Positions 1 through 64,000 of a stretch of 64,000 nt of DNA are shown piece after piece (the stretch's first letter is position 1; each line of letters starts with the position of its first letter). The translations under genes and the position numbers were made by a program. Below the pieces are notes generated by a model. It did no database searches. It worked only from the letters and a program-made list of their open reading frames with translations, and was not told where the DNA came from. Source of the stretch: Octopus sinensis (taxonomy: Eukaryota). The stretch spans positions 16,988,001 through 17,052,000 of the forward strand of contig NC_042999.1 in assembly GCF_006345805.1 (NCBI RefSeq), read 5' to 3'.

Positions 1-65
1 CCAAAATTATACTAATCATACCCAAATGCAGTTTTTCAAAGCAAGACATTTAAAAAAATGAATTT

Positions 66-124
66 AGTTCTGTATCACCGTGATTTCACATTCAACTTTA
101 CGTCTAATGATCGTCAGCAGAACT
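66..124 (-). ncRNA. Type I hammerhead ribozyme, array unit 1
   Basis: Minus strand reads AGUUCUG-CUGACGA-U-CAUU..AAUG-U-GAAA-UCAC-G-GUGA-UA|CAGAACU: 7-bp stem I, canonical core, near-palindromic stem III. Confidence 0.8.
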
Positions 125-546
125 GATTCTGAATACATCATAAATAAACTACCAACCTTACGTAGCGAAGACAAACAGACAACTGCTCACTCCGGCCAAG
201 CACATGGAATGTTTATAAATCATATATCCGGTAAATGGCGGGCTTTTTTACGAACTGCATGTCGGGTAATGAAAAGTATTTCGGAATAAGTTTAACAATT
301 AAGGATAATCTCTTAATAAGGGATCTTAACAAGAAATTATCGGGTAGCTAGCGTGAAAACCTCGTAAAAGAAAAGAATTCGAAAATAATTTTTTCTTTTG
401 AACAAATTAATTATATCTATATTGTATAGAGGGCATTATTACACATAAATGCCTCACACTAGGAGGGACAAGTCATTACTACCAAAATTATACTAATCAT
501 ACCCAAATGCAGTTTTTCAAAGCAAGACATTTAAAAAAATGAATTT

Positions 547-605
547 AGTTCTGTATCACCGTGATTTCACATTCAACTTTACGTCTAATGATCGTCAGCA
601 GAACT
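547..605 (-). ncRNA. Type I hammerhead ribozyme, array unit 2
   Basis: Same sequence as 66-124. Confidence 0.8.
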
Positions 606-1028
606 GATTCTGAATACATCATAAATAAACTACCAACCTTACGTAGCGAAGACAAACAGACAACTGCTCACTCCGGCCAAGCACATGGAATGTTTATAAA
701 TCATATATCCGGTAAATGGCGGGCTTTTTTACGAACTGCATGTCGGGTAATGAAAAGTATTTCGGAATAAGTTTAACAATTAAGGATAATCTCTTAATAA
801 GGGATCTTAACAAGAAATTATCGGGTAGCTAGCGTGAAAACCTCGTAAAAGAAAAGAATTCGAAAATAATTTTTTTCTTTTGAACAATTAATTATATCTA
901 TATTGTATAGAGGGCATTATTACACATAAATGCCTCACACTAGGAGGGACAAAGTCATTACTACCAAAATTATACTAATCATACCCAAATGCAGTTTTTC
1001 AAAGCAAGACATTTAAAAAAATGAATTT

Positions 1029-1087
1029 AGTTCTGTATCACCGTGATTTCACATTCAACTTTACGTCTAATGATCGTCAGCAGAACT
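1029..1087 (-). ncRNA. Type I hammerhead ribozyme, array unit 3
   Basis: Same sequence as 66-124. Confidence 0.8.
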
Positions 1088-1510
1088 GATTCTGAATACA
1101 TCATAAATAAACTACCAACCTTACGTAGCGAAGACAAACAGACAACTGGTCACTCCGGCCAAGCACATGGAATGTTTATAAATCATATATCCGGTAAATG
1201 GCGGGCTTTTTTACGAACTGCATGTCGGGTAATGAAAAGTATTTCGGAATAAGTTTAACAATTAAGGATAATCTCTTAATAAGGGATCTTAACAAGAAAT
1301 TATCGGGTAGCTAGCGTGAAAACCTCGTAAAAGAAAAGAATTCGAAAATAATTTTTTTCTTTTGAACAAATTAATTATATCTATATTGTATAGAGGGCAT
1401 TATTACACATAAATGCCTCACACTAGGAGGGACAAAGTCATTACTACCAAAATTATACTAATCATACCCAAATGCAGTTTTTCAAAGCAAGACATTAAAA
1501 AAATGAATTT

Positions 1511-1569
1511 AGTTCTGTATCACCGTGATTTCACATTCAACTTTACGTCTAATGATCGTCAGCAGAACT
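1511..1569 (-). ncRNA. Type I hammerhead ribozyme, array unit 4
   Basis: Same sequence as 66-124. Confidence 0.8.
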
Positions 1570-1950
1570 GATTCTGAATACATCATAAATAAACTACAAC
1601 CTTACGTAGCGAAGACAAACAGACAACTGCTCACTCCGGCCAAGCACATGGAATGTTTATAAATCATATATCCGGTAAATGGCGGGCTTTTTTACGAACT
1701 GCATGTCGGGTAATGAAAAGTATTTCGGAATAAGTTTAACAATTAAGGATAATCTCTTAATAAGGGATCTTAACAAGAAATTATCGGGTAGCTAGCGTGA
1801 AAACCTCGTAAAAGAAAAGAATTCGAAAATAATTTTTTTCTTTTGAACAAATTAATTATATCTATATTGTATAGAGGGCATTATTACACATAAATGCCTC
1901 ACACTAGGAGGGACAATGTATATATATATATACATTTATATACATATATA

Positions 1951-2082
1951 AATTTATTTGCACTCTTAAGAGAAATTATATAAATACACATACACACACT
2001 CTCTCTCACACACACACATATATGTGTGTGTGTGTGTGTGTACGTGTATTTATATAATTTCTCTTAAGAGTGCAAATAAATT
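1951..2082. repeat. Perfect 39-bp inverted repeat around a CA/TG microsatellite spacer
   Basis: 1951-1989 is the exact reverse complement of 2044-2082. Confidence 0.9.
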
Positions 2083-2562
2083 ATATAGGCACTTACCGTC
2101 GTAGTTGACGTCATCATAATTAAAATTCCGACAACCACAATCACCTCCACCTCCACCGACCGTCACCTCCTTCGTCATCGTCATTATCAGTTTAAGAATA
2201 AAGTGCTGGTTGAGGGTTTTTACTGAAAGTTCTACATTGATGGTCACCTATTGCATATTCATTGTTCAGCGAGAGGTGGAGGTGACAACGTTATTGGGTT
2301 GGTACATAATTAACGAGTTATGTATGATTTACAAATTAAAAACGAAATATGGTCCTTAGTTATGCATCTACCCAATAGATATACCTTCTCTCAAAACAGC
2401 ATGCTATAGAGACGACAGAATATCCAAAATAGGAGCCAATCCAATATTTGGGCCTTATGCCTAGAGTAGAGAAAAAAAAAGAATAATGTAAATGATGAAA
2501 TATAATTATTATAGCAATGATATGGAAAATAAAATAAGATACAATCAAAAATTATAAAGAGC

Positions 2563-2750
2563 GTATTCTTTTCTACTTTGGGCACATTTTTGCGGAGGGA
2601 GCCAGTCAAGTAGTACTTAATTTTTCGACCCCGAAAAGATGAAATGCAAAGTCGACGTCGGCGGAATTTGAAGTCAGAAATTAAAAACAGAAGAAATACA
2701 GCTGAGCATTATCACCCGCCATGCTAACGTTTCTGCCAGCTCGCCACCTT
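2563..2750 (-). mobile_element. tRNA-derived SINE family A (Meta-domain-like body), tail type B
   Basis: Reverse complement of the GGCGAGCTGGCAGAA..GTTCAAATTCC..GTCGACTTTG consensus seen many times in the window. Confidence 0.85.
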
Positions 2751-2776
2751 GCAAAAAAAAAAAAAGCATATTATTA

Positions 2777-3107
2777 TTGTATACTGTCAATTTAACGTGA
2801 CAGTAGGGGATTACGCCACCGCTGTTTAGCCCTAGGAAGCATCGACGCTTCCTGTCGGCTTCGACACATTTTCTGTGTCCTTATATATTTACGAAGGGGG
2901 GACAAATACCCCCAACAGCTAGACCTGCACCTAGAGACACGCATGTTTCAGGGTCTTTGCCCATCATCGGTCTAGAGTAGCAGAGGCCAGCTAGCTGAAG
3001 ATATCTGTCTAGACTTCGTAAATATATAAGGACACAGGAAATGTGGCGAAGCCGACAGGAAGCGTCGATGTAATCCGCTACTGTCACGTTAAGTTGGCAG
3101 TATACAA
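2777..3107. mobile_element. Foldback element with ~95-bp inverted arms and a hammerhead in the spacer; Penelope-like or MITE
   Basis: TTGTATACTGTCAATTTAACGTGACAGTAG..TATATTTACGAAG pairs with CTTCGTAAATATA..CTACTGTCACGTTAAGTTGGCAGTATACAA. Confidence 0.85.
2931..2975 (-). ncRNA. Minimal type I hammerhead ribozyme (CCGAUGA core variant)
   Basis: Minus strand: CUAGA-CCGAUGA-U-GGG-caaaga-CCC-U-GAAACA-ugcg-UGUC|UCUAG. Confidence 0.7.
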
Positions 3108-3299
3108 CCACTCTATCGCCCCATCACCGTACATATCTCTATGAGATATTTAGAAATTTAATATTTCTGACATATTATTATTATTATAAATGTAATTAAG
3201 ACGGCGAAATGGCAGAATCGTGAGCACGCCGGGCAAAATGTATTAATTTGTTTCGTAGGTTGTATGAGTTTGATGGTCTTTTATTGTATGTGTTAGGGT

Positions 3300-3700
3300 A
3301 GAGAGTACCTTAATGGCTTTGCACTATCCATTTGAAATTAATTTGCGCAGAATCTGCGCCGTGTCTAGCAACGCTATGTCGGTGTACGGCTAATGTTGTG
3401 AGGCCTGCATATTTATATAAATAGCTTTAAGGTACCTTACGCTCTGTTCAATGAATTTACTCGTTTTATTTTGATACGCCATATTCCTTACTTCAATTTA
3501 TAGTTTCCTTTACGTCGGGAATCTTTTCTAGGTTTGTTTTTCTAAGTCTCTCTACCTTCTTAGAAATATTTATGTTCTAAAGCATTAAAACATTCATCAA
3601 ATTGCAGATGTGTTTATCGTCCTTGATAATTATAGACGGATGACTGCCTTGACGTTCTTCGCAGTTCTAGACAGACATTCTCAGATGATTACAAACGGTT
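3300..3700 (-). pseudogene. Heavily decayed C-terminus of a non-LTR retrotransposon with restriction-like endonuclease (R4/Dong-like)
   Basis: Broken minus-strand translation resembles the PD-I-I-x-D..LIDV..NI..KE.EK..KY pattern and the terminal LxGTAxIL pattern, with many frameshifts. Confidence 0.4.
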
Positions 3701-4469
3701 GCTGTCAAATAAGGGACTTGTTACATTCTTATATCACTGTTTAACTGTTTTGACGTCGAAGAGTCGGTATATTTCCCGGCAGATATTGTTATTTACTCAA
3801 TCGTGACTGGAAATATACTGGGATTTGACCAGGACTAGTGAGTCAGAAGTAATATCCTCACTTATCTCACTGTACTGACAGCAAACACTGAAACTGATAT
3901 CTACACATTTGTCTTCCTCGTTCTCTCCTTTTCTTTTCATTATTTGCGATGCGGTAGTATTTCTCTGCACCTATAGTCAGAACGTCTGTTTCTGATTTTA
4001 ACACAGTTCTCTTACGCTATTGTTAGTTTTCCCAATCGTTTCTCCGTATTTTACTTGTCCTTCAAATAGTATGATATAGTATATATCCATAGTTATATGG
4101 ACGCCCGTTTCCTTACGTGTGCAGTTGATGTACTCAGCCCTTATGAAATTTTGTGCTTTTGGTTTGGGAAATCTGGTAATAATTTACTGATATTCAAGTT
4201 TGGCTTCTTTTTGGCTTAATGTCAACTTTATTATACAAAAGTTGTAGTTAACATGGATAAATTATATATACCTATTATTTCAGTATTGGGTTGAATTATT
4301 ATTTTAATATTCGTTTCAAATTTTGACACAAGGTGAGCAATAGTGGTAGGGTATAAGTCGATTATATCAACCCAAGTGCTCCACTGGTTCATGTCTTTAT
4401 CAACACAGAAAGAATGAAAGGTAAAGGCGACCTCTGAGGTATAATTAATGTTTCAATATTAGCCTAGCT

Positions 4470-5520
4470 TAAGGTGGTAAGCTGGCAAAAAAACGTTAGC
4501 ACGCCAGGCAAAATGCTTAGCAGTATTTCGTCTGTTATTACTTTCTGAATTCAAATTCCGCCGAAGTCGACTTTGCCTTTCATCCTTTCGGAATCGATAC
4601 ATTGAGTACCATCTGCATACTGGGGTCAATCTAATCGACTGGCCCCTTCCACCAAAATTTCGGGTCTTGTGGCTTGAGTAAAAAAACAATGTTTACATCC
4701 TATTTAAGGCGGCGAGCTGGCAGAAACGTTAAGCACGCCGGGCGAAATACTTAGCCGTATTTCGGCTGCCGTTACGTTCTGAGTTCAATTACCGCCGAGG
4801 TCGACTTTGCTTTTCATCCTTTCGTGGTCGATATATTAAGTACTAGTTACGCACTGAGGTCGATATAATCGACTTAATCCTTTTGTCTGTCTTTGTCCTC
4901 TGTGTGTTTAGCCCCATGTGGGTAGTAAAGAAATAGATATTTCGTCTGCCGCTTCGTTCTGAGTCCAAATTCCGACAAGGTCGACTTTGCCGTTCATTCT
5001 TTCGGGATCGATTAAATAAGTACCAGTTATGCACTGAGGTCGACATAATCGACTTAATCCGTTTGTCTGTCCTTGTTTGTCCTCTCCGTATTTAGCCCCT
5101 TGTGGGTAGTAAAGAAATAGAAATAGGTATTTCGTCTGTTTTTACGTTGTGAGTTCAAATTCCGCTGAGGTCGACTTTAGCTTTCATAATTTCGGGATCG
5201 ATAAATTGAGTACCAGTTGCATAGTGGGAGTCGATCTAATCGACTGGCCCTGTCTCCCAAAATTTCGGGCCGTGTGCCAAGAGTAGAAAAGAATATTATC
5301 CCAGCTTAAGCAGCGAGCTGGCGGAATCTGTAACACACTGGGAAAAATACTTTGTATCATTTCGTCCGTCTTTACGTTCTGAATTCATCTTCCGCTGAGG
5401 TAGAGTTTGTTTTTCAGACTTTCGCGGTCGATAAAATAAGAACCAGTTGAATTTCAGGGTCGACGTAATCGCCGTACCCCTTTCATTGAAAATACTAGCT
5501 TTGGGCCAAAATTTGAAACC
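4470..5520 (+). mobile_element. Cluster of family A SINEs: monomer, head plus three-body tandem (4707-5296), and an older monomer
   Basis: A-box-like TGGCAGAAACGTTAG, B-box GAGTTCAAATTCC, and repeated body GAGGTCGACTTTGCCTTTCATCCTTTCGGGGTCGATAAATTAAGTACCAG. Confidence 0.9.
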
Positions 5521-5704
5521 AAATATTAGCTTAGCTCTTGTACTTTTTTCTAATTTCTTTGTAATTTTTCTGCGTTGTTTCTCATGCTTTTCAATTCTTT
5601 CTTCGTATTAACACACGCGCGGACGCACGCACGTACATACAACGGTCACATCTTTTGATATAAAACAAAAAATGTCTTAACCTAAAATACACTTGGTTTT
5701 ATCT

Positions 5705-6010
5705 TAAACCCTCCTTCTTTTAATCTCTAACTTTAATAATATGTGTTCGATGTTTGTCTTCATGGTTCTGTCATTTGATTGTGTCCATGCTGGAAAACCG
5801 CCCGCCTGAAAGGATTTTACTCGAAGAAGTCGACCCCGAATCACTAGATTACAAGGACATAGATACTCAAACAACGGGATCAGGTTAAACACAGACATAA
5901 AGGTGCGGACACACACACACCACACACACACACAGACAAAAACACACACATACGACGGGTCTCTTTCAGTTTCAGTCTACTAAATTCACTCACAAGGCTT
6001 TCGTCGTCCA
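5705..6010 (-). mobile_element. Degraded family B (CORE-type) SINE
   Basis: Matches the full copies at 39672-40086 and 43341-43747 (TTTCAGTTTC.GTCTAC.AAAT.CACTCACAAGGCTT). Confidence 0.7.
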
Positions 6011-6029
6011 TTAGCTATGCTATGTGCGG

Positions 6030-6036
6030 GTATGTA

Positions 6037-6090
<54 letters not shown>

Positions 6091-6195
6091 TTTGTGTCAG
6101 TCCCTCTGCGTCGATACATATGCGTGTGACTGTGTGTATGAATGTAAGTATATACATATATATTTTTTGGTTTGTGTATCTGTGTCTGTGTGCGC

Positions 6196-6270
<75 letters not shown>

Positions 6271-6320
6271 GTATGTGTGTGTGTGTGTGTGTATGTATGT
6301 GTGTGTGTGTGCGAGTGTGT
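6030..6320. repeat. (TA)n/(TG)n/(TATG)n microsatellite block
   Basis: Direct reading; the source of the YI/CV/HT low-complexity ORFs. Confidence 0.95.
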
Positions 6321-6660
6321 GTTTGGTACAGATACGGAAATGTACTTATTTTCCGGTGCGTCGGTGTCAATGTCTGCCAGATAGGTTTTTGCTCGTGCAT
6401 GTCTTTCCGTGTACGTATCTATACATGTATGTAATCTAATACATCGAATTACACTTTGGACATAGACTTTTCTTACATGCATCTGTCTTGACTTTCTCAT
6501 TGCTGATCTCATTCCATTATAGGGAGAAACGTAATCCTTTCCCAAATAAATTGCACTTCATATTCGAGGTTCCGATGAAGATATAAGTGCATCAGCAGAA
6601 ACAGTTGTAAGCTAATGAAGTTCATAAGTTAATCACTCTTTCCTTTGTCATCTTTCTTTC

Positions 6661-6710
<50 letters not shown>

Positions 6711-7061
6711 CATACATACCACGCGTCAGTTGTGGAAGTGATAGCAGAGAAAGGTGAGATGATGCGTCTTGCTCAAGAACCACCCGGTCTGGGATCTGAA
6801 ATCATGATCCTTTAATCGTAATTGCAACACCCTAATCACTTAGCCACTCGCCCATATATATATATATATATATAAACTGTCCGATGAACGGCAACGGGAA
6901 TCTCAGAGTAAGAGGTTTTGTTGAATTTTCTGCTGCTTTAAATAAAGCATATTACTCTACCACTGGTATTTGAGTACACTTTTTTCCACCTTGTTTCACA
7001 TTTATGTGTTTACTCCGGTGTGTGTGTGTGTGTGCGTGTGTGCGTGTGCATGTGCGTGTGC

Positions 7062-7097
<36 letters not shown>

Positions 7098-7320
7098 CTG
7101 GCAGAAACGTTGGCAAGCCAGGCGAAATGCTTTGTGTTATTTCGTCCGCTGCTGCGATCTGAGTTCAAATTCTACCGAGGTCGACTTTGCCTTTCATCTT
7201 TTCGGGGTCGATAGATTAAGTACCAGTTACGCACTGTTGTTGATGTAATCGACTTAATCCGTTTGTCTGTCCTTGTTTGTCCCCTTTATGTTCAGCCCCT
7301 TGTGGGCAATAAAAAAAAAA
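7098..7320 (+). mobile_element. Family A SINE, tail type A
   Basis: Consensus body followed by TTGTCTGTCCTTGTTTGTCCCC..GCCCCTTGTGGGCAATAAA. Confidence 0.9.
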
Positions 7321-7510
7321 TATATATATAATGGAAATATAGCATCATAGCATCATAATTTTCAAATATCTGTGTAAAACTGTCAATAGATTGTTAATTT
7401 CAATTTTTATGTTTTTTTTAATATTTATTATTACTGTGGCTTAAAATGTTTTGCTAAAATTGCTCTTTCGTTTCAGATATCATTCGAAAAGTTAATTAAA
7501 ATTCATTAAA

Positions 7511-8585
7511 ATGACAGTTCTATCGGACTTTCAAAGAGGTCAAATTGGTGGTGCTCGTATGGCAGGCGCTAGCGTAACGAAAACAGCCGAAATCTTTGGT
7601 GTATCAAGAATTACTGTCTCGAAAGTAATGACAGCCTTTGAGAAAGAGGGAAGAACCTCTTTGTCGAAACAACTCCGGAAGAAAACCAAAACTTTCAGAT
7701 AGGGACCGTCGGATTCTTACGCAAATTGTTAGAAAGTATCACAAAAGTATAAATCTAAAAATTACTGCAGATCTTAATAATCACTTCGAGAAACCAGTTT
7801 CTACAAAAAAATTTCGCCGGGAACTACACAAAGCCGAATTTAACGGGAGGATTGTAATCAGAAAACCACTACTTTCAAAATCAAACGTTGCAAAGCGATT
7901 AGAGTGGAGTAAAAAGCTACATAATTGGTCCCTAGAGCAGTGGAAGATTGTTATTTTCTTGGACGAGTCATCATTCACCTTATTTCCGACCACCAGCCGA
8001 GTATACGTGTAGAAGCGGCCAAAAAAAGCATTTGACCCAGACTGCCTTCTTCCAGCTGTTAAACAAGAGGAACTGTGATGATCTAGTAGCGCGGGGGGGG
8101 GGGGCATATCTTGGAAATCCGCCAGCCCAGTGGTTTCTCTTCATGGCAGAATTAACAGTCAAGACTATTTAAGCATTTTATCGGATCAAATTCATCCTGT
8201 GGATGCGGATCCGGAGGAAAATGCTATCTTTCAGGATGATAATGCACAATTTCACGGCGATCTTTCGTTACTAGAACACACGACTGCTAGTTACAAACCA
8301 CGTGTGTTTATTTACATTTGTGAAGATGATCGTCGATTTCCGTAAAAAACTTTTATTTTCTTACATATAGGGTTGGGAGGAAATGGGATCTTTTGAAGTT
8401 GGCGGGAATCGGAAGATTTGATATACGTGTGTGCGTGCGTGTGTATGTGTATTTGTGAGAGTGTGTGTGTGTTTGTAGGGTGTGCGAGACAGAAAGTGTG
8501 GTATGTAAGTGAAGTACTTTTGTTAGTGTGTGTGAAGAGACAGAGAGAGAGTAATGTTGCTGCTGTGTGTGTATGTGTGTGTGTG

Positions 8586-8628
<43 letters not shown>

Positions 8629-9494
8629 TGAATTTTTTTATTTCACTTTTTGTAGTGAGTGAATGTGTGAGTGACTGACAGAGAAGAGGAGAGAGGGAGG
8701 TTATGTCTGTATGTATGGCTTCAGTGACACACGCACGCTGGTTGTCATGTATGTATGTATGTGTGTGTGTGTGTGTAAATGGCTTCAGTGGCACACACAC
8801 TCAAAAACACATACCTGCGTACACCTATTGCATGCCTTTTTCTGTACGTATGCATGTGCGTGTAAGGGAGGGAGACGGAAAGAGACAAAGACAGAGAGAG
8901 AAGGTATGTTTTTTTTTGTTTTTGTTTGTTGTTTCCATGTATGTTTAAATTTAGCAGCAGGAACAAAACTGTAGCACTCCACACATACACACTAACACAC
9001 ACAGAGACGGAAAGCCAACTTCAAAAGTATTTCCCGATTCAATCGCGCTCTCTCTGTCTCGCTTTTACGCCGACTTGAAAAGATACCCTTCCCCGCACCT
9101 CACATATATAAAAAAATGATAATTTTTACGGAAAGTGTCGATCTTCTTCAAATGTAAACAAAAGCACGTGCTCCAGTTTGACATAAACGGTAATTATGCC
9201 TTAATTAAGCCCAAATTCTCACAGCTAAAATTGGTACTGAAAGAACATTTTAGTGAATTTGAACATCTGGCCACAACAATCCCCAGAACTCAATATTATT
9301 GAACATCTATGGTGCATTTTAGAAAGCAAGTAAGGATTCGATATCCTCCACCATCATCACTACAAGAACTGGAGACTGTTTTAGCTGAAGAATGGACAAA
9401 TATTTCTGTGAAAACAATTCAAATTTTGTACGAGTCCATAATTCGTGGAATTCAAGCTGTAATTACTGTTAAAGCAAGTCCTACCTCATGTTAA
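7511..9494 (+). pseudogene. Tc1 transposase pseudogene
   Basis: N-terminal HTH (LSDFQRGQI..VSRITVSKV), SGRKPKL, W..VIFLDES, FQDDNA, and WPQQSPELNIIEHLW after the insertion; frameshifts and stops. Confidence 0.9.
8256..9211. mobile_element. Non-autonomous element with long imperfect subterminal inverted repeats and a microsatellite core, nested in the Tc1
   Basis: CACGTG..TTTACATTTG.GAAGAT..TTTCCGTAAAAA on the left is mirrored by TTTTTACGGAAA..ATCTTC..CAAATGTAAA..CACGTG on the right. It splits FQDDNA from the downstream coding sequence. Confidence 0.7.
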
Positions 9495-9652
9495 AATAAA
9501 TTTGCTTGAAATTTTAAGGTATTTCCATTATTTTGTCCTATATATATCTATATCTATATATATATACTGCTTTGGCAGTAATTACAGCTTAAATTCCACG
9601 AGATATGGACTCGTAAAAACTTTGAATTGTTTCCAAAGGAATATATATATAT

Positions 9653-10630
9653 AAGGGGTATATTTTTTTACAAAGTAAATTCCAAACTGTTACGTAGCGC
9701 TGTATAAATAAATCAAAGGTAACAAACAACAAACGGAAATCGTCAAAATGTAAAAAGTAGGAAAAGGACGATAGCACAACAAACAGGACAAAGTAAGGTA
9801 CGCGGATCATTCGCAGCGAATTGCTTCTTCAGTCGGAGTCCGGAATGTCCACGTAGTTTCGCCTAAACCTTTCCGATACTACACGAAACCAGTTGGGCCA
9901 AGGGCTTAAGCTGAAGGCATTAAGCCCTTGACCAAGGGAAACTAATGTACATATACAAACAGCAGTAAATAAGAAACAGGGAGGGTCTTTCGACTATCAG
10001 ACAGTGTAGCAAGCTAGCGCAAGGAAAAGGGAAATGGAAAAAATCTTAAGTGATCGGATAAGACAGAACAGAACAGATGCGACTGACTTCAAAGGCAGTC
10101 AGCCGAAAAAGAACGACAATGTATAAGTCGGACAGCGATCACGTAGTAGAAGAGGGGAGGAATTGGAGAAGGCAGAGAGACTAAGGAATAGGAGAGAGGG
10201 GAAAGAAATCAGAGGGACCGAATAATGAGAGGGAGGGATCACACGATGTGAGGGAGGGAGAGAAAGAAACATGGTACAAAGGAGTTGAGGAAGGAAAGCA
10301 AAATAAAAGTAAGAGGGGGAAGAGATTAAGGAATACGATAGAGGGAAAATGAAATCAAAGGAGCAGAGTAACGATAGGGAGAGAGAGAGAGAAAGAGAGA
10401 AAATAAAAGATAGTGCAGGAAGGACTAAGGGAGAAGGCGAGAACGAGTAGGTTAGAGAGACAGAGAGGGAAAGGAAGAAAATGAGAGACAGAGAGGGAAC
10501 GAGGATGAAGAAAAAGAGGTTAAAAAGAGGACAAAAATAGGAAAAGTGGGTAAGAGTCATAATAATATTCAAGGGGTATCTTTTTTTGCAGAGCAAACAC
10601 CAAATTGTACGTAGCGCTGCATATATAAAG
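9653..10630. mobile_element. Unclassified ~1-kb element with ~55-bp imperfect terminal direct repeats, internal hairpins and a purine-rich tract; possibly Penelope-like
   Basis: AAGGGGTAT.TTTTTT.CA.AG.AAA..CCAAA.TGT.ACGTAGCGCTG.ATA.ATAAA occurs at ~9653 and ~10571. Confidence 0.5.
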
Positions 10631-10741
10631 ATTGTTTGTTGTTGAGAAATTAGAGGTCTGTAGTGGTTGCAGTTGCTCTAGTTCAGTGCTATCACAGTGG
10701 AATCACCTCATGGACTTGGTATAATTACCTGTACTCCTTAT

Positions 10742-10976
10742 AAGGCGGCGAGCCGTCAGGAACGTTAGCAGGCCGGGAGAAATGCTTAGCAGCAATTCGT
10801 CTGCCACTACGTTCTGAGTTCAAATTCCGCAGGGGTCGACTTTGCCTTTCATCCTTTCGGGGTCGATTAGATAAGTACCAGTTACGCACTGGGGTCGATG
10901 TAATCGACTTAATCCGTTTATCTGTCCTTGTTTGTCCCCTCTCTGTGTTTAGCCCCTTGTGGGTAGAAAAGAAATA
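10742..10976 (+). mobile_element. Full-length family A SINE with a perfect 20-bp TSD
   Basis: TSD GGTATAATTACCTGTACTCC at 10718-10737 and 10977-10996. Confidence 0.95.
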
Positions 10977-11884
10977 GGTATAATTACCTGTACTCCCTAT
11001 GCCATCTTTTCTTTTTTGTTTGCCAAACTATTTATATTATTTAATCCCGCATTCCCAACGAAAGTACGCTAAGTAAAGGCATTTCTTTCAGTTGGTAGTC
11101 AAATTACATGCCTGCCGTTTACGGAGTCTGTTTTCTTTTTGGAGACTTGAAGTTATGTTCCCCTCTTGCTTTTGTTCACATGTTGAATCTGGTCTACTTA
11201 ACACTTCAGTAAATGCTGGAAACTGTGTTAATATAGGCGGCGGGTAGGGGCCCTGCAATTGCTTTCTGTTCTTAATTATTTCGTGTGTACTTAGTTATTG
11301 CTAGCCACAGTTCACTTGCTAATGCATTTTTCTCTTCCCTTCAAAGCATTTTATATTGAACTATTTTATTCCCCATATTGTTTTCCTTCAATATTCCCCT
11401 TTCAGCATATTTGAGTTCTCTTTGAAAACGGCGTATCCTTTAGCGTTATGGTTTGACGTCGTTAACGTCCATCTAAACTCTTTCTGTTTTAATTCAAATC
11501 CTTTGTTCCCACATTTTCAGAGGTGTTGCACAACAAAGCTTTTAGTAATTCCATTTTCTCAAGCTCTTTCTTTTCTTCAAGCTTGTTTACTTTATTTATT
11601 GATGTTATATATTTCATCATTCGCAGTGATCCAATTATTATTGACACTATTTTCACTTTGATGATCCATATTCTTCTTATTCCAATTTCAATACCGTCAT
11701 CCTTTTTGCAATTTCTTCACACTCTCCAGGCAATTATATCATAAAAAGGGATGACAATATCTTTCAGATGTTGGCATTGTATCCCCAGACCTTTATAATT
11801 ATAACTAGGCGATTTGCTTTGCACATCATTTTATTACACGGTCTTGTATTTCAAATAGGAAAAATTTATTACTATCATTATTGT

Positions 11885-13070
11885 TTCAAATTTCTTCCAC
11901 AAGGGTAGTAATTTGGGGGGGAGAGACTAGTCGATTATATCGACCCAAGTGTTTCACTGGTACTTATTTTATCGACCCCAAAACAATGAAAGCAAAGTTG
12001 ACCTCGGCGGCATTTGAAGGTTCTGAATTCAAATTCCGCCAAGATCGACTTTGCCTTTCATCCTTTCGGGATCGATTAAGTACCAGTGAAACACTGGGGT
12101 CGAGTCGATGCAATCGACTAATTCTCTCTCCCAAAATTTCAGGACTTGTACATATAGTACAAGGATTAACAATAATAATAAAAAAATAATCCTTTCCACT
12201 ATAGGCACAAGGCCTGAAATTTGGGGAGGAGGCTAGTCGATCACATCAACCCCAGTGTTTCACTGGTACTTAATTTATCGACACCGAAAGGAGGAAATGC
12301 AAAGTCGACCTCAGCGGAATATGAATTCAGAACGTGAAGACGGACGAAACAACGCTAAGTATTTCATCCGACGTGATAACGGTTCTGCTATCTCACCGCC
12401 TTAATATTACTGTTGTAAGGCGATGGGCTGGCAGAATCGTTAGCTCATTGGGCAAAATGCTTTTGCTTTCTGCGTTCAAATTCTGCCGAGGTCGACTTTG
12501 CCTTTCATCCTTTCGAAGTCGAGAAATTAAATACCAGTGAAAAAATTATCGACTAGTTCCCTCCCCACAAATTTGAGGCCCTTTTACTCTAGTATTAAAG
12601 GATCATTATTATCATTATTATTAAGAGGAGCAGGCTGCATCGTGTGCGCGTCTTATATAATGTCTAAATTCAGATAAAATTCAAGCTTTACGTGTTCCAA
12701 GGTCAAATTCCACCGAGGTCGACTTTTCCTTTCATCCTTTCTGAGTCGATAAATTAAGTACCATTCGAACACTGGAATCGATGTAATCGACTAGTTCTCT
12801 CCCCACAAATTTGAGGCCCTCTGCCTCCAGTAGTAGAGAATCATTATTATAATTATTATTAAGAGTTGTTGGCTGAATCGTGATCGCGTCTTATACAATG
12901 CCTAAAGTCAGATAAAATTCAAGCGTTACGTGTTCCGAATTCAAAGTCCACCGACGTCGACTCTGCCTTTGGTACATTCGACGTCGATAAAATAATTACC
13001 AGTACGGCACTGGAGTCGATGTAATCGACTTACACTTCCTATCAAAATTGATGACATTGTGTCAGAAATT
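11885..13070. mobile_element. Cluster of about six family A SINE copies or fragments in both orientations, including a ~240-bp tandem duplication
   Basis: Repeated body motif; the variant head at ~12620 is repeated at ~12860. Confidence 0.8.
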
Positions 13071-13801
13071 ATGAATAGCGGAGGTTTGTCAATTGCTTCT
13101 GCTATAAACCGAGTTCTGATTGCCGTGCAGTGAAAAAACGAAAGCGTGTGTTTCCTATTGTATTCAAAATACTGTACATAAAAAAAGACTAATATCTACA
13201 TTTTCTGTGGATATGCAAATGTATAGCATTTGGTTATTTATATGCCAGGTGTCTTTATAGCTATTTAGTTCGGTTATTAAATATTTCTTTACAATATTTT
13301 GCCTGTAAATATGCTTGTTAGTCATTACCAATTAAAGTTAGTGTTTTGTTCTTTATTCATCTTATCTCTGTCACTTTTTTTGTTGGCTTTCGTTTATAGC
13401 ACCTGTGCTCCGTTTTAAGTTGATTTTTTTTTCCAATATTAAACGATATCGTCTTTGATGGTACTCATGCTGTCGCAAACATTATTGTTCTTCTGAGAAT
13501 AATTCTACTTTTCTTGACGTTGAAGTGGTTTTTATTCTTTTTCCCCTGGTCATGTTTGCTTTTTAGGATTGACGTCGTTTGTTTGTTTTATTCAAAGAAT
13601 GGTTGTCAACTCTGTTAATGGCGGAGCCTTTATAAGTTACAGCAGCTGTATTGTTTCCGATGTTCTCTGAGAGAAGACACTTCTATTGTGTTATCTTCTA
13701 AATGTCTAATATTTTTCTTTTTTTTCCTATATTTGTGTCTTTCCTTTAGTCATTTAACCGATGGGGAAGATTGTATCCGTTATCACATCTTATTTTCAGA
13801 T

Positions 13802-14426
13802 GTTTCTTTACTACCCACAAGGGGCTAAACATAGAGGGCATAAACAAGTACAGACAAACGGATTAAGTCGATTACATCGACACCAGTGCAAGATCTTTTC
13901 AGTTTGAACGGCAGTTTTTAAAAATAATTTCCACGTAACTAAACACTTTTAAACTTCCTATACTGGTAGAATGTGTTTATAAAACATCTTTTTCTCTTGG
14001 CTTTATTGAGAAAATGTTATTGTTTGTAAGATATTTGTTGTTTTTTTCTTCAATTTTTGCAATTTCAACCAATCACTGACGTCTATTGAGGTAAAAAACA
14101 TTCTGTACCGTATGAATATATCCCTCGTTTAAGAAATAGATTGGGTTTATTTACATTTGTGAAGAAAAAAAAGATACCGTTCCCCCACCTCTAACCCTAA
14201 AACAGATTGAAATGCAATAGATCGATACTAGGGTCATAATTATGGGTGACAATTTCATGACACCGCTAGAAAAACTGCCGTTCAAACCGAAAAGACCCCC
14301 AGTGCGTAACTGGTACTTAATTTATCGACCCCGAAAGTATGAAAGGCAAAGTCGATCTCGGCGGAATTTGAATTCAGAACGTAACGGCAGACGAAATACG
14401 GCTACGCATTTCTGCCAGCTCGCCGC
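13802..14426 (-). mobile_element. Family A SINE split by a MITE
   Basis: Tail at 13802-13890; body and head resume at 14299. Confidence 0.85.
13891..14298. mobile_element. MITE with GGATCTTTTCGGTTTGAACGGCAG-type TIRs and 8-bp TSD
   Basis: TIRs at both ends; TSD CCAGTGCA / CCAGTGCG; inverted copy of 16228-16654. Confidence 0.9.
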
Positions 14427-14755
14427 ATTATCACGTCTTATTTTTATATTCCATTATATGCATGCATTCCAAGTACTTTGGGATTTCATAACCCGACATA
14501 AATTAACCTGCTAAAGAACCTACATTTCTTTGTAATCTTTTTGGCGACTGCAATTATTCCGTTTATTCTGGAACTATTCATTCTTGTACCCAGCTCTATT
14601 AACTCTACGATGACCAGATTTTGGTTTTCATATCATTATTATTTTATCGTTAAGTTACATTGCTGTTGGAAGTCTTCGTCGGTTCAGAGAAAATCTATCG
14701 CATTTCGTTCTAAAAGAGTTTCACCCCAAGATATCTTATTCTTCAATCTTGTTGA

Positions 14756-14974
14756 AGGCGGCGAGCTGGCAGAAACTTTAGCACGCCGGGCGAAATTCGT
14801 AGCCGTATTTCGTCTGCCGCTATGTCCTGAGTTCAAATTACGCAGAGATCGACTTTGTCTTTCATCCTTTCGAGGTCGATTAAATAAGTACCAGTTACGC
14901 ACTGATATCGATGTAATTTGTCTGTCCTTGTTTGTCTTCTCTGTGTTTAGCCCCTTGTGGGTAGTAAAGAAATA
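14756..14974 (+). mobile_element. Family A SINE with 24-bp TSD
   Basis: GATATCTTATTCTTCAATCTTGTT (14730-14753) versus GGTATTTTATTCTTCAATCTTGTT (14975-14998). Confidence 0.9.
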
Positions 14975-15159
14975 GGTATTTTATTCTTCAATCTTGTTTT
15001 AGTATCTTGTAATATTTTTACTTTGTGGTATCAGTTATAGTTTTTACAGTTTATTTTGTTATTTACTTTGCGTCCCACATTTCACACCTATCGTCGCGGT
15101 TTACGTGCTCAATCTTTTTGTTCTTGTATTTCAATGTTTACAAGGTTTTGTAATTTAGA

Positions 15160-15455
15160 AGTTGGTTTTACGAATTCGTGATTTCGGGTTCAGTTCCACC
15201 GTGTGGCACATTGAGCGACTGTCTTTCAGTATTTCCCTTGGCCAACCAATGGCTTGCGATTGAATTTGGTAGACGGAAATTATATGGAAGCCGTCTTATA
15301 TGTTTCTATGTGTGTTAGCCTCCAGGCCACCGCTCGATGTTTGTTTGGCAAAGAAAGCAATAAAATGAGTACCACCCCTAAAAAAAGTCGATTTGTTCAG
15401 CTGAACCCACTTGACCGAGGTCCAATGAATAAATGAAGTAAAAATAAAAAAGACA
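15160..15455 (+). mobile_element. Degraded family B (CORE-type) SINE
   Basis: GGGTTCAGTTCCAC.GTGTGGCACATTGAGC..TTTGGTAGACGGAAA matches family B. Confidence 0.7.
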
Positions 15456-16227
15456 AAGAAAAAAGTTCTTGTATTTTCATCATGTGTTCTTTTGATCGTT
15501 CTAGTTTTATATTTGCTATATATTTTTTAGGTTTTTCTAATATAAGTCTGTGAGGATCTAATATTACCTTTAAACCGTACGTATTTTCTTTCTAGCCTTT
15601 TAACAAAATTATTATTCATTGTCGGAGAGAATAAGCATATTCTGCTAATTTCCCCTTCTACGATTTTCATTTGAGTGACTTGATCAGAAGACTGGCAAAG
15701 TTTATTTGGGTTTTTCATAATTTTTGTTCTGCAGACGATTGTCTTTGTTTGATGGTGTACATCTTCCTTCATGTAAATGTGGTTGTACAATACGGTTTTC
15801 GTTGGGGTTGTTAGATACTCTTCTATGTTTTGCGTTGAATCTATTTGATAGCGATTTCAATTTTATTCCGACTGTATATTTTACATATGGAGCTTAAAAG
15901 CCAACCAATTTAAACATTTGTGATGCATTACTTAAAAATAAAAGCAGGCACCGAGATGGCAGAGTAGTTAATTCGCTGAACCTAATAACAGTTCTTCCGG
16001 CTTTACGTCCTGAGTTCAAATTTAGTCGAGATCGACTTTGTTCTTTTTTTTTTATCCTTCAATAAAATAGATGCAACTATAGCACCGGGTTCGATGTTAT
16101 CGACTAGTGATGTCCCACCAAAATTTCAAACATTTTACCTGTACTTGAAAGAAATATTTTAAGTGAAAGAATAGAGTAATATCCAGTGGTTAACCTAATT
16201 ATTATCTTCACAGCTAACTTTTACTTT

Positions 16228-16654
16228 GGATCTTTTCGGTTTGAACGGCAGTTTTTTTATCTAGCGGTGTCATATGAAATTGTCACCCATAATTATGACC
16301 CTAGTATTGATCTATTGCATTTCAATCTGTTTTAGGGTTAGGGGTGGTTACGGGTGGGGGTAAGGGTATCTTTTTTTCTTCACAAATGTAAATAAACCCA
16401 ATCTGTTTCTTAAACGTGGGACATATTCATATGGCACAGAATGATTTTTTTACTTCAATGGACGTCAGTGATCGGTTGAAATTGCAGAAATTGAAGAAAA
16501 AAATACAACAAATATCTTACAAGCTTTTGAATTTTCTCAATAAAGCCAAGAGAAAAAGATGTTTTATAAACACATTCTACCAGTATAGGAAGTTTAAACA
16601 TTTTTAGTTACCTAGAAATTATGTTAAAAATTGCCGTTCAAACCGAAAAGATCC
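16228..16654. mobile_element. 427-bp MITE with GG..CC termini and perfect 8-bp TSD (Merlin/hAT/P-type TSD length)
   Basis: GGATCTTTTCGGTTTGAACGGCA..TGCCGTTCAAACCGAAAAGATCC flanked by TTTACTTT on both sides; internal TTAGGG-like motifs. Confidence 0.92.
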
Positions 16655-17513
16655 TTTACTTTTCTTGTTAATTTAGCGATTTGATTTCTTGTTATTACAT
16701 CATGTTCAGAACAATGAAGCAGTTTTTTGTTGCGCTAAACATTCCAGATTATTATAAACATGTGGAAACAAAAGGATTCAGCAGAAGTCTTAAAATGAAA
16801 TTTGGTTAGAAAAAGCAGCAAAGCAAATATAATGAGAGGAAAATTAATAAAAAATACTAATGTCATTTTAAGTAAAGAAAAAAACTTGAGGACGATTAAT
16901 AAAGACACGAAAAGCAAATGTGTGAGACACGCTCAAATGAACGAACATTTTGAGTACATGTATTATGGATACATTAGATTAACTTAAAACAACTGAACTA
17001 AATGAGAAACTACGGTAGCATTTATCAAAACTTTAGCACTTTCACTAATAAGTTGTGCTTGTGATATTCCCAACTGAAAACTAAATGAATTAGCCAGCGT
17101 AATCAAGAAAGGAACAAAAGTAATAACTGCGTTTGGAATGAATCACCTAGACGCCATCACAGGAAACTTATGTTTTCTAGGAACATGTTTTGCAAGAAAA
17201 ATATTATTAAAATTTATTATAGCAAAGAAACATATATAAACGGATTATACTAATCACAGACTTACACATATTTGTAAAGAATTAATAAACAAGACAGCGC
17301 GTAACAAACAAAAAATAGAATAGATTAAGAACTTCAGAGTTCACTGTCAAATATAAGCTAACAAGTATCGTTATTGTTCTAGTAATACGTTATGGGTATA
17401 TTCTCAATCACGAGATTAACTAAGCAGACAATTAAAATAGCGACTCTGTTTAGAATACATCACCCAGACGCCATCGTAAACAAAATATTTACAATAAATA
17501 TCGAAAATATTAC

Positions 17514-17700
17514 TTGCTTAGGCCTGTTGCTCCCCGTGGAGCAGTGGCCTTCGACGACTTTTCTCCACTGTTCTCGACTCCAGGATTGACTTCAGGGCGA
17601 TTTCTTCAGTAGTGGGGTTGGTGGTTACGTTTTCGTGGAGGAAGGTTTCCTTGCATGTGTCTTGCTGATAAATGAATTGCCACTGATGCTTCTGTTCGCT
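17514..17700 (-). mobile_element. RTE-clade LINE 3' end fragment
   Basis: Minus strand ends ..REQWRK..GHCSTGSNRPK, typical of RTE C-termini. Confidence 0.5.
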
Positions 17701-17819
17701 AAACGGAAACTCTGGTTTACCTCTGAGAAAAGATGCGTTATATTACTCTACTCTCTGTCCGATTTCTTTATTAAGCATAAAGCCCGAAACACATAGGGGA
17801 CTCTAAAAGGAGAGACAAG

Positions 17820-18083
17820 GGTAAAATTACAGATTAACACTCGCACGATTTTTACTAAAAAAAAAAAAAACTGATTTTTTTTGCGTGGAATCAAGTACTG
17901 TGACCTCGTAATATGCTGTAAATCCCATATTTGAGTTCGGAAGGTTTGGGGTGGGGGGCAGAATTTTCTCAATAAAGCCAAGAGAAAATGTTTTATAAAC
18001 ACATTCTACCAGTATACGAAGTTTAAAATTTTTTAGTTACCTAGAAATTATGTTAAAAACTGCCGTTCAAACCGGGAAGATCC
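17820..18083. mobile_element. Chimeric MITE: GGTAAAATTACAG left end joined to a ..GAAGATCC right end
   Basis: Left part matches 25928-26030; right part matches 16530-16654. Confidence 0.8.
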
Positions 18084-18971
18084 TAATTTTGTGCTGCCTT
18101 TATAGGGTTCCCATTACAGTTTAACTAAAACCCTAGTCTTTTGTGAACAGGGTTATCTTAATTTCCTCTGCTCATTCAATATTTTGGTTTGATCTGTAAT
18201 TATTGATGGCTATTCCAGAGCACAAAGCATACAGATATTTTTCGATTACAAAATTACATTGTAATGTAACAAAGGAACAGTCTACACGCACATATATACA
18301 AACACACATATACACACGTGATACACACACATATACATACACCCATACGTGTTTTGATATACACATATGCGTACGCTTATCAATATATCATAACGTGGTT
18401 GTATATGTGTATTTATGTATATATGCGTGTACGTATGTATATAACTAATTAATTTTAATTGAAGCTGATAAAAATCAATGCGCTTCATTGATGAGAAGAA
18501 GCAGATAGGAATACATATTGAACTGAGATAAGCTAATTAAGTTGACTTCAGGGATAACGATATGTACTTCCTGAATACAATTTCACCGGTATAGCTTCAC
18601 ATAAAATATGAAATTATCTGCATATTATCAATAAAACTTATCAATGTTTAATTTTTATTTCTACATATACGCTTTGCTTTATTGAGCTGGTTATGTATGA
18701 ACAATTCGGCATTTGATTTTATATCATTTCGCTTTAATTATGTATTTATTTTATATTCTTTCTTTCAGAAGCCTATAAATCGCATGGGAATTACTTCAGC
18801 AAATAGTACCATTTTCCCGAATTAAATTTTCGGAGAAATATTCAAGAGAATTTCCTCGAATTTTATTATATTAATTATATTCTTGGTTGATTGAAGAATT
18901 ACAGCTTACTTCATTTATATCGGTAACATCCGTGTGGTTACTTGCTTCGTCTATATTTAATACGCTGTTTT

Positions 18972-19148
18972 TTCGTCTGTCTTTACGATCTGAGTTCAAA
19001 TTCCGCCGAGGTCGACTTCGCCTTTCGTCCTTTCGGGGTCGATTAAATAAGTACTAGTTACGCACTGGGGTCAATGTAATCGACTTAATCCCTTTTTGTG
19101 TCCTTGTTTGTCCCCTCTATGTTTAGCCCCTTGTGGACAATAAAGAAA
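18972..19148 (+). mobile_element. 5'-truncated family A SINE with ~17-bp TSD
   Basis: TATATTTAATACG(C/T)TGT on both sides. Confidence 0.88.
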
Positions 19149-19577
19149 TTATATTTAATACGTTGTAATACTGCATTTTTTGCAGTATCTACTTTACATT
19201 CTAAAATCTCTAAGAGAGCCTGACTCTCCTGTTCTTCCGTAATGGCACAATCCAAAATATATTTGTCCTCTCTAATCTTTAAATGTAGCAGTCTACTTCC
19301 ATTATGACTTTGTGTAAATCGGAAGTTATGTGTATGTGCTCATGCTTTTTCTATTTCAAATTTTATGCTATTACAGACATTATCATAATTGTCTTTTATT
19401 TATCACTTGTTAGTCATTTCAATGTAGCCATACAGGAATATTTTAAGTTTGGTATGTATTTTATCAGTTTCTCATACCGAACCGCTAGATTACTAAGATG
19501 TATGCAAACACCTTTTGCCAAGCAGTGGGTGTCACGAACGCAATTACACGCACGAATTATATATATATATATATATA

Positions 19578-19844
19578 CTGTTGTGTCTGGGGAGAGTAAT
19601 TCTCTTTTGGTGCCTTATAACACACTCACCAGTAAAATTTCCACTTATTACTTTTTTATTTTTCTGAAATTTTCGTTGCGTCTTGCAAACTTTTCAGTAG
19701 TTTTCAGAGTCAAAAACTATTGAGAAGGTTGCAAGACGCAACGAAAATTTTAGAGAAATAAAAAACAAATAAGTGGAAATTTTACCGGTGAATGTGCTAA
19801 ATTATAAGGCACCAAAAGCGAATGCCTCTCCCCAGACATAACAG
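19578..19844. mobile_element. Almost fully palindromic foldback MITE (~267 bp)
   Basis: CTGTTGTGTCTGGGGAGAG..TTTCGTTGCGTCTTGCAA..TTGCAAGACGCAACGAAA..CTCTCCCCAGACATAACAG. Confidence 0.9.
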
Positions 19845-20704
19845 AATATGCTTCAACACACGAACTCACATAAAGAATCTTGCAAACAAAATCCCAAAAC
19901 GAAGTGTATATACAAAAGTGTAATTTAGGATTAACGCTTCGAAAGGAGACATTATATTCCAATATCCAAATCTTGTTTCAGAGGACATTCACCACTGATG
20001 GCTACCTGGAGCGGTCCATATTACTGCAGTTTCATTACTGGTTCTACGTCAGGCATTCGTAGGTGCAAGCTGGTTATATTTTAAATGACTGATATGGAAG
20101 ACGCTGTGTATGTAGAAGCTTTATTTAACACACCAATCGTTTCGGTTGCAGAAGGCAGACGAGACGATTGTTTTGCTAATTAAACCTAATATTTACACTC
20201 GGCTTTCTGCATCAATCATTTACAATGAATGTATATATATAAAAAGAATACAAAATACACAGTTATATCTTGAGATCGCTGGTAATAACAATACTCAAAA
20301 TATAAAACAGACTGCAATTGTAGTGCTCCAAATGAGCTATAATTCTTAATTTGAACGGAGGCAATGCGAGCAGGAACTAAAGGAACATTACTAAGATCTA
20401 CACTCAAAGATCAAATACATACGTATATTCATTTATATCTACAGAACGGATATAAAATTCGACATATATATACACAGATATAAATCATATATAAGTAGAT
20501 AAAAATCATATAATATATATAAATATATACGAATCAGTATTACAAACAAAGCTGTGAATTTATGCTTAAAGTTATAAAGGTTTAATTAAAAATTTGTATA
20601 ATTAAAAATTTGGGATAATAAAACATAAAAGGGCATATTAAAATGACGAATTAAAATTCCAGAAAAAAAAGCAGAAAAAATACAGTAAAAAACAAAATTA
20701 TATG

Positions 20705-21048
20705 TGTATGTGTCTCTGCGAATGCTTTTAAGCGGTGTCGAGTTTTATAATTCTGTAAATAATAACAATGATATTTTTATAAGGTTGAAGCTTACAGCGA
20801 TTACCGTCCAATTGACTAAGGAAAATAGTATAATAATGAGGCTCATAAGCCCTCGACAGAAAAAGGTAGGCTTTCCCTTACGCGTGGAACTCGAGCCCAC
20901 ATTGCTAAAACTCGACACCGCTTAACAAAACCTTTTGCACGATGATCGTTATAACTTTAAACTTAAAAAAAAACAAAACATTATTATTATTTACAGAATT
21001 GTAAAACTCAACACGTCTTAACAAAACCATTCGCACCGAAAGCACAAA
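20705..21048. repeat. Imperfect ~65-bp inverted repeats (old MITE-like)
   Basis: TGCGAATG..TTAAGCGGTGTCGAGTTTTATAATTCTGTAAATAATAA versus TTATTATTTACAGAATTGTAAAACTCAACACG.CTTAA..CATTCGCA. Confidence 0.6.
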
Positions 21049-21551
21049 GTTTGTTTACAAAAACAACTACAAACTAATATAGTTCTTAAATTTGGTGCAG
21101 TATGGTGGCTTGCGTGCCCTAATGAATCTGAGAAATTTAATACAGCTTCTCGTAATAGAAAGATTAAAGGGTAGAGTGAGAGTGGAATTTAAAGAGTTGC
21201 CACCAGTAGTGGATCTAGGTTTATTTATTATCCATAAAGGACTATACGTAAATGGGGCGGTACAATCGGGGAACATAAAATAACAAAAGAGGATGAATAA
21301 AGACGAAGGAATTAAAAAAAGAATGAATTATGATAAGATATTATAATGAGGCGCAATGCCAAACTCGAACCCCGAAGTGGAGTGGCTACATTTTGTCAGT
21401 CTTTTCCCATAATTGATTTTCTCAAAGATTACAACTGAATTTTACAAAATTACATATCAATTTCACAAAATTTACAAAAAAATTAATTTCCCAAAAATTT
21501 CAAAAGAAATAAATTTTGCAAACAGAGATTTTCGGCACTTTTTCCACAATT

Positions 21552-22852
21552 TTAGCGATAGTCTATTTTTCTTTTCAGCTCCTCATAATCCATTACGGGA
21601 GGTGGGTAATCCATCACCCGACACCTCTTTTCTTCTAGTTTATGCTTTCTGGCGACCTCGATGAAATTGGCGTAACTGTCCGCATGGACTAAAACACCAA
21701 TCTCATCTTCGTCGTACTTGGTTCCCATCCATACTCTTGTTACTCCCTTCACTGTCGATCCTTTTTTCTCTATTTCATAGGAGCTTTTGTATATTACAAA
21801 CGCTCCATAAGACTTAAACGTATCGTTACCTGTGTTTTCCGCTGCGTCTTCCCTCGTCTTCGATCTTTTTCTACTTTTGTGACTGGTAGCTCCTTTGCTC
21901 TCTTCTTTCGATTTTTCCATTTCTCTCTTATTGTTGTCCTTGTTTTCTTTCTCTTTCAGTGTACTGTTTTTTCCTAACTTTTTCATTCTGTTTGAACTTT
22001 CTCTTGTCTCTGTTCTTTCTTTTGCTCTTTTTGTTCCTTTTCTGTTGTCTCTTTACTTTGTGAAAATTCATATAAAGGACACTCAGTCCTTATATGACCT
22101 CTTGTTCCGCACAGATAACAATTGGGTCTCCTTCCTTCGACAATAATGTTTATCGTCGGTTCATTTTCAACTTCGATCTGAAAGGGGATTCTCTCTCTGT
22201 CTTCTGTTGCGGCTGTAAGCCACATTTCGACTCCGAATCCACGCCAGTTCACCGTATTGGTTTCAGTAACTGGACCCAGTTCGGGTTCGTCTTTTGTAGA
22301 CCCTAGAATCGCTGCCACCAGCTATTCTATTTTTATTTCCGGCAGTATACTCGGAATCTTAACCTAGACACTTCTTCTTCCTTTATAAGTGGGTAACATT
22401 GTAAACCTTTCTGTTCTTAAGATAGCGGTGGATAGCGAGGCCGCCACTTCACTTGTGGTAAACCTTACCTCCACCGTACCGAACTTCTTCCCTCTGCCCA
22501 CATAAGTTGCTCTTTCCATTACGTCTCCGATACACTTTTCTATTTCTTCTTCTGATATCCATACTATTTTCTTTGTGTTCATGTATTGAGTTTTATATAT
22601 AATCGTTTTAAGGTTTTTATCTGTTGTTTCTGCTGGAGGGATCAGTTTAATGCTTTCTCCCTCCCTTCTCACGTACTGTTCATATCTCTATATTTCTTCT
22701 TTAACAATTGTAACATTCTTTTTAAAACCCATTGCAGCAATTCTCGCATAGGTATTCCTGAAGGAGGGACGACGTCTTTTCTTTCACCTAAAATGAGAAA
22801 AAAAGAACCGCAAGCAGCAGAAAGCGCCTCGCGCGATTCGTTCTCGTTCCAT
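21552..22852 (-). pseudogene. L1/Tx1-type ORF1p (gag-like RNA-binding protein with CCHC zinc knuckle), disrupted by stops and frameshifts
   Basis: TYARIAAM N-terminal motif, RRM-like GRGKKFGTVEVRF, CYLCGTRGHIRTEC (CX2CX4HX4C), Lys/Glu-rich tail. Confidence 0.85.
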
Positions 22853-22873
22853 TTTTTTCACACAAAAGACATA

Positions 22874-24175
22874 ACGTCTTCACCGCATGAGCTCAAAAAA
22901 CACGTCTTCACCGCATGAGCTCAAAAAACACGTCTTCACCGCATGAGCTCAAAAAACACGTCTTCACCGCATGAGCTCAAAAAACAACATCTCCACCGCA
23001 TGAGCTCAAAAAACATGTCTTCACCGCATGAGCTCAGAAAACACGTCTTCACCGCATGAGCTCTACAAACAAGTCTTCACCGCATGAGCTAAAAAAACAC
23101 TTCTTCACCGCATGAACTCTACAAACACGTCTTCACCGCATGAGCTCAAAAAACACGTCTTCACCGCATGAGCTCACAAACACTTCTTCACCGCATGAGC
23201 TCAAAAAACACTTCTTCACCGCATGAGCTCTACAAACACGTCTTCACCGCATGAGCTCAAAAAACACATCTTCACCGCATGAGCTCAAAAAACACGTCTT
23301 CACCGCATGAGCTCAAAAAACACGTCTTCACCGCATGAGCTCTACAAACACGTCTTCACCGCATGAGCCCAAAAAACACATCTTCACCGCATGAGCTCAA
23401 AAAACATGTCTTCACCGCATGAGCTCAAAAAACACGTCTTCACCGCATGAGCTCAAAAAACACGTCTTCACCGCATGAGCTCAAAAAACACGTCTTCACC
23501 GCATGAGCTCTACAAACAAGTCTTCACCGCATGAGCTAAAAAAACACTTCTTCACCGCATGAACTCTACAAACACGTCTTCACCGCATGAGCTCAAAAAA
23601 CACGTCTTCACCGCATGAGCTCAAGAAACACGTCTTCACCGCATGAGCTCAAGAAACACGTCTTCACCGCATGAGCTCACAAACACTTCTTCACCCGCAT
23701 GAGCTCAAAAAATACTTCTTCACCGCATGAGCTCTACAAACACGTCTTCACCGCATGAGCTCAAAAAACACATCTTCACCGCATGAACTCTACAAACACG
23801 TCTTCACCGCATGAGCTCAAAAAACACGTCTTCACCGCATGAGCTCAAGAAACACGTCTTCACCGCATGAGCTCACAAACACTTCTTCACCGCATGAGTT
23901 CAAAAAACACTTCTTCACCGCATGAGCTCTACAAACACGTCTTCACCGCATGAACTCAAAAAACACATCTTCACCGCATGAGCTCAAAAAACACGTCTTC
24001 ACCGCATGAGCTCAAAAAACACGTCTTCACGGCATGAGCTCAAAAAACACATCTTCACCGCATGAGCTCAAAAAACATGTCTTCACCGCATGAGCTCAAA
24101 AAACACGTCTTCACCGCATGAGCCCAAAAAACACGTCTTCACCGCATGAGCTCAAGAAATACGTCTTCACCGCAT
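22874..24175 (-). repeat. 28-bp minisatellite, about 46 copies (CTTCACCGCATGAGCTCAAAAAACACGT), in the element 5' region
   Basis: 28-bp period (22878, 22906 ...) with recurring variant units and no spacers. Confidence 0.97.
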
Positions 24176-25314
24176 TGTTTTATTATTACCCACAAGGGGC
24201 GAACATAGATGGGACAATACAATCTGATGATGGGGTCAGACACACGAATGGGTTTTTACAATAAATCGAATTTAAAAATTTTCATGAATTACAATAAATG
24301 GACAGAAATCGAATGATGGGACAGACCGGAAGACATTACGGGTGGAGTGGGTGCGGGTTTAGCTCGGACCCCACGAGCCCCGCCTCCCCACTGATACTTT
24401 TGGTTGCGCTTGGTATTACATTTATGTTGTATCTTTCACTCGCAACTTTCGTGCTACATCCTTCCATCGTTCTTCATACACTCTCCTAGTCAGGCATATT
24501 CTCTCCAGCCCTATCTTCCTTTTCAGGTGAAAGATGAAATACTTCATCAAACCAGGGCCGGTGATGAACTTGCCTGACTGTACACCTTTCATTCTCGTCT
24601 TCCATATCACCTCTTTCGCAATTGCTACTACAACGAGAAAACGAAACTTACCTTCATTCACGAGGAAATCCGGTGGGTCAATGTTTGTAATCGACTCAGT
24701 CGACAGCTGTACTCTTCGTGTACCTGACAACAGCTGTTCGGCATAAAACCCACACCTCAGACACGTCCGGACAATGAACAATAGCGTGCGGGACGGTTTC
24801 CCTATCCCGCCCGCATCTTGGACATATCGGACTGTCTTGGCCACCGTGCCTTGCGAGTTTATCCCGAACAGGTAGAGCTCCTCTGTAGCATTGCCATGCC
24901 AGAGACTTCTGGAAGTTGTCCAGTGTCCTCGGCTCGAATGTACGTCGGAACAGACTGGCCAGCTGATTATCGTCGAGACCTAGGGTTTCCCCCAAGGTAT
25001 CTTCACATTCCGCCTCTACCAACCCTCTATAGAAGAATGTGGTGGAACCCCCCACCGCAGGCGTTGCCCGAGCGACGGAATAGCAGGAGAGCCTTGCGAC
25101 ACTCCGTGTACCAAGTACCAAGTTTCGATCTACGATTCAGCCAGGTTTCCCATCCACCGAAACTAGTGAACTTGGGAAACATCAGTTTTGCTAGCGAAGA
25201 CCACACCCGTTCACCATCCAGGTAGAGCCACAGATGTCTTAACCTCAGCGCATGTCTGCGCATCATCAGCCAAGGCATCCCTAGCCCACCCTTTAACGGT
25301 TGTTGACAGCAAGT
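24176..25314 (-). mobile_element. 5'-truncated L1/Tx1-clade LINE (ORF2 C-terminus, 3'UTR, A-rich tail) inserted in the 28-bp array
   Basis: PLKGGLGMP, KSLAWQCYRGALPV, CPRCGRDRETVPHAIVHCP (zf-RVT-like), AKEVIWKTR; frameshifted. Confidence 0.9.
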
Positions 25315-25617
25315 AGAGCTCAAAAAACACATCTTCACCGCATGAGCTCAAAAAACATGTCTTCACCGCATGAGCTCAAAAAACACGTCTTCACCGCATG
25401 AGCTCAAAAAACACGTCTTCACCGCATGAGCTCAAGAAACACGTCTTCACCGCATGAGCTCAAAAACACTTCTTCACCGCATCAGCTCAAAAAACACTTC
25501 TTCACCGCATGAGCTCTACAAACACGTCTTCACCGCATGAGCTCAAAAAACACGTCTTCACCGCATGAGCTCAAAAAACACGTCTTCACCGAATGAGCTC
25601 AAAAAACACGTCTTCAC
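25315..25617 (-). repeat. 28-bp minisatellite continuation, about 11 copies
   Basis: Resumes in register (GAGCTC..) after the LINE insertion. Confidence 0.97.
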
Positions 25618-25641
25618 TAGTCAAGTGATAGCGCGAACTGT
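25607..25641 (-). promoter_or_regulatory. Putative internal Pol II promoter of the retroelement (Inr-like CAGTT plus DPE-like AGACGTG about 27 nt downstream)
   Basis: Minus strand ACAGTTCGCGCTATCACTTGACTAGTGAAGACGTG lies directly inside the TSD; layout resembles invertebrate LINE internal promoters. Confidence 0.5.
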
Positions 25642-25927
25642 CTGCCAACAGTAGTGGCTCTAATGGACATTGAACCACTGATGTAGTACTATTAAAAAGA
25701 AAAATATATTAAATTGTAGGAAAACAAAAGAAAGAGTAAAGTGTTTTATGCTATTTTAAAAATAATTGTGGAAAAGGAAAATAACGAAGAACAATTGTAG
25801 ATAATATATATAACGGTTCAAATGGTACCGCATGGGAGTGTGGCCCACGCAACCATTTTCATTTTTATATAATTTCATCTCATTTATATTCATTTTATGT
25901 TTTTTGTCCCTACTATGGTCTTGTCTC

Positions 25928-26272
25928 GGTAATATTACAGATTAACACCCGCACGATTTTCACTAAGAAAAAAAAAACTCGGATTTTTTGCGTGGAATCA
26001 AGTACCCTGACCTCCTAATATGCTGTAAATCCCAAAAAATCCGAGTTTTTTTTTTTCTTAGTGAAAATCGTGCGGGTGTTAATCTGTAATTTTACCTATT
26101 TACATTTGTGAAGATAAAAAGATACCCTTCCCCCGCCCCTAAACCTAACCCTAACTAACCCTAACCGTAAAAGATATTGAAATGCAATAGATTGATACTA
26201 GGGTCATAATTATGGGTGACAATTTCATATGACACCGCTAGAAAAAAACTGCCATTCAAACCGAAAAGATCC
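25928..26272. mobile_element. Palindromic GGTAA..TTACC MITE (25928-26096) abutting half of a GGATC-family MITE (26097-26272)
   Basis: ~60-bp near-perfect TIRs, followed by sequence matching 14145-14298. Confidence 0.85.
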
Positions 26273-26487
26273 CAATATTCTGTCTATAGGAACGCACTTT
26301 TCCTTCATGTTGTATTTACTCCTCAAATCATATTTCGTATTTAACTATTAAGAAATTTATAGTCGCCTTCCATCTTTAAAGAATTCTCATAAGCTGGCGC
26401 CAGTATAACGTCACAACAAAAATATAAATGCATTCGCGCATATATGCCAATAATGGTGAGACACAACCATACATACATACATACATA

Positions 26488-26716
26488 GAGAAGAGAAACT
26501 GTGTACAGTTGTGGAAATCAGCTGCTCAGCGGATATAGCATAAAGCTAAAGATCAGCGAAAAAAGAATACCTACGCTGAACTATTGAGACATCTGAAGTT
26601 AATCTATCCAGATTACAAGTTCAGGTTTATAACTGTAATTGTTGGGACTTGGTTACGCAACACGTTGCCTAAATACCAATCTTGAGAAATTAATTTTCTC
26701 AAAGCCAGAAATTTAT
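26488..26716 (+). pseudogene. Restriction-like endonuclease domain fragment of an R4/Dong-like non-LTR element
   Basis: REEKLCTVVEISCSAD / IKLKISEK / NTYAELLRHLKLIYPDYKFRFITVIVGT across frameshifts. Confidence 0.6.
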
Positions 26717-26996
26717 CATTTAAGTATATATATGAGCATGTCAAGACATGTAACAATATGCATTAGAATACATACATAAAACAAAACATACAAATCTGTA
26801 CTTATACATACATACATAGAAAAATTCCCTGTTTGTGGTGCTAAAATTCCAATGAAGAAACCCTGAATCCAGGTTAGAAACCGGTCCTTTTTCTATTGCC
26901 AAGAAATCTTGAAATAAAACTGAATGACATACACATACGCACGTATATAAATTTTACATACATACGTACATGCATACACACACGTATATACACACA

Positions 26997-27104
<108 letters not shown>

Positions 27105-27870
27105 CACACATACATATGTATATAAGTAGCAATTTTATGTTCAGCTATACACCTTGCAGTATGTTGTTTAAAGCCTGTTCACAGTATTCGGTTACCTTTG
27201 AGTCCGTACTGTTAATAAAACCATGAGAGAAACAAAATGGAATTCACGAGAATCTCACCAGCACGGTACCGATGCATGATGGGACGAAACGAACGCAAAG
27301 ACATGACAACAAAACAAAATGTTGTGCTTGTAGCATTCATTACTCTGTCAGGAAATCCTGCTGTGAAAAAGTCTTGCGTTGCAGAAAGATTGTCCAAAAA
27401 TAGCTACGTGAATTCCATTTTCATTCCCTCGTATTATAGGTACATACATGCATACATACATGCATACATACATACATATATATATATGTAAGTGTATGTG
27501 TTTGTTTGCGTATGGTGTGTGCGTATAATATATAAATGCATTACAAAAAAGTAAATAAAATATATTTATACCTTTTAGTCGGTTCGATCGAGATAAAACA
27601 AAAGCATTAACACACGAAAATGAACAGAGAAAGAGAGAGTAATGGTAAAAATAGACAAAATGACAGCCAATGAGACACATTTCAAATCATAGAAATCAAT
27701 TTGCCTCCATTTTAACTTTTACAGATGGCATAAAAATTCCTTGCATGAAGAGCTATTTTATGACAAAACTTTAACTTGTTTGAACACACATACACTCATA
27801 CACACACATTCCCACACTCATACACACACATTCACACACTCATACACAAACATTCACACAGACACATACA

Positions 27871-27909
<39 letters not shown>

Positions 27910-27914
27910 GTGTG

Positions 27915-28253
27915 TGTTAGTTTGGCAACTAAGCAACGTTTTTTTTTTATTTTGGAATTTATCTGGTTTTTAAATTTTGGAATCTATTTTTTTTTTCGAG
28001 AATTCTATTTTTGAATCATTTTATAATCTATCCGGCTTTTGTTTTTTCTAGTTAATTTTTGTTTATTTTCAGATTATTAAAATGTCAAGTTAAGAAAAAC
28101 GAGTATTTTCGAGACGTCCTTCCTTTTGGTTTTGATCAAGTTTCTACGGCCGCAAAAGCTGATCGCGACGTTTGTACTGTGTATGGAGAGGGTGCCATTG
28201 CTGAAAGAACCGTTCGTGATTGGTATGCCAAGTCCAAAAATGGAAATTTTGAT
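27915..28253 (+). mobile_element. Mariner 5' fragment (TIR plus HTH), cut off by a SINE tail
   Basis: TTAGTTTGGCAACTAAG TIR-like start; KNEYFR..AAKADRDVCTVYGEGAIAERTVRDWYAKSKNGNFD. Confidence 0.8.
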
Positions 28254-28485
28254 ATAATCGACTTTATCCATTTGTCTGTGCTTGCTTGTTCCCCCTGTGT
28301 GTGGCCCCTTGTGGGCAATAAAGAAATAAGAAAGTTAGAACGCTGATGGTCTAGGCCGGTTCTGCTTTATTATTCTTTCTGGATTTCTTACCACATTCAA
28401 AGATGATCATTACCCAGTTTATTTTTCTCACAGGATTATTATATTGGCAATAAGCGATTGAAAATGGCTAGTTTGGAATTTGCCA
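28254..28485 (+). repeat. SINE tail plus ~160-bp flank, duplicated in inverted orientation at ~31200-31440
   Basis: AAAGTTAGAACGCTGATGGTCTAGGCC..GCAATAAGCGATTGAAAATGGCTAGTTTGGAATT is present as a reverse complement at 31208-31362. Confidence 0.85.
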
Positions 28486-29048
28486 GAGTTAAAGTAAACT
28501 ACTCTATACCGTATATGGTCACAAACTATGACAACGAAACAAAATGTTTTGCCTGTGGCATTCTGTAATCTGTCAGGAAATTTTGCTGAGAAAAACGCTT
28601 GCATTGCAGAGAGATTGTTCAAAAATAGGGCTATTCTCTTCTTACATTACTAACCCGTAACGTATCTGTCTGAGTTGAACTCAATTCAAAAATGAGAAAA
28701 TGTCTTACTATCGATCAGACGTCATGCCCACCCTTGACAAACTCTCACATTATTCGAATGTCTTAATGACGTCACAGAAGCAATGTTGTATGCAATTTGC
28801 CGTGCTTCTTGGAAACCCGACAATCTTTTTGTCACTATGGAGTTACAGAATAGACACAGTTTGAACTGATAGAGAAATTCGTTCTCAGTTGTGAAACATA
28901 AAAGATGCAGTTTGCAGATTGTCAAAATTCAAATAACATTATTGTTGTGTTTCGAGGTTTTCCACCTAAACTTATCGAGATTACGAAAACTCACTTTGTA
29001 ATGTCTACTATGCCTCATGAGGAGGAAGATCAACTGCAACCTTTTAAA

Positions 29049-29257
29049 ACACCGGCATAAACAAAGACGCAAAGGAACAAACCAAATCCCGCCTTAATAT
29101 AGAGGATCGTGTGGACTGCTTTGCCATCCGAACGCCGCCACATTACACTTAAGGCCCATAAATCCGTCTTCCTCTCCAACCCAAATGCAGTCTGATCAAC
29201 CCCTCTAAAATTGAGATAGGCATCAGCAATCGTATTCTTGATCCTAGCAAATTTCAA
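29049..29257. repeat. ~205-bp direct repeat of 31011-31215
   Basis: ACACCGG.ATAAACAAAGACGCAAAGGAACAA..GGCATCAGCAATC.TATTCTTGATCCTAGC in both. Confidence 0.9.
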
Positions 29258-30565
29258 ATGCTGCTTGAATCTATTAGGATTACGTGACCCAATGGATTGT
29301 GATGCTATTAATAAAAGGAAATATGTTGAATTATCGTTCTAATTACTTATCCGCATCAGCGGTGATACTGTTTGAATATTAGATGTTATCGGTACAATAT
29401 TTTATCAACTCCAGAAGTTTGAGGCAAAGAAGCTCTCGCCTACATTCAAACTCAGAACGTAAAGAAGCAGGACACAGAACAGAATATATTTCCTCCGGTG
29501 CTCGAGCGAATCTGCAATCCACTACCGTTATTTCACGCTCTTACTAAGGGAATGGGTTTCATATAAATATATATACATGATAAAGCGGCGAGTTAGCAGA
29601 ATCATTAAAACGTTCAACATAATGTGTAGCAGAATTTTTACGTTTTGAGTTCAAACTCTGCTGTGGTCGATTTTTACCTTTTATCGTTTTTGGGACAATA
29701 AAATTGGTAGTGGGTAGAGCACTGGGTTCCTTAAAATTACAGGCCTTGTACATATAACAGAAAGTCTTATGAACACATGCAATCCTTAACTTTGGAATTA
29801 TAGTTTTGTGATAACGAGTAATATTAGAAAATAGGGAATAACATATAGTAATTATAATTTAACATTTGTTAAATTTCTTGGCGCTTATACGAAATGATAA
29901 AATGATAAAATGAATACTAATTTCGAAATGAAAAATATTTATTGCCTTCAAATATAATTAAATAAAACGAAGTTCTCATTTGTACAACCCATCTGATAAT
30001 TACTGTCATTTATTTCGCTCCTCTTCCTTCTTTACTTCTATCATTCCTTCTCACACTTCTAAGACAAGTTTCATTTTCCTGCGTCGTATACAAACTCATT
30101 AAATCTTTTACTTCCCCCTTATATTTGGGTAAATTTGAAAATGTTTATAATTATCGGAAGTACGGAACATTAAAATAAAATAATGCCTGCTCTGCAGTTT
30201 TTCGAATAATTTCGCATTTTAAGTTCAACGAATGAAATTCATATTAATAAATTGTTTTGCTCTAAATGCTTCCTGCTTCTTTTGCAATCATTTCCTTAAA
30301 TGAAATATCGGAGCATGTATCAAATCCCGTCCTTGTTTCATCTGAATATCTGCAGTATATAACATTATCCATTAAGGGAATGGGTTTCATATAAACATAT
30401 ATCTGTGTTTGTATGCATGTGTGTATGTATGTATGTATGTATGCATGCATATATATATGTGTGCCTGTATGTGTGATTGTCTCCCTCAGTCCGGCATTCG
30501 CTATGATAGATCGCTAGCCACTATACCTTTTTCTATTTTCTCTCTCTCTATTTATTTCTGTGTTA

Positions 30566-30601
30566 CTTTCTGACGAAGAGCGTAGATTCGAAACGTAAAA
30601 G
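30566..30601 (+). ncRNA. Ultra-minimal hammerhead motif (Penelope-type)
   Basis: CUUU-CUGACGA-A-GAGC-gua-GAUUC-GAAAC-GUA|AAAG; stem II has one mismatch; same family as 49914-49949. Confidence 0.55.
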
Positions 30602-31361
30602 ACTTTCTCACTTCCCAAGCCTTAAACTAATACATCGTTTTCGTCTTTTTTGGTTTTGGTAAATTGTCCCTATGCATTATGTATGTATATCTGTCTGTCT
30701 ATCTATCTGTCTGTCTGTCTTGCGTTTCCACAATTTGTAGGTTTAAATGGATTATCACATTTGCAAATCAGTGTGATTAAAGCGTGTTTACTTAATGTAT
30801 TACATATCCTTTCCTACCCATCTGCACTTAATTCTCATCAGCATGCTTTGGGTACAGGGGATATCACATATTTCTAAGATTTTGGCATTGGATATCTTAT
30901 CTTGCCATTTTATGCTGCATACGTTGCAGCATATAACACTTCCACAAACTCATGACTTCTTAAAAGTGCCATCACCAAAACAAAGAAGAAAACGGGTAAT
31001 TCCACACACACACCGGTATAAACAAAGACGCAAAGGAACAAGCCAGATCCCGCCTTAATATAGAGGATCGTGTGGACTGCTTTGCCATGCGAACGCCACC
31101 ACATTACACTTAAGGCCCATAAGTCCATCTCCCTCTCCAACCCAAATGCAGTCTGATCAACCCCTCTAAAAGTGAAATAGGCATCAGCAATCATATTCTT
31201 GATCCTAGCCAATTCCAAACTAGCCATTTTCAATCGCTTATTGCCAATATAATAATCTTGTGAGAAAGAGAAATTGGTTAATGATCATCTTTGAATGTAG
31301 TGAGAAATCCAGCAAGAATAATTAAACATAAACGGCCTAGACCCTCAGCGCTCTAACTTTT

Positions 31362-31758
31362 TTTATTTCTTTACTGCTCACAAGGGGCTACACACAGAGG
31401 GGACAAACAAGGACAGACAAACGGCTTAAGTCGATTATATCGACTCCAGTGCGTAACTGGTACTTAATTTATCGACCCCGAAAGGATGAAAGGCAAAGTC
31501 GACCTTGGCAGAATTTGAACTCAGAACATAACAGCAGACGAAATACCTATTTCTTTACTACCCACATGGGGCTACATACAGAGAGGACAAACAAACGGAT
31601 TAAGTCTACTACATCGACCCCAGTGCGTAACTGGTACTTATTTAATCGACCCCGAAAGGATGAAAGGCAACTTTGACCTCGGCAGAATTTGAACTCAGAA
31701 CGTTGCGACAGACGAAATTTCCCCCGGCGTGCTAACGTTTCTGCCAGCTCGCCGCCTT
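31362..31758 (-). mobile_element. Family A SINE tandem dimer
   Basis: Head plus body plus tail A, then a second body plus tail A. Confidence 0.9.
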
Positions 31759-34700
31759 AGTTTCTTAATTTCCAATATTTTTACCTGCAACCATTGAGTT
31801 CTAATTCAGCAAACTGACTATTAACCCTTGATGATCTCACCGGTGCGAGAAAGCCTACTAAAGCAATAGTTACAAATTTATTCAATAATAATAACAATTG
31901 ATAATTGAAAAACAAAATTATATTTAGTGTATATATTTATACGAAAAATGTGATGCAGTTTATGTTACATAATTTAACATTACATACCCCAAAATTCAGT
32001 TCAATTTGTTATTTTAAAACCTTTGAAAAATCATTAGAATTTTAGGAGGTAATTATTCAATCTTCAGGATTAAATAATTAATGAAATGTTATCTGTACAA
32101 AACAAGGATTGTGATGCAATATATTCTTTATTAATTTAAAATAGCCAATTAGAAAATAATTCACTACGTATCATCTTGTTTTGTGGCTCAAAACAAATTG
32201 TTTGGCGGTGGGACAAATAATCGTCGGTTTGTCTCGAGATTTATATGTTATCTTTAAAGCATAATTCCCTTCTCCTGCTAACCATAATTTTGTTGTTCGT
32301 TTGGTTTTCTTAGAGTTTCTTCTGTTCAATTTAGTTTATTTTTACTTCTTCATTTGTCAGCAATATTTTCCATTAAACTATTTTATCAACCATTGAAAAA
32401 TAATTGTAAAATCAAGAAAGGTCAAAATTAGTCGAGCAGGATGTTCCTGAATTGTAAATGACTACAAATTAGACAAAAAAACACAGACAATTAAGTATAT
32501 CTTATAACACACTCCACGTCCACATACACATATTCACACACACATACATACACACATCAGCAATCGTATTCTTGATCCTATCTACTCCGATATCCGAATA
32601 GCATCCCCAAGGCTTATATATATAACTAATCGCCTATAAACAGGAAGTTCTGAGCAATTATTTGTAGATATACAACAGATTTTGTAAAAGCTGTGCTAAT
32701 AATGCGACCTTGCTTATATCCAATATTTTATTCCATGGATGAGATTTATTTGCACGGAAGAGGAATATACGAGCCATCATCTTTGTTTCAATTGCAATCG
32801 ACATGTTAAAACACAGAACCGAAGATTAAAATTCTTGGTTTATGTGTAATATTCTACAGAATATTCTAAACGCGTTCACGTAACAATGTTTTGTTCCTAA
32901 ATTTCAGCAAAAATAAAAAAAAGTCCTCTTGTTTTTTTTCCATGTCATCTATCATCGTTACCTGTAATTACTTTGTGACTGGCAATTTTCTGCACAATTC
33001 TGAAATGTCGCCTTTAATTTCATGATAATTTGATCTCCGACATGAAGGGGTAAATTTTAGTACTTTTTACTAAATATTCATTTCTCGTATCGTTAAAGTT
33101 GGTTTCAATAAATTTAATACTTTTATTACTTTTAGCTTTTCCAATTTGTTTAGTTGCACTGGATATCTCACCTCCTCTGAAAAGAGTTAAAATCGGGTAT
33201 GATAATTACCTTCGTTTTAACTGATAGTCTTTCCAGCTCTATTTACTCTACGGTGCAGGTTTTGTCGTCTAAAATTGTTAAATGTGTTTTCGTATTTCAT
33301 ACATTTTTTTTTTGAGAGAAGATCTTTCTCTGATTATTTTGCGTCTTGAAAGTCGATTCATCTTTAATGGTGTACATTTAATTCCTAATGTATTTTTTAA
33401 TTTTAGCTTGAAAAATATTTCAATAATATTTAGCTTAAAATTTGAAACCCAATTACGATTACGAGCAAATTATGATCTTGTTCCGACAGATTGTAATTTG
33501 ATCTTCTTTAATCATTCATTCACAATGTAGTGTTGGAATTATGTATCTTTTAGAATTTCTCGACCAGTTATTGGTTATTATCCACTCTTTGAATATGCGT
33601 AGTTCTTCATTTTCATATTTCTTCTAGAAAATATTTTAAAAGTGTTTTGACGAGTTATTCTAACTTATGTTCTCATTTCGTCACCAGTGATTTATGAATT
33701 AGTTTTCTCATAAGAACTGTTGAACTATTATTAGTTCCTTTGAGACCACAACAAATAAAACCGATTCTTGAAGAACCATGGAAACAAAAGCGACTAAAAG
33801 AAAATATCGTTAGACATGTGTGGCAAGAAATAGCATTGCTAAAACTAAAACTTTGAAAACTACAAGCAAAGACGTTCAACCCAACATTTCTAATAACAAT
33901 TGATCATGAAATTAAAGACATTTCAAAATTCTGTTGAAAATAGCCGCACAAAGCGAATTTATTTCATAAAGTTAACGATGATGGAACGTTTCTTCGAAAG
34001 AAAATTATCCTTCCCCTAAAGGTAAGAACTAATAACGTGATGACTTCAATGATCGTATTTTCAATAAACCAGATAATATTCAGGCACACGCAAATTTATT
34101 TACAAGTTATTTTAAAATTACACTCGATATAAAAATATAGCAACTCTTTTAATCCTTGTATATTAAACTTATTATCAATAAGGTCGCTAGCTCCAAAATA
34201 TGTTGTATCGGGACGATATATTATTATTATCGCATCCAAAGGACGGTTACATTGTAGACACTCTTGTATGTGACATCATAATCACATCAAATAACCACTA
34301 CTAAAAACTAGTTTAGGTCCTACCCCTACATAGACAGACCTCTTAAATGCTTCGGAAAGCTTACAAACCATTCCAAGTTACAACGAGTAAGTAGGTTTTA
34401 TAAACACTCCCGTGACAACCTGTTTTCTCAGATATAAATGATATATTTCTAAAATGTTTCCACGAAAGTAATTTTTAAGAAAACTGCAATCTAAAACAAT
34501 AGGCTTTTAGTAAACATAATTTTATGAGGAGATGGTTCTACTTCCCTCAAATTATAGGCTCTGTATTTCAGAAAGAGGTACAAAAAAGTATCTGATTTGC
34601 GTCATTGTTTTCCGCTAATGTTCAGTTCAGTGTAAGTATTAAATTTTAGGCATTTCTTAGATAAGCTTTTTCCGGAAAATTTGTAATATGTGAAAATTTG

Positions 34701-35164
34701 CTGCGCACAATCATTAGTGTCTCCGGTCCTAATACTCAAATTTCATGGTTATATAAGTGACCAAACTCACAACACTCCTAAATGAGATGCATATCCGTCG
34801 CAAAATTTCAGTTTCATGCTCAAAGAAACACAATGCATCGCCTGTCCCAAGAATCGAAACGTCGGTCATGTCTATGACATATAAATGAGTAAATGGTGTA
34901 AACAGTTTTACCAGTAAGCTAATCTAAGATTGTGTACTAGGTTGTTCGCGTAAGAAGACTCAAATATACCCTTCAAAGTGTCTATGCAACATGAAATCAA
35001 TGGTGTATAAAATCGAAATTACCAAGAGCAAACTACATAGACCATGTGTATATCAATATGTTTGAATTTAAATTTAAGCTCAAGAATTATACACACAACA
35101 CGTCCTTCAGATTCCTTTGAAAGCGGGTTCCCATTTGCCAGTCATATTTAGAAATTGCGATTGT

Positions 35165-35581
35165 TAGGCGGCGAGCTGGCAGGCATGTTAGCGCGCCGAG
35201 CGAAATGCTTAGCAGTATTTCGTCTGCCGTTACGTTCTGAGTTCAAATTCCACCGAGGTCGACTTTGCCTTTCATCCTTTCGGGATCGATAAATTGAGTA
35301 CTAGTTACGTACTGGGGTCGATATAATTGACTTAATCCGTTTGTCTGTCCTTGTTTGTCTCCTCCGTGTTTAGACTCTTGTGGGTAGTAAAGAAATAGGT
35401 ATTTCACCTGTCGTTACGTTCTGCGTTCAAATTCCGGCGAGGTCGACTTTGCCTTTCATCCTTTCGGGGTCGATTAAATAAAGTACCAGTTACGCACTGA
35501 GGTCGATGTAATCGACTTAATCCCTTTGTCTGTCCTTGTTTGTCGCCTCTATGTTTAGCCCCTTGTGGACAATAAAGAAAT
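35165..35581 (+). mobile_element. Family A SINE tandem dimer with short TSD
   Basis: Second unit restarts at AGGTATTTC; flanks ATATT(T/C)AGAAATTG. Confidence 0.9.
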
Positions 35582-37085
35582 ATATATTCAGAAATTGTTG
35601 CCCATTACTGTATTATCGAACGGGTCAAAGAAATGCCAAAGTTACAGCAGAGAAGTACAACATGAAAGCTATGTTAAGTACCTAGAGTAACCACCTAAAA
35701 CACCAAGAATACTATTTAATAATTATCAATTTAAAACTTTAAGTTGATACTACTTCACTAAAGCTTCAGTTTACATTAGCCCAGAATTTTGAGGCGTACA
35801 CTCGACATCCACCAATTAGATAGACATTTAAACCCCAATGCATGATTATAATGCAGATATAAGATTTTTGATAAAAGTTAACGCAATAAAATCCCCACAA
35901 GTTAGACCTACCATACGACAGCGAAGACCTTTTGCAATGACCAACACGAGAATTATTTCACACAACGCATTCCTCACGTAAATTATTGTAACCCTCAGTT
36001 TGCACGGTACACGTTATTTCATATATATACACATATATATATATATATACATATGTGCGTGTGTGTGCGTATGTATGCTTGTAATCAGTCTCTTTGGCTC
36101 TCATACATTTTCTTCCGCAAAACGCCTAAATTTCCCTATGATTCAGGACATAAAATCCTTTTCCTTTGCTGATACGTAGCTTTTAAGGATAGACGGATAC
36201 CGATACATACTACAAACAGAACGGATGATACCTATATATATATATTTACATATATTCATCTATAAAGCTCTCTCTCTCTCTTTCTGACTCTCTATTTCTC
36301 ACTCTCTCTCTCTCCCCCTGTCTCTCTCTATATGTATATACTATATGTGTGTGCATTTGTGTGCATGTATCTATGTATATGCACGAGAATATATATTTCT
36401 ATTTCTTTTAATCAATTAGATTTAAATTCATTTTTTAAAATATAGTTCATTCCATTTTGTATTAAGGAGGAAATGAAAGGCCACCATTATCTCTATGACG
36501 ATGATATATTACATAGAATATTTTTGGGGGAAATATGGAACATAAAACCTGACTTTTACGTTTACTTTTATTTAAATTAAGTTTTATTCTCATATAAAAC
36601 AGAAAAGTTTCCGCATTGTTGTACTCTGGCTAACTGGCATTGATTACATTACTGTGACATGATTCTCTCCTTATTGAATTTCGTTGAATAATATATTAAC
36701 ATCTCTAGGTATTGTCTGTCACTGACACCAGTAGCTTATTAAATCTAATTATTTTAGTCCCATTCGCTTGTGGAAATATGCTTTAGCTCTATCATAATAT
36801 ATCAACCAAATACATTTTCACATATATCTCACTTTACGCCTGTTTGAAGTTTCCTGTTTGCATGCGTATTTTCTAGGTAGCGTAAACGTATTTAGCATTG
36901 CTGTATCAGATATCTAACTAGTTATAGTTGTATCTAAGTAGTGGGGAGGAATAATCTATTTGCATTAAACCAAATGTAAACCAATGACGTAGTGCTGTCT
37001 TAAAATAAATTGCTCAATATAATCGTACTCCTTGTTCAATTCCTAAATTTACCTCATATGTTAATTTACATATTTGATTATTTTA

Positions 37086-37344
37086 AATAATGAATAAATG
37101 CGCCCTTTTAAAGCCTAACTAGGTTCATGGACCCGATTTCCCCGGTTTCTATGGCGTATGTGTTCCACAGCTGGATGGGACGCCAGTCCATCGCAGCGTT
37201 ACGCATTTTTGCCAGCTGAGTGGACTGGAGCAACGTGAAATGAAGAGTTTTGCTCAAGAACACAACGCGTCGCCCGGTCTAGGAATCGAAACCACAATCT
37301 TACGATCATGATGCTGACACTCTAACCACTAAGCCACGCGCCTC
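37086..37344 (-). mobile_element. tRNA-derived SINE family C (CORE-like plus V-domain-like)
   Basis: Minus strand GGCGCGTGGCTTAGTGGTTAG..GGTTTCGATTCC..TGTGTTCTTGAGCAA..CTGCGATGGACTGGCGTCCCATCCAG; second copy at 38398-38656. Confidence 0.85.
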
Positions 37345-38397
37345 TACATTTGATTATATTACCGTTTACATTTTGATTTCAAATTCCAAATATGCCAATT
37401 TACTACCCATTTTACTCAATGTATACAAAAATACCAAAATTCTGGGGTAAATATTAATGACTTCCTTCTGATGTGGTCTACGTAAGATACTAATATTTGT
37501 TATTATTACATTATTCAAATAGAGTTGATACAAATAATCTTAAAATAAAACGTTAGGAATGTATATTTTATACTTTTAAATATTCTTTTATCTTTAAACG
37601 TCACTATCATTATTATCAATCAAATGCCAGCGTTTATTTAATCGATTACACACACCAACAAAAATGTATGGCCCTGTGCCTATCCTATAATCAATATTTC
37701 TTTATATCCACGGTTTTTCGTTTTCTCTGAATAGGATTTTTGTAAAAGAATTTTATTTTAATCCACTTTTAATTAGAGACAAAAAAATAACACTTTTGTT
37801 ACAAAATATATATTGACATAATAGATTCTATCTTCTATTGATTTTCTCTTTAAGAAAGGATTTAACTTCAAATATTTGTTTACGGTTATTACTTTCTAAA
37901 GATTGAATAACCTTCTTTCAGTGTATAAACATGTTGAACTTTACATTTACATTCAAAGGACGAATACATACCTTACAAACTGCGTGAGGGGAAGACAAAC
38001 AAACCATTTCATTATATGTTATAAGACTGAATTTAATTTACACAGATAGTTTCTAATACAGAAATTACAAAATATTTTAAATACTTCACATGGTTTCTGG
38101 AATCTTATTGATTATATCAACTCACTTTTCCACAGGGAATCTAAGAAAGTTAGTAATGACATTTATGCTGTTCTCTAAAGCATTATTGACTTACAAGAAG
38201 TGAAGCAACGCTAATCATGAGAGAAATATACACCATGAATATAGACATCGGTATTAAGGGGGAAATATTTGACTATGCTTCCTATAACAACGATAAGTTG
38301 CCTTTCTATCGAGGCATTACTTATTATACAATAAAACCAGAGTTAATGTACGTTTGTGATATTTAATTTGATATTTGGCGTGGTACAGTGCCTCATA

Positions 38398-38656
38398 AAA
38401 AAAATAAATAAAAGCGCCCTAACTTAAAGCCTAGCCGGGCTCATGGGCCCAGTTTTCCGGTTTCAATGGCGTATGTGTTCTCCAGCTGGACGAGACGCCA
38501 GTCCACAGCGTTACTCATTTTGCCAGCTGAGTGGACTGGACCAACGTGAATTGAAGCGTTTTGCTCAAGAAAAGAACGCGTCGCCCGGTCCAGGAACCGA
38601 AACCACAATCTTACGATCATGATGTTGACACCCTAACCACTAAGCCACGCGCCTCA
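38398..38656 (-). mobile_element. Family C SINE with ~13-bp TSD
   Basis: Homologous to 37086-37344; flanks ACAGTGCCTCATA / ACAGTAACTCATA. Confidence 0.85.
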
Positions 38657-38932
38657 ACACAGTAACTCATACTAAGGATATAAAGTTTACTGATACAGTG
38701 CAAAACATACAATAGAGATTAACTGAAATGTGTCAGGCATATATATAAGTTGCTACATGCTTAATGGCGTAGGTATAACAAAAAAGGAAAATGGGTCTCG
38801 ATGTACATATAAAGCTATTTATGATTGCATGTAAATATTGGTATGAGATTCAATTTAAAAAATGAATTTTCTATGTTCGTTCGAATATGTATACATTTTT
38901 GTGGTATCAAAGAAAGTAAATAACTAAAGCAC

Positions 38933-39256
38933 TATATTTCATAAGCGGAAAGTGTAACCTCTCGAAAGAGCTGTTCTTCACTCCTGCTCCAGAGCGTCGG
39001 CTGCGGGGTCATTCCGAAAAGCTCTACCTGCGACGATTTCATCTCAATCGAAGGAGAGGAGCTTTCTCCGTCCGGGTTGCGGATTCGTGGAACAAGCTGC
39101 CAGACGAGATGGTGAAGATGCCGACGACCGCTTTGTTCAAAGCCTCCCTGGACCTCAAGTGGCCTGAACTCTTTACATGAACACCACCCTGTCCCCCTAC
39201 ATGGCCTTGCTATTTGATTTTGAGCCAAATTAACTAACTAACTAACTAACTAACTA
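38933..39256 (+). mobile_element. 5'-truncated CR1-clade LINE 3' end with (TAAC)n tail
   Basis: LRGHSEKLYLRRFHLNRRRGAFSVRVADSWNKLPDEMV..LFKASLD, short 3'UTR, TAAC repeats. Confidence 0.88.
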
Positions 39257-39432
39257 GTAACGAAGCAAAGCACATTGGAAATAAAAATGTAATAGTCGTA
39301 TTTTATACATTCTTAAATGAGGCTCTATACTCATTTAATATTTCATGGCACTTTCATAGAGTATCTTAAACTCTGCAAAATGGGTTTCCTTGTCGCAGTG
39401 CACAACATAACAACAAAACACATACATATACG

Positions 39433-39487
<55 letters not shown>

Positions 39488-39621
39488 TAATCATATATAC
39501 CCGTGTGAGTAAATGTCTGTTCGTCCATGCTATATAAAAAGTATTTTGCAGTCACAGTTTTATCATACATCCCTTTACCATATTACTTTTCTAAACACAT
39601 ACACACACACTCATCTGAATG

Positions 39622-39659
<38 letters not shown>

Positions 39660-39671
39660 TATATATATATA

Positions 39672-40086
39672 TACTCTTACTCTCTTTTTACTCTTTTACT
39701 TGTGTCAGTCATTTGACTGCGGCGATGCTGGAGCACCGCCTTTAGTCGAGAAAATCGACCCCGGGACTTATTCTTTGTAAGGCCAGTACTTATTCTATCG
39801 GTCTCTTTTGCCGAACCGCTAAGTGACAGGGACGTAAATACACCAGCGTCGGTTGTCAATCAATGCTAGGGGGACACACAAACACAGACACACAAACACA
39901 CATATATATATATACATATATACGACAGGCTTCTTTCAGTTTCCGTCTACCAAATCCACTCACAAGGCATTGGTCGGTCCGGGGCTATAGCAGAAGACAC
40001 TTGCCCAAGATGCCACGCAGTGGGACTGAACCCGGAATCATGTGGTTGGTTAGCAAGCTACTTACCACACAGCCACTCCTGCGCCT
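39672..40086 (-). mobile_element. Full-length family B SINE (tRNA head, CORE motif, internal microsatellite)
   Basis: GGCGCAGGAGTGGCTGTGTGGTAAG..GGGTTCAGTCCC..CTTGGGCAAGTG; tail of (GAGTAAAA)-like repeats. Confidence 0.9.
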
Positions 40087-40093
40087 GCCTATA

Positions 40094-40128
<35 letters not shown>

Positions 40129-40155
40129 CTTAAAATTGAATAGAAGATCTGAAAT

Positions 40156-40201
40156 CCACCTGATGAATGTCCTTAGAAGAGACACGAAACAATTGTAGTG
40201 G
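40156..40201 (+). ncRNA. Minimal type I hammerhead ribozyme
   Basis: CCAC-CUGAUGA-A-UGUC-loop-GACA-C-GAAAC-aauu-GUA|GUGG; stem III ACAAUUGU is palindromic. Confidence 0.75.
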
Positions 40202-40388
40202 CGAATTAAATTTTATTTAATTTATATTAAATTTTTTTATGTATTGGATTAAGTCTTTCTTTGTTTGATTTGCATAATAGTGGTTTTGTCTCTAATTAAT
40301 ATTATATAATATTTTACTATAAAATTGGATTCAATCCTAAATCTGATTTTTCCCTGTAAATTTGGATTTATTCCCTAATATTTATTAT

Positions 40389-40423
<35 letters not shown>

Positions 40424-41083
40424 CGTACAGCTATTGAAGGAGTGCAAGTTGGATGTGTTGGTAGGAACTAAATATAAAAAAGTGACAAAAGGTATAAATG
40501 AAGTGACTCAGAGGTGAGACTGAGAGAACTTTATTCCAATTCTCATTTTCATTTTTGTTGATTTTGTAGCAGAAATACATTCACCTAAGCTGCAGTATAA
40601 AATTTCAGAGATTGTCTCCGTCGATGAAAAAAAAAAAAAAAAAAACAGAAAAAAATATTTGGGGCCTCCAGGCTTCGATTACGCGATATTTCTATTTTAA
40701 TGAGAACACTATAAACCATAGAATTAAATAATTGGCACATTTCCATAGTTACACTCTATTGATACAGAGGAGCACCGTGTAAAGTGTTGCCTTATTCAAA
40801 TTACAAGGCTAAAATTTAAAGATCATTTCATGTAAAAAACGCAAATACAAATTAATAACTACCGCAAATAATGAAATACATTAATACAGAGCCTCATTCC
40901 AAGTGAGTTTAGAAGTAATTATTTTTAATATTATCTCTGCTTTAGAAAGAATAACAAAGGCGAAGAAGGGTACCGCTTCGTCTAGACACAGCAAGAAAAC
41001 AGGAAGGATATATGCTATTATGAATATATGCATATATAAAATGCATGGTAAAAAGCATGTACATACACATACATACACGCACG

Positions 41084-41122
<39 letters not shown>

Positions 41123-41188
41123 ACACACACACACACCACATATATATATATTATATATATATATATACATATACATATATACATATAT

Positions 41189-41351
41189 ACGACGTGATTC
41201 TTTGAGTTGCCGTCTACCAGATCCACTCACAAGGGCTTTGTCGGCCCCGGGCTATAGTAGGAGACACTTGCCCAAGGTGCCACGCAGTGGGGCTGAACGC
41301 GGAAACATGTGGTTGGTAAGCAAGCTACTTACCAGACAGCCACTCCTTCGC

Positions 41352-41354
<3 letters not shown>
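41189..41354 (-). mobile_element. Family B SINE 5' half
   Basis: Matches 39922-40086. Confidence 0.85.
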
Positions 41355-41389
<35 letters not shown>

Positions 41390-42179
41390 CATACTCATAT
41401 GTTGATATATATAAAAAATATATCAGGAGCGAACACGTACGTATACGAGTCCAACTGCTTGCTAGAAGGAGACGCTAATGTCTGTAAACTCCCTAACATC
41501 ACCATAAAAATACCACGCATCGTACCCGTACAAATAAAGGAAGCAGATTCGTGAAACGATTCATTTACATATGAATTAATTTCAAGATTAAGGGGCAGTC
41601 TCGTTTTCTATCATCAGTGTAATATAACCAAGCCAATGCACATAACCACGAACAGAATACATACCTGTGGAACTGAAAAGGCTCCGCACTGGGAATACGT
41701 CGTGCGCACTTATATACAGAATAAAAAATTAAAAATCTGGTATCGAATAATAATTTTTTTTGGGGGGGGGGATGATATATTAAAAAAAAATATTTTTATA
41801 AAAAAAATGAAGATAAAGTATACGTTAGATTTCATCAAGTACCTAGCCCGCAATTAACCGGTTAAGGTAAAATTAATCAATTTAAATATTGGTTTATAGA
41901 AATATACATGACGGGCGAACATGTACGTATACGCGTCCAACTGCTTGCTAGAAGACGCTAAAAACTACCAAACATATCACCATATATATATACTTATCTC
42001 ACATGTATTTTCTTTTATTTTCTCTACCTCTTTCTCTATTTTATATCTTATCTAAATTAACTATTTCTTAAGTATTTTCTCACACCGCCTCCGATAAAGA
42101 AATATAATAAATATCCTGGAAGCAGCTTATAAAAGCAACGTGGGTAAGGCCAGAAAAATACGAACTAAATTCAAGGCAG

Positions 42180-42377
42180 ATCACGAGAAAACAAATATAT
42201 GAATTAATGTAGACTTACTTTGCATTCAATATTTGGAGGGTTATGACCCCATTTTAAAGTCGCTCAGTCATACGCACATCGGCGAAATTCGTTAATTTCT
42301 TGAAAATGGGGTCATAACCTCGAAATATCGAATGCAAGGTAAGTCTGCATTAGTTCATATTTTTGTTTTCTTGTGAT
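42180..42377. mobile_element. Foldback MITE with ~80-bp inverted arms
   Basis: ATCACGAGAAAACAAA..GGTTATGACCCCATTTT / AAAATGGGGTCATAACC..TTTGTTTTCTTGTGAT. Confidence 0.8.
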
Positions 42378-42504
42378 TTGCCTCACATTCACTTCGCATT
42401 GTTCTTGTCTTATTCACGATCCGTTATACAACACACACACATGCATACATACATACGTACATACATACATACATACATGCATAAATACATATATATATAT
42501 ATGT

Positions 42505-42895
42505 AGGCGAAGGAGTGGTTGTATTGTAAGTAGCTTCCTTACGAACCACATGGTTCCGGGTTCAGTCTCACTGCGTGGCACCTTGGGCAAGTGTCTTCTT
42601 CTATAGCCTCGGGCCAACCAAAACCTTGTGAGTGGATTTGGTTGATGGAAACTGAAAGAAGCCCGTCGTATATATACATGTGCACGTGTTTGTATGTTTG
42701 TGTTTTTTCCCCCAGCATCGCTTGACAACCGATGGTGGTGTGTTTACCACCCCGTAACGTAGCGGTTCGGCAAAAGAAACGGATAGAATAAATACTAGGC
42801 ATCCGCTTACAAAGAATGTCCTGAGGTCGATTTGCTCGACTAAAGGCGGTGCTCCAGCATGGCCGCTGTCAAATGAGTGAAACAAGTGAAAGAGT
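42505..42895 (+). mobile_element. Full-length family B SINE
   Basis: Same architecture as 43341-43747. Confidence 0.9.
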
Positions 42896-43239
42896 ATATA
42901 TATATATATATATATATATATGTTAGAAATGCTTGAGACGGAAAATAGAATATATGACTCTATCACCTGTTATATACTCAACAACGTGCACCGAGAAATT
43001 CCCAAAGTAGATTAGCGATAATTGTACTACCTCCATAGATGACGACATGTAGTGCGTCAAAATGGTATTAAAATCTTTGTTGCAACCAGCATTAACAGGG
43101 TTCGGAGTTCAAAAAGCAAAGGAGAAAACCGGCTGCAAATATACCCCCTGCACTTACCTGTTATCCTCAAACTTCGAATATCCAACATATGCATTATGAC
43201 TTACAAAGAAAGAGTATGTTGTCGGAGCCTCATACATCG

Positions 43240-43271
<32 letters not shown>

Positions 43272-43340
43272 ATATATATATAACTGCATGTGGGTGCATG
43301 TGTGTGGAGGGTTGCGTATAGATGTAAACTATAGGCGCAT

Positions 43341-43747
43341 AGGCGCAGGAGTGGCTGTGTAGTAAGTAGCTTGTTTACCAACCACATGGTTCCGGGTTCA
43401 GTCCCACTGCGTGGCACCTTGGGCAAGTGTCTTCTACTATAGCCACGGGCCAACCAAAGCCTTGTGACTGGATTTGGTAGACGGAAACTGAAAGAAGCCC
43501 GTCGTATGTATGCATGTATATATATGCGTGTGTGTGTTTGTGTGTCTGTGTTTGTCCCTCTAGCATTGCTTGACAACTGATGCTGGTGTGTTTATGTCCC
43601 CGTTACTTAGCGGTTCGGCAAAAGAGACCGATAGAATAAGTACTGGGCTTACAAAAGAATAACTCCCGGGGTCGAGTTGCTCGATTAAAGGCGGTGCTCC
43701 AGCATGGCCGCAGTCAAATGACTGAAAAAGTAAAAGAGTAAAAGAGT
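43341..43747 (+). mobile_element. Full-length family B SINE
   Basis: tRNA head, CCTTGGGCAAGT CORE motif, internal (TG)n, tail GCTCCAGCATGGCCGCAGTCAAATGACTG. Confidence 0.9.
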
Positions 43748-43843
43748 ATCACATGCATACACTTGATCAATATTACAGTAAATTATCGATTCTAATGTAA
43801 AACGTTTTTACTACAAAGAACTATTAATCTTGTAAATTTAATG

Positions 43844-44697
43844 CGAGGTTTTACTCAAAAGTAACAGATAAAGTTCTTTGTGGGATAAACCCTTTGCAAT
43901 TCACGCTTCCATCACGAGAAAGCACTTGATGTGACCCTCAGGCAACCGCCTGCCGCCCGACGTTGTCAGGCGATATCGTTAAGTCACTTCGTCCATTATT
44001 TTGCGATGGCAGAAACGAAAGAAGAGCGTGCTTCTGTGAAATTCTGTTTTCTGCCGGGGAAAACGGCAGCCGAAAGAGATGTCATGCTTGAAACTGCTTA
44101 CAAGGAAGCTACCATGAGCAAAATACATGTTTTACGAGAGGCTTATACACTTTAGGAGGGCCACATGTCACTTGAAGACCAATCTCGTTCTGGACGACGG
44201 TCGACCCCTCGAACGAATGAAAAAATCATGAAAATTTAATGAAATGATCTGGAACTGAACAGTTGACAAACTTGTTGAGGTGACCGTTGTGTCCTAGAAC
44301 TTCTGCGAACGAATTTCAAGCGAGGAGTTGCGAATAAAATTAATTGCATCAAAACCTGTGCCTCGCTTCTTACGGAAGCTCAAAAGCAGTCACTACTGAA
44401 TGCGTGTCGTGAGCTGAAAGAAGCGTCGGGAATTGATTCAGACCATTTATCGAAGGTCATGTCTGGTGATGAAACTTAATGCTACGGAATTTGCAGATGT
44501 GGAAGAAGTGAAGAAACGGAGGCGTTAAAGGCATCACTTCACAAGATTTCCAGGACTATTTTGAACAGCGGAAAACTAGCCTGGACTGATGCATTGCATC
44601 AAATGGAGAATACTTTGAAGGCGTAAATGTGTAAACCTGTAAGACTAAGTGAATAAAATAGCATTGCAAAATTCCGTTTTCTTTTGGGTAACCCCCG
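43844..44697 (+). mobile_element. Internally deleted mariner transposon relic
   Basis: TIRs CGAGGTTTTACTCAAAAG / CTTTTGGGTAACCCCCG-TA; EERASVKFCF..GKTAAE, LEDQSRSGR, SGDET, CIASNGEYFEG. Confidence 0.85.
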
Positions 44698-45416
44698 TAG
44701 AACTCACTAAAGTATAGCATAATAATGTATTATCACGTAAGAATCTATCTACCTCTACGTAATATCTTGCACTGCAGAATAAAACATCCACATCAACTTC
44801 CAACCAATTGTAAGTGTTTTGAAAAGAGACAGAAAATAACGTAGACGTCAATGAATTATTGAGGGAAAAAATCAAAACACAAAACGAAAAAACGATGGTA
44901 GTTGGTTGATTGCTTACGACCATCGGCCTACACGATCAGTACCGAACTGCAGCTAAATATCCGCAACAACAACAACAATAGCGAACAGAACAAACGCATA
45001 TAGAATGATGTAAAAACGTATGCATATGCTTCCGATTAATAATCTTAGTTGTTCGTACTGTCTGGCAGAGAGACACTATGAAATAACCCGAAGTTCAAAT
45101 ATAACAGATTACAGGAAGTATTTGAGCGGTTGAGTCTTCAAAGAATATATTCATTTGTTTTAGATTTTGGTTGCAGTTTTTGGAGGCAGGTGTTTTCTGT
45201 ACGCTAACATCTAGTCATCAGCCGTGTGTAGTTAAGTAGCCGATTAAATGAACGACATAGTATGAAATACTAATGTTTATTGGCCACAAAATGCATATAA
45301 ATCTTTCGTTTCTGTAACAAAAAAAAAAAGAAAGAAGAGAGAGACAGAACAGAATTGCTGGAAATAGATATGAAAAAAAATAGTAGACATATATTCACAC
45401 ACATCAGACGAAGAAC

Positions 45417-45516
45417 NNNNNNNNNNNNNNNNNNNNNNNNNNNNNNNNNNNNNNNNNNNNNNNNNNNNNNNNNNNNNNNNNNNNNNNNNNNNNNNNNNNN
45501 NNNNNNNNNNNNNNNN
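45417..45516. other. Assembly gap (100 N)
   Basis: Run of N. Confidence 1.
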
Positions 45517-46035
45517 TTTATTCACGTTTTTCAATGTACTTTTATTATCCGGTAACAATATTTGTTACTATGCGACTGTTATGATTCCCACCCCACCTTA
45601 TTTTCATTCTATTTCTTTCACAATTTAAAATTATAATATTTAATATTTTGTTTCCAATCTTGGTTTATTTTCTAATCCCTCAGCCTTCCACATAAATATC
45701 TACGATCTATTTTATATTACTTAGCTATGTTTGACTCTGGTTTTGACGCATATTTTTCTAATACTTATATCTATATTTTGAATTTTAATTTTAGTTTTAT
45801 TGTGACTGATATATCGATTCTCGCTTTACCACCAACTGGTCTCTCAATATTATATATTGAATGGCCGTTGGTTTAGAGAAGTGGCCGTGACAGTAGAGTG
45901 ATATAGTTGTTTGGAATTTATAAAAGTTGTATTCGTTTGCAGAATTCAAGCCAGTTTGCAGCAAAATGACAAGTCGCATTTTGTAAGGCATAAAAGCTCT
46001 TTGCCGTTAACAATTTTTCTGAACTGATTACTGAC

Positions 46036-46138
46036 ATATATATATATATAGATATATATATATATATTATATATCTATATATATTAGTGGTATATATTTA
46101 ATATACTATATATATATGTATATATAGATGTATATATA

Positions 46139-46225
<87 letters not shown>
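46036..46225. repeat. Long imperfect (TA)n microsatellite
   Basis: Direct reading. Confidence 0.95.
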
Positions 46226-46228
<3 letters not shown>

Positions 46229-47111
46229 CCTATATATACACATCCTTAATATCTTATACTAGACTAGTACCTAGAGACGTTGGCATATACGTGTACGTAT
46301 GTAGTGAGGGGCGCGCGTATATACATGTGAGCGTGTACGCGCGTAATGTCCGTCTATATATGCGGATATTCTGTTGTATGTATGTGTGTTGTCGCGCGTG
46401 CGTGTGGGTGCGTGTTGCTTTGTACGTGTTTACACGCGAGTGCGTGTGTTTGCTTATAGACTTGGATACGTTATGTAACGCGTGTATGTGGGTGTATGTA
46501 CCAATGATGATATGTATGTACTGGAAGTCCATTTAATTCAAGGAACCAGATTAAACTCTCAATCAGCTCTGATTTACGACGAAACCGTTAATTTACTACG
46601 GACAGTTCTAAACTAGTTTTATCAATCTCTGACTGACCAACATGCTGGGTCCGCGACCTCTATACATCCCTTATCTTTACATTCCTTTACACTTTATCAT
46701 GTTTTTATGAGGTTCTTTTACTTCTTTTACTATTATTTCCATTTCTATTTTTACTTTACAACATTATGCCTTTACATTTATTTATATTTCTTTATATTTC
46801 TTTATACCCCCCTTTCATCTCCTTACAACCCTTTATATCTTTACCCTCTACATTTTATATTATTTTATATTATTTTATATTTTTTATCCCTCGTCCGAAC
46901 TCTCGCCCCTCCATCTTCACCTCTATATACGTATTTATTTATTTACATTACCTCAACATCCAAGTTTCCTCATTCTACATTGAGAGAAGAAAGAGATGGA
47001 CGATTCAATTCGATGCTGCTGCCGCATTATGTCGTACGGGAACGAGAAGATTTGCATCCCCCAACCAAGAATTTCGGAAGTAAACACATTTCCTTGTGGA
47101 AGCTGTTGTGC

Positions 47112-47189
47112 GCGGCTGAAGAAGGCCACAGACATACATTATGATTTGTTATGAATCTGTCTAATAAAGGCCCGAAACATATGTACCGC
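47112..47189 (+). ncRNA. Type I hammerhead ribozyme with extended stem II
   Basis: GCGG-CUGAAGA-A-GGCC..GGCC-C-GAAAC-auau-GUA|CCGC; stem III ACAUAUGU is palindromic. Confidence 0.75.
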
Positions 47190-47319
47190 TGAATCCTTCA
47201 CCTCATGTTTTTATTTTTATTTTTATTTTGATCAATTTACTCCACACCTACAAACCACCAAACGGTATACACAGGTGCTTATAATTATCAAGTACTCACC
47301 CCGAATTTCTACACTCAAC

Positions 47320-47680
<361 letters not shown>

Positions 47681-48085
47681 AGTACTAAAAGTGGAGATAT
47701 CATAGGCACTCGAGGGAGTACTGAAAAGTTCCTGGCTTTAAGGGAAACGCAAAAGGCTTGGCTAGTTGTCCGTCTTTCCAGATCTTTTACAGGGTTTAGA
47801 AAAACTAAGGGATCGCTGTAAGGGATCGCATCTGAAATGGGAGCATGGACAAAATATCATAAGTGACTGTCCATTCCAGTATTTCCTTTGCCACCCCTCA
47901 TTTATATATATATATATTAATATTATATATATATATTATAGACATATATATATATATATAACTTCTATGCTGAAGTAAAGAGAGAACATGTTCTTTGTCT
48001 ATCTCTTTAACTTCTCTGGAGATTTTAGGTATAATTATACTAATGTGTGCATCTGTTCTTATTTAATATTAACTTTTATGAATTT

Positions 48086-48174
48086 GTGCAGCTGAAGATT
48101 GATCTACATTTTAAATTGATGTAATGATTGCATTGTTCAATTAAGTGAAGTTGCATGAAACGATCGTACTGCAT
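48086..48174 (+). ncRNA. Type I hammerhead ribozyme with long imperfect stem II
   Basis: GUGCAG-CUGAAGA-..-GAAAC-gauc-GUA|CUGCAU; stem III ACGAUCGU is palindromic. Confidence 0.7.
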
Positions 48175-48293
48175 TAGCTCTGGATATCCTTATTGCTTAT
48201 TTTGACACACACACACACACAACCACACACCACACCACACACAAACACACACACACACACACACACCACACACACACCACACACACACACAAC

Positions 48294-48344
<51 letters not shown>

Positions 48345-48719
48345 TATATATGTATATTAAATATATATATATTATAATTCGGGCCACTCCGTACTGGAAT
48401 TATGTTCACAGTGGTGGCTGCCAGATTAGTGGATGCAGGACTTCAACATGGCGGGTTGGTAACGCGCGCTGAGGAAGCTGAGTCTATTTTGCTAGTGCAG
48501 AAACCCGTCCACGTGTGTCCAAATACCTGAATGTTCGTCGGGAGAATATTTTAGCCCGTTTGCCCTCGACCGGTTGATTTCTGTAGTTATTATCAGTGTA
48601 TTGTGACGATTTAAATAAGAGTTTTGACTGTTATTTTCCAGAAAGGCTGACATATTTAGTATGTGATTTGATTAATTTTTATCCTTCAGCTACACACACC
48701 ACACACACACACACACCCA

Positions 48720-48770
<51 letters not shown>

Positions 48771-49913
48771 TATGTGGCATGTATGTATGTATTTATGTAT
48801 GTATATATGCCAACAGTCTAGGTATGGAAACGTTGATCATGAAACACGATCTTTGATGGAGGTAACAGTCAAATCTTCCACGCTAAGTTTTTTATGGTGA
48901 GCCCACTTCAGACAAATGATCACGTCGATGTCCTCTTCGATGTTTCAAGTACCAACTCAAAGTAACATCGAAAGTCACTGGAATTGAGCTAAAATCGTTT
49001 GAAACACAATCCCGACACGATACCGATTGGCGATGTTCAATTACCATCGGGACCAAAGCCTTCAAAGCCACCATTGAAAATAAAAGGAAGAAATCATACG
49101 ACAGGAGAGAAGGACACGACACAATCAACCACGTCCTCCACCAACATTACCATGCAGTCAATACCATTGACTCTTCTATGCAAGAGTCATGAACGGTATC
49201 ACCTTAAAGGAACCGTTCCGCAAAGAAGGAAATAAATTCTCGAATGCGAGGCAAAGCCGACAACGTATGCATAATATTATTCTATATTTTTGAATTGAGG
49301 AATTATGTATATTATTTACAATAGACGGATATGCGTCCTCATTTTGTTTGCTGTTGTCACAACTATTCGGTTGATGTATTCTCCAGCCCTCATCAGGTGT
49401 TCTGGTGGAATTTCGAACATAACTCTTCATTTTACTAACGAGGTACACCGTTCTCATTTTTATATTATGTTGGTGCTGTTATTTTTCTGTTGTAATACTT
49501 GTAAATGATGGACGCATGCATATTATAAGCATACGTATTCATACAGCTATAGACGTATACACACACATACACACACAGAGGCATAGTCATTTATGTTAGG
49601 AGCTGGTTCCATATAATGTATTTTCGTTAATTGTTTAATGAACCTATGCAGTTACAAGGAGACATAAACACCGTCTAGTCCTTACCACTTTTGATGCAGG
49701 ATGCAACAGGTGGAGGAAAAGAGGATGACATCAGCACTTTTTTGTTACTCATTAGACCTGGAGCAATGTTGAACGAATTGCCTAAATGGATATATATATA
49801 TATAATATATATATAACGGGAAGCTTTATGAAAATAAACAAAAGACGAAGGCAGGTGGAATACAAACAAACAATTGTATCAGTATGGCGCTCAGGAATAG
49901 AAATAAAACAAGT

Positions 49914-49949
49914 CTTTTACGTTTCGAGCCTACACTCTTCAACAGAAAG
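49914..49949 (-). ncRNA. Ultra-minimal hammerhead motif with mutated core (CUGUUGA), probably inactive
   Basis: Minus strand CUUU-CUGUUGA-A-GAG..CUC-GAAAC-GUA|AAAG; flanks homologous to 30500-30660. Confidence 0.5.
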
Positions 49950-50034
49950 ATACACAGAAAAGAAACACGGAGAGAAACAAGGAGAGAAAAAAATAGCGTT
50001 CAGAAGCTAGCGAATCAATATATATATATTATAT

Positions 50035-50081
<47 letters not shown>

Positions 50082-50093
50082 TACATACATACA

Positions 50094-50155
<62 letters not shown>

Positions 50156-51138
50156 TGCCAGTGGGATGGCAATATAATTAGCTGTCGGAACGAATTCCTT
50201 GAGTCATCTATTGTGACTTTAAACATCCTCATTTGTTCACCCGTCCCAGTTTGATAAAATAGAGTACCAGTCAATTTTCAGAAACAACGATACACCTGTT
50301 ACTGATCTTTGTTTCTCTCTCACAATATTTGTAAATTTAATGTGAAGTTTCTGTTAAATATTACCTGCGGATGATTATATATTTGCTCTTCAAACCTCGC
50401 TAATACTCTTCATCGAATGGATATTCTTACTTGTCTTCTCTAGTTTAACTTTATTTCATTTCCTTGCTTTCGCTTTGATGATGAAAAATGCTACAAATTA
50501 AATTTAAATTTCGCATTATGAAAAATTAAAGCAATAATAATATGGTTAAGTGTACATTTGTCAAAGAAATATTTGCATCAAGTATCAAAGTTCGTGTGTG
50601 ATATAATAGTCTTCTCATACAAGACTGCATTCATAAAGCTTCAAAATCTTGTCTCTATTGCAAACGCTAACGTATTTTTTTCAATGCAAAAAAGAAAAAG
50701 TAAAAGTTAAAATTCCACAAGCAAAAGAAAATCGGAATATTCAATCGATAATAAAAGCAACAACATTAACGTGACAATGAAGATAATTTAATGCTGAATT
50801 AGCGATAAAATTGTCTGATGGTTCCAGTCAATTTACCATCACATGTCACTGTTAATATGAACCAGAAAGAATTTGTTGGATTTAATAAAGAAATTATTTC
50901 CATGTTATTTAAAGTATTTAGAACTAATTTGAATGTGAAAAACAATACATTGGAGTGAAGTGGCTCAACTATTGGCCAACTAATGAATAGGTCGCACGTT
51001 CTAGTTTTGTGCGGTTCAATTTCTAGACAGGATGACGTAATTCTATATTTTCGTAGCTACAGATCTTGTATATGTCAAGCATGCATAATTTCTATTTTAT
51101 CTTACAAATCATACTAGTTATCTTACAAATCATACTAG

Positions 51139-51207
<69 letters not shown>

Positions 51208-51801
51208 TTCGTCTCTGTCTCTCTCTCTGTCTATCTGTTCCTTATGTATTCTCAAACAGCCCGACCAAATCAAATCAAATTTTACAAGGTAATATTATCA
51301 GACCCCGTGAGTGTCAACATGTAATTATTTTCATTTGGATTAAAACAATGTAACATTGACATTGGTTTGGTATTACGTGTCAAAAACGAAAGAATGACAT
51401 CTATATTGTAATGTGATACAATAGTTTAACTTTTATTCTTTCACTTTTAATTTTAATGTGATAACACTAAGATGATGTCATTTCTAGTTGGAAATAAATG
51501 AATAATTTATATACCAATGTGAACAACATTACGCATCGACAACATTCCGTTTTTACGGCCACCACAGCGGAATGGTGTGTCAGAGTATGCGTTGACTGAC
51601 ATAATGAACGGCTGGAGGTGAAACGTTTGACAAAAAACAATAAGGTGGCAGGTCCAAGATATATAAAAATATACGTTTACTGTTCAATTACTAGTTAATA
51701 ATTATCGCAGCAGTTGCAAGGATTTATGGAAGATATTTACAATCACATATTTACCCTTAATTAACCTTTAATACATGTGCCTAATATATACACACACATA
51801 C

Positions 51802-51865
<64 letters not shown>

Positions 51866-51877
51866 GTATATAATTTA

Positions 51878-52221
51878 AAATTAGGATAAAATTTTATAAG
51901 AATTTATCAAGTAGTTAGCGTGAAAAACCTCATAACGGAAAAATCCATCAATTTTTCCTCTTAAATATATTTATTTATATTGTGGGCATTAATATACATA
52001 AATGCCAGAGGCTAGGAGCGACTCTTAATTGAAGATTAAAAAGTTCATTTGTGCGCTAATTATGAAATCATATGATATGCAGCTGATTTCTGTTTTTAAA
52101 ATGCTTGCCTCGAGAGTTGCATTCCCTCGTATTCGGTACAATGTGTTTATTTTGTTAGTAGTTTTTCACTTTAAGAGTCCCTCCTAGCGTGTGGTATTTA
52201 TATACAGTAATGCCCTCAATG

Positions 52222-52230
<9 letters not shown>
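51878..52230. mobile_element. Diverged, dispersed relative of the 482-bp array unit, arranged as an inverted pair (Penelope-like)
   Basis: GTAG.TAGCGTGAAAA.CCTC and GGGCATTA.TA.ACATAAATGCC..CTAGGAG match the unit end; 52060-52230 matches the opposite strand of the unit. Confidence 0.7.
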
Positions 52231-52256
<26 letters not shown>

Positions 52257-52559
52257 AAACTTAATTAGTAAAGAATATTTATGCGTTTGCCGTTAAATGT
52301 GCTTTTATTTGGTTAATTTGCTTATACTTGGTTAATTTATACTGTTTATACTGCAAACAAAAATGAAAACATACTACATGCATATTACCGCTTACAAAAA
52401 TAGAAATTAATGTACAATATTTTCTATGTTCATAATTTTTTTGTTTACAATATTGAAAAAAATATGCCACCAAAGAAAAGACGTAATCTCCCCCAGAATC
52501 AAGTATGAAGCAGGGAGGATTGTACTAAACCCAAGGGATTGTTAATAATAATGAAGGAT

Positions 52560-52957
52560 GCGGCGAGCTGGCAGAAACGTTAGCACACCGGGTGAAATGC
52601 CTAGCAGCATTTCGTCTGCTGTTACGTTCTGAGTTCAAATTCCGCCGCGGTCGACTTTGACTTTCATCCTTTCGGGGACGATAAATTAAGTGCCAGTTAC
52701 GCACTGGTGTCGATGTAATCGACTTAATCCGTTTGTCTGTCCTTGTTTGTCCTCTCTATGTTTAGCCCCTTGTGGGTAGTGAAGAAATAGGGATTTCGTC
52801 TGTCTTTATGTCCTGATTTCAAAGTTCGCCGAGGTTGATTTTGACATTCATCCTTTCGGGTTTGATAAATTAAGTACCAGTTCCATACTGAGGTCGATCT
52901 AATCGTCTGGCCCCTTCCCCCATAATTTCGGGCCTTGTGCCTAGAGTAGAAAAGAAC
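52560..52957 (+). mobile_element. Family A SINE dimer (tail A unit, then tail B unit)
   Basis: Consensus match. Confidence 0.9.
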
Positions 52958-53080
52958 AATGATGAAAGAAATAAAATGGAGAATTATTAATATGTAATAC
53001 ATCCATAATTCTCTATTTTATGCATGTATACATACATGCAGACATACATACATACATACATACATACATACATACATACA

Positions 53081-53116
<36 letters not shown>

Positions 53117-53129
53117 CTCTCTCTCTTTA

Positions 53130-53179
<50 letters not shown>

Positions 53180-53247
53180 ACCTCGTGAGCACCGCCAGCA
53201 ATTTTATTTCCTCTGTCTTCCCTTCTCTGGATCTTTCCTTCTCCTTT

Positions 53248-53282
53248 GTTTCCGACGAAGAGCTCCGCTCGAAACGTTAAAC
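53248..53282 (+). ncRNA. Ultra-minimal hammerhead motif (Penelope-type)
   Basis: GUUU-CCGACGA-A-GAGC-ucc-GCUC-GAAAC-GUU|AAAC. Confidence 0.6.
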
Positions 53283-53388
53283 CCTCCTTCTTCCCTTCTT
53301 TCCTGAGCGTCCAATATACTTTATTTGTTCCACGTCCTCGCGTTGCTGTGTTGTTTTTTTTGTTTTTTTTGTGTTTTCTTGTTTAGAT

Positions 53389-53436
<48 letters not shown>

Positions 53437-53539
53437 ATATACACACATATAAGAGGGATGATCACTAAGTGGAAATCCATTATGCTAGATGTAGACCCCA
53501 TATGGTCGGATCACTAAGAAAATATTTTTGTCAAGAAGA

Positions 53540-53943
53540 ATCAGAAAACGCCAGAACGTAAGCGAGAAAGACGAATGAAAAGATACAAAATATAAACATT
53601 AATCACAAAACCGGCTTCGTTGTTACCACTTACGTAATTCTTACCTAAATGCTCGCAGTTCATGAGTGGGGGGTCATAGCAAAATATAATTTGCAGAACT
53701 ATACATATACTATATTTGGGGATGTATTTCAGAAGACTTATGAAATAAAACCTCAAATGTTATTGGTAGAACTATATACATGTTCAATCTCATGTGGACA
53801 TCTCGTGTATAGTTCTGCATATTATATTTTGCTATGACGATCACACTGATGAATTGCGGACATTTACTTATGTATTGTTATTAATCTTTATATTTTGTAT
53901 CTTTTCCTTTGCCTTACTCGCTTACGACCTGGTGTTTGCTGAT
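53540..53943. mobile_element. Old foldback MITE with ~150-bp imperfect inverted arms
   Basis: CGTAAGCGAG..GAAAAGATACAAAATATAAA..GTCATAGCAAAATATAAT.TGCAGAACTATACA is mirrored at 53806-53943. Confidence 0.75.
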
Positions 53944-54356
53944 ATAGTCGATTCGAGGATGTTACATCCACATTAGGGATTATATAATCCCACCCCCGCA
54001 AAAATGTCCAGTGGTTAATCACTATAATATAATGAGAAGATCTCTGCGATATGTAAGCGATTATTATAGTAATAAATATTATTAATACTGAAATAAAGAA
54101 AATGGAGAAAGATGGATTTATGAATAATATATTTGCATGATATAAAGAACTTGAATTTTTAAAAAATCAATACACATAAATTATGAGTCGCAAGGCTCAA
54201 GAAGAAAAGGGAGATGCGAAAAAACCTATATATATGTTTCTGTTCTAGCACCTAGTTATAAATTTTCTCTCCCAATTAAATATACGGATAATTTTTTATG
54301 GGATGTATATATAATTATCGAATTCTCTTGGCAGCAGGCATACGTCAGTTTTAGAG

Positions 54357-54527
54357 GTGCAGTAGTTACTGCTGGACGGGACGGAGGAGGTTGATGAAAT
54401 GTGTGAGATATACTACATTCCAGCGTGTATACTTAACTCTTGCATTTGTAGTCTTCAACAGAGGAGGTCATAAGATAATATTCTGGTTAGATTATAGTGT
54501 GTGAAGTACGTATCCAAGATACATAAG
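54357..54527. repeat. ~170-bp direct repeat of 55517-55690
   Basis: Shared ATTCCAGCGTGTATACTTAACTCTTGCATTTGTAG..GAGGAGGTCATAAGATAA.ATTCTGGTTAGATTATAGTGTGT. Confidence 0.9.
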
Positions 54528-55747
54528 AGGCTTCTGAGAAGTGAAGTGGCGAATTGGCATAGTTCCTGCACTGCTTTATCGCATGTATCCCAGGTACTCA
54601 GAGTTCAAACCCAATCGCGGAAAAAAAATCGTCTTTCTTTCCTTGGCAGGGGTGGGGATCAATCAGTATAAGTTCAATTAATTAGTTGGATCTATTTCCC
54701 TTCCTCCACCACCAAACGCTCTCTCTCCCTCTCCCTCCCCACCCCCTTCCCTCCCCTCCCTCCCTCTCTCTTTCTCTGTTGATGGACTACATTGAAAACG
54801 ACAACAAAGTAGCGTCCACACCGTATCCTCTTTCATCTTTTCAACAGCTACGTGTAGACTGGATTAGAAGGAAAGAATAGACCAGCCTCATTGCTTATTT
54901 CTATTTAATTTATCATTCCTATTCCACTAGTATTACAGGAAACGCAAACCAAAGCGTACACCATTTGAGGATTTTTCCAACTCCCTATAGATTGTGCTAA
55001 TGTAACACGTTTGAGTTTTGTACATAAATGATTTCTTTCATAGCTCGAGGTCTTAAATTTGTCGAAAGCGCTTAATTGAATTTGTACGTAACTTAAATTT
55101 ATTTTAGCGAAGTTTCAAAGGCTGGAAAAGAAAGTGAACCTCTGCGGAATTTAAAACTGGAATGTAAGAGCCATTGCTAAATTTTATAATCGACTTTACT
55201 CGGTGTTTTATACATTTTGTCAATCCACCAACACCATTGATATTTAAACATTAAAATACCGCCGTGAAGATATCTGAGAACAACATTTTGTTATACTCTA
55301 TAGCAAAAATGGTTAAGTGCAGAATAATATACCTGGCAGTATTAAGTTATATCCTAATGTAACCAATATACGTTTACTTGCTCAGTCCAAAGAAAAAGAT
55401 AGTGTTTATGAATTTGCAGGCTCTACAAAATAGGTGATTTTCATGCCTTTAAATTTCTGCCAACACCTGCAGAAAAAAGTATGAGCAGATGGAAAATTCT
55501 TAGAAGGAAGGTCTGCGTGTAGAAGTTACTGTTGGACGGAGGATGTTGATATAATGTGTGAGATATATTATGTATATTCCAGCGTGTATACTTAACTCTT
55601 GCATTTGTAGACTTTTTTCAATAGAGGAGGTCATAAGATAACATTCTGGTTAGATTATAGTGTGTTAAGTACGTATTCAAGCTACATAAGGCTTGCAGCT
55701 TCATTTCCAGGTTGTATTTAATTTCACCTCAATAACGCAATTAATAC

Positions 55748-55920
55748 CTATTTCTTTATTACCCACAAGGTGCTAAACATAGAGGGGACAAACAAGGACA
55801 GACAAACGGATTAAGTCGATTACATAGACTCCAGTGCGTAACTGGTACTTAATTTGTCGACCTCGGCGGAATTTGAACTCAGAGCGTAACGACAGACGAA
55901 ATACGGCTACGCATTTCGTC
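55748..55920 (-). mobile_element. Family A SINE with an internal deletion between two GTCGAC-like sites
   Basis: Consensus match lacking the CCCCGAAAGGATGAAAGGCAAA segment. Confidence 0.85.
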
Positions 55921-56464
55921 CGGAAGTAATATCGTAGAGAAAGCAGTCCTTAGCCACCCGTGCCAGGAATACAGTGAAGATGTCGGCTGCAGGATGTTGG
56001 ATAGCCGTTAAGGTGGAGGAGTACGAGTCTAACGACTTGAAGGTGATATACACACGCGTGCGGTCCCGCCACTCACCACACACACACACGCATATATGAA
56101 TCTCTGTTAAGAGACGAATGCGGTTTGCAAGAACGGGAGTGCATCGAACAAAATGCCTTACTGCACACAACTAATGTCCTTCAACATTCAACATTGAAAT
56201 TCAGACTTTCACTCCTAGTTTCCGACCAGAAATTGCAAGCAGCCTTGGTATAATGATTCTGCCTTTTGTTAATCATAGCAGAACGAATATTTGTATATAC
56301 TTGAATAATCAAGTCACTTCAAAGCAGGTTCAGATGTAATGAGAGGTGGTTGCTGTAGTGTACGTGATGGGTAAAATACCAGCTTCTTGTGTTAAATATA
56401 TATGTGTGTGTGTGTGTGTATGTGTGTATGTGTGTGTGTGGTTACGTGGCATTATATTTAAACA

Positions 56465-57064
56465 AGGCAGTGAGCTGGCAGAATCGTTAGCACACCAGAC
56501 GAAATGCGTAACCGTATTTCGTCTGCCGTTACGTTCTCAGTTCAAATTCCACCGAGGTCGATTTTGCCATTCATCCTTTCGGGGTCGATAAATGAAGTAC
56601 CAGTTACGTACTGGGGTCGATGTAATCGACTTAATCCGTTTGTCTGACCTTGTTTGTCCACTCTATGTTTAGGCCCTTGTAGGTAGTAAAGAAATAGGTA
56701 TTTCGTCTGCCGCTACGTTCTGAGTTCAAATTCCACCGAGGTCGACTTTGCCTTTCATCCTTTGGGGGTCGATAAATTAAGTACCAGTTACGCACTGGGG
56801 TCGATCTAATCAACTTAATACCTATGTCTGTCCTTGTTTGCCCCCTATGTGTTTAGCCCCTTGTGGGTAGTAAAGAAATAGGTATTTCGTCTGCCGCTAC
56901 GTTCTGAGTTCAAATTCCACCGAGGTCGATTTTCCCTTTCATCTTTTCGGGGGCGATAAATTAAGTACCAGTTACGCATTGGGGTCGATATAATCAACTT
57001 AATCCGTTTGTCTGTCCTTGTTTGTCCTCTCTGCGTTTATCCCCTTGTGGATAGTAAAGAAATA
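56465..57064 (+). mobile_element. Family A SINE tandem trimer with 17-bp TSD
   Basis: Units restart at GGTATTTCGTCTGCCG; flanks GGCATTATATTTAAACA / GGTATTATACTTAAACA. Confidence 0.92.
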
Positions 57065-57317
57065 GGTATTATACTTAAACAGACTTCAGTTATTAAGAGC
57101 ATTGTGTTGCCTGAATCAATTGATGTATCAGCAAAATGCTTTGCCATATTTAGTCTTCTTCCTTAATGTTCTGGGTTCAGATTCTGCTGATGTTGACTTT
57201 TGTCTTTCGCCATCCCTGTGGGACCAATAAAATTATGTGGAGGTGAAATATTGGAGTTAATTTAATTAACTTTTCCCTCGCTTAAATTTATGGCTTTTCG
57301 TTTCTATTGGAAAGTTA

Positions 57318-57548
57318 TCATTATCGTCATCATCCTCATTATTATTATTATCATTATTATTATTATCATTATTATTATTATTGTTGTTGTTGTTGTTGTT
57401 ATTATTCAGTAGTTTTATTTTTTATAGTGTGCTTTCACTTCACTACCGAGCGCAGCTCTGTGTGCCTTGGGTACGTGCTGTGATTTGTTGTGATGCTCTG
57501 ATGTTTATTGTATGGAAAGTGTTATTATTATTATTATTGTTATTATTA

Positions 57549-57595
<47 letters not shown>
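57318..57595. repeat. (ATT)n/(TTG)n/(ATC)n trinucleotide microsatellites
   Basis: Direct reading; similar tracts at 58030-58140, 58380-58430 and 63452-63498. Confidence 0.95.
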
Positions 57596-57597
<2 letters not shown>

Positions 57598-58053
57598 TGG
57601 ATGATGGTTTGCAAGTGCTATAGTGTCAAACAAAACACCCTTCAGTATTTAATTGCTTCTGTTGATATTTTGAATTCAAGTCTTGCCGAGGTGAACTTAG
57701 ACTTTCATATTTCTGAGGTCAGCGTAATTAGCAATCAAGTGCTGGGATTCAGTTATTCATCTCTTACCCCCCCCCATACACACATACAAACATGCACACA
57801 CACACACACACACACACACACTCCTGTTGTTTGAAATCCCCAGGGAAATGGATGGAGAGAATCATATTTGAAATGTTTCATGATGTTTAGTTAGGGCTAT
57901 TCACATTTCTGCCAAGGTGAACTCTGCTGTTTTTCCTTCCAAGACAGATATAATTAAAATACCTGTCTAATTCTGGAGTGAATGGTATTAACTGAACTCT
58001 TCCCATCAAAATTGCTAAATCAGAAACCATCGTCGTCGTCGTCATCGTCCTCG

Positions 58054-58114
<61 letters not shown>

Positions 58115-58377
58115 CGTTATTATTATTATTGTTATTGTTCTTAACAATCTTGTTAACACAATTGTTTAATTGATTCCCTTCTCTAATCAAGTTATATAAC
58201 CTCAGATAGACAGTGCTTCCTGCAGGATGCTTGCTGTTCCTAAAAGTCTTGTAATTTACAATGTCATAATGCTGGGTGGGGAACCAATTTGTGTCAAGGA
58301 GTTTCTGAACGGTTTTTTGTCACCAACCCAAATATACCAATCGCAATTGGTACGATTTCGGCTTTCATATTCTACAA

Positions 58378-58413
<36 letters not shown>

Positions 58414-58427
58414 TAATTAATTAATTA

Positions 58428-58657
58428 ATAGTAATGATGGTTTCAAATTTTTGACAGGTGGTCGGTAAGTTCGGGAGGTTGGGGGTTGGGTCGATTACCA
58501 TCGGCCCCGGTGCACAGCTGGTGCTTTATTTTGTCGACCCCGAAGGGATAAAGGGCGGGGTCGGCCTTGGCGCAGTTTGGGCTCCAGACGTGGAGACGGA
58601 AGAGATGTCACTAAGCGTGCCGGCGATTTCGACAGCTTGCCGCCCTAGTAGTAGTGG
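58428..58657 (-). mobile_element. Family A SINE with clustered A>G hypermutation on the + (antisense) strand
   Basis: Example: CGAAGGGATAAAGGGCGGGGTCGGCC versus consensus CGAAAGGATGAAAGGCAAAGTCGACC at 59774-59799. Confidence 0.85.
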
Positions 58658-59291
58658 CACATTGGACAAAATACTTGGTCACATTTCACGTTTCCATTTT
58701 AAGATGACAATGTGTCCATACCTGGCGCACTGCATTCTGGGACTCTATTGTTTCGACACGAGCCTCGTCAACGAAGATTAGCCGAAATTCTGAGCCTAAA
58801 CGAAACCGCTGGCACTTTTTATACTTTCATTTTACAAATTATTTTCTGATCGGTGTTATATCTGCCAATCGATAAAAATTAATCATAGCAGATTAATCTG
58901 GAATGTTTTACTTACAAACCAGTCGAAAGACTCACTAGATGGAAATGAAAATTTTACAGAAATATTTGGAAATGTCTCAACATACTTTCCACGATACGTG
59001 GCAATTATTCTATCTTTCTAATGAATATAATTATGCGTTCGATGAATTGTCTCTGCTTAATTACTTCTTTAAAAAAATGCTAGTTTTTTTTTGATAATAT
59101 ATAGGGAGAACTAAAATACAAATTATAAAACAATCAACAAATCAGAGATAATTATATCCCAGAGAATAGTAATTTTTTTTTAAGTTGAAAAGAGAAAACA
59201 AATCTTTGGAATTTGCTTAGAGATTGAGTTGATAATTAGAGTTGGATGAAATGCTTTCAAATTTTTATATTCATTTTGCATTTTAGTGCCA

Positions 59292-59891
59292 TTCAAATTT
59301 AAGCACAACACCAGCAATTTTCAATGAGGGCATAAGTCGATTAATTGACGCCAATGCTCAAATAGTTTCATATGGACACTGATGGAATGAAAAGTCGACC
59401 TCGGCAGAATTTGAACTCAGAACGTAAAGACGTAGGAAATGCCACTAAGCATTACGCGGCGTACTATCGATTCTTATTTCGTTACTGCCCACAAGGGGAT
59501 AAACATTGAGGGGACAAACAAGGACAGACAAAGGGATTAAGCCGATTAGATCGACCCCAGTGCGTAACTGGAACTTAATCTATCGCCTCCGAAAGGAGAA
59601 AAAGCAAAGACGAACTCGACGGAATTTGAACTCAGAACGTTGCATCAGACGAAATACCTATTTCTTTACTACTCACACGGGGCTAAACACAGAGAGAACA
59701 AACAAGGACTGACAAACGGATTATGTTGATTACATCGACTCCAGAGCGTAACTGGTACTTAATTTATCGACCCCGAAAGGATGAAAGGCAAAGTCGACCT
59801 CGGCGGAATTTGAACTCAGAACGTTGCGGCAGACGAAACACTGCTAAGCATTTCGCTCGGCGTGATAACGTTTCTGCCAACTCGCTGCCTT
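59292..59891 (-). mobile_element. Family A SINEs: old monomer plus younger tandem dimer
   Basis: Consensus match. Confidence 0.88.
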
Positions 59892-60769
59892 ACTCTCATA
59901 CCGCATAATCTTAACGGCTTTAGGAATCTTAATAAACATTTGCATTAACATAAACAGTCTGTAAAATCTGCACGCTGATATGCGTCGACTAATATACTTC
60001 GTTTTTGGATTACTGAGTTTTAACAGTTTAGTATGTCATGAGGCGAAAATGAGAATGACAAAATAATTTTCAATCCGTCCCAGTAGGGCAATAAATCAAG
60101 AAATCAAATGAAATACTAGAAATATTTTAATTTGAGAAATTTTATCTCTCATTCTCGCTTTGAGATGAAAGGACTCTACTTCAATATCAGTAGGCGCTTG
60201 TCAAGTATGTCACACAGTGGACTGAACCTGAACCTACTCTGTGCCACGCTGAATCTCTCAGAGAACTACGTTAAGGGTACACGTGTACAATAAAATTTCA
60301 AGGCACATTAATTTCACGGGCACGCTGTTCCGTTGATCGGATCAACTGGAACCCTAGTCGTGACCGACGGAGTGCCACGACGGAGTGCCACGACGTTGAC
60401 GATTTTATTGGTCCTGGAAGAATTAAAGATGAAGGCAAACCTACAAGGATTTCAACTCATATGTAAACAAAAATTCATTGCAGTAAGGATGTGCCCAGTG
60501 TACTACGAATTCCTCAGTATCATTCTCCATTTTACATCCCCCACCTCACCCTATCAAATCCATATTTTAAGTGGATCGAAAAATACAGGATTACATAGTA
60601 TAGTGTAATATACAGTTGATTAATGGCGCAGTGTTTATTTCTGGAATTAATTTTATCGGTCATGGACGGATGACGTGTAAATTGAAAGACCTTTACTGAT
60701 TACTGTTAGACATCTTTACAAAAATTCAACTAATTTTGTTAGACCACGTCTCTGTCACGATATTAAGTC

Positions 60770-61284
60770 TTGGGTTGTCCGGAAAAATTCGTGCCGATTT
60801 ATTGTAGCTTACCTTTTGACTTATTTTAGAACATGGTTGAGTCCATAAAATAGGATTTGACTACACCTCCATTTAGAGCACAGTTGAAGCTATATTTTCG
60901 TGGAAGAAGATTTATGTTCCTAGAACCTGTGTTAATTCCGTAATCCTTTAAAATGGAAGATAAGGAAGTTCGTTTTCGGTACTTGATGCTTTTCTTTTTC
61001 CGTAAAGGGAAAATGCCTCAGAAGCAACCAAAGAAATATGCGCAGTTTACGGCAATGTTTCTTTATCCGAAAGAACTGTACGGAAGTGGTTCGCAAGGTT
61101 TCGAACTGGAGATTGTAACCTTATTGTTAAAGAGTGATCAAGCAGAAAATCCACTACAGATGATGACCAAATCAAGCCATTAATTGAGAATAACCTACAG
61201 TGCACAACTCGAGAATTGGCAGAAAGTATTTATTGACCTTTCTCTTTCCTTTAAAAATCGGCACGAACTTTCCGGACAGCCCAA
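60770..61284 (+). mobile_element. Non-autonomous mariner (both TIRs plus HTH-coding 5' part)
   Basis: TTGGGTTGTCCGGAAA..TTCGTGCCGATTT / AAATCGGCACGAACTTTCCGGACAGCCCAA-TA; MEDKEVRFRYLMLFFFRKG / ICAVYG..SERTVRKWFARFRTGD. Confidence 0.9.
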
Positions 61285-61401
61285 TACATCGATAGAAAAT
61301 CTAACAACACAACTGTATTTGAAGGCATAAAAGTTGCGCGGACACACTGGACATATAAGTTGAGCAGCGTTTTTAGTGTATTCATTACAGGGTGCAGTGT
61401 A

Positions 61402-61615
61402 GGGCGGCGAGCTGCTAGAATCGTTACCTTACCCGGGCAATAAGCTTAGCGGCATTTCTTGTGAGTTTAAGTCTTAAATTCAAATGCCTTCGGAGTCGAA
61501 TTTGTCTTTCATTCTTTATGGGGCGATAAAATATGCACCAGTTGCGTAGTGGGGCCGATTTAATCAACTAACCCCTTCTTATGAAATTGCTGAACTTGTA
61601 CCAAATTTTGAAATC
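61402..61615 (+). mobile_element. Old family A SINE
   Basis: Diverged consensus match. Confidence 0.75.
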
Positions 61616-62522
61616 AATCAGGTCACTGCTTGATTTTTTTGCGATATACTTTGAGGGTTAAACGTACATCTTTCACGCTTTTAGATAATATTGTTGAATC
61701 GAAGTTCTTCCGCTTTCTTTGTGCTTATAACTTCACTTATAATTTAGCCTGAGAGTAATTTACCTATTTTCTAAAAATGAAATGTTAGCAACATTAGTGA
61801 AATTAATATGCTGAAATAGGGGATCGAAACTGCAACGAAACTGTTCATATACTTTCTTTATTTTTGTCATATGACCCCTGCAATTTATTTTCATTCATGC
61901 GTGATTCCGTTGAAAGCATTCGCTGAAAATTTGGTGCAATGCGATAAAATTATTTCCTAATAATATAATATAACATTATATTTCAAGTACATTCATATTA
62001 AGTCAATGAAATAAAATAGCATTATTTCTTATTTCTTTTGATCTTTCCATTAATTCGCATTCAGCATTCTTAGTATCAAAGTATATCAAAATAAAGTCAC
62101 TTGTAATTTGATAGTAGAGTGATAGTAAATTGCAACAGAAATATCCTTATTAAATATAAGACGGCCTTTTTACTTCTTTTTTTATAAGAGGAGCACGACT
62201 GAATGAAATATTTCCAGTATGTTAATGAAATTGTCTGCAATAGGTTTAAAGGTAGCCTCCCAGTAGACTGACTGCGTGACTAGTTTTCAATACTCGGCTG
62301 CGGCTTCTTCGTTGTGTTTATGATTGCTTATACACTTGTAAAAGACATTAACAGTGAAATTCATGTTTTCTTACGAGAAATAAAACTGGAACCATTTCCA
62401 AGAGAACTAACCACAGATATAGACACAATATACTCCGAAAACTCATAGGGTTTTGTTTCACGGTTATTCTTGCGTAATGTTAATGATAAGCATCGCGTAG
62501 CAGAATATGTATACACTCGGTT

Positions 62523-62755
62523 AAGGCGGCGAGCTGGAAGAATCTTTAGCACATCGGGCGAAGTGCTTAGTGGTATTTCGTCTGCCGCTACGTTCTGAGC
62601 TCAAATTCCGCCGAGATCGACTTTGCCTTTCATCCTTTCGGGGTTGATAAATTAAGTACCAGTTACGCACTGGGGTCGATGTAATCGACTTAATCCGTTT
62701 GTCAGTCCTTGTTTGTCCCCTCTATGTTTAGCCTCTTTTGGGTAATAAAGAAATA
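62523..62755 (+). mobile_element. Family A SINE, tail A
   Basis: Consensus match. Confidence 0.9.
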
Positions 62756-62812
62756 GATCGTGCCTTGGGGTTAATCCCCATTCCATGGCAATTGGACACG
62801 TCCCTTCTGCAA

Positions 62813-63175
62813 TTTTTTTTTCTGCCTTTAACCCTCCAATGCGGAGTATAGGCCACTTATAGTTGAATTCCATGTCGCAAAATTTTTCGCATCTGTACTT
62901 ATACTCTGCCATGAATATCCCCCTTTCTATAGTTCCTTTTGTGTTGATCTACGCTAGGAGTTCTTAGGCCTACCTCTCCTTCTATATCCATCCGCATTCC
63001 ACTGTAAAGCACTTTTCACTACATTTGGTGTGTCTTTTCTAATTGTGCTACCAATCCACTTCCACTTTTTCTTAAATATTTGCTCCTTAATCGAAACCTG
63101 ATTTGTTCTTTGCCATAGCTCCATATTGCTTATGTGTTCGGGCCATCTAAGTTTAAGTATACTAATAGCCACGAA
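62813..63175 (-). mobile_element. RTE-clade LINE 3' fragment
   Basis: ILKLRWPEHISNMELWQRTNQ..KKWKWIGSTIRK..ALQWNADGYRRRGRPKNS. Confidence 0.85.
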
Positions 63176-63449
63176 AATGTGCGAGCCCATTGTATTCATA
63201 TGTGGGCATGTATTTTCCTCTTTTGTTATTTGTGTTTGTCTCCTCCCACCATTTGGCAACCGGTGTTGATTTGTTTATGTCCCGGTAACCTGGCTGTTGG
63301 CCAAAGGCACTCACTAGGTGTATAGTAAATACTAACATTCCTTTCTTTTGCTATCAGTGTTTTATCAAAACTTGTATTTATAGAATGTGTCCTAATGTTG
63401 ATTTAGTTTCTCTTGTCAGCTTTCTATCTCTTCACAACCGGTCTTTTCA

Positions 63450-63498
<49 letters not shown>

Positions 63499-63500
<2 letters not shown>

Positions 63501-64000
63501 GGTGGTGAACTGGCAGAATTGTTAGTACGATGGACGAAATGCTTAGCCATATTTCGCCTGTCGCTACGCTCTGAGTTTAAATTCCGCCGAAGTCGACTTG
63601 CCTTTTAACCTTTCGGGGTCGATAAATTAAGCACCAGTAGCGTACTAGAGTAGATCTAATCGATTGGCCCCCTCCTCCAAAATTTCAGGTCTTGTGCCAA
63701 GAGTAGAAAAGACTATTATTATTATTATTAATGGCAATAAGGCGAACTGGCAGAATCGTTAGCACGCTGGACGAAATGCTTAGCGGTATTTCGCCAGTCG
63801 TTACGTTGTGAGTTCAAATTCCGCCGAGGTCAACTTTGCCTTTCATCCTTTCGGGGTCGATAAATTAAGTACCAGTTACGCTCTGGGGTCGATATAATCG
63901 ACTTAATACCTATGTCTGTCCTTGTTTGTCCCCTCTATGTTTAGCCCCTTGTGGGTAATAAAGAAATAGGTATTTCGCCAGTCGCTACGTTCTGAATTCA
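63499..64000 (+). mobile_element. Family A SINEs: tail B monomer, then a tandem multimer running off the window
   Basis: Consensus match; restart at AGGTATTTCGCCAG (~63968). Confidence 0.9.

What the first reader, a model, noticed from the sequence alone, without database searches (positions are those of the whole stretch)
21198..25662. TSD-bounded ORF1-only retrotransposon (half-L1-like) of L1/Tx1 type
Seen: a 20-bp TSD (18/20 match) brackets, on the minus strand, an Inr/DPE-like start, a 28-bp array, a zinc-knuckle ORF1, a ~330-bp 3'UTR and an AATAAATAAA tail. No endonuclease or RT sequence lies between ORF1 and the tail. Known: ORF1-only non-autonomous L1 derivatives (HAL1) exist in several eukaryote lineages; I do not know of a described cephalopod family. 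Inferred: it supplied its own RNA chaperone and borrowed ORF2p in trans through the shared 3' tail.
Basis: partly seen in the sequence, partly recalled or inferred. Interest (0 to 1): 0.7.

Follow-up and report, generated by a model that had tools for sequence, protein, structure and literature searches.

The report
Octopus half-LINE with nested LINE fragment
This is a dead copy of an octopus jumping gene that keeps only the RNA-binding first gene of a LINE and probably borrows the copying enzyme from full LINEs through a shared tail; a piece of such a full LINE later landed inside it, and the way of life is already known from mammals and insects.

Summary
The 18/20 target-site duplication, the zinc-knuckle ORF1 (two RRM-like folds plus CCHC), the 334-bp 3'UTR and the tail are real, and no ORF2 lies between ORF1 and the tail. 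Contigs of public runs confirm this locus's junctions. They also show a second copy, 14% diverged, that runs from the ORF1 end to the tail in about 310 bp and then into a different flank, so this is not a one-off deletion. The ORF1-only element shares about 50 nt of 3' tail (37 of 51 columns) with the nested LINE; the last ~40 nt are also shared by 21 SINE-like copies in the window. Best reading: a HAL1-like non-autonomous family of Tx1 type in Octopus, mobilised in trans through a shared tail. This copy is decayed (four stops, one frameshift). Not tested: TSDs of other copies, selection on ORF1, the actual helper, and whether some relatives carry ORF2. ORF1-only LINE derivatives are a known kind; my literature searches found no cephalopod family, but Repbase and Dfam could not be searched.

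The parts
25643..25662 (-). 5' copy of the 20-bp target-site duplication
   Evidence: 18/20 to the 3' copy, unique in the window; 0 of 400 controls above 15/20
25618..25642 (-). unique 5' leader of the element; Inr-like CAGT at +3 (promoter role not shown)
   Evidence: sequence; DPE-like word at +27, one off the recalled canonical spacing
25316..25617 (-). 28-bp tandem array, upstream block (10.8 units)
   Evidence: TRF, unit listing
24176..25315 (-). nested 5'-truncated L1/Tx1-type LINE: ORF2 C-terminal third (25317-24425, zf-RVT, two frameshifts at G and T runs, no internal stop), own 3'UTR (24421-24176) and AATAATAAAA tail; 2-nt microhomology at the 5' junction; inserted in phase with the array, flanked by 140-bp blocks that differ at 2 sites
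   Evidence: Pfam; tblastn to P0005, P0011, P0174; junctions. An equally good 140-bp block lies at 23504, so a long TSD is not proven
22874..24175 (-). 28-bp tandem array, downstream block (46.5 units); 5'UTR of the host element
   Evidence: TRF; X3 record 22 runs from ORF1 29 letters past the laid stretch towards the array
21552..22852 (-). decayed ORF1 (about 430 codons; start uncertain, homology begins at 22753): two RRM-like folds, CCHC knuckle at about 22174-22127, K/E-rich linker, small C-terminal alpha/beta domain; 4 stops, 1 frameshift
21218..21551 (-). 3'UTR (334 bp); 21389-21219 aligns to the nested LINE's 3'UTR (104 identities, 64 mismatches, 13 gaps); last ~50 nt are the shared tail; AATAAATAAA at 21229-21220
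21198..21217 (-). 3' copy of the target-site duplication
   Evidence: tail/flank junction present in X1 record 3 with 1 difference in 262 bp

Best explanation
A decayed, full-length copy (3.3 kb without the nested piece) of an Octopus non-autonomous retroposon family that arose from an L1/Tx1-type LINE by loss of ORF2 and kept the 5' region, ORF1 and the 3'UTR. Source copies are transcribed from their 5' end (inferred). They make a Type I ORF1p that packages their own RNA (inferred by analogy with HAL1). The RNA is reverse transcribed at a nicked target by ORF2p of a related autonomous Tx1-type LINE, which recognises the conserved ~50-nt 3' tail (tail sharing shown, recognition inferred). This leaves a 20-bp TSD (shown). 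After insertion this copy decayed neutrally, and a 5'-truncated copy of an autonomous Tx1-type LINE inserted into its 28-bp array (shown; its later date is inferred from nesting and from its lack of internal stops).
For: TSD beyond chance. ORF1: zf-CCHC; AlphaFold model pLDDT 84.8 whose best matches are RRM and tandem-RRM proteins; 437 look-alikes at E<=0.001, with named close ones from Octopus vulgaris, O. sinensis, O. bimaculoides and Argonauta. ORF1 ends at the homologues' natural C-terminus. A second copy, 14% diverged, has the same short ORF1-to-tail distance and another flank (X1 record 4; X2 record 9 and X5 record 26 show the same first piece with the same 42 differences). Summed contig depth over ORF1, the stop junction and the 3'UTR is several-fold to more than 10-fold the depth of the locus-specific contigs, with no marked drop at the junction in X1 (237-304 across 21284-21794 against 33-43; a rough guide only). 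Tail homology to the nested LINE: 37 identities in 51 columns, 0 of 1000 shuffles; upstream UTR part 3 of 1000. At two of the four stops nearly all other contigs show a sense codon, so source copies had a more open ORF1.
Against: Only one other copy is seen to bridge ORF1 and tail on one listed contig, and no TSD of another copy was checked. One search hid 801 loose ends and 3358 pieces, so ORF1-to-ORF2 junctions in some relatives are not excluded (X1 record 6 leaves the alignment at 21740 into unlike sequence). The two 3'UTRs are only 57% alike, so the nested LINE is a relative of the helper, not shown to be the helper. No conserved tail structure is supported: a 4-bp stem with one compensatory pair; folding z = -2.1, -0.3 and +0.4. 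Selection on ORF1 could not be measured: the 34 displayed differences in ORF1 (25 non-synonymous, 7 synonymous, 2 at stops) show only this copy's neutral decay. No protein links this ORF1 type directly to an ORF2 (0 of 151; empty, weak evidence).
Confidence: 0.62

Rival explanations
1. The family is real and is mobilised in trans through its tail, but ORF1 is passive baggage: the RNA behaves like a long SINE or a bipartite non-autonomous LINE, and the ORF1 protein is not needed.
For: A SINE-like repeat with the same tail and no ORF has 21 tail matches in this window, so the tail alone may suffice. This copy's ORF1 differences look neutral.
Against: Two stops are private to this copy. The second copy has 42 substitutions and no gap in 291 bp of ORF1 (weak, because pieces may be cut at indels). 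Long open ORF1 relatives exist in Octopus proteomes, though their element context is unknown.
Confidence: 0.2
2. The ORF1-only layout arose once and was multiplied at DNA level (segmental or tandem duplication, or carried inside another element), not by retrotransposition.
For: X2 record 8 carries one shared sequence beyond the tail at about 8 times single-copy depth. The P0001 cluster holds six near-consecutive O. vulgaris accessions on contigs of the same 225.7-Mb length, which suggests a tandem cluster of a 57%-identical ORF1.
Against: This copy has its own TSD. X1 record 4 stops matching exactly at the tail end and continues into other sequence.
Confidence: 0.08
3. A one-off deletion or rearrangement of a full-length LINE at this locus; the ORF2 piece in the array is its own displaced 3' end.
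For: ORF1 and an ORF2 end of the same broad clade lie within one TSD pair.
Against: There are two separate 3'UTRs and tails, only 57% alike. The ORF2 piece has the marks of an independent 5'-truncated insertion. ORF1 is complete to its natural end. A 14%-diverged copy has the same junction.
Confidence: 0.06

Closest known systems
HAL1 (half-L1) of mammals
   Same: Non-autonomous L1-clade derivative encoding only ORF1p, thought to use cis ORF1p and trans ORF2p (passages of PMC5753468; PMC3627910). TSD and A-rich end.
   Different: ORF1 here is Type I (RRM + CCHC), as in Tx1-type elements, not Transposase_22 (no such Pfam hit; types from PMC5203782). The host is an octopus, so the origin is independent. 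It ends in a specific tail shared with a LINE and a SINE rather than poly(A) alone, and its 5'UTR is a 1.6-kb 28-bp array.
ORF1-present bipartite non-autonomous LINEs: HeT-A (Jockey clade), Ag-Sponge (CR1 clade)
   Same: ORF1-only derivatives that keep the 5' and 3' parts of a LINE (PMC5786205 passage).
   Different: Other clades; that passage lists no Tx1 case. HeT-A is telomeric (recalled), whereas this copy is interstitial with a TSD.
Tx1 clade non-LTR retrotransposons (Tx1, Keno, Kibi, Koshi)
   Same: Type I ORF1; relatives of the nested ORF2 have EN + RT + zf-RVT and match human L1 ORF2p better than R2 (E 1e-21 against 1e-12). L1-Tx1 has 80 families and 56 Mb in O. vulgaris (PMC13282606 supplement).
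   Different: The host element lacks ORF2. Target specificity, typical of many Tx1 (PMC4494074), was not testable. No RT tree against reference Tx1 elements was built.
Stringent LINE/SINE tail pairs
   Same: A LINE and non-autonomous elements share a specific 3' end (PMC3472496).
   Different: Only 3 SINEs with L1-clade tails were found among 58 pairs in that 2012 survey. Here three parties share the tail (LINE, ORF1-only element, SINE-like repeat), and a conserved stem-loop is not supported.

Membership tests
ORF1-only non-autonomous LINE (HAL1-like kind) | Encodes a LINE ORF1p | tested here: met
   zf-CCHC; RRM-like folds; Atlas neighbours of homologue P0012 with CCHC, RRM and ZCCHC3-type RBD families at scores 0.90-0.92
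ORF1-only non-autonomous LINE (HAL1-like kind) | No ORF2 between ORF1 and the 3' end | tested here: met
   334 bp with no ORF2 similarity; junction present in X1 record 5
ORF1-only non-autonomous LINE (HAL1-like kind) | TPRT hallmarks: TSD and A-rich tail | tested here: met
ORF1-only non-autonomous LINE (HAL1-like kind) | More than one independent copy with the same ORF1-to-tail junction | tested here: met
   one further copy with another flank on a single contig (X1 record 4), plus multi-copy depth
ORF1-only non-autonomous LINE (HAL1-like kind) | Many copies, each with its own TSD | not testable with these tools
   no genome held; contigs are short unitigs
ORF1-only non-autonomous LINE (HAL1-like kind) | ORF1 under purifying selection in source lineages | tested here: inconclusive
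   only differences against this decayed copy were available
ORF1-only non-autonomous LINE (HAL1-like kind) | 3' end related to an autonomous LINE | tested here: met
   tail 37/51, 0 of 1000 shuffles; whole-UTR alignment 0 of 1000
HAL1 proper (mammalian L1-derived) | ORF1p of mammalian L1 type (Transposase_22, Type II) | tested here: not met
   no Transposase_22 family hit for the window ORF1 pieces or for 41 homologues; CCHC and RRM found instead
Tx1 clade | Type I ORF1 (RRM + CCHC) | tested here: met
   type definition from PMC5203782; this type is not exclusive to Tx1
Tx1 clade | RT phylogeny groups with Tx1 | not tested
Tx1 clade | Target-sequence preference | not testable with these tools
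   flanks of other copies are not returned as sequence

The most novel reading that the evidence does not exclude
Octopus harbours a three-tier system built on one sequence-specific 3' tail. An autonomous Tx1-type LINE supplies ORF2p; a protein-coding ORF1-only family with a 28-bp minisatellite leader parasitises it; and a very abundant SINE (21 tail matches in 64 kb) uses the same tail. A stringent L1-clade enzyme would then be the engine of the octopus SINE expansion. The LINE may also target the parasite's own 28-bp array (in-phase insertion, possibly with a 140-bp TSD).
Probability: 0.3. Interest if true: 0.62.

Novelty: new member of a known kind. Interest (0 to 1): 0.42.

Why it matters
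ORF1-only LINE derivatives are listed for the L1 (HAL1), Jockey (HeT-A) and CR1 (Ag-Sponge) clades. This would add an independent Tx1-type case in cephalopods and support repeated convergence on keeping ORF1 in cis. RT-based surveys of mollusc LINEs cannot see such families. The shared tail gives a testable partner for an abundant octopus SINE; SINEs are 11.6% of the O. vulgaris genome (PMC13282606), and L1-clade LINE/SINE tail pairs were rare in a 2012 survey. This particular copy is dead and has no evident host function.

Tried and rejected
No genome is held, so copies, flanks and TSDs could not be counted. The search for related loci found nothing for P0003 in metagenome contigs or for the ORF2 alignment in metagenome, GTDB and viral contigs. 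The array unit had 0 exact matches in GTDB and viral contigs. A search for ORF1-ORF2 fused proteins covered only 1508-4305 aa and found none (weak); none of 151 ORF1 look-alikes matched ORF2 P0174. No RNA holder was listed; this says nothing about expression. No second copy of ORF1, ORF2 or the array lies in the window. Rfam gave no family at its gathering score, only sub-threshold hairpin matches at 25921-26093. ARAGORN found no tRNA. A conserved tail stem-loop is not supported. The C-terminal ORF1 domain folded confidently in 1 of 5 models and matched only generic ferredoxin-like folds, Z at most 6.2, no Foldseek hit at E<=0.001: inconclusive. A 140-bp TSD of the nested LINE is not unique. 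The Inr/DPE claim is kept as unproven. Earlier findings: none for this genome or sequence. Literature: searches, and term look-ups in four octopus or mollusc TE papers, showed no cephalopod ORF1-only family. Bao and Jurka 2010 was not held. Repbase and Dfam are not searchable here and may hold such a family.
Full report
OBSERVATION. On the minus strand a 20-mer at 25662-25643 recurs at 21217-21198 with 18 of 20 identities. No other site in the window matches either copy at more than 15, and 0 of 400 random flank pairs at the same spacing exceeded 15. The 4,425 bp between the two copies hold, in order: a 25-bp leader, 10.8 units of a 28-bp repeat, 1,140 bp of other sequence, 46.5 more units, ORF1 (22852-21552), a 334-bp 3'UTR and AATAAATAAA. 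Eight ORF2 relatives find nothing in the 3'UTR (best E 0.25 sense, 0.026 antisense). The Inr/DPE claim is weak: the DPE-like word is at +27 and belongs to every array unit (canonical +28 recalled).

The 1,140 bp that split the array (25315-24176) are the 3' end of an autonomous LINE. They carry zf-RVT (E 1.3e-9) and are 41-61% identical to residues 810-1098 of P0174, which has endonuclease, RT and zf-RVT domains, and 51-71% identical to Octopus sinensis P0011. The piece has two frameshifts at G and T runs, no internal stop, its own 3'UTR and tail, and a 2-nt microhomology at the truncated 5' end. It sits in phase with the array. The 140 bp on either side differ at 2 sites, the best of 1-10 units, but a block at 23504 matches equally well, so a long TSD is possible and not shown. 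I read it as a later nested insertion; without it the host is 3,285 bp.

ORF1. It has four stops (22786, 22690, 22366, 22324) and one frameshift; the start is uncertain because homology begins at 22753. Read with X at the stops it shows zf-CCHC. It has 437 look-alikes at E<=0.001, and the named close ones are from Octopus vulgaris, O. sinensis, O. bimaculoides and Argonauta, so the host is taken to be an octopus. A model built on 36 sequences (pLDDT 84.8) matches tandem-RRM proteins by Foldseek (37 matches at E<=0.001) and single RRMs at Z 7-8 (middling). This is a Type I ORF1 (RRM + CCHC), which PMC5203782 associates with Tx1-type elements (passages). The C-terminus coincides with that of P0003 (about 70% identical) and of the P0001 family, so ORF1 was not cut by a deletion.

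FAMILY TEST. Twenty of 24 listed runs, from 10 studies, hold part of ORF1 + 3'UTR; I laid 4 of them at 80% likeness. X1 records 5 and 3 reproduce this locus's stop/UTR and tail/flank junctions with 0 and 1 differences; X1 may be related to the source of the assembly, so this only argues against an assembly error. X1 record 4 (861 bp, depth 31, single-copy level) matches 21819-21529 with 42 differences and no gap, then 21360-21220 after 148 letters (168 here), and continues for 101 unlike letters. It is a second, 14%-diverged copy with the same ORF1-to-tail layout and another flank. X2 record 9 and X5 record 26 show the same first piece with 42 differences and are probably the same copy. X2 record 8 covers the 3'UTR only and leaves into a further flank at about 8 times single-copy depth. 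Summed depth in X1 is 237-304 across 21284-21794 against 33-43 for locus-specific contigs; the tool warns that this is no copy number. At two of the stops nearly all other contigs have a sense codon. Against my reading: 801 loose ends and 3358 pieces were not shown, X1 record 6 leaves into unlike sequence inside ORF1, and no other TSD could be seen. The 34 displayed ORF1 differences (of more than 400 rows) are 25 non-synonymous, 7 synonymous and 2 at stops: neutral decay of this copy, not a test of selection.

SHARED TAIL. The two 3'UTRs align over 21389-21219 and 24354-24177 with 104 identities, 64 mismatches and 13 gaps (0 of 1000 shuffles). The last ~50 nt give 37 of 51 (0 of 1000) and the upstream part alone 3 of 1000. 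The same tail motif occurs 23 times in the window at up to 5 mismatches, against 0 in five shuffled windows: once in each element and 21 times in a SINE-like repeat with A- and B-box-like words (by eye). The motif was taken from the SINE, and the ORF1-only tail is the most distant match (5 mismatches). A conserved stem-loop is not supported. At 57% UTR identity the nested LINE is a relative of the helper, not shown to be it.

MECHANISM. Shown: TSD, ORF1-only layout in two diverged copies, Type I ORF1, tail homology with an ORF2-coding LINE, nesting. Inferred: transcription from the 5' region, ORF1p binding its own RNA, capture of a Tx1-type ORF2p through the tail, and TPRT. I give 0.62 to this full model, 0.20 to a family in which ORF1 is a passenger, 0.08 to DNA-level multiplication and 0.06 to a one-off deletion.

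COMPARISON. It works like HAL1 (passages of PMC5753468, and PMC3627910) but is not HAL1 proper, since the ORF1 type differs. PMC5786205 lists HeT-A, HAL1 and Ag-Sponge as ORF1-present non-autonomous LINEs of the Jockey, L1 and CR1 clades (passage). Tx1 membership rests on domain content and on L1-over-R2 similarity of P0005; no RT tree was made. PMC3472496 found 3 SINEs with L1-clade tails among 58 pairs (passages). Of the octopus and mollusc TE papers I saw part 1 of 3, term passages and the supplement of PMC13282606 and term passages of PMC9115989, PMC10294476, PMC8967140, PMC4758252, PMC4494074 and PMC3747384; none showed a cephalopod ORF1-only family. Bao and Jurka 2010 was not held. Other supplements, Repbase and Dfam were not seen and may bear on novelty. 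Earlier unchecked notes of this scan report ORF1-only retroposons in fungi and mammals, which suggests the kind is widespread.

VERDICT. New member of a known kind, interest 0.42. The three-way tail is the most promising lead.

Noticed in passing
21 sites, e.g. window 7295, 13825, 19126, 55773, 56672-57040, 63944: An abundant SINE-like repeat (often as ~184-bp tandem units) ends in the same ~40-nt tail as the nested LINE and the ORF1-only element. The name 'Twister' for an octopus SINE is recalled and was not confirmed.
   Followed up: partly
window 24036-24175 and 25316-25455: Five array units on each side of the nested LINE match at 138 of 140 bp: a possible 140-bp TSD, but another block at 23504 matches equally.
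   Followed up: partly
P0001 cluster: Six near-consecutive O. vulgaris accessions (CAI9715245-49 and 51) encode near-identical ORF1 proteins 57% like this one, which suggests a tandem ORF1 cluster; what lies between them is unknown.
   Followed up: no
window 22525-22870 in run X3: Depth of 1700-2800 over the 5' part of ORF1 against about 4 for locus-specific flank contigs, in a small run of unknown library type; unexplained, may be a library effect.
   Followed up: no
window 24425-25317: The ORF2 piece is 56-65% identical to proteins from JGI and ENA metagenome contigs and to a protein labelled Herbaspirillum sp.: probably eukaryotic contamination of those data sets; the host is unknown and horizontal transfer is untested.
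   Followed up: partly
window 25928-26096: Long hairpin with 50-bp arms at 98%; only sub-threshold Rfam miRNA matches; probably a MITE or foldback element.
   Followed up: partly
window 20728-21094 and 19573-19849: Inverted-repeat, MITE-like elements; the first is at very high contig depth.
   Followed up: no
window 21555-21818 (-): Unannotated ~88-aa C-terminal ORF1 domain shared weakly with the P0001 family; one of five models gives a ferredoxin-like fold.
   Followed up: partly
window 1-1916: Four near-perfect copies of a 481-bp tandem unit (99% match).
   Followed up: no
window 7632-8009 (+): A 126-aa open stretch that reads like a Tc1/mariner transposase fragment (by eye).
   Followed up: no

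Follow-up and report, generated by a model that had tools for sequence, protein, structure and literature searches.

RNA editing is normally not inherited. A single SINE copy in the 64,000-nt stretch of Octopus sinensis DNA analysed here (the window) raises the question of whether edited bases can enter the germline, and by which route. A preliminary description, made by eye from the letters, had proposed that this copy is fossilised with dense A-to-G changes on the strand opposite the element's own RNA, in the manner of ADAR hyper-editing. Scars that editing leaves in DNA are known in retroviruses, where the virus's own RNA strand is affected, and from cytidine deaminases acting on retroelement cDNA. 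A dense ADAR-like scar opposite the RNA strand of a SINE needs either RNA-templated overwriting of the genome or ADAR acting on DNA, both of which have long been debated. We found that the cluster is real, heritable, and recurrent but rare in the genome, and that it is probably an ADAR scar.

The host genome (2.72 Gb) is packed with the SINE family to which the copy belongs, with several hundred thousand copies. The elements are short, non-coding and of very high copy number (88 copies in the surrounding 264 kb), and target-site duplications were seen by eye at two loci (L027 and L071), which are properties of tRNA-derived SINEs. We take the head of the element to be tRNA-like, and the family presumably resembles the octopus tRNA-derived SINEs already described; ARAGORN predicted no tRNA genes, and Rfam gave no match at the focal copy. 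The names C1 and C2 are given here to two tail types of the family. The minus strand was taken as the sense strand of the focal element, on the basis of the presumed tRNA-like head and of truncated copies (L004, L066, and L068) that retain the tail side. The copy and its changed tract are as follows.

58439..58646, minus strand: full-length C1-subfamily SINE copy (about 214 nt), head at 58646 and tail end at 58439
58458..58623, plus strand: A>G tract, 25 sites in a transition-tolerant alignment, or 22 of 49 A after masking of polymorphic columns

The A>G sites are 58458, 58464, 58481, 58488, 58489, 58504, 58509, 58517, 58523, 58533, 58545, 58553, 58557, 58558, 58559, 58564, 58575, 58580, 58581, 58587, 58592, 58593, 58604, 58622, and 58623. 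The copy also has one 12-nt internal deletion and a few small insertions. The deletion (noted at 58605-58622) recurs in the unrelated copies L062-L064, apparently between short direct matches.

Several other repeats were observed in the window. The C2 SINE often occurs in head-less tandem units of about 184 nt (4757-5218, 35215-35582, 56514-57070, and 59475-59838). At 21555-25617, minus-strand frames include a zinc knuckle (21986-22321) and, at 24699-25136, an RT-associated zinc-binding domain. These frames surround two arrays built from a 28-nt unit (46.5 and 10.8 copies), and together they form a relic of LINE-like type that has tandem arrays inside it. A 481-nt unit is repeated at least four times at 1-1916 (99% identity), and the series runs off the window start. 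Helix-turn-helix fragments of Mariner type and Tc1-like type are located at 61006-61134 and 7496-7699, respectively.

As the reference for substitution counts, we used the majority sequence of 29 C1 copies (30 were fetched, L031-L060, and the misaligned L059 was left out). In a neutral alignment, 21 of the 52 A residues (40%) are changed to G in the focal copy, against 63 of 1619 (3.9%) in the sisters. T>C was found at 3 of 45 positions (Fisher p 1.1e-4), A>C at none of 52, and the other ten substitution classes were near the sister rates. The transition-tolerant alignment gave A>G at 25 of 55 positions. With 11 polymorphic columns masked, the remaining changes (22/49) have p 1.4e-19 against a 3.5% background from 210 copies, and those on the opposite strand (3/40) have p 0.16. 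The focal copy is the top A>G outlier among 306 aligned copies. It thus aged normally and, in addition, took up a burst of one type of change confined to one strand. A regional effect was also considered and ruled out, as the focal copy is the only one of the 88 copies in the surrounding 264 kb with A>G of 20% or more.

The cluster on the plus strand noticed in the preliminary description was thus borne out. Its companion statement, that other substitutions are fewer than half as many, holds approximately for the core considered there (about half, as read from the alignment), but in the whole copy the two counts are equal (21 and 21). The sister copies used for that comparison are C2 elements, a different subfamily at the tail end; the excess still holds against the C1 reference.

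Three trivial sources of such a pattern are an unrecognised G-rich subfamily, GC-biased conversion, and chance. We found no sibling sharing the Gs; the next best match, among the 40 of 892 candidates that were scored, is 73% identical, and the variants do not define a subfamily. The normal T>C count argues against GC-biased conversion, and a p value of 1e-19 survives correction for a million copies. An unedited parent copy was likewise not found, either by the same DNA search (40 of 892 candidates scored) or with a deletion-junction pattern, which in the genome matched four other copies with the deletion motif, none of them with the flanks of the focal copy.

The fourth trivial source is an artefact of assembly or RNA-guided polishing. 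Clustered mismatch artefacts do enter assemblies, as noted in the available part of PMC2873906. Part of the region 58415-59330 is present in 20 of 24 listed sequencing runs, and six have at least half of the sampled words; none of these runs is on record as RNA, which has no bearing on whether the copy is expressed. We aligned contigs of four runs to the region. In run X5 (organism D, study P4, type unrecorded), one contig covers 58415-58747 with 2 other letters, and in run X4 (organism C, study P3, guessed to be DNA), one contig covers 58415-58584 with 3 other letters; no G>A place inside the copy is listed for either. Three further runs, from studies P1 and P2, have 80-91% of the sampled words, which is above what the flank alone could give. 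X4 carries the ancestral base at 58457 and flank alleles common to outgroups, and thus represents an independent lineage with the same Gs. Since the P3 and P4 contigs carry the Gs alongside variants of their own, an assembly or polishing error is very unlikely, even though the run types are guesses and one run may be the source sample. The Gs are therefore in DNA, as far as these run types go, and the pattern is not live RNA editing, in which the genome would have A and the RNA G; the assembly, X4, and X5 all have G. Taken together, we regard an artefact, a subfamily, GC-biased conversion, or chance as an exceedingly improbable origin of the cluster.

Two observations were made on the depth and the letters of these contigs. 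In X4, the contig over the changed copy (58415-58584) has a depth of 24 and the flank contig one of 57. The second haplotype may be very different at the copy (unedited, empty, or diverged), or GC bias may be responsible. No such drop is seen in X5 (3.8 versus 4.6). X4 also has two further A>G places, possibly extra Gs in the copy.

We then consider where the tract ends. The features that flank the copy are as follows.

58412..58438, plus strand: AT-rich tail and microsatellite edge; GAT units beside the family end are common in sisters
58647..58658, plus strand: triplet tract beside the SINE head, possibly a converted (TAA)n but equivocal, as a similar tract lies beside an ordinary copy
58655..58700, plus strand: head fragment from this SINE family, decayed and inverted relative to the focal copy, so that the two heads face each other
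58691..59330, no strand assigned: right flank of unique sequence, with orthologues in organisms E and F at 6-7% divergence

The triplet tracts on either side had been described as converted as well. Among 19 head-side tracts (the focal one included), however, GAT accounts for 17 of 96 units, and six TAG-type units stand in the tract of L035, an ordinary copy. As GAT units are common beside sister copies, the tracts provide no evidence of flank conversion. The unique right flank, compared with X20, has G>A at 4, T>C at 7, C>T at 4, and A>G at 2 places; there is no excess of genome G versus outgroup A, and thus the A>G tract stops short of it.

In organisms E and F, no long contig spans the copy, and lack of cover in X4, X12, and X20 is not evidence of absence. 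A 2,588-nt contig of organism F (X20 record 15) aligns to the right of 58691 and nowhere else, which leaves 1,848 nt of it unaligned. The site in organism F therefore differs in structure (empty, unedited, or rearranged). The focal copy has 9 transversions in about 200 nt. This is roughly double what has accumulated per lineage since the split from F (26 in about 640 nt separate the two) and suggests that the SINE predates this split. The stop of the alignment at 58691 also fits a later insertion.

These flanks bear on one alternative, in which 58439-58690 (antisense SINE, triplet tract, and head fragment) is a retro-copied piece of edited host RNA, inserted after the split from F, with an unedited parent elsewhere. 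The head fragment is a genuine similarity (score 47.5 versus 31 for the best of 2000 shuffles), it contains two A>G in T-A-G context, and it fades near 58690, where the F flank begins to align; the copy also looks older than the split. Against this block are the missing parent (the 73% match and the four deletion copies with other flanks mentioned above), the absence of a visible poly(A) or clear duplication in the sequence, and the ordinary SINE edges of the changed copy L027, where a perfect duplication of 15 nt, judged by eye, borders the SINE on both sides, in the manner of an ordinary insertion. We consider such a retro-copied block very unlikely.

To look at other copies, the genome was searched with short exact patterns that force three A>G changes in the SINE core (three antisense and three sense patterns). 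Fourteen distinct other copies were obtained, 5 antisense and 9 sense. One antisense pattern gave no matches; the focal copy itself could not match that pattern owing to a one-base insertion. After removal of the forced sites, 7 of the 14 exceed the 3.5% background (p<0.0036). Four of them are antisense (L066, 7/19; L068, 8/30; L069, 15/53; and L095, 6/42, an old copy with both strands raised) and three are sense (L073, 6/40; L074, 6/40; and L138, 9/39). The other strand is clean or nearly so in L073 (0/68) and L138 (2/65). The other seven, L098, L070, L071, L072, L099, L136, and L137, have no excess beyond the forced sites; two of these, L070 and L072, combine the forced sense triple with an antisense A>G excess (5/48 and 6/42; at about 1400-1620 in the loci). 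Two more antisense-changed copies, L004 (9/42) and L027 (10/45), were found by likeness to the focal copy and are thus biased picks.

The changed tracts are confined to the SINE and often take up only part of it. In L073, the changes are limited to the head half, and the repeats and microsatellites next to L068, L069, and L074 show no change. Large deletions are not clearly enriched in changed copies (2/7 versus 29/230). L069 (about 1370-1800, minus strand) is a young, heavily changed C2 copy, the head of which is replaced or interrupted by an unchanged repeat of another family.

As a control, a G>A triple gave 61 matches where 54-64 were expected; 30 of these were examined and proved to be decayed copies in which C>T was raised too, which also speaks against artefact or chance as the source of the A>G copies. 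The expected counts, from a 530-kb sample, fitted this control only; for the other patterns, expected versus found were 1.6 versus 4, 0.01-0.27 versus 5, 0.5-1.4 versus 4, 86-95 versus 1, 0.6-11 versus 0, and 19-32 versus 6, and we did not use pattern counts as evidence. Judging from 43 matches in 530 kb, such a pattern can reach about 220,000 copies. From the four antisense matches, and assuming that 5-15% of changed copies carry a given triple, changed copies amount to roughly 1-4 per 10,000. In a second SINE family, there were no antisense matches, and one of six sense matches showed an excess (p 0.011). The copies L130-L135 of that family have three A>G in one short stem near the head (about 1500-1525), and the rest is mostly clean.

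Two parts of the preliminary description are not supported by this survey. The antisense, or cDNA, strand had been taken as the defining feature; the focal copy fits a cDNA-strand target, but L073, L074, and L138 are changed on the other strand. The process had also been likened to an adenosine-based counterpart of APOBEC restriction of retroelements, and the rarity of changed copies argues against a restriction system.

The bases next to the changed sites bear on the enzyme. We masked the 11 columns (decayed CpG or polymorphic), permuted within copies, and relied on unselected pattern matches rather than on pools of copies picked for enrichment. In the five other antisense matches, with the focal copy excluded, A is changed after T at 9/25, after A at 16/68, after C at 7/38, and after G at 5/56 sites; with a 3' G the count is 12/35, and with a 3' T it is 4/37. 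The permutation p values are 0.005 (5' G low) and 0.02 (3' G high), and for all 14 matches plus the focal copy they are 0.049 and 0.002. Ordinary copies have little or no such bias on the strand equivalent to the plus strand here (antisense). In the focal copy alone (5' G 5/14, T 4/7, A 10/19, and C 3/9), the bias is not significant (5' G 5/14 versus 17/35, p 0.53; 3' G p 0.09). The nine sense matches pooled also have none (p 0.81 for 5' G and 0.17 for 3' G); only three of the nine are enriched, and the power is low. The ADAR neighbour bias is seen in the pooled antisense copies and does not reach significance in the focal copy alone or in the sense pool.

Polymerase eta is known to favour A after A or T, and a 3' G enrichment is possible with polymerases through next-nucleotide or slippage effects. 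In metazoan ADAR motifs, as described in the accessible parts of PMC9989829 and PMC3113232, 5' U and A are favoured and G is disfavoured, and 3' G is favoured and U disfavoured in most species. The order in the pooled antisense copies matches this motif and thus supports ADAR; it falls short of proof because of the overlap with polymerase eta. At hyper-edited sites of invertebrates including octopus, it is downstream A rather than G that is enriched, and the G preference is weaker in octopus (PMC5625713, in the part available).

This overlap makes polymerase errors a competing source. A reverse transcriptase or an error-prone polymerase of the eta or iota type could have inserted G across from U or T within a single patch, for instance when drawing on a dATP-poor, dGTP-rich pool, with no deaminase involved. 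Such errors would yield one-strand A>G, runs like AAA>GGG, denser change on the cDNA strand, and mixed-strand copies, and the several small indels of the focal copy fit as well. Sense-only copies such as L073 and L138, however, are hard to obtain from a pool imbalance at insertion. In addition, A after C is intermediate (7/38) and A after G least changed, as for ADAR; A>C is not in excess; the unique flank is unchanged; and a change of 45% is far above eta-type error rates. We regard polymerase errors as distinctly unlikely.

Hyper-editing of RNA would need a duplex. A lone focal copy is predicted to fold into helices of at most 7-8 bp, which by this model are too short for hyper-editing. The possible partners and the neighbours are as follows.

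56464..57064, plus strand: three tandem young C2 SINE units, inverted relative to the focal copy; candidate duplex partner on plus-strand RNA
57096..57313, plus strand: older inverted C1 copy; second candidate partner, with an ordinary decay spectrum
59291..59891, minus strand: neighbouring SINE copies oriented as the focal copy; A>G 1/53, 0/50, and 0/56

The best inverted partner is the unit at 56464-56654, with a predicted duplex of about -209 kcal/mol. The candidates lie 1.4-2 kb from the focal copy; as inverted copies are common throughout the genome, their presence is weak evidence. The three units at 56464-57064 themselves have no A>G or T>C (0/56 and 0/39 in one, 0/50 and 0/25 in each of the other two). 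No host gene, host exon, or plus-strand transcript was found around the focal copy when 150 of 276 filtered candidate frames in 264 kb were scanned with Pfam; apart from transposon domains, the scan returned a few matches below threshold.

Ordinary retrotransposition of edited SINE RNA can yield sense-strand A>G only. Antisense-changed copies with normal edges thus leave overwriting, cDNA deamination, and polymerase errors as the remaining routes. We prefer the first of these, with a probability of roughly one half: ADAR hyper-edited a double-stranded RNA that included the SINE in reverse, and a reverse transcriptase copied the edited RNA over the resident germline copy. An ADAR origin by any route is very probable. 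The starting point is what was observed: a one-strand A>G burst over normal ageing, fixed in DNA and peculiar to this copy, with rare repeats in other copies on either strand. What we infer beyond this are the enzyme, the duplex, and the write-back. The neighbour bias and the density point to A-to-I editing of a long RNA duplex, the partner of which would be an inverted copy nearby or another transcript, as the lone copy could not supply one. A LINE-type reverse transcriptase or a repair polymerase, engaged where a homologous copy is broken, would then take the RNA as its template and read inosine as G. The expected outcome would be a tract limited to the SINE, on either strand, of variable length, and with ordinary SINE edges.

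Overwriting by edited RNA fits the density, the bias, both orientations at similar frequency, the partial tracts, and the confinement to the SINE; since the route is blind to SINE orientation, it accounts for changes on both strands. Hyper-edited RNA is very abundant in octopus (PMC5625713, in the part available), and about 50% is a typical density for the RNA hyper-editing recorded in retroviruses (available part of PMC12925331). Against overwriting, the nearby inverted copies are unchanged, so that a write-back would have been restricted to one arm. An unedited allele or orthologue did not turn up, X4 and X5 having the Gs and organism F aligning only from 58691. L070 and L072 are changed on both strands, which a single edited RNA strand does not give. 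Also to be counted against it are the non-significant neighbour bias of the focal copy and of the sense pool, the downstream A enrichment at invertebrate hyper-edited sites, the lack of a host gene or plus-strand transcript in the frames scanned, the age and the two raised strands of L095, and the outcome in the second SINE family. We propose that the process is a rare mutational accident and not a defence system.

In the cDNA route, ADAR would have acted on dA of the nascent cDNA while that strand was still in hybrid with the SINE RNA, either in an R-loop or in the course of target-primed reverse transcription, and the change would date from insertion; the sense cases would be SINE RNA edited before copying. 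This would explain the confinement to the SINE, the ordinary edges and duplication of L027, the ADAR-like bias, and the mixed-strand copies L070 and L072, and the site cannot be aligned in organism F. In a matched 90-bp hybrid, however, wild-type ADAR2 edited three sites only, far below 45%, and efficient editing needed dA-C mismatches or a mutant enzyme, as described in the part of PMC5389660 available. The occurrence of such editing in retroelement hybrids is stated as unknown in the available text of PMC12925331, and the transversion count suggests that the SINE predates the split from F. Deamination of the cDNA strand is therefore unlikely in our view.

The two routes offered in the preliminary description fare unequally. 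An edited antisense or host RNA entering as a new insertion is weakened by the lack of an unedited parent and by the ordinary edges of L027, and write-back in place is the form of that route that we prefer; deamination of the DNA strand is weakened by the sparse editing in matched hybrids (PMC5389660, in the part available). What stood of the interpretation as a whole is a real, strand-pure cluster in DNA with an ADAR-like bias in the pooled antisense copies; the claims on strand, flanks, and restriction were not supported.

We regard as evenly balanced the general statement that, in the germline of this animal, ADAR-edited transcripts, or ADAR on RNA:DNA hybrids, repeatedly overwrite resident DNA and leave one-strand A>G scars, numbering from tens to a few hundred, in SINEs of either orientation. 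If true, such overwriting would amount to a fossil record, open to dating, of RNA editing that became heritable by a path other than normal retrotransposition. The process is rare, and its evolutionary weight is probably small; what it would offer is evidence for the route. The family has several hundred thousand copies, and genomes of relatives are at hand, which makes the question directly testable: at orthologous sites, a change made at insertion can be told from one made in place, and the strand of host genes shows whether RNA or DNA was the edited molecule.

No report of genome-fixed A>G clusters in SINEs was found in the literature searched, which consisted mostly of open-access main texts. 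APOBEC DNA editing of retrotransposons in genomes was reportedly described by Carmi et al. in 2011. In that system, as far as the available parts of PMC4866542 and PMC2873906 describe it, single hypermutated copies likewise stand out from a subfamily majority, strand-biased and fixed in the genome. The change there is C-to-U on cDNA, read as G>A clusters on the element sense strand, mainly in LTR elements, whereas here it is A>G, on both strands across copies, and very rare. The word 'ADAR' does not occur in the available main text of PMC4866542.

ADAR hyper-edited RNA in repeats resembles the focal copy in its dense one-strand A>G, in the neighbour preferences (5' G disfavoured, U or A favoured; 3' G favoured, U disfavoured), and in affecting either repeat orientation, octopus being extreme; those clusters are differences between RNA and DNA, whereas the focal Gs are in the genome and common to samples (PMC5625713 and PMC9989829, in the parts available). 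ADAR acting on the DNA of RNA:DNA hybrids would give A>G opposite the SINE RNA with ADAR neighbour preferences, but what the available part of PMC5389660 describes is three sites in a matched 90-bp hybrid in vitro, and here the tract is dense.

ADAR-type hypermutation of retroviruses (Rous-associated virus, avian leukosis virus, HTLV-2, and STLV-3) is also similar, in that as much as about half of the A residues have turned into G over a limited stretch of a reverse-transcribed element. Those viruses are infectious and their own RNA is the template; here the element is a short, non-coding, high-copy germline SINE, and the change is on the strand opposite the element RNA (PMC12925331, in the part available). 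In the localized retroprocessing of plant mitochondria, edited RNA is reverse transcribed, replaces part of the resident sequence, and fixes edited bases in partial tracts; there the editing is C-to-U, in organellar genes, and coupled to intron loss, and replacement was inferred from phylogeny, whereas here the in-place step is only proposed (available part of PMC4987113). The focal copy thus belongs to none of these classes as defined, whether ADAR-hypermutated retroviruses, plant retroprocessing, or APOBEC-edited LTR elements.
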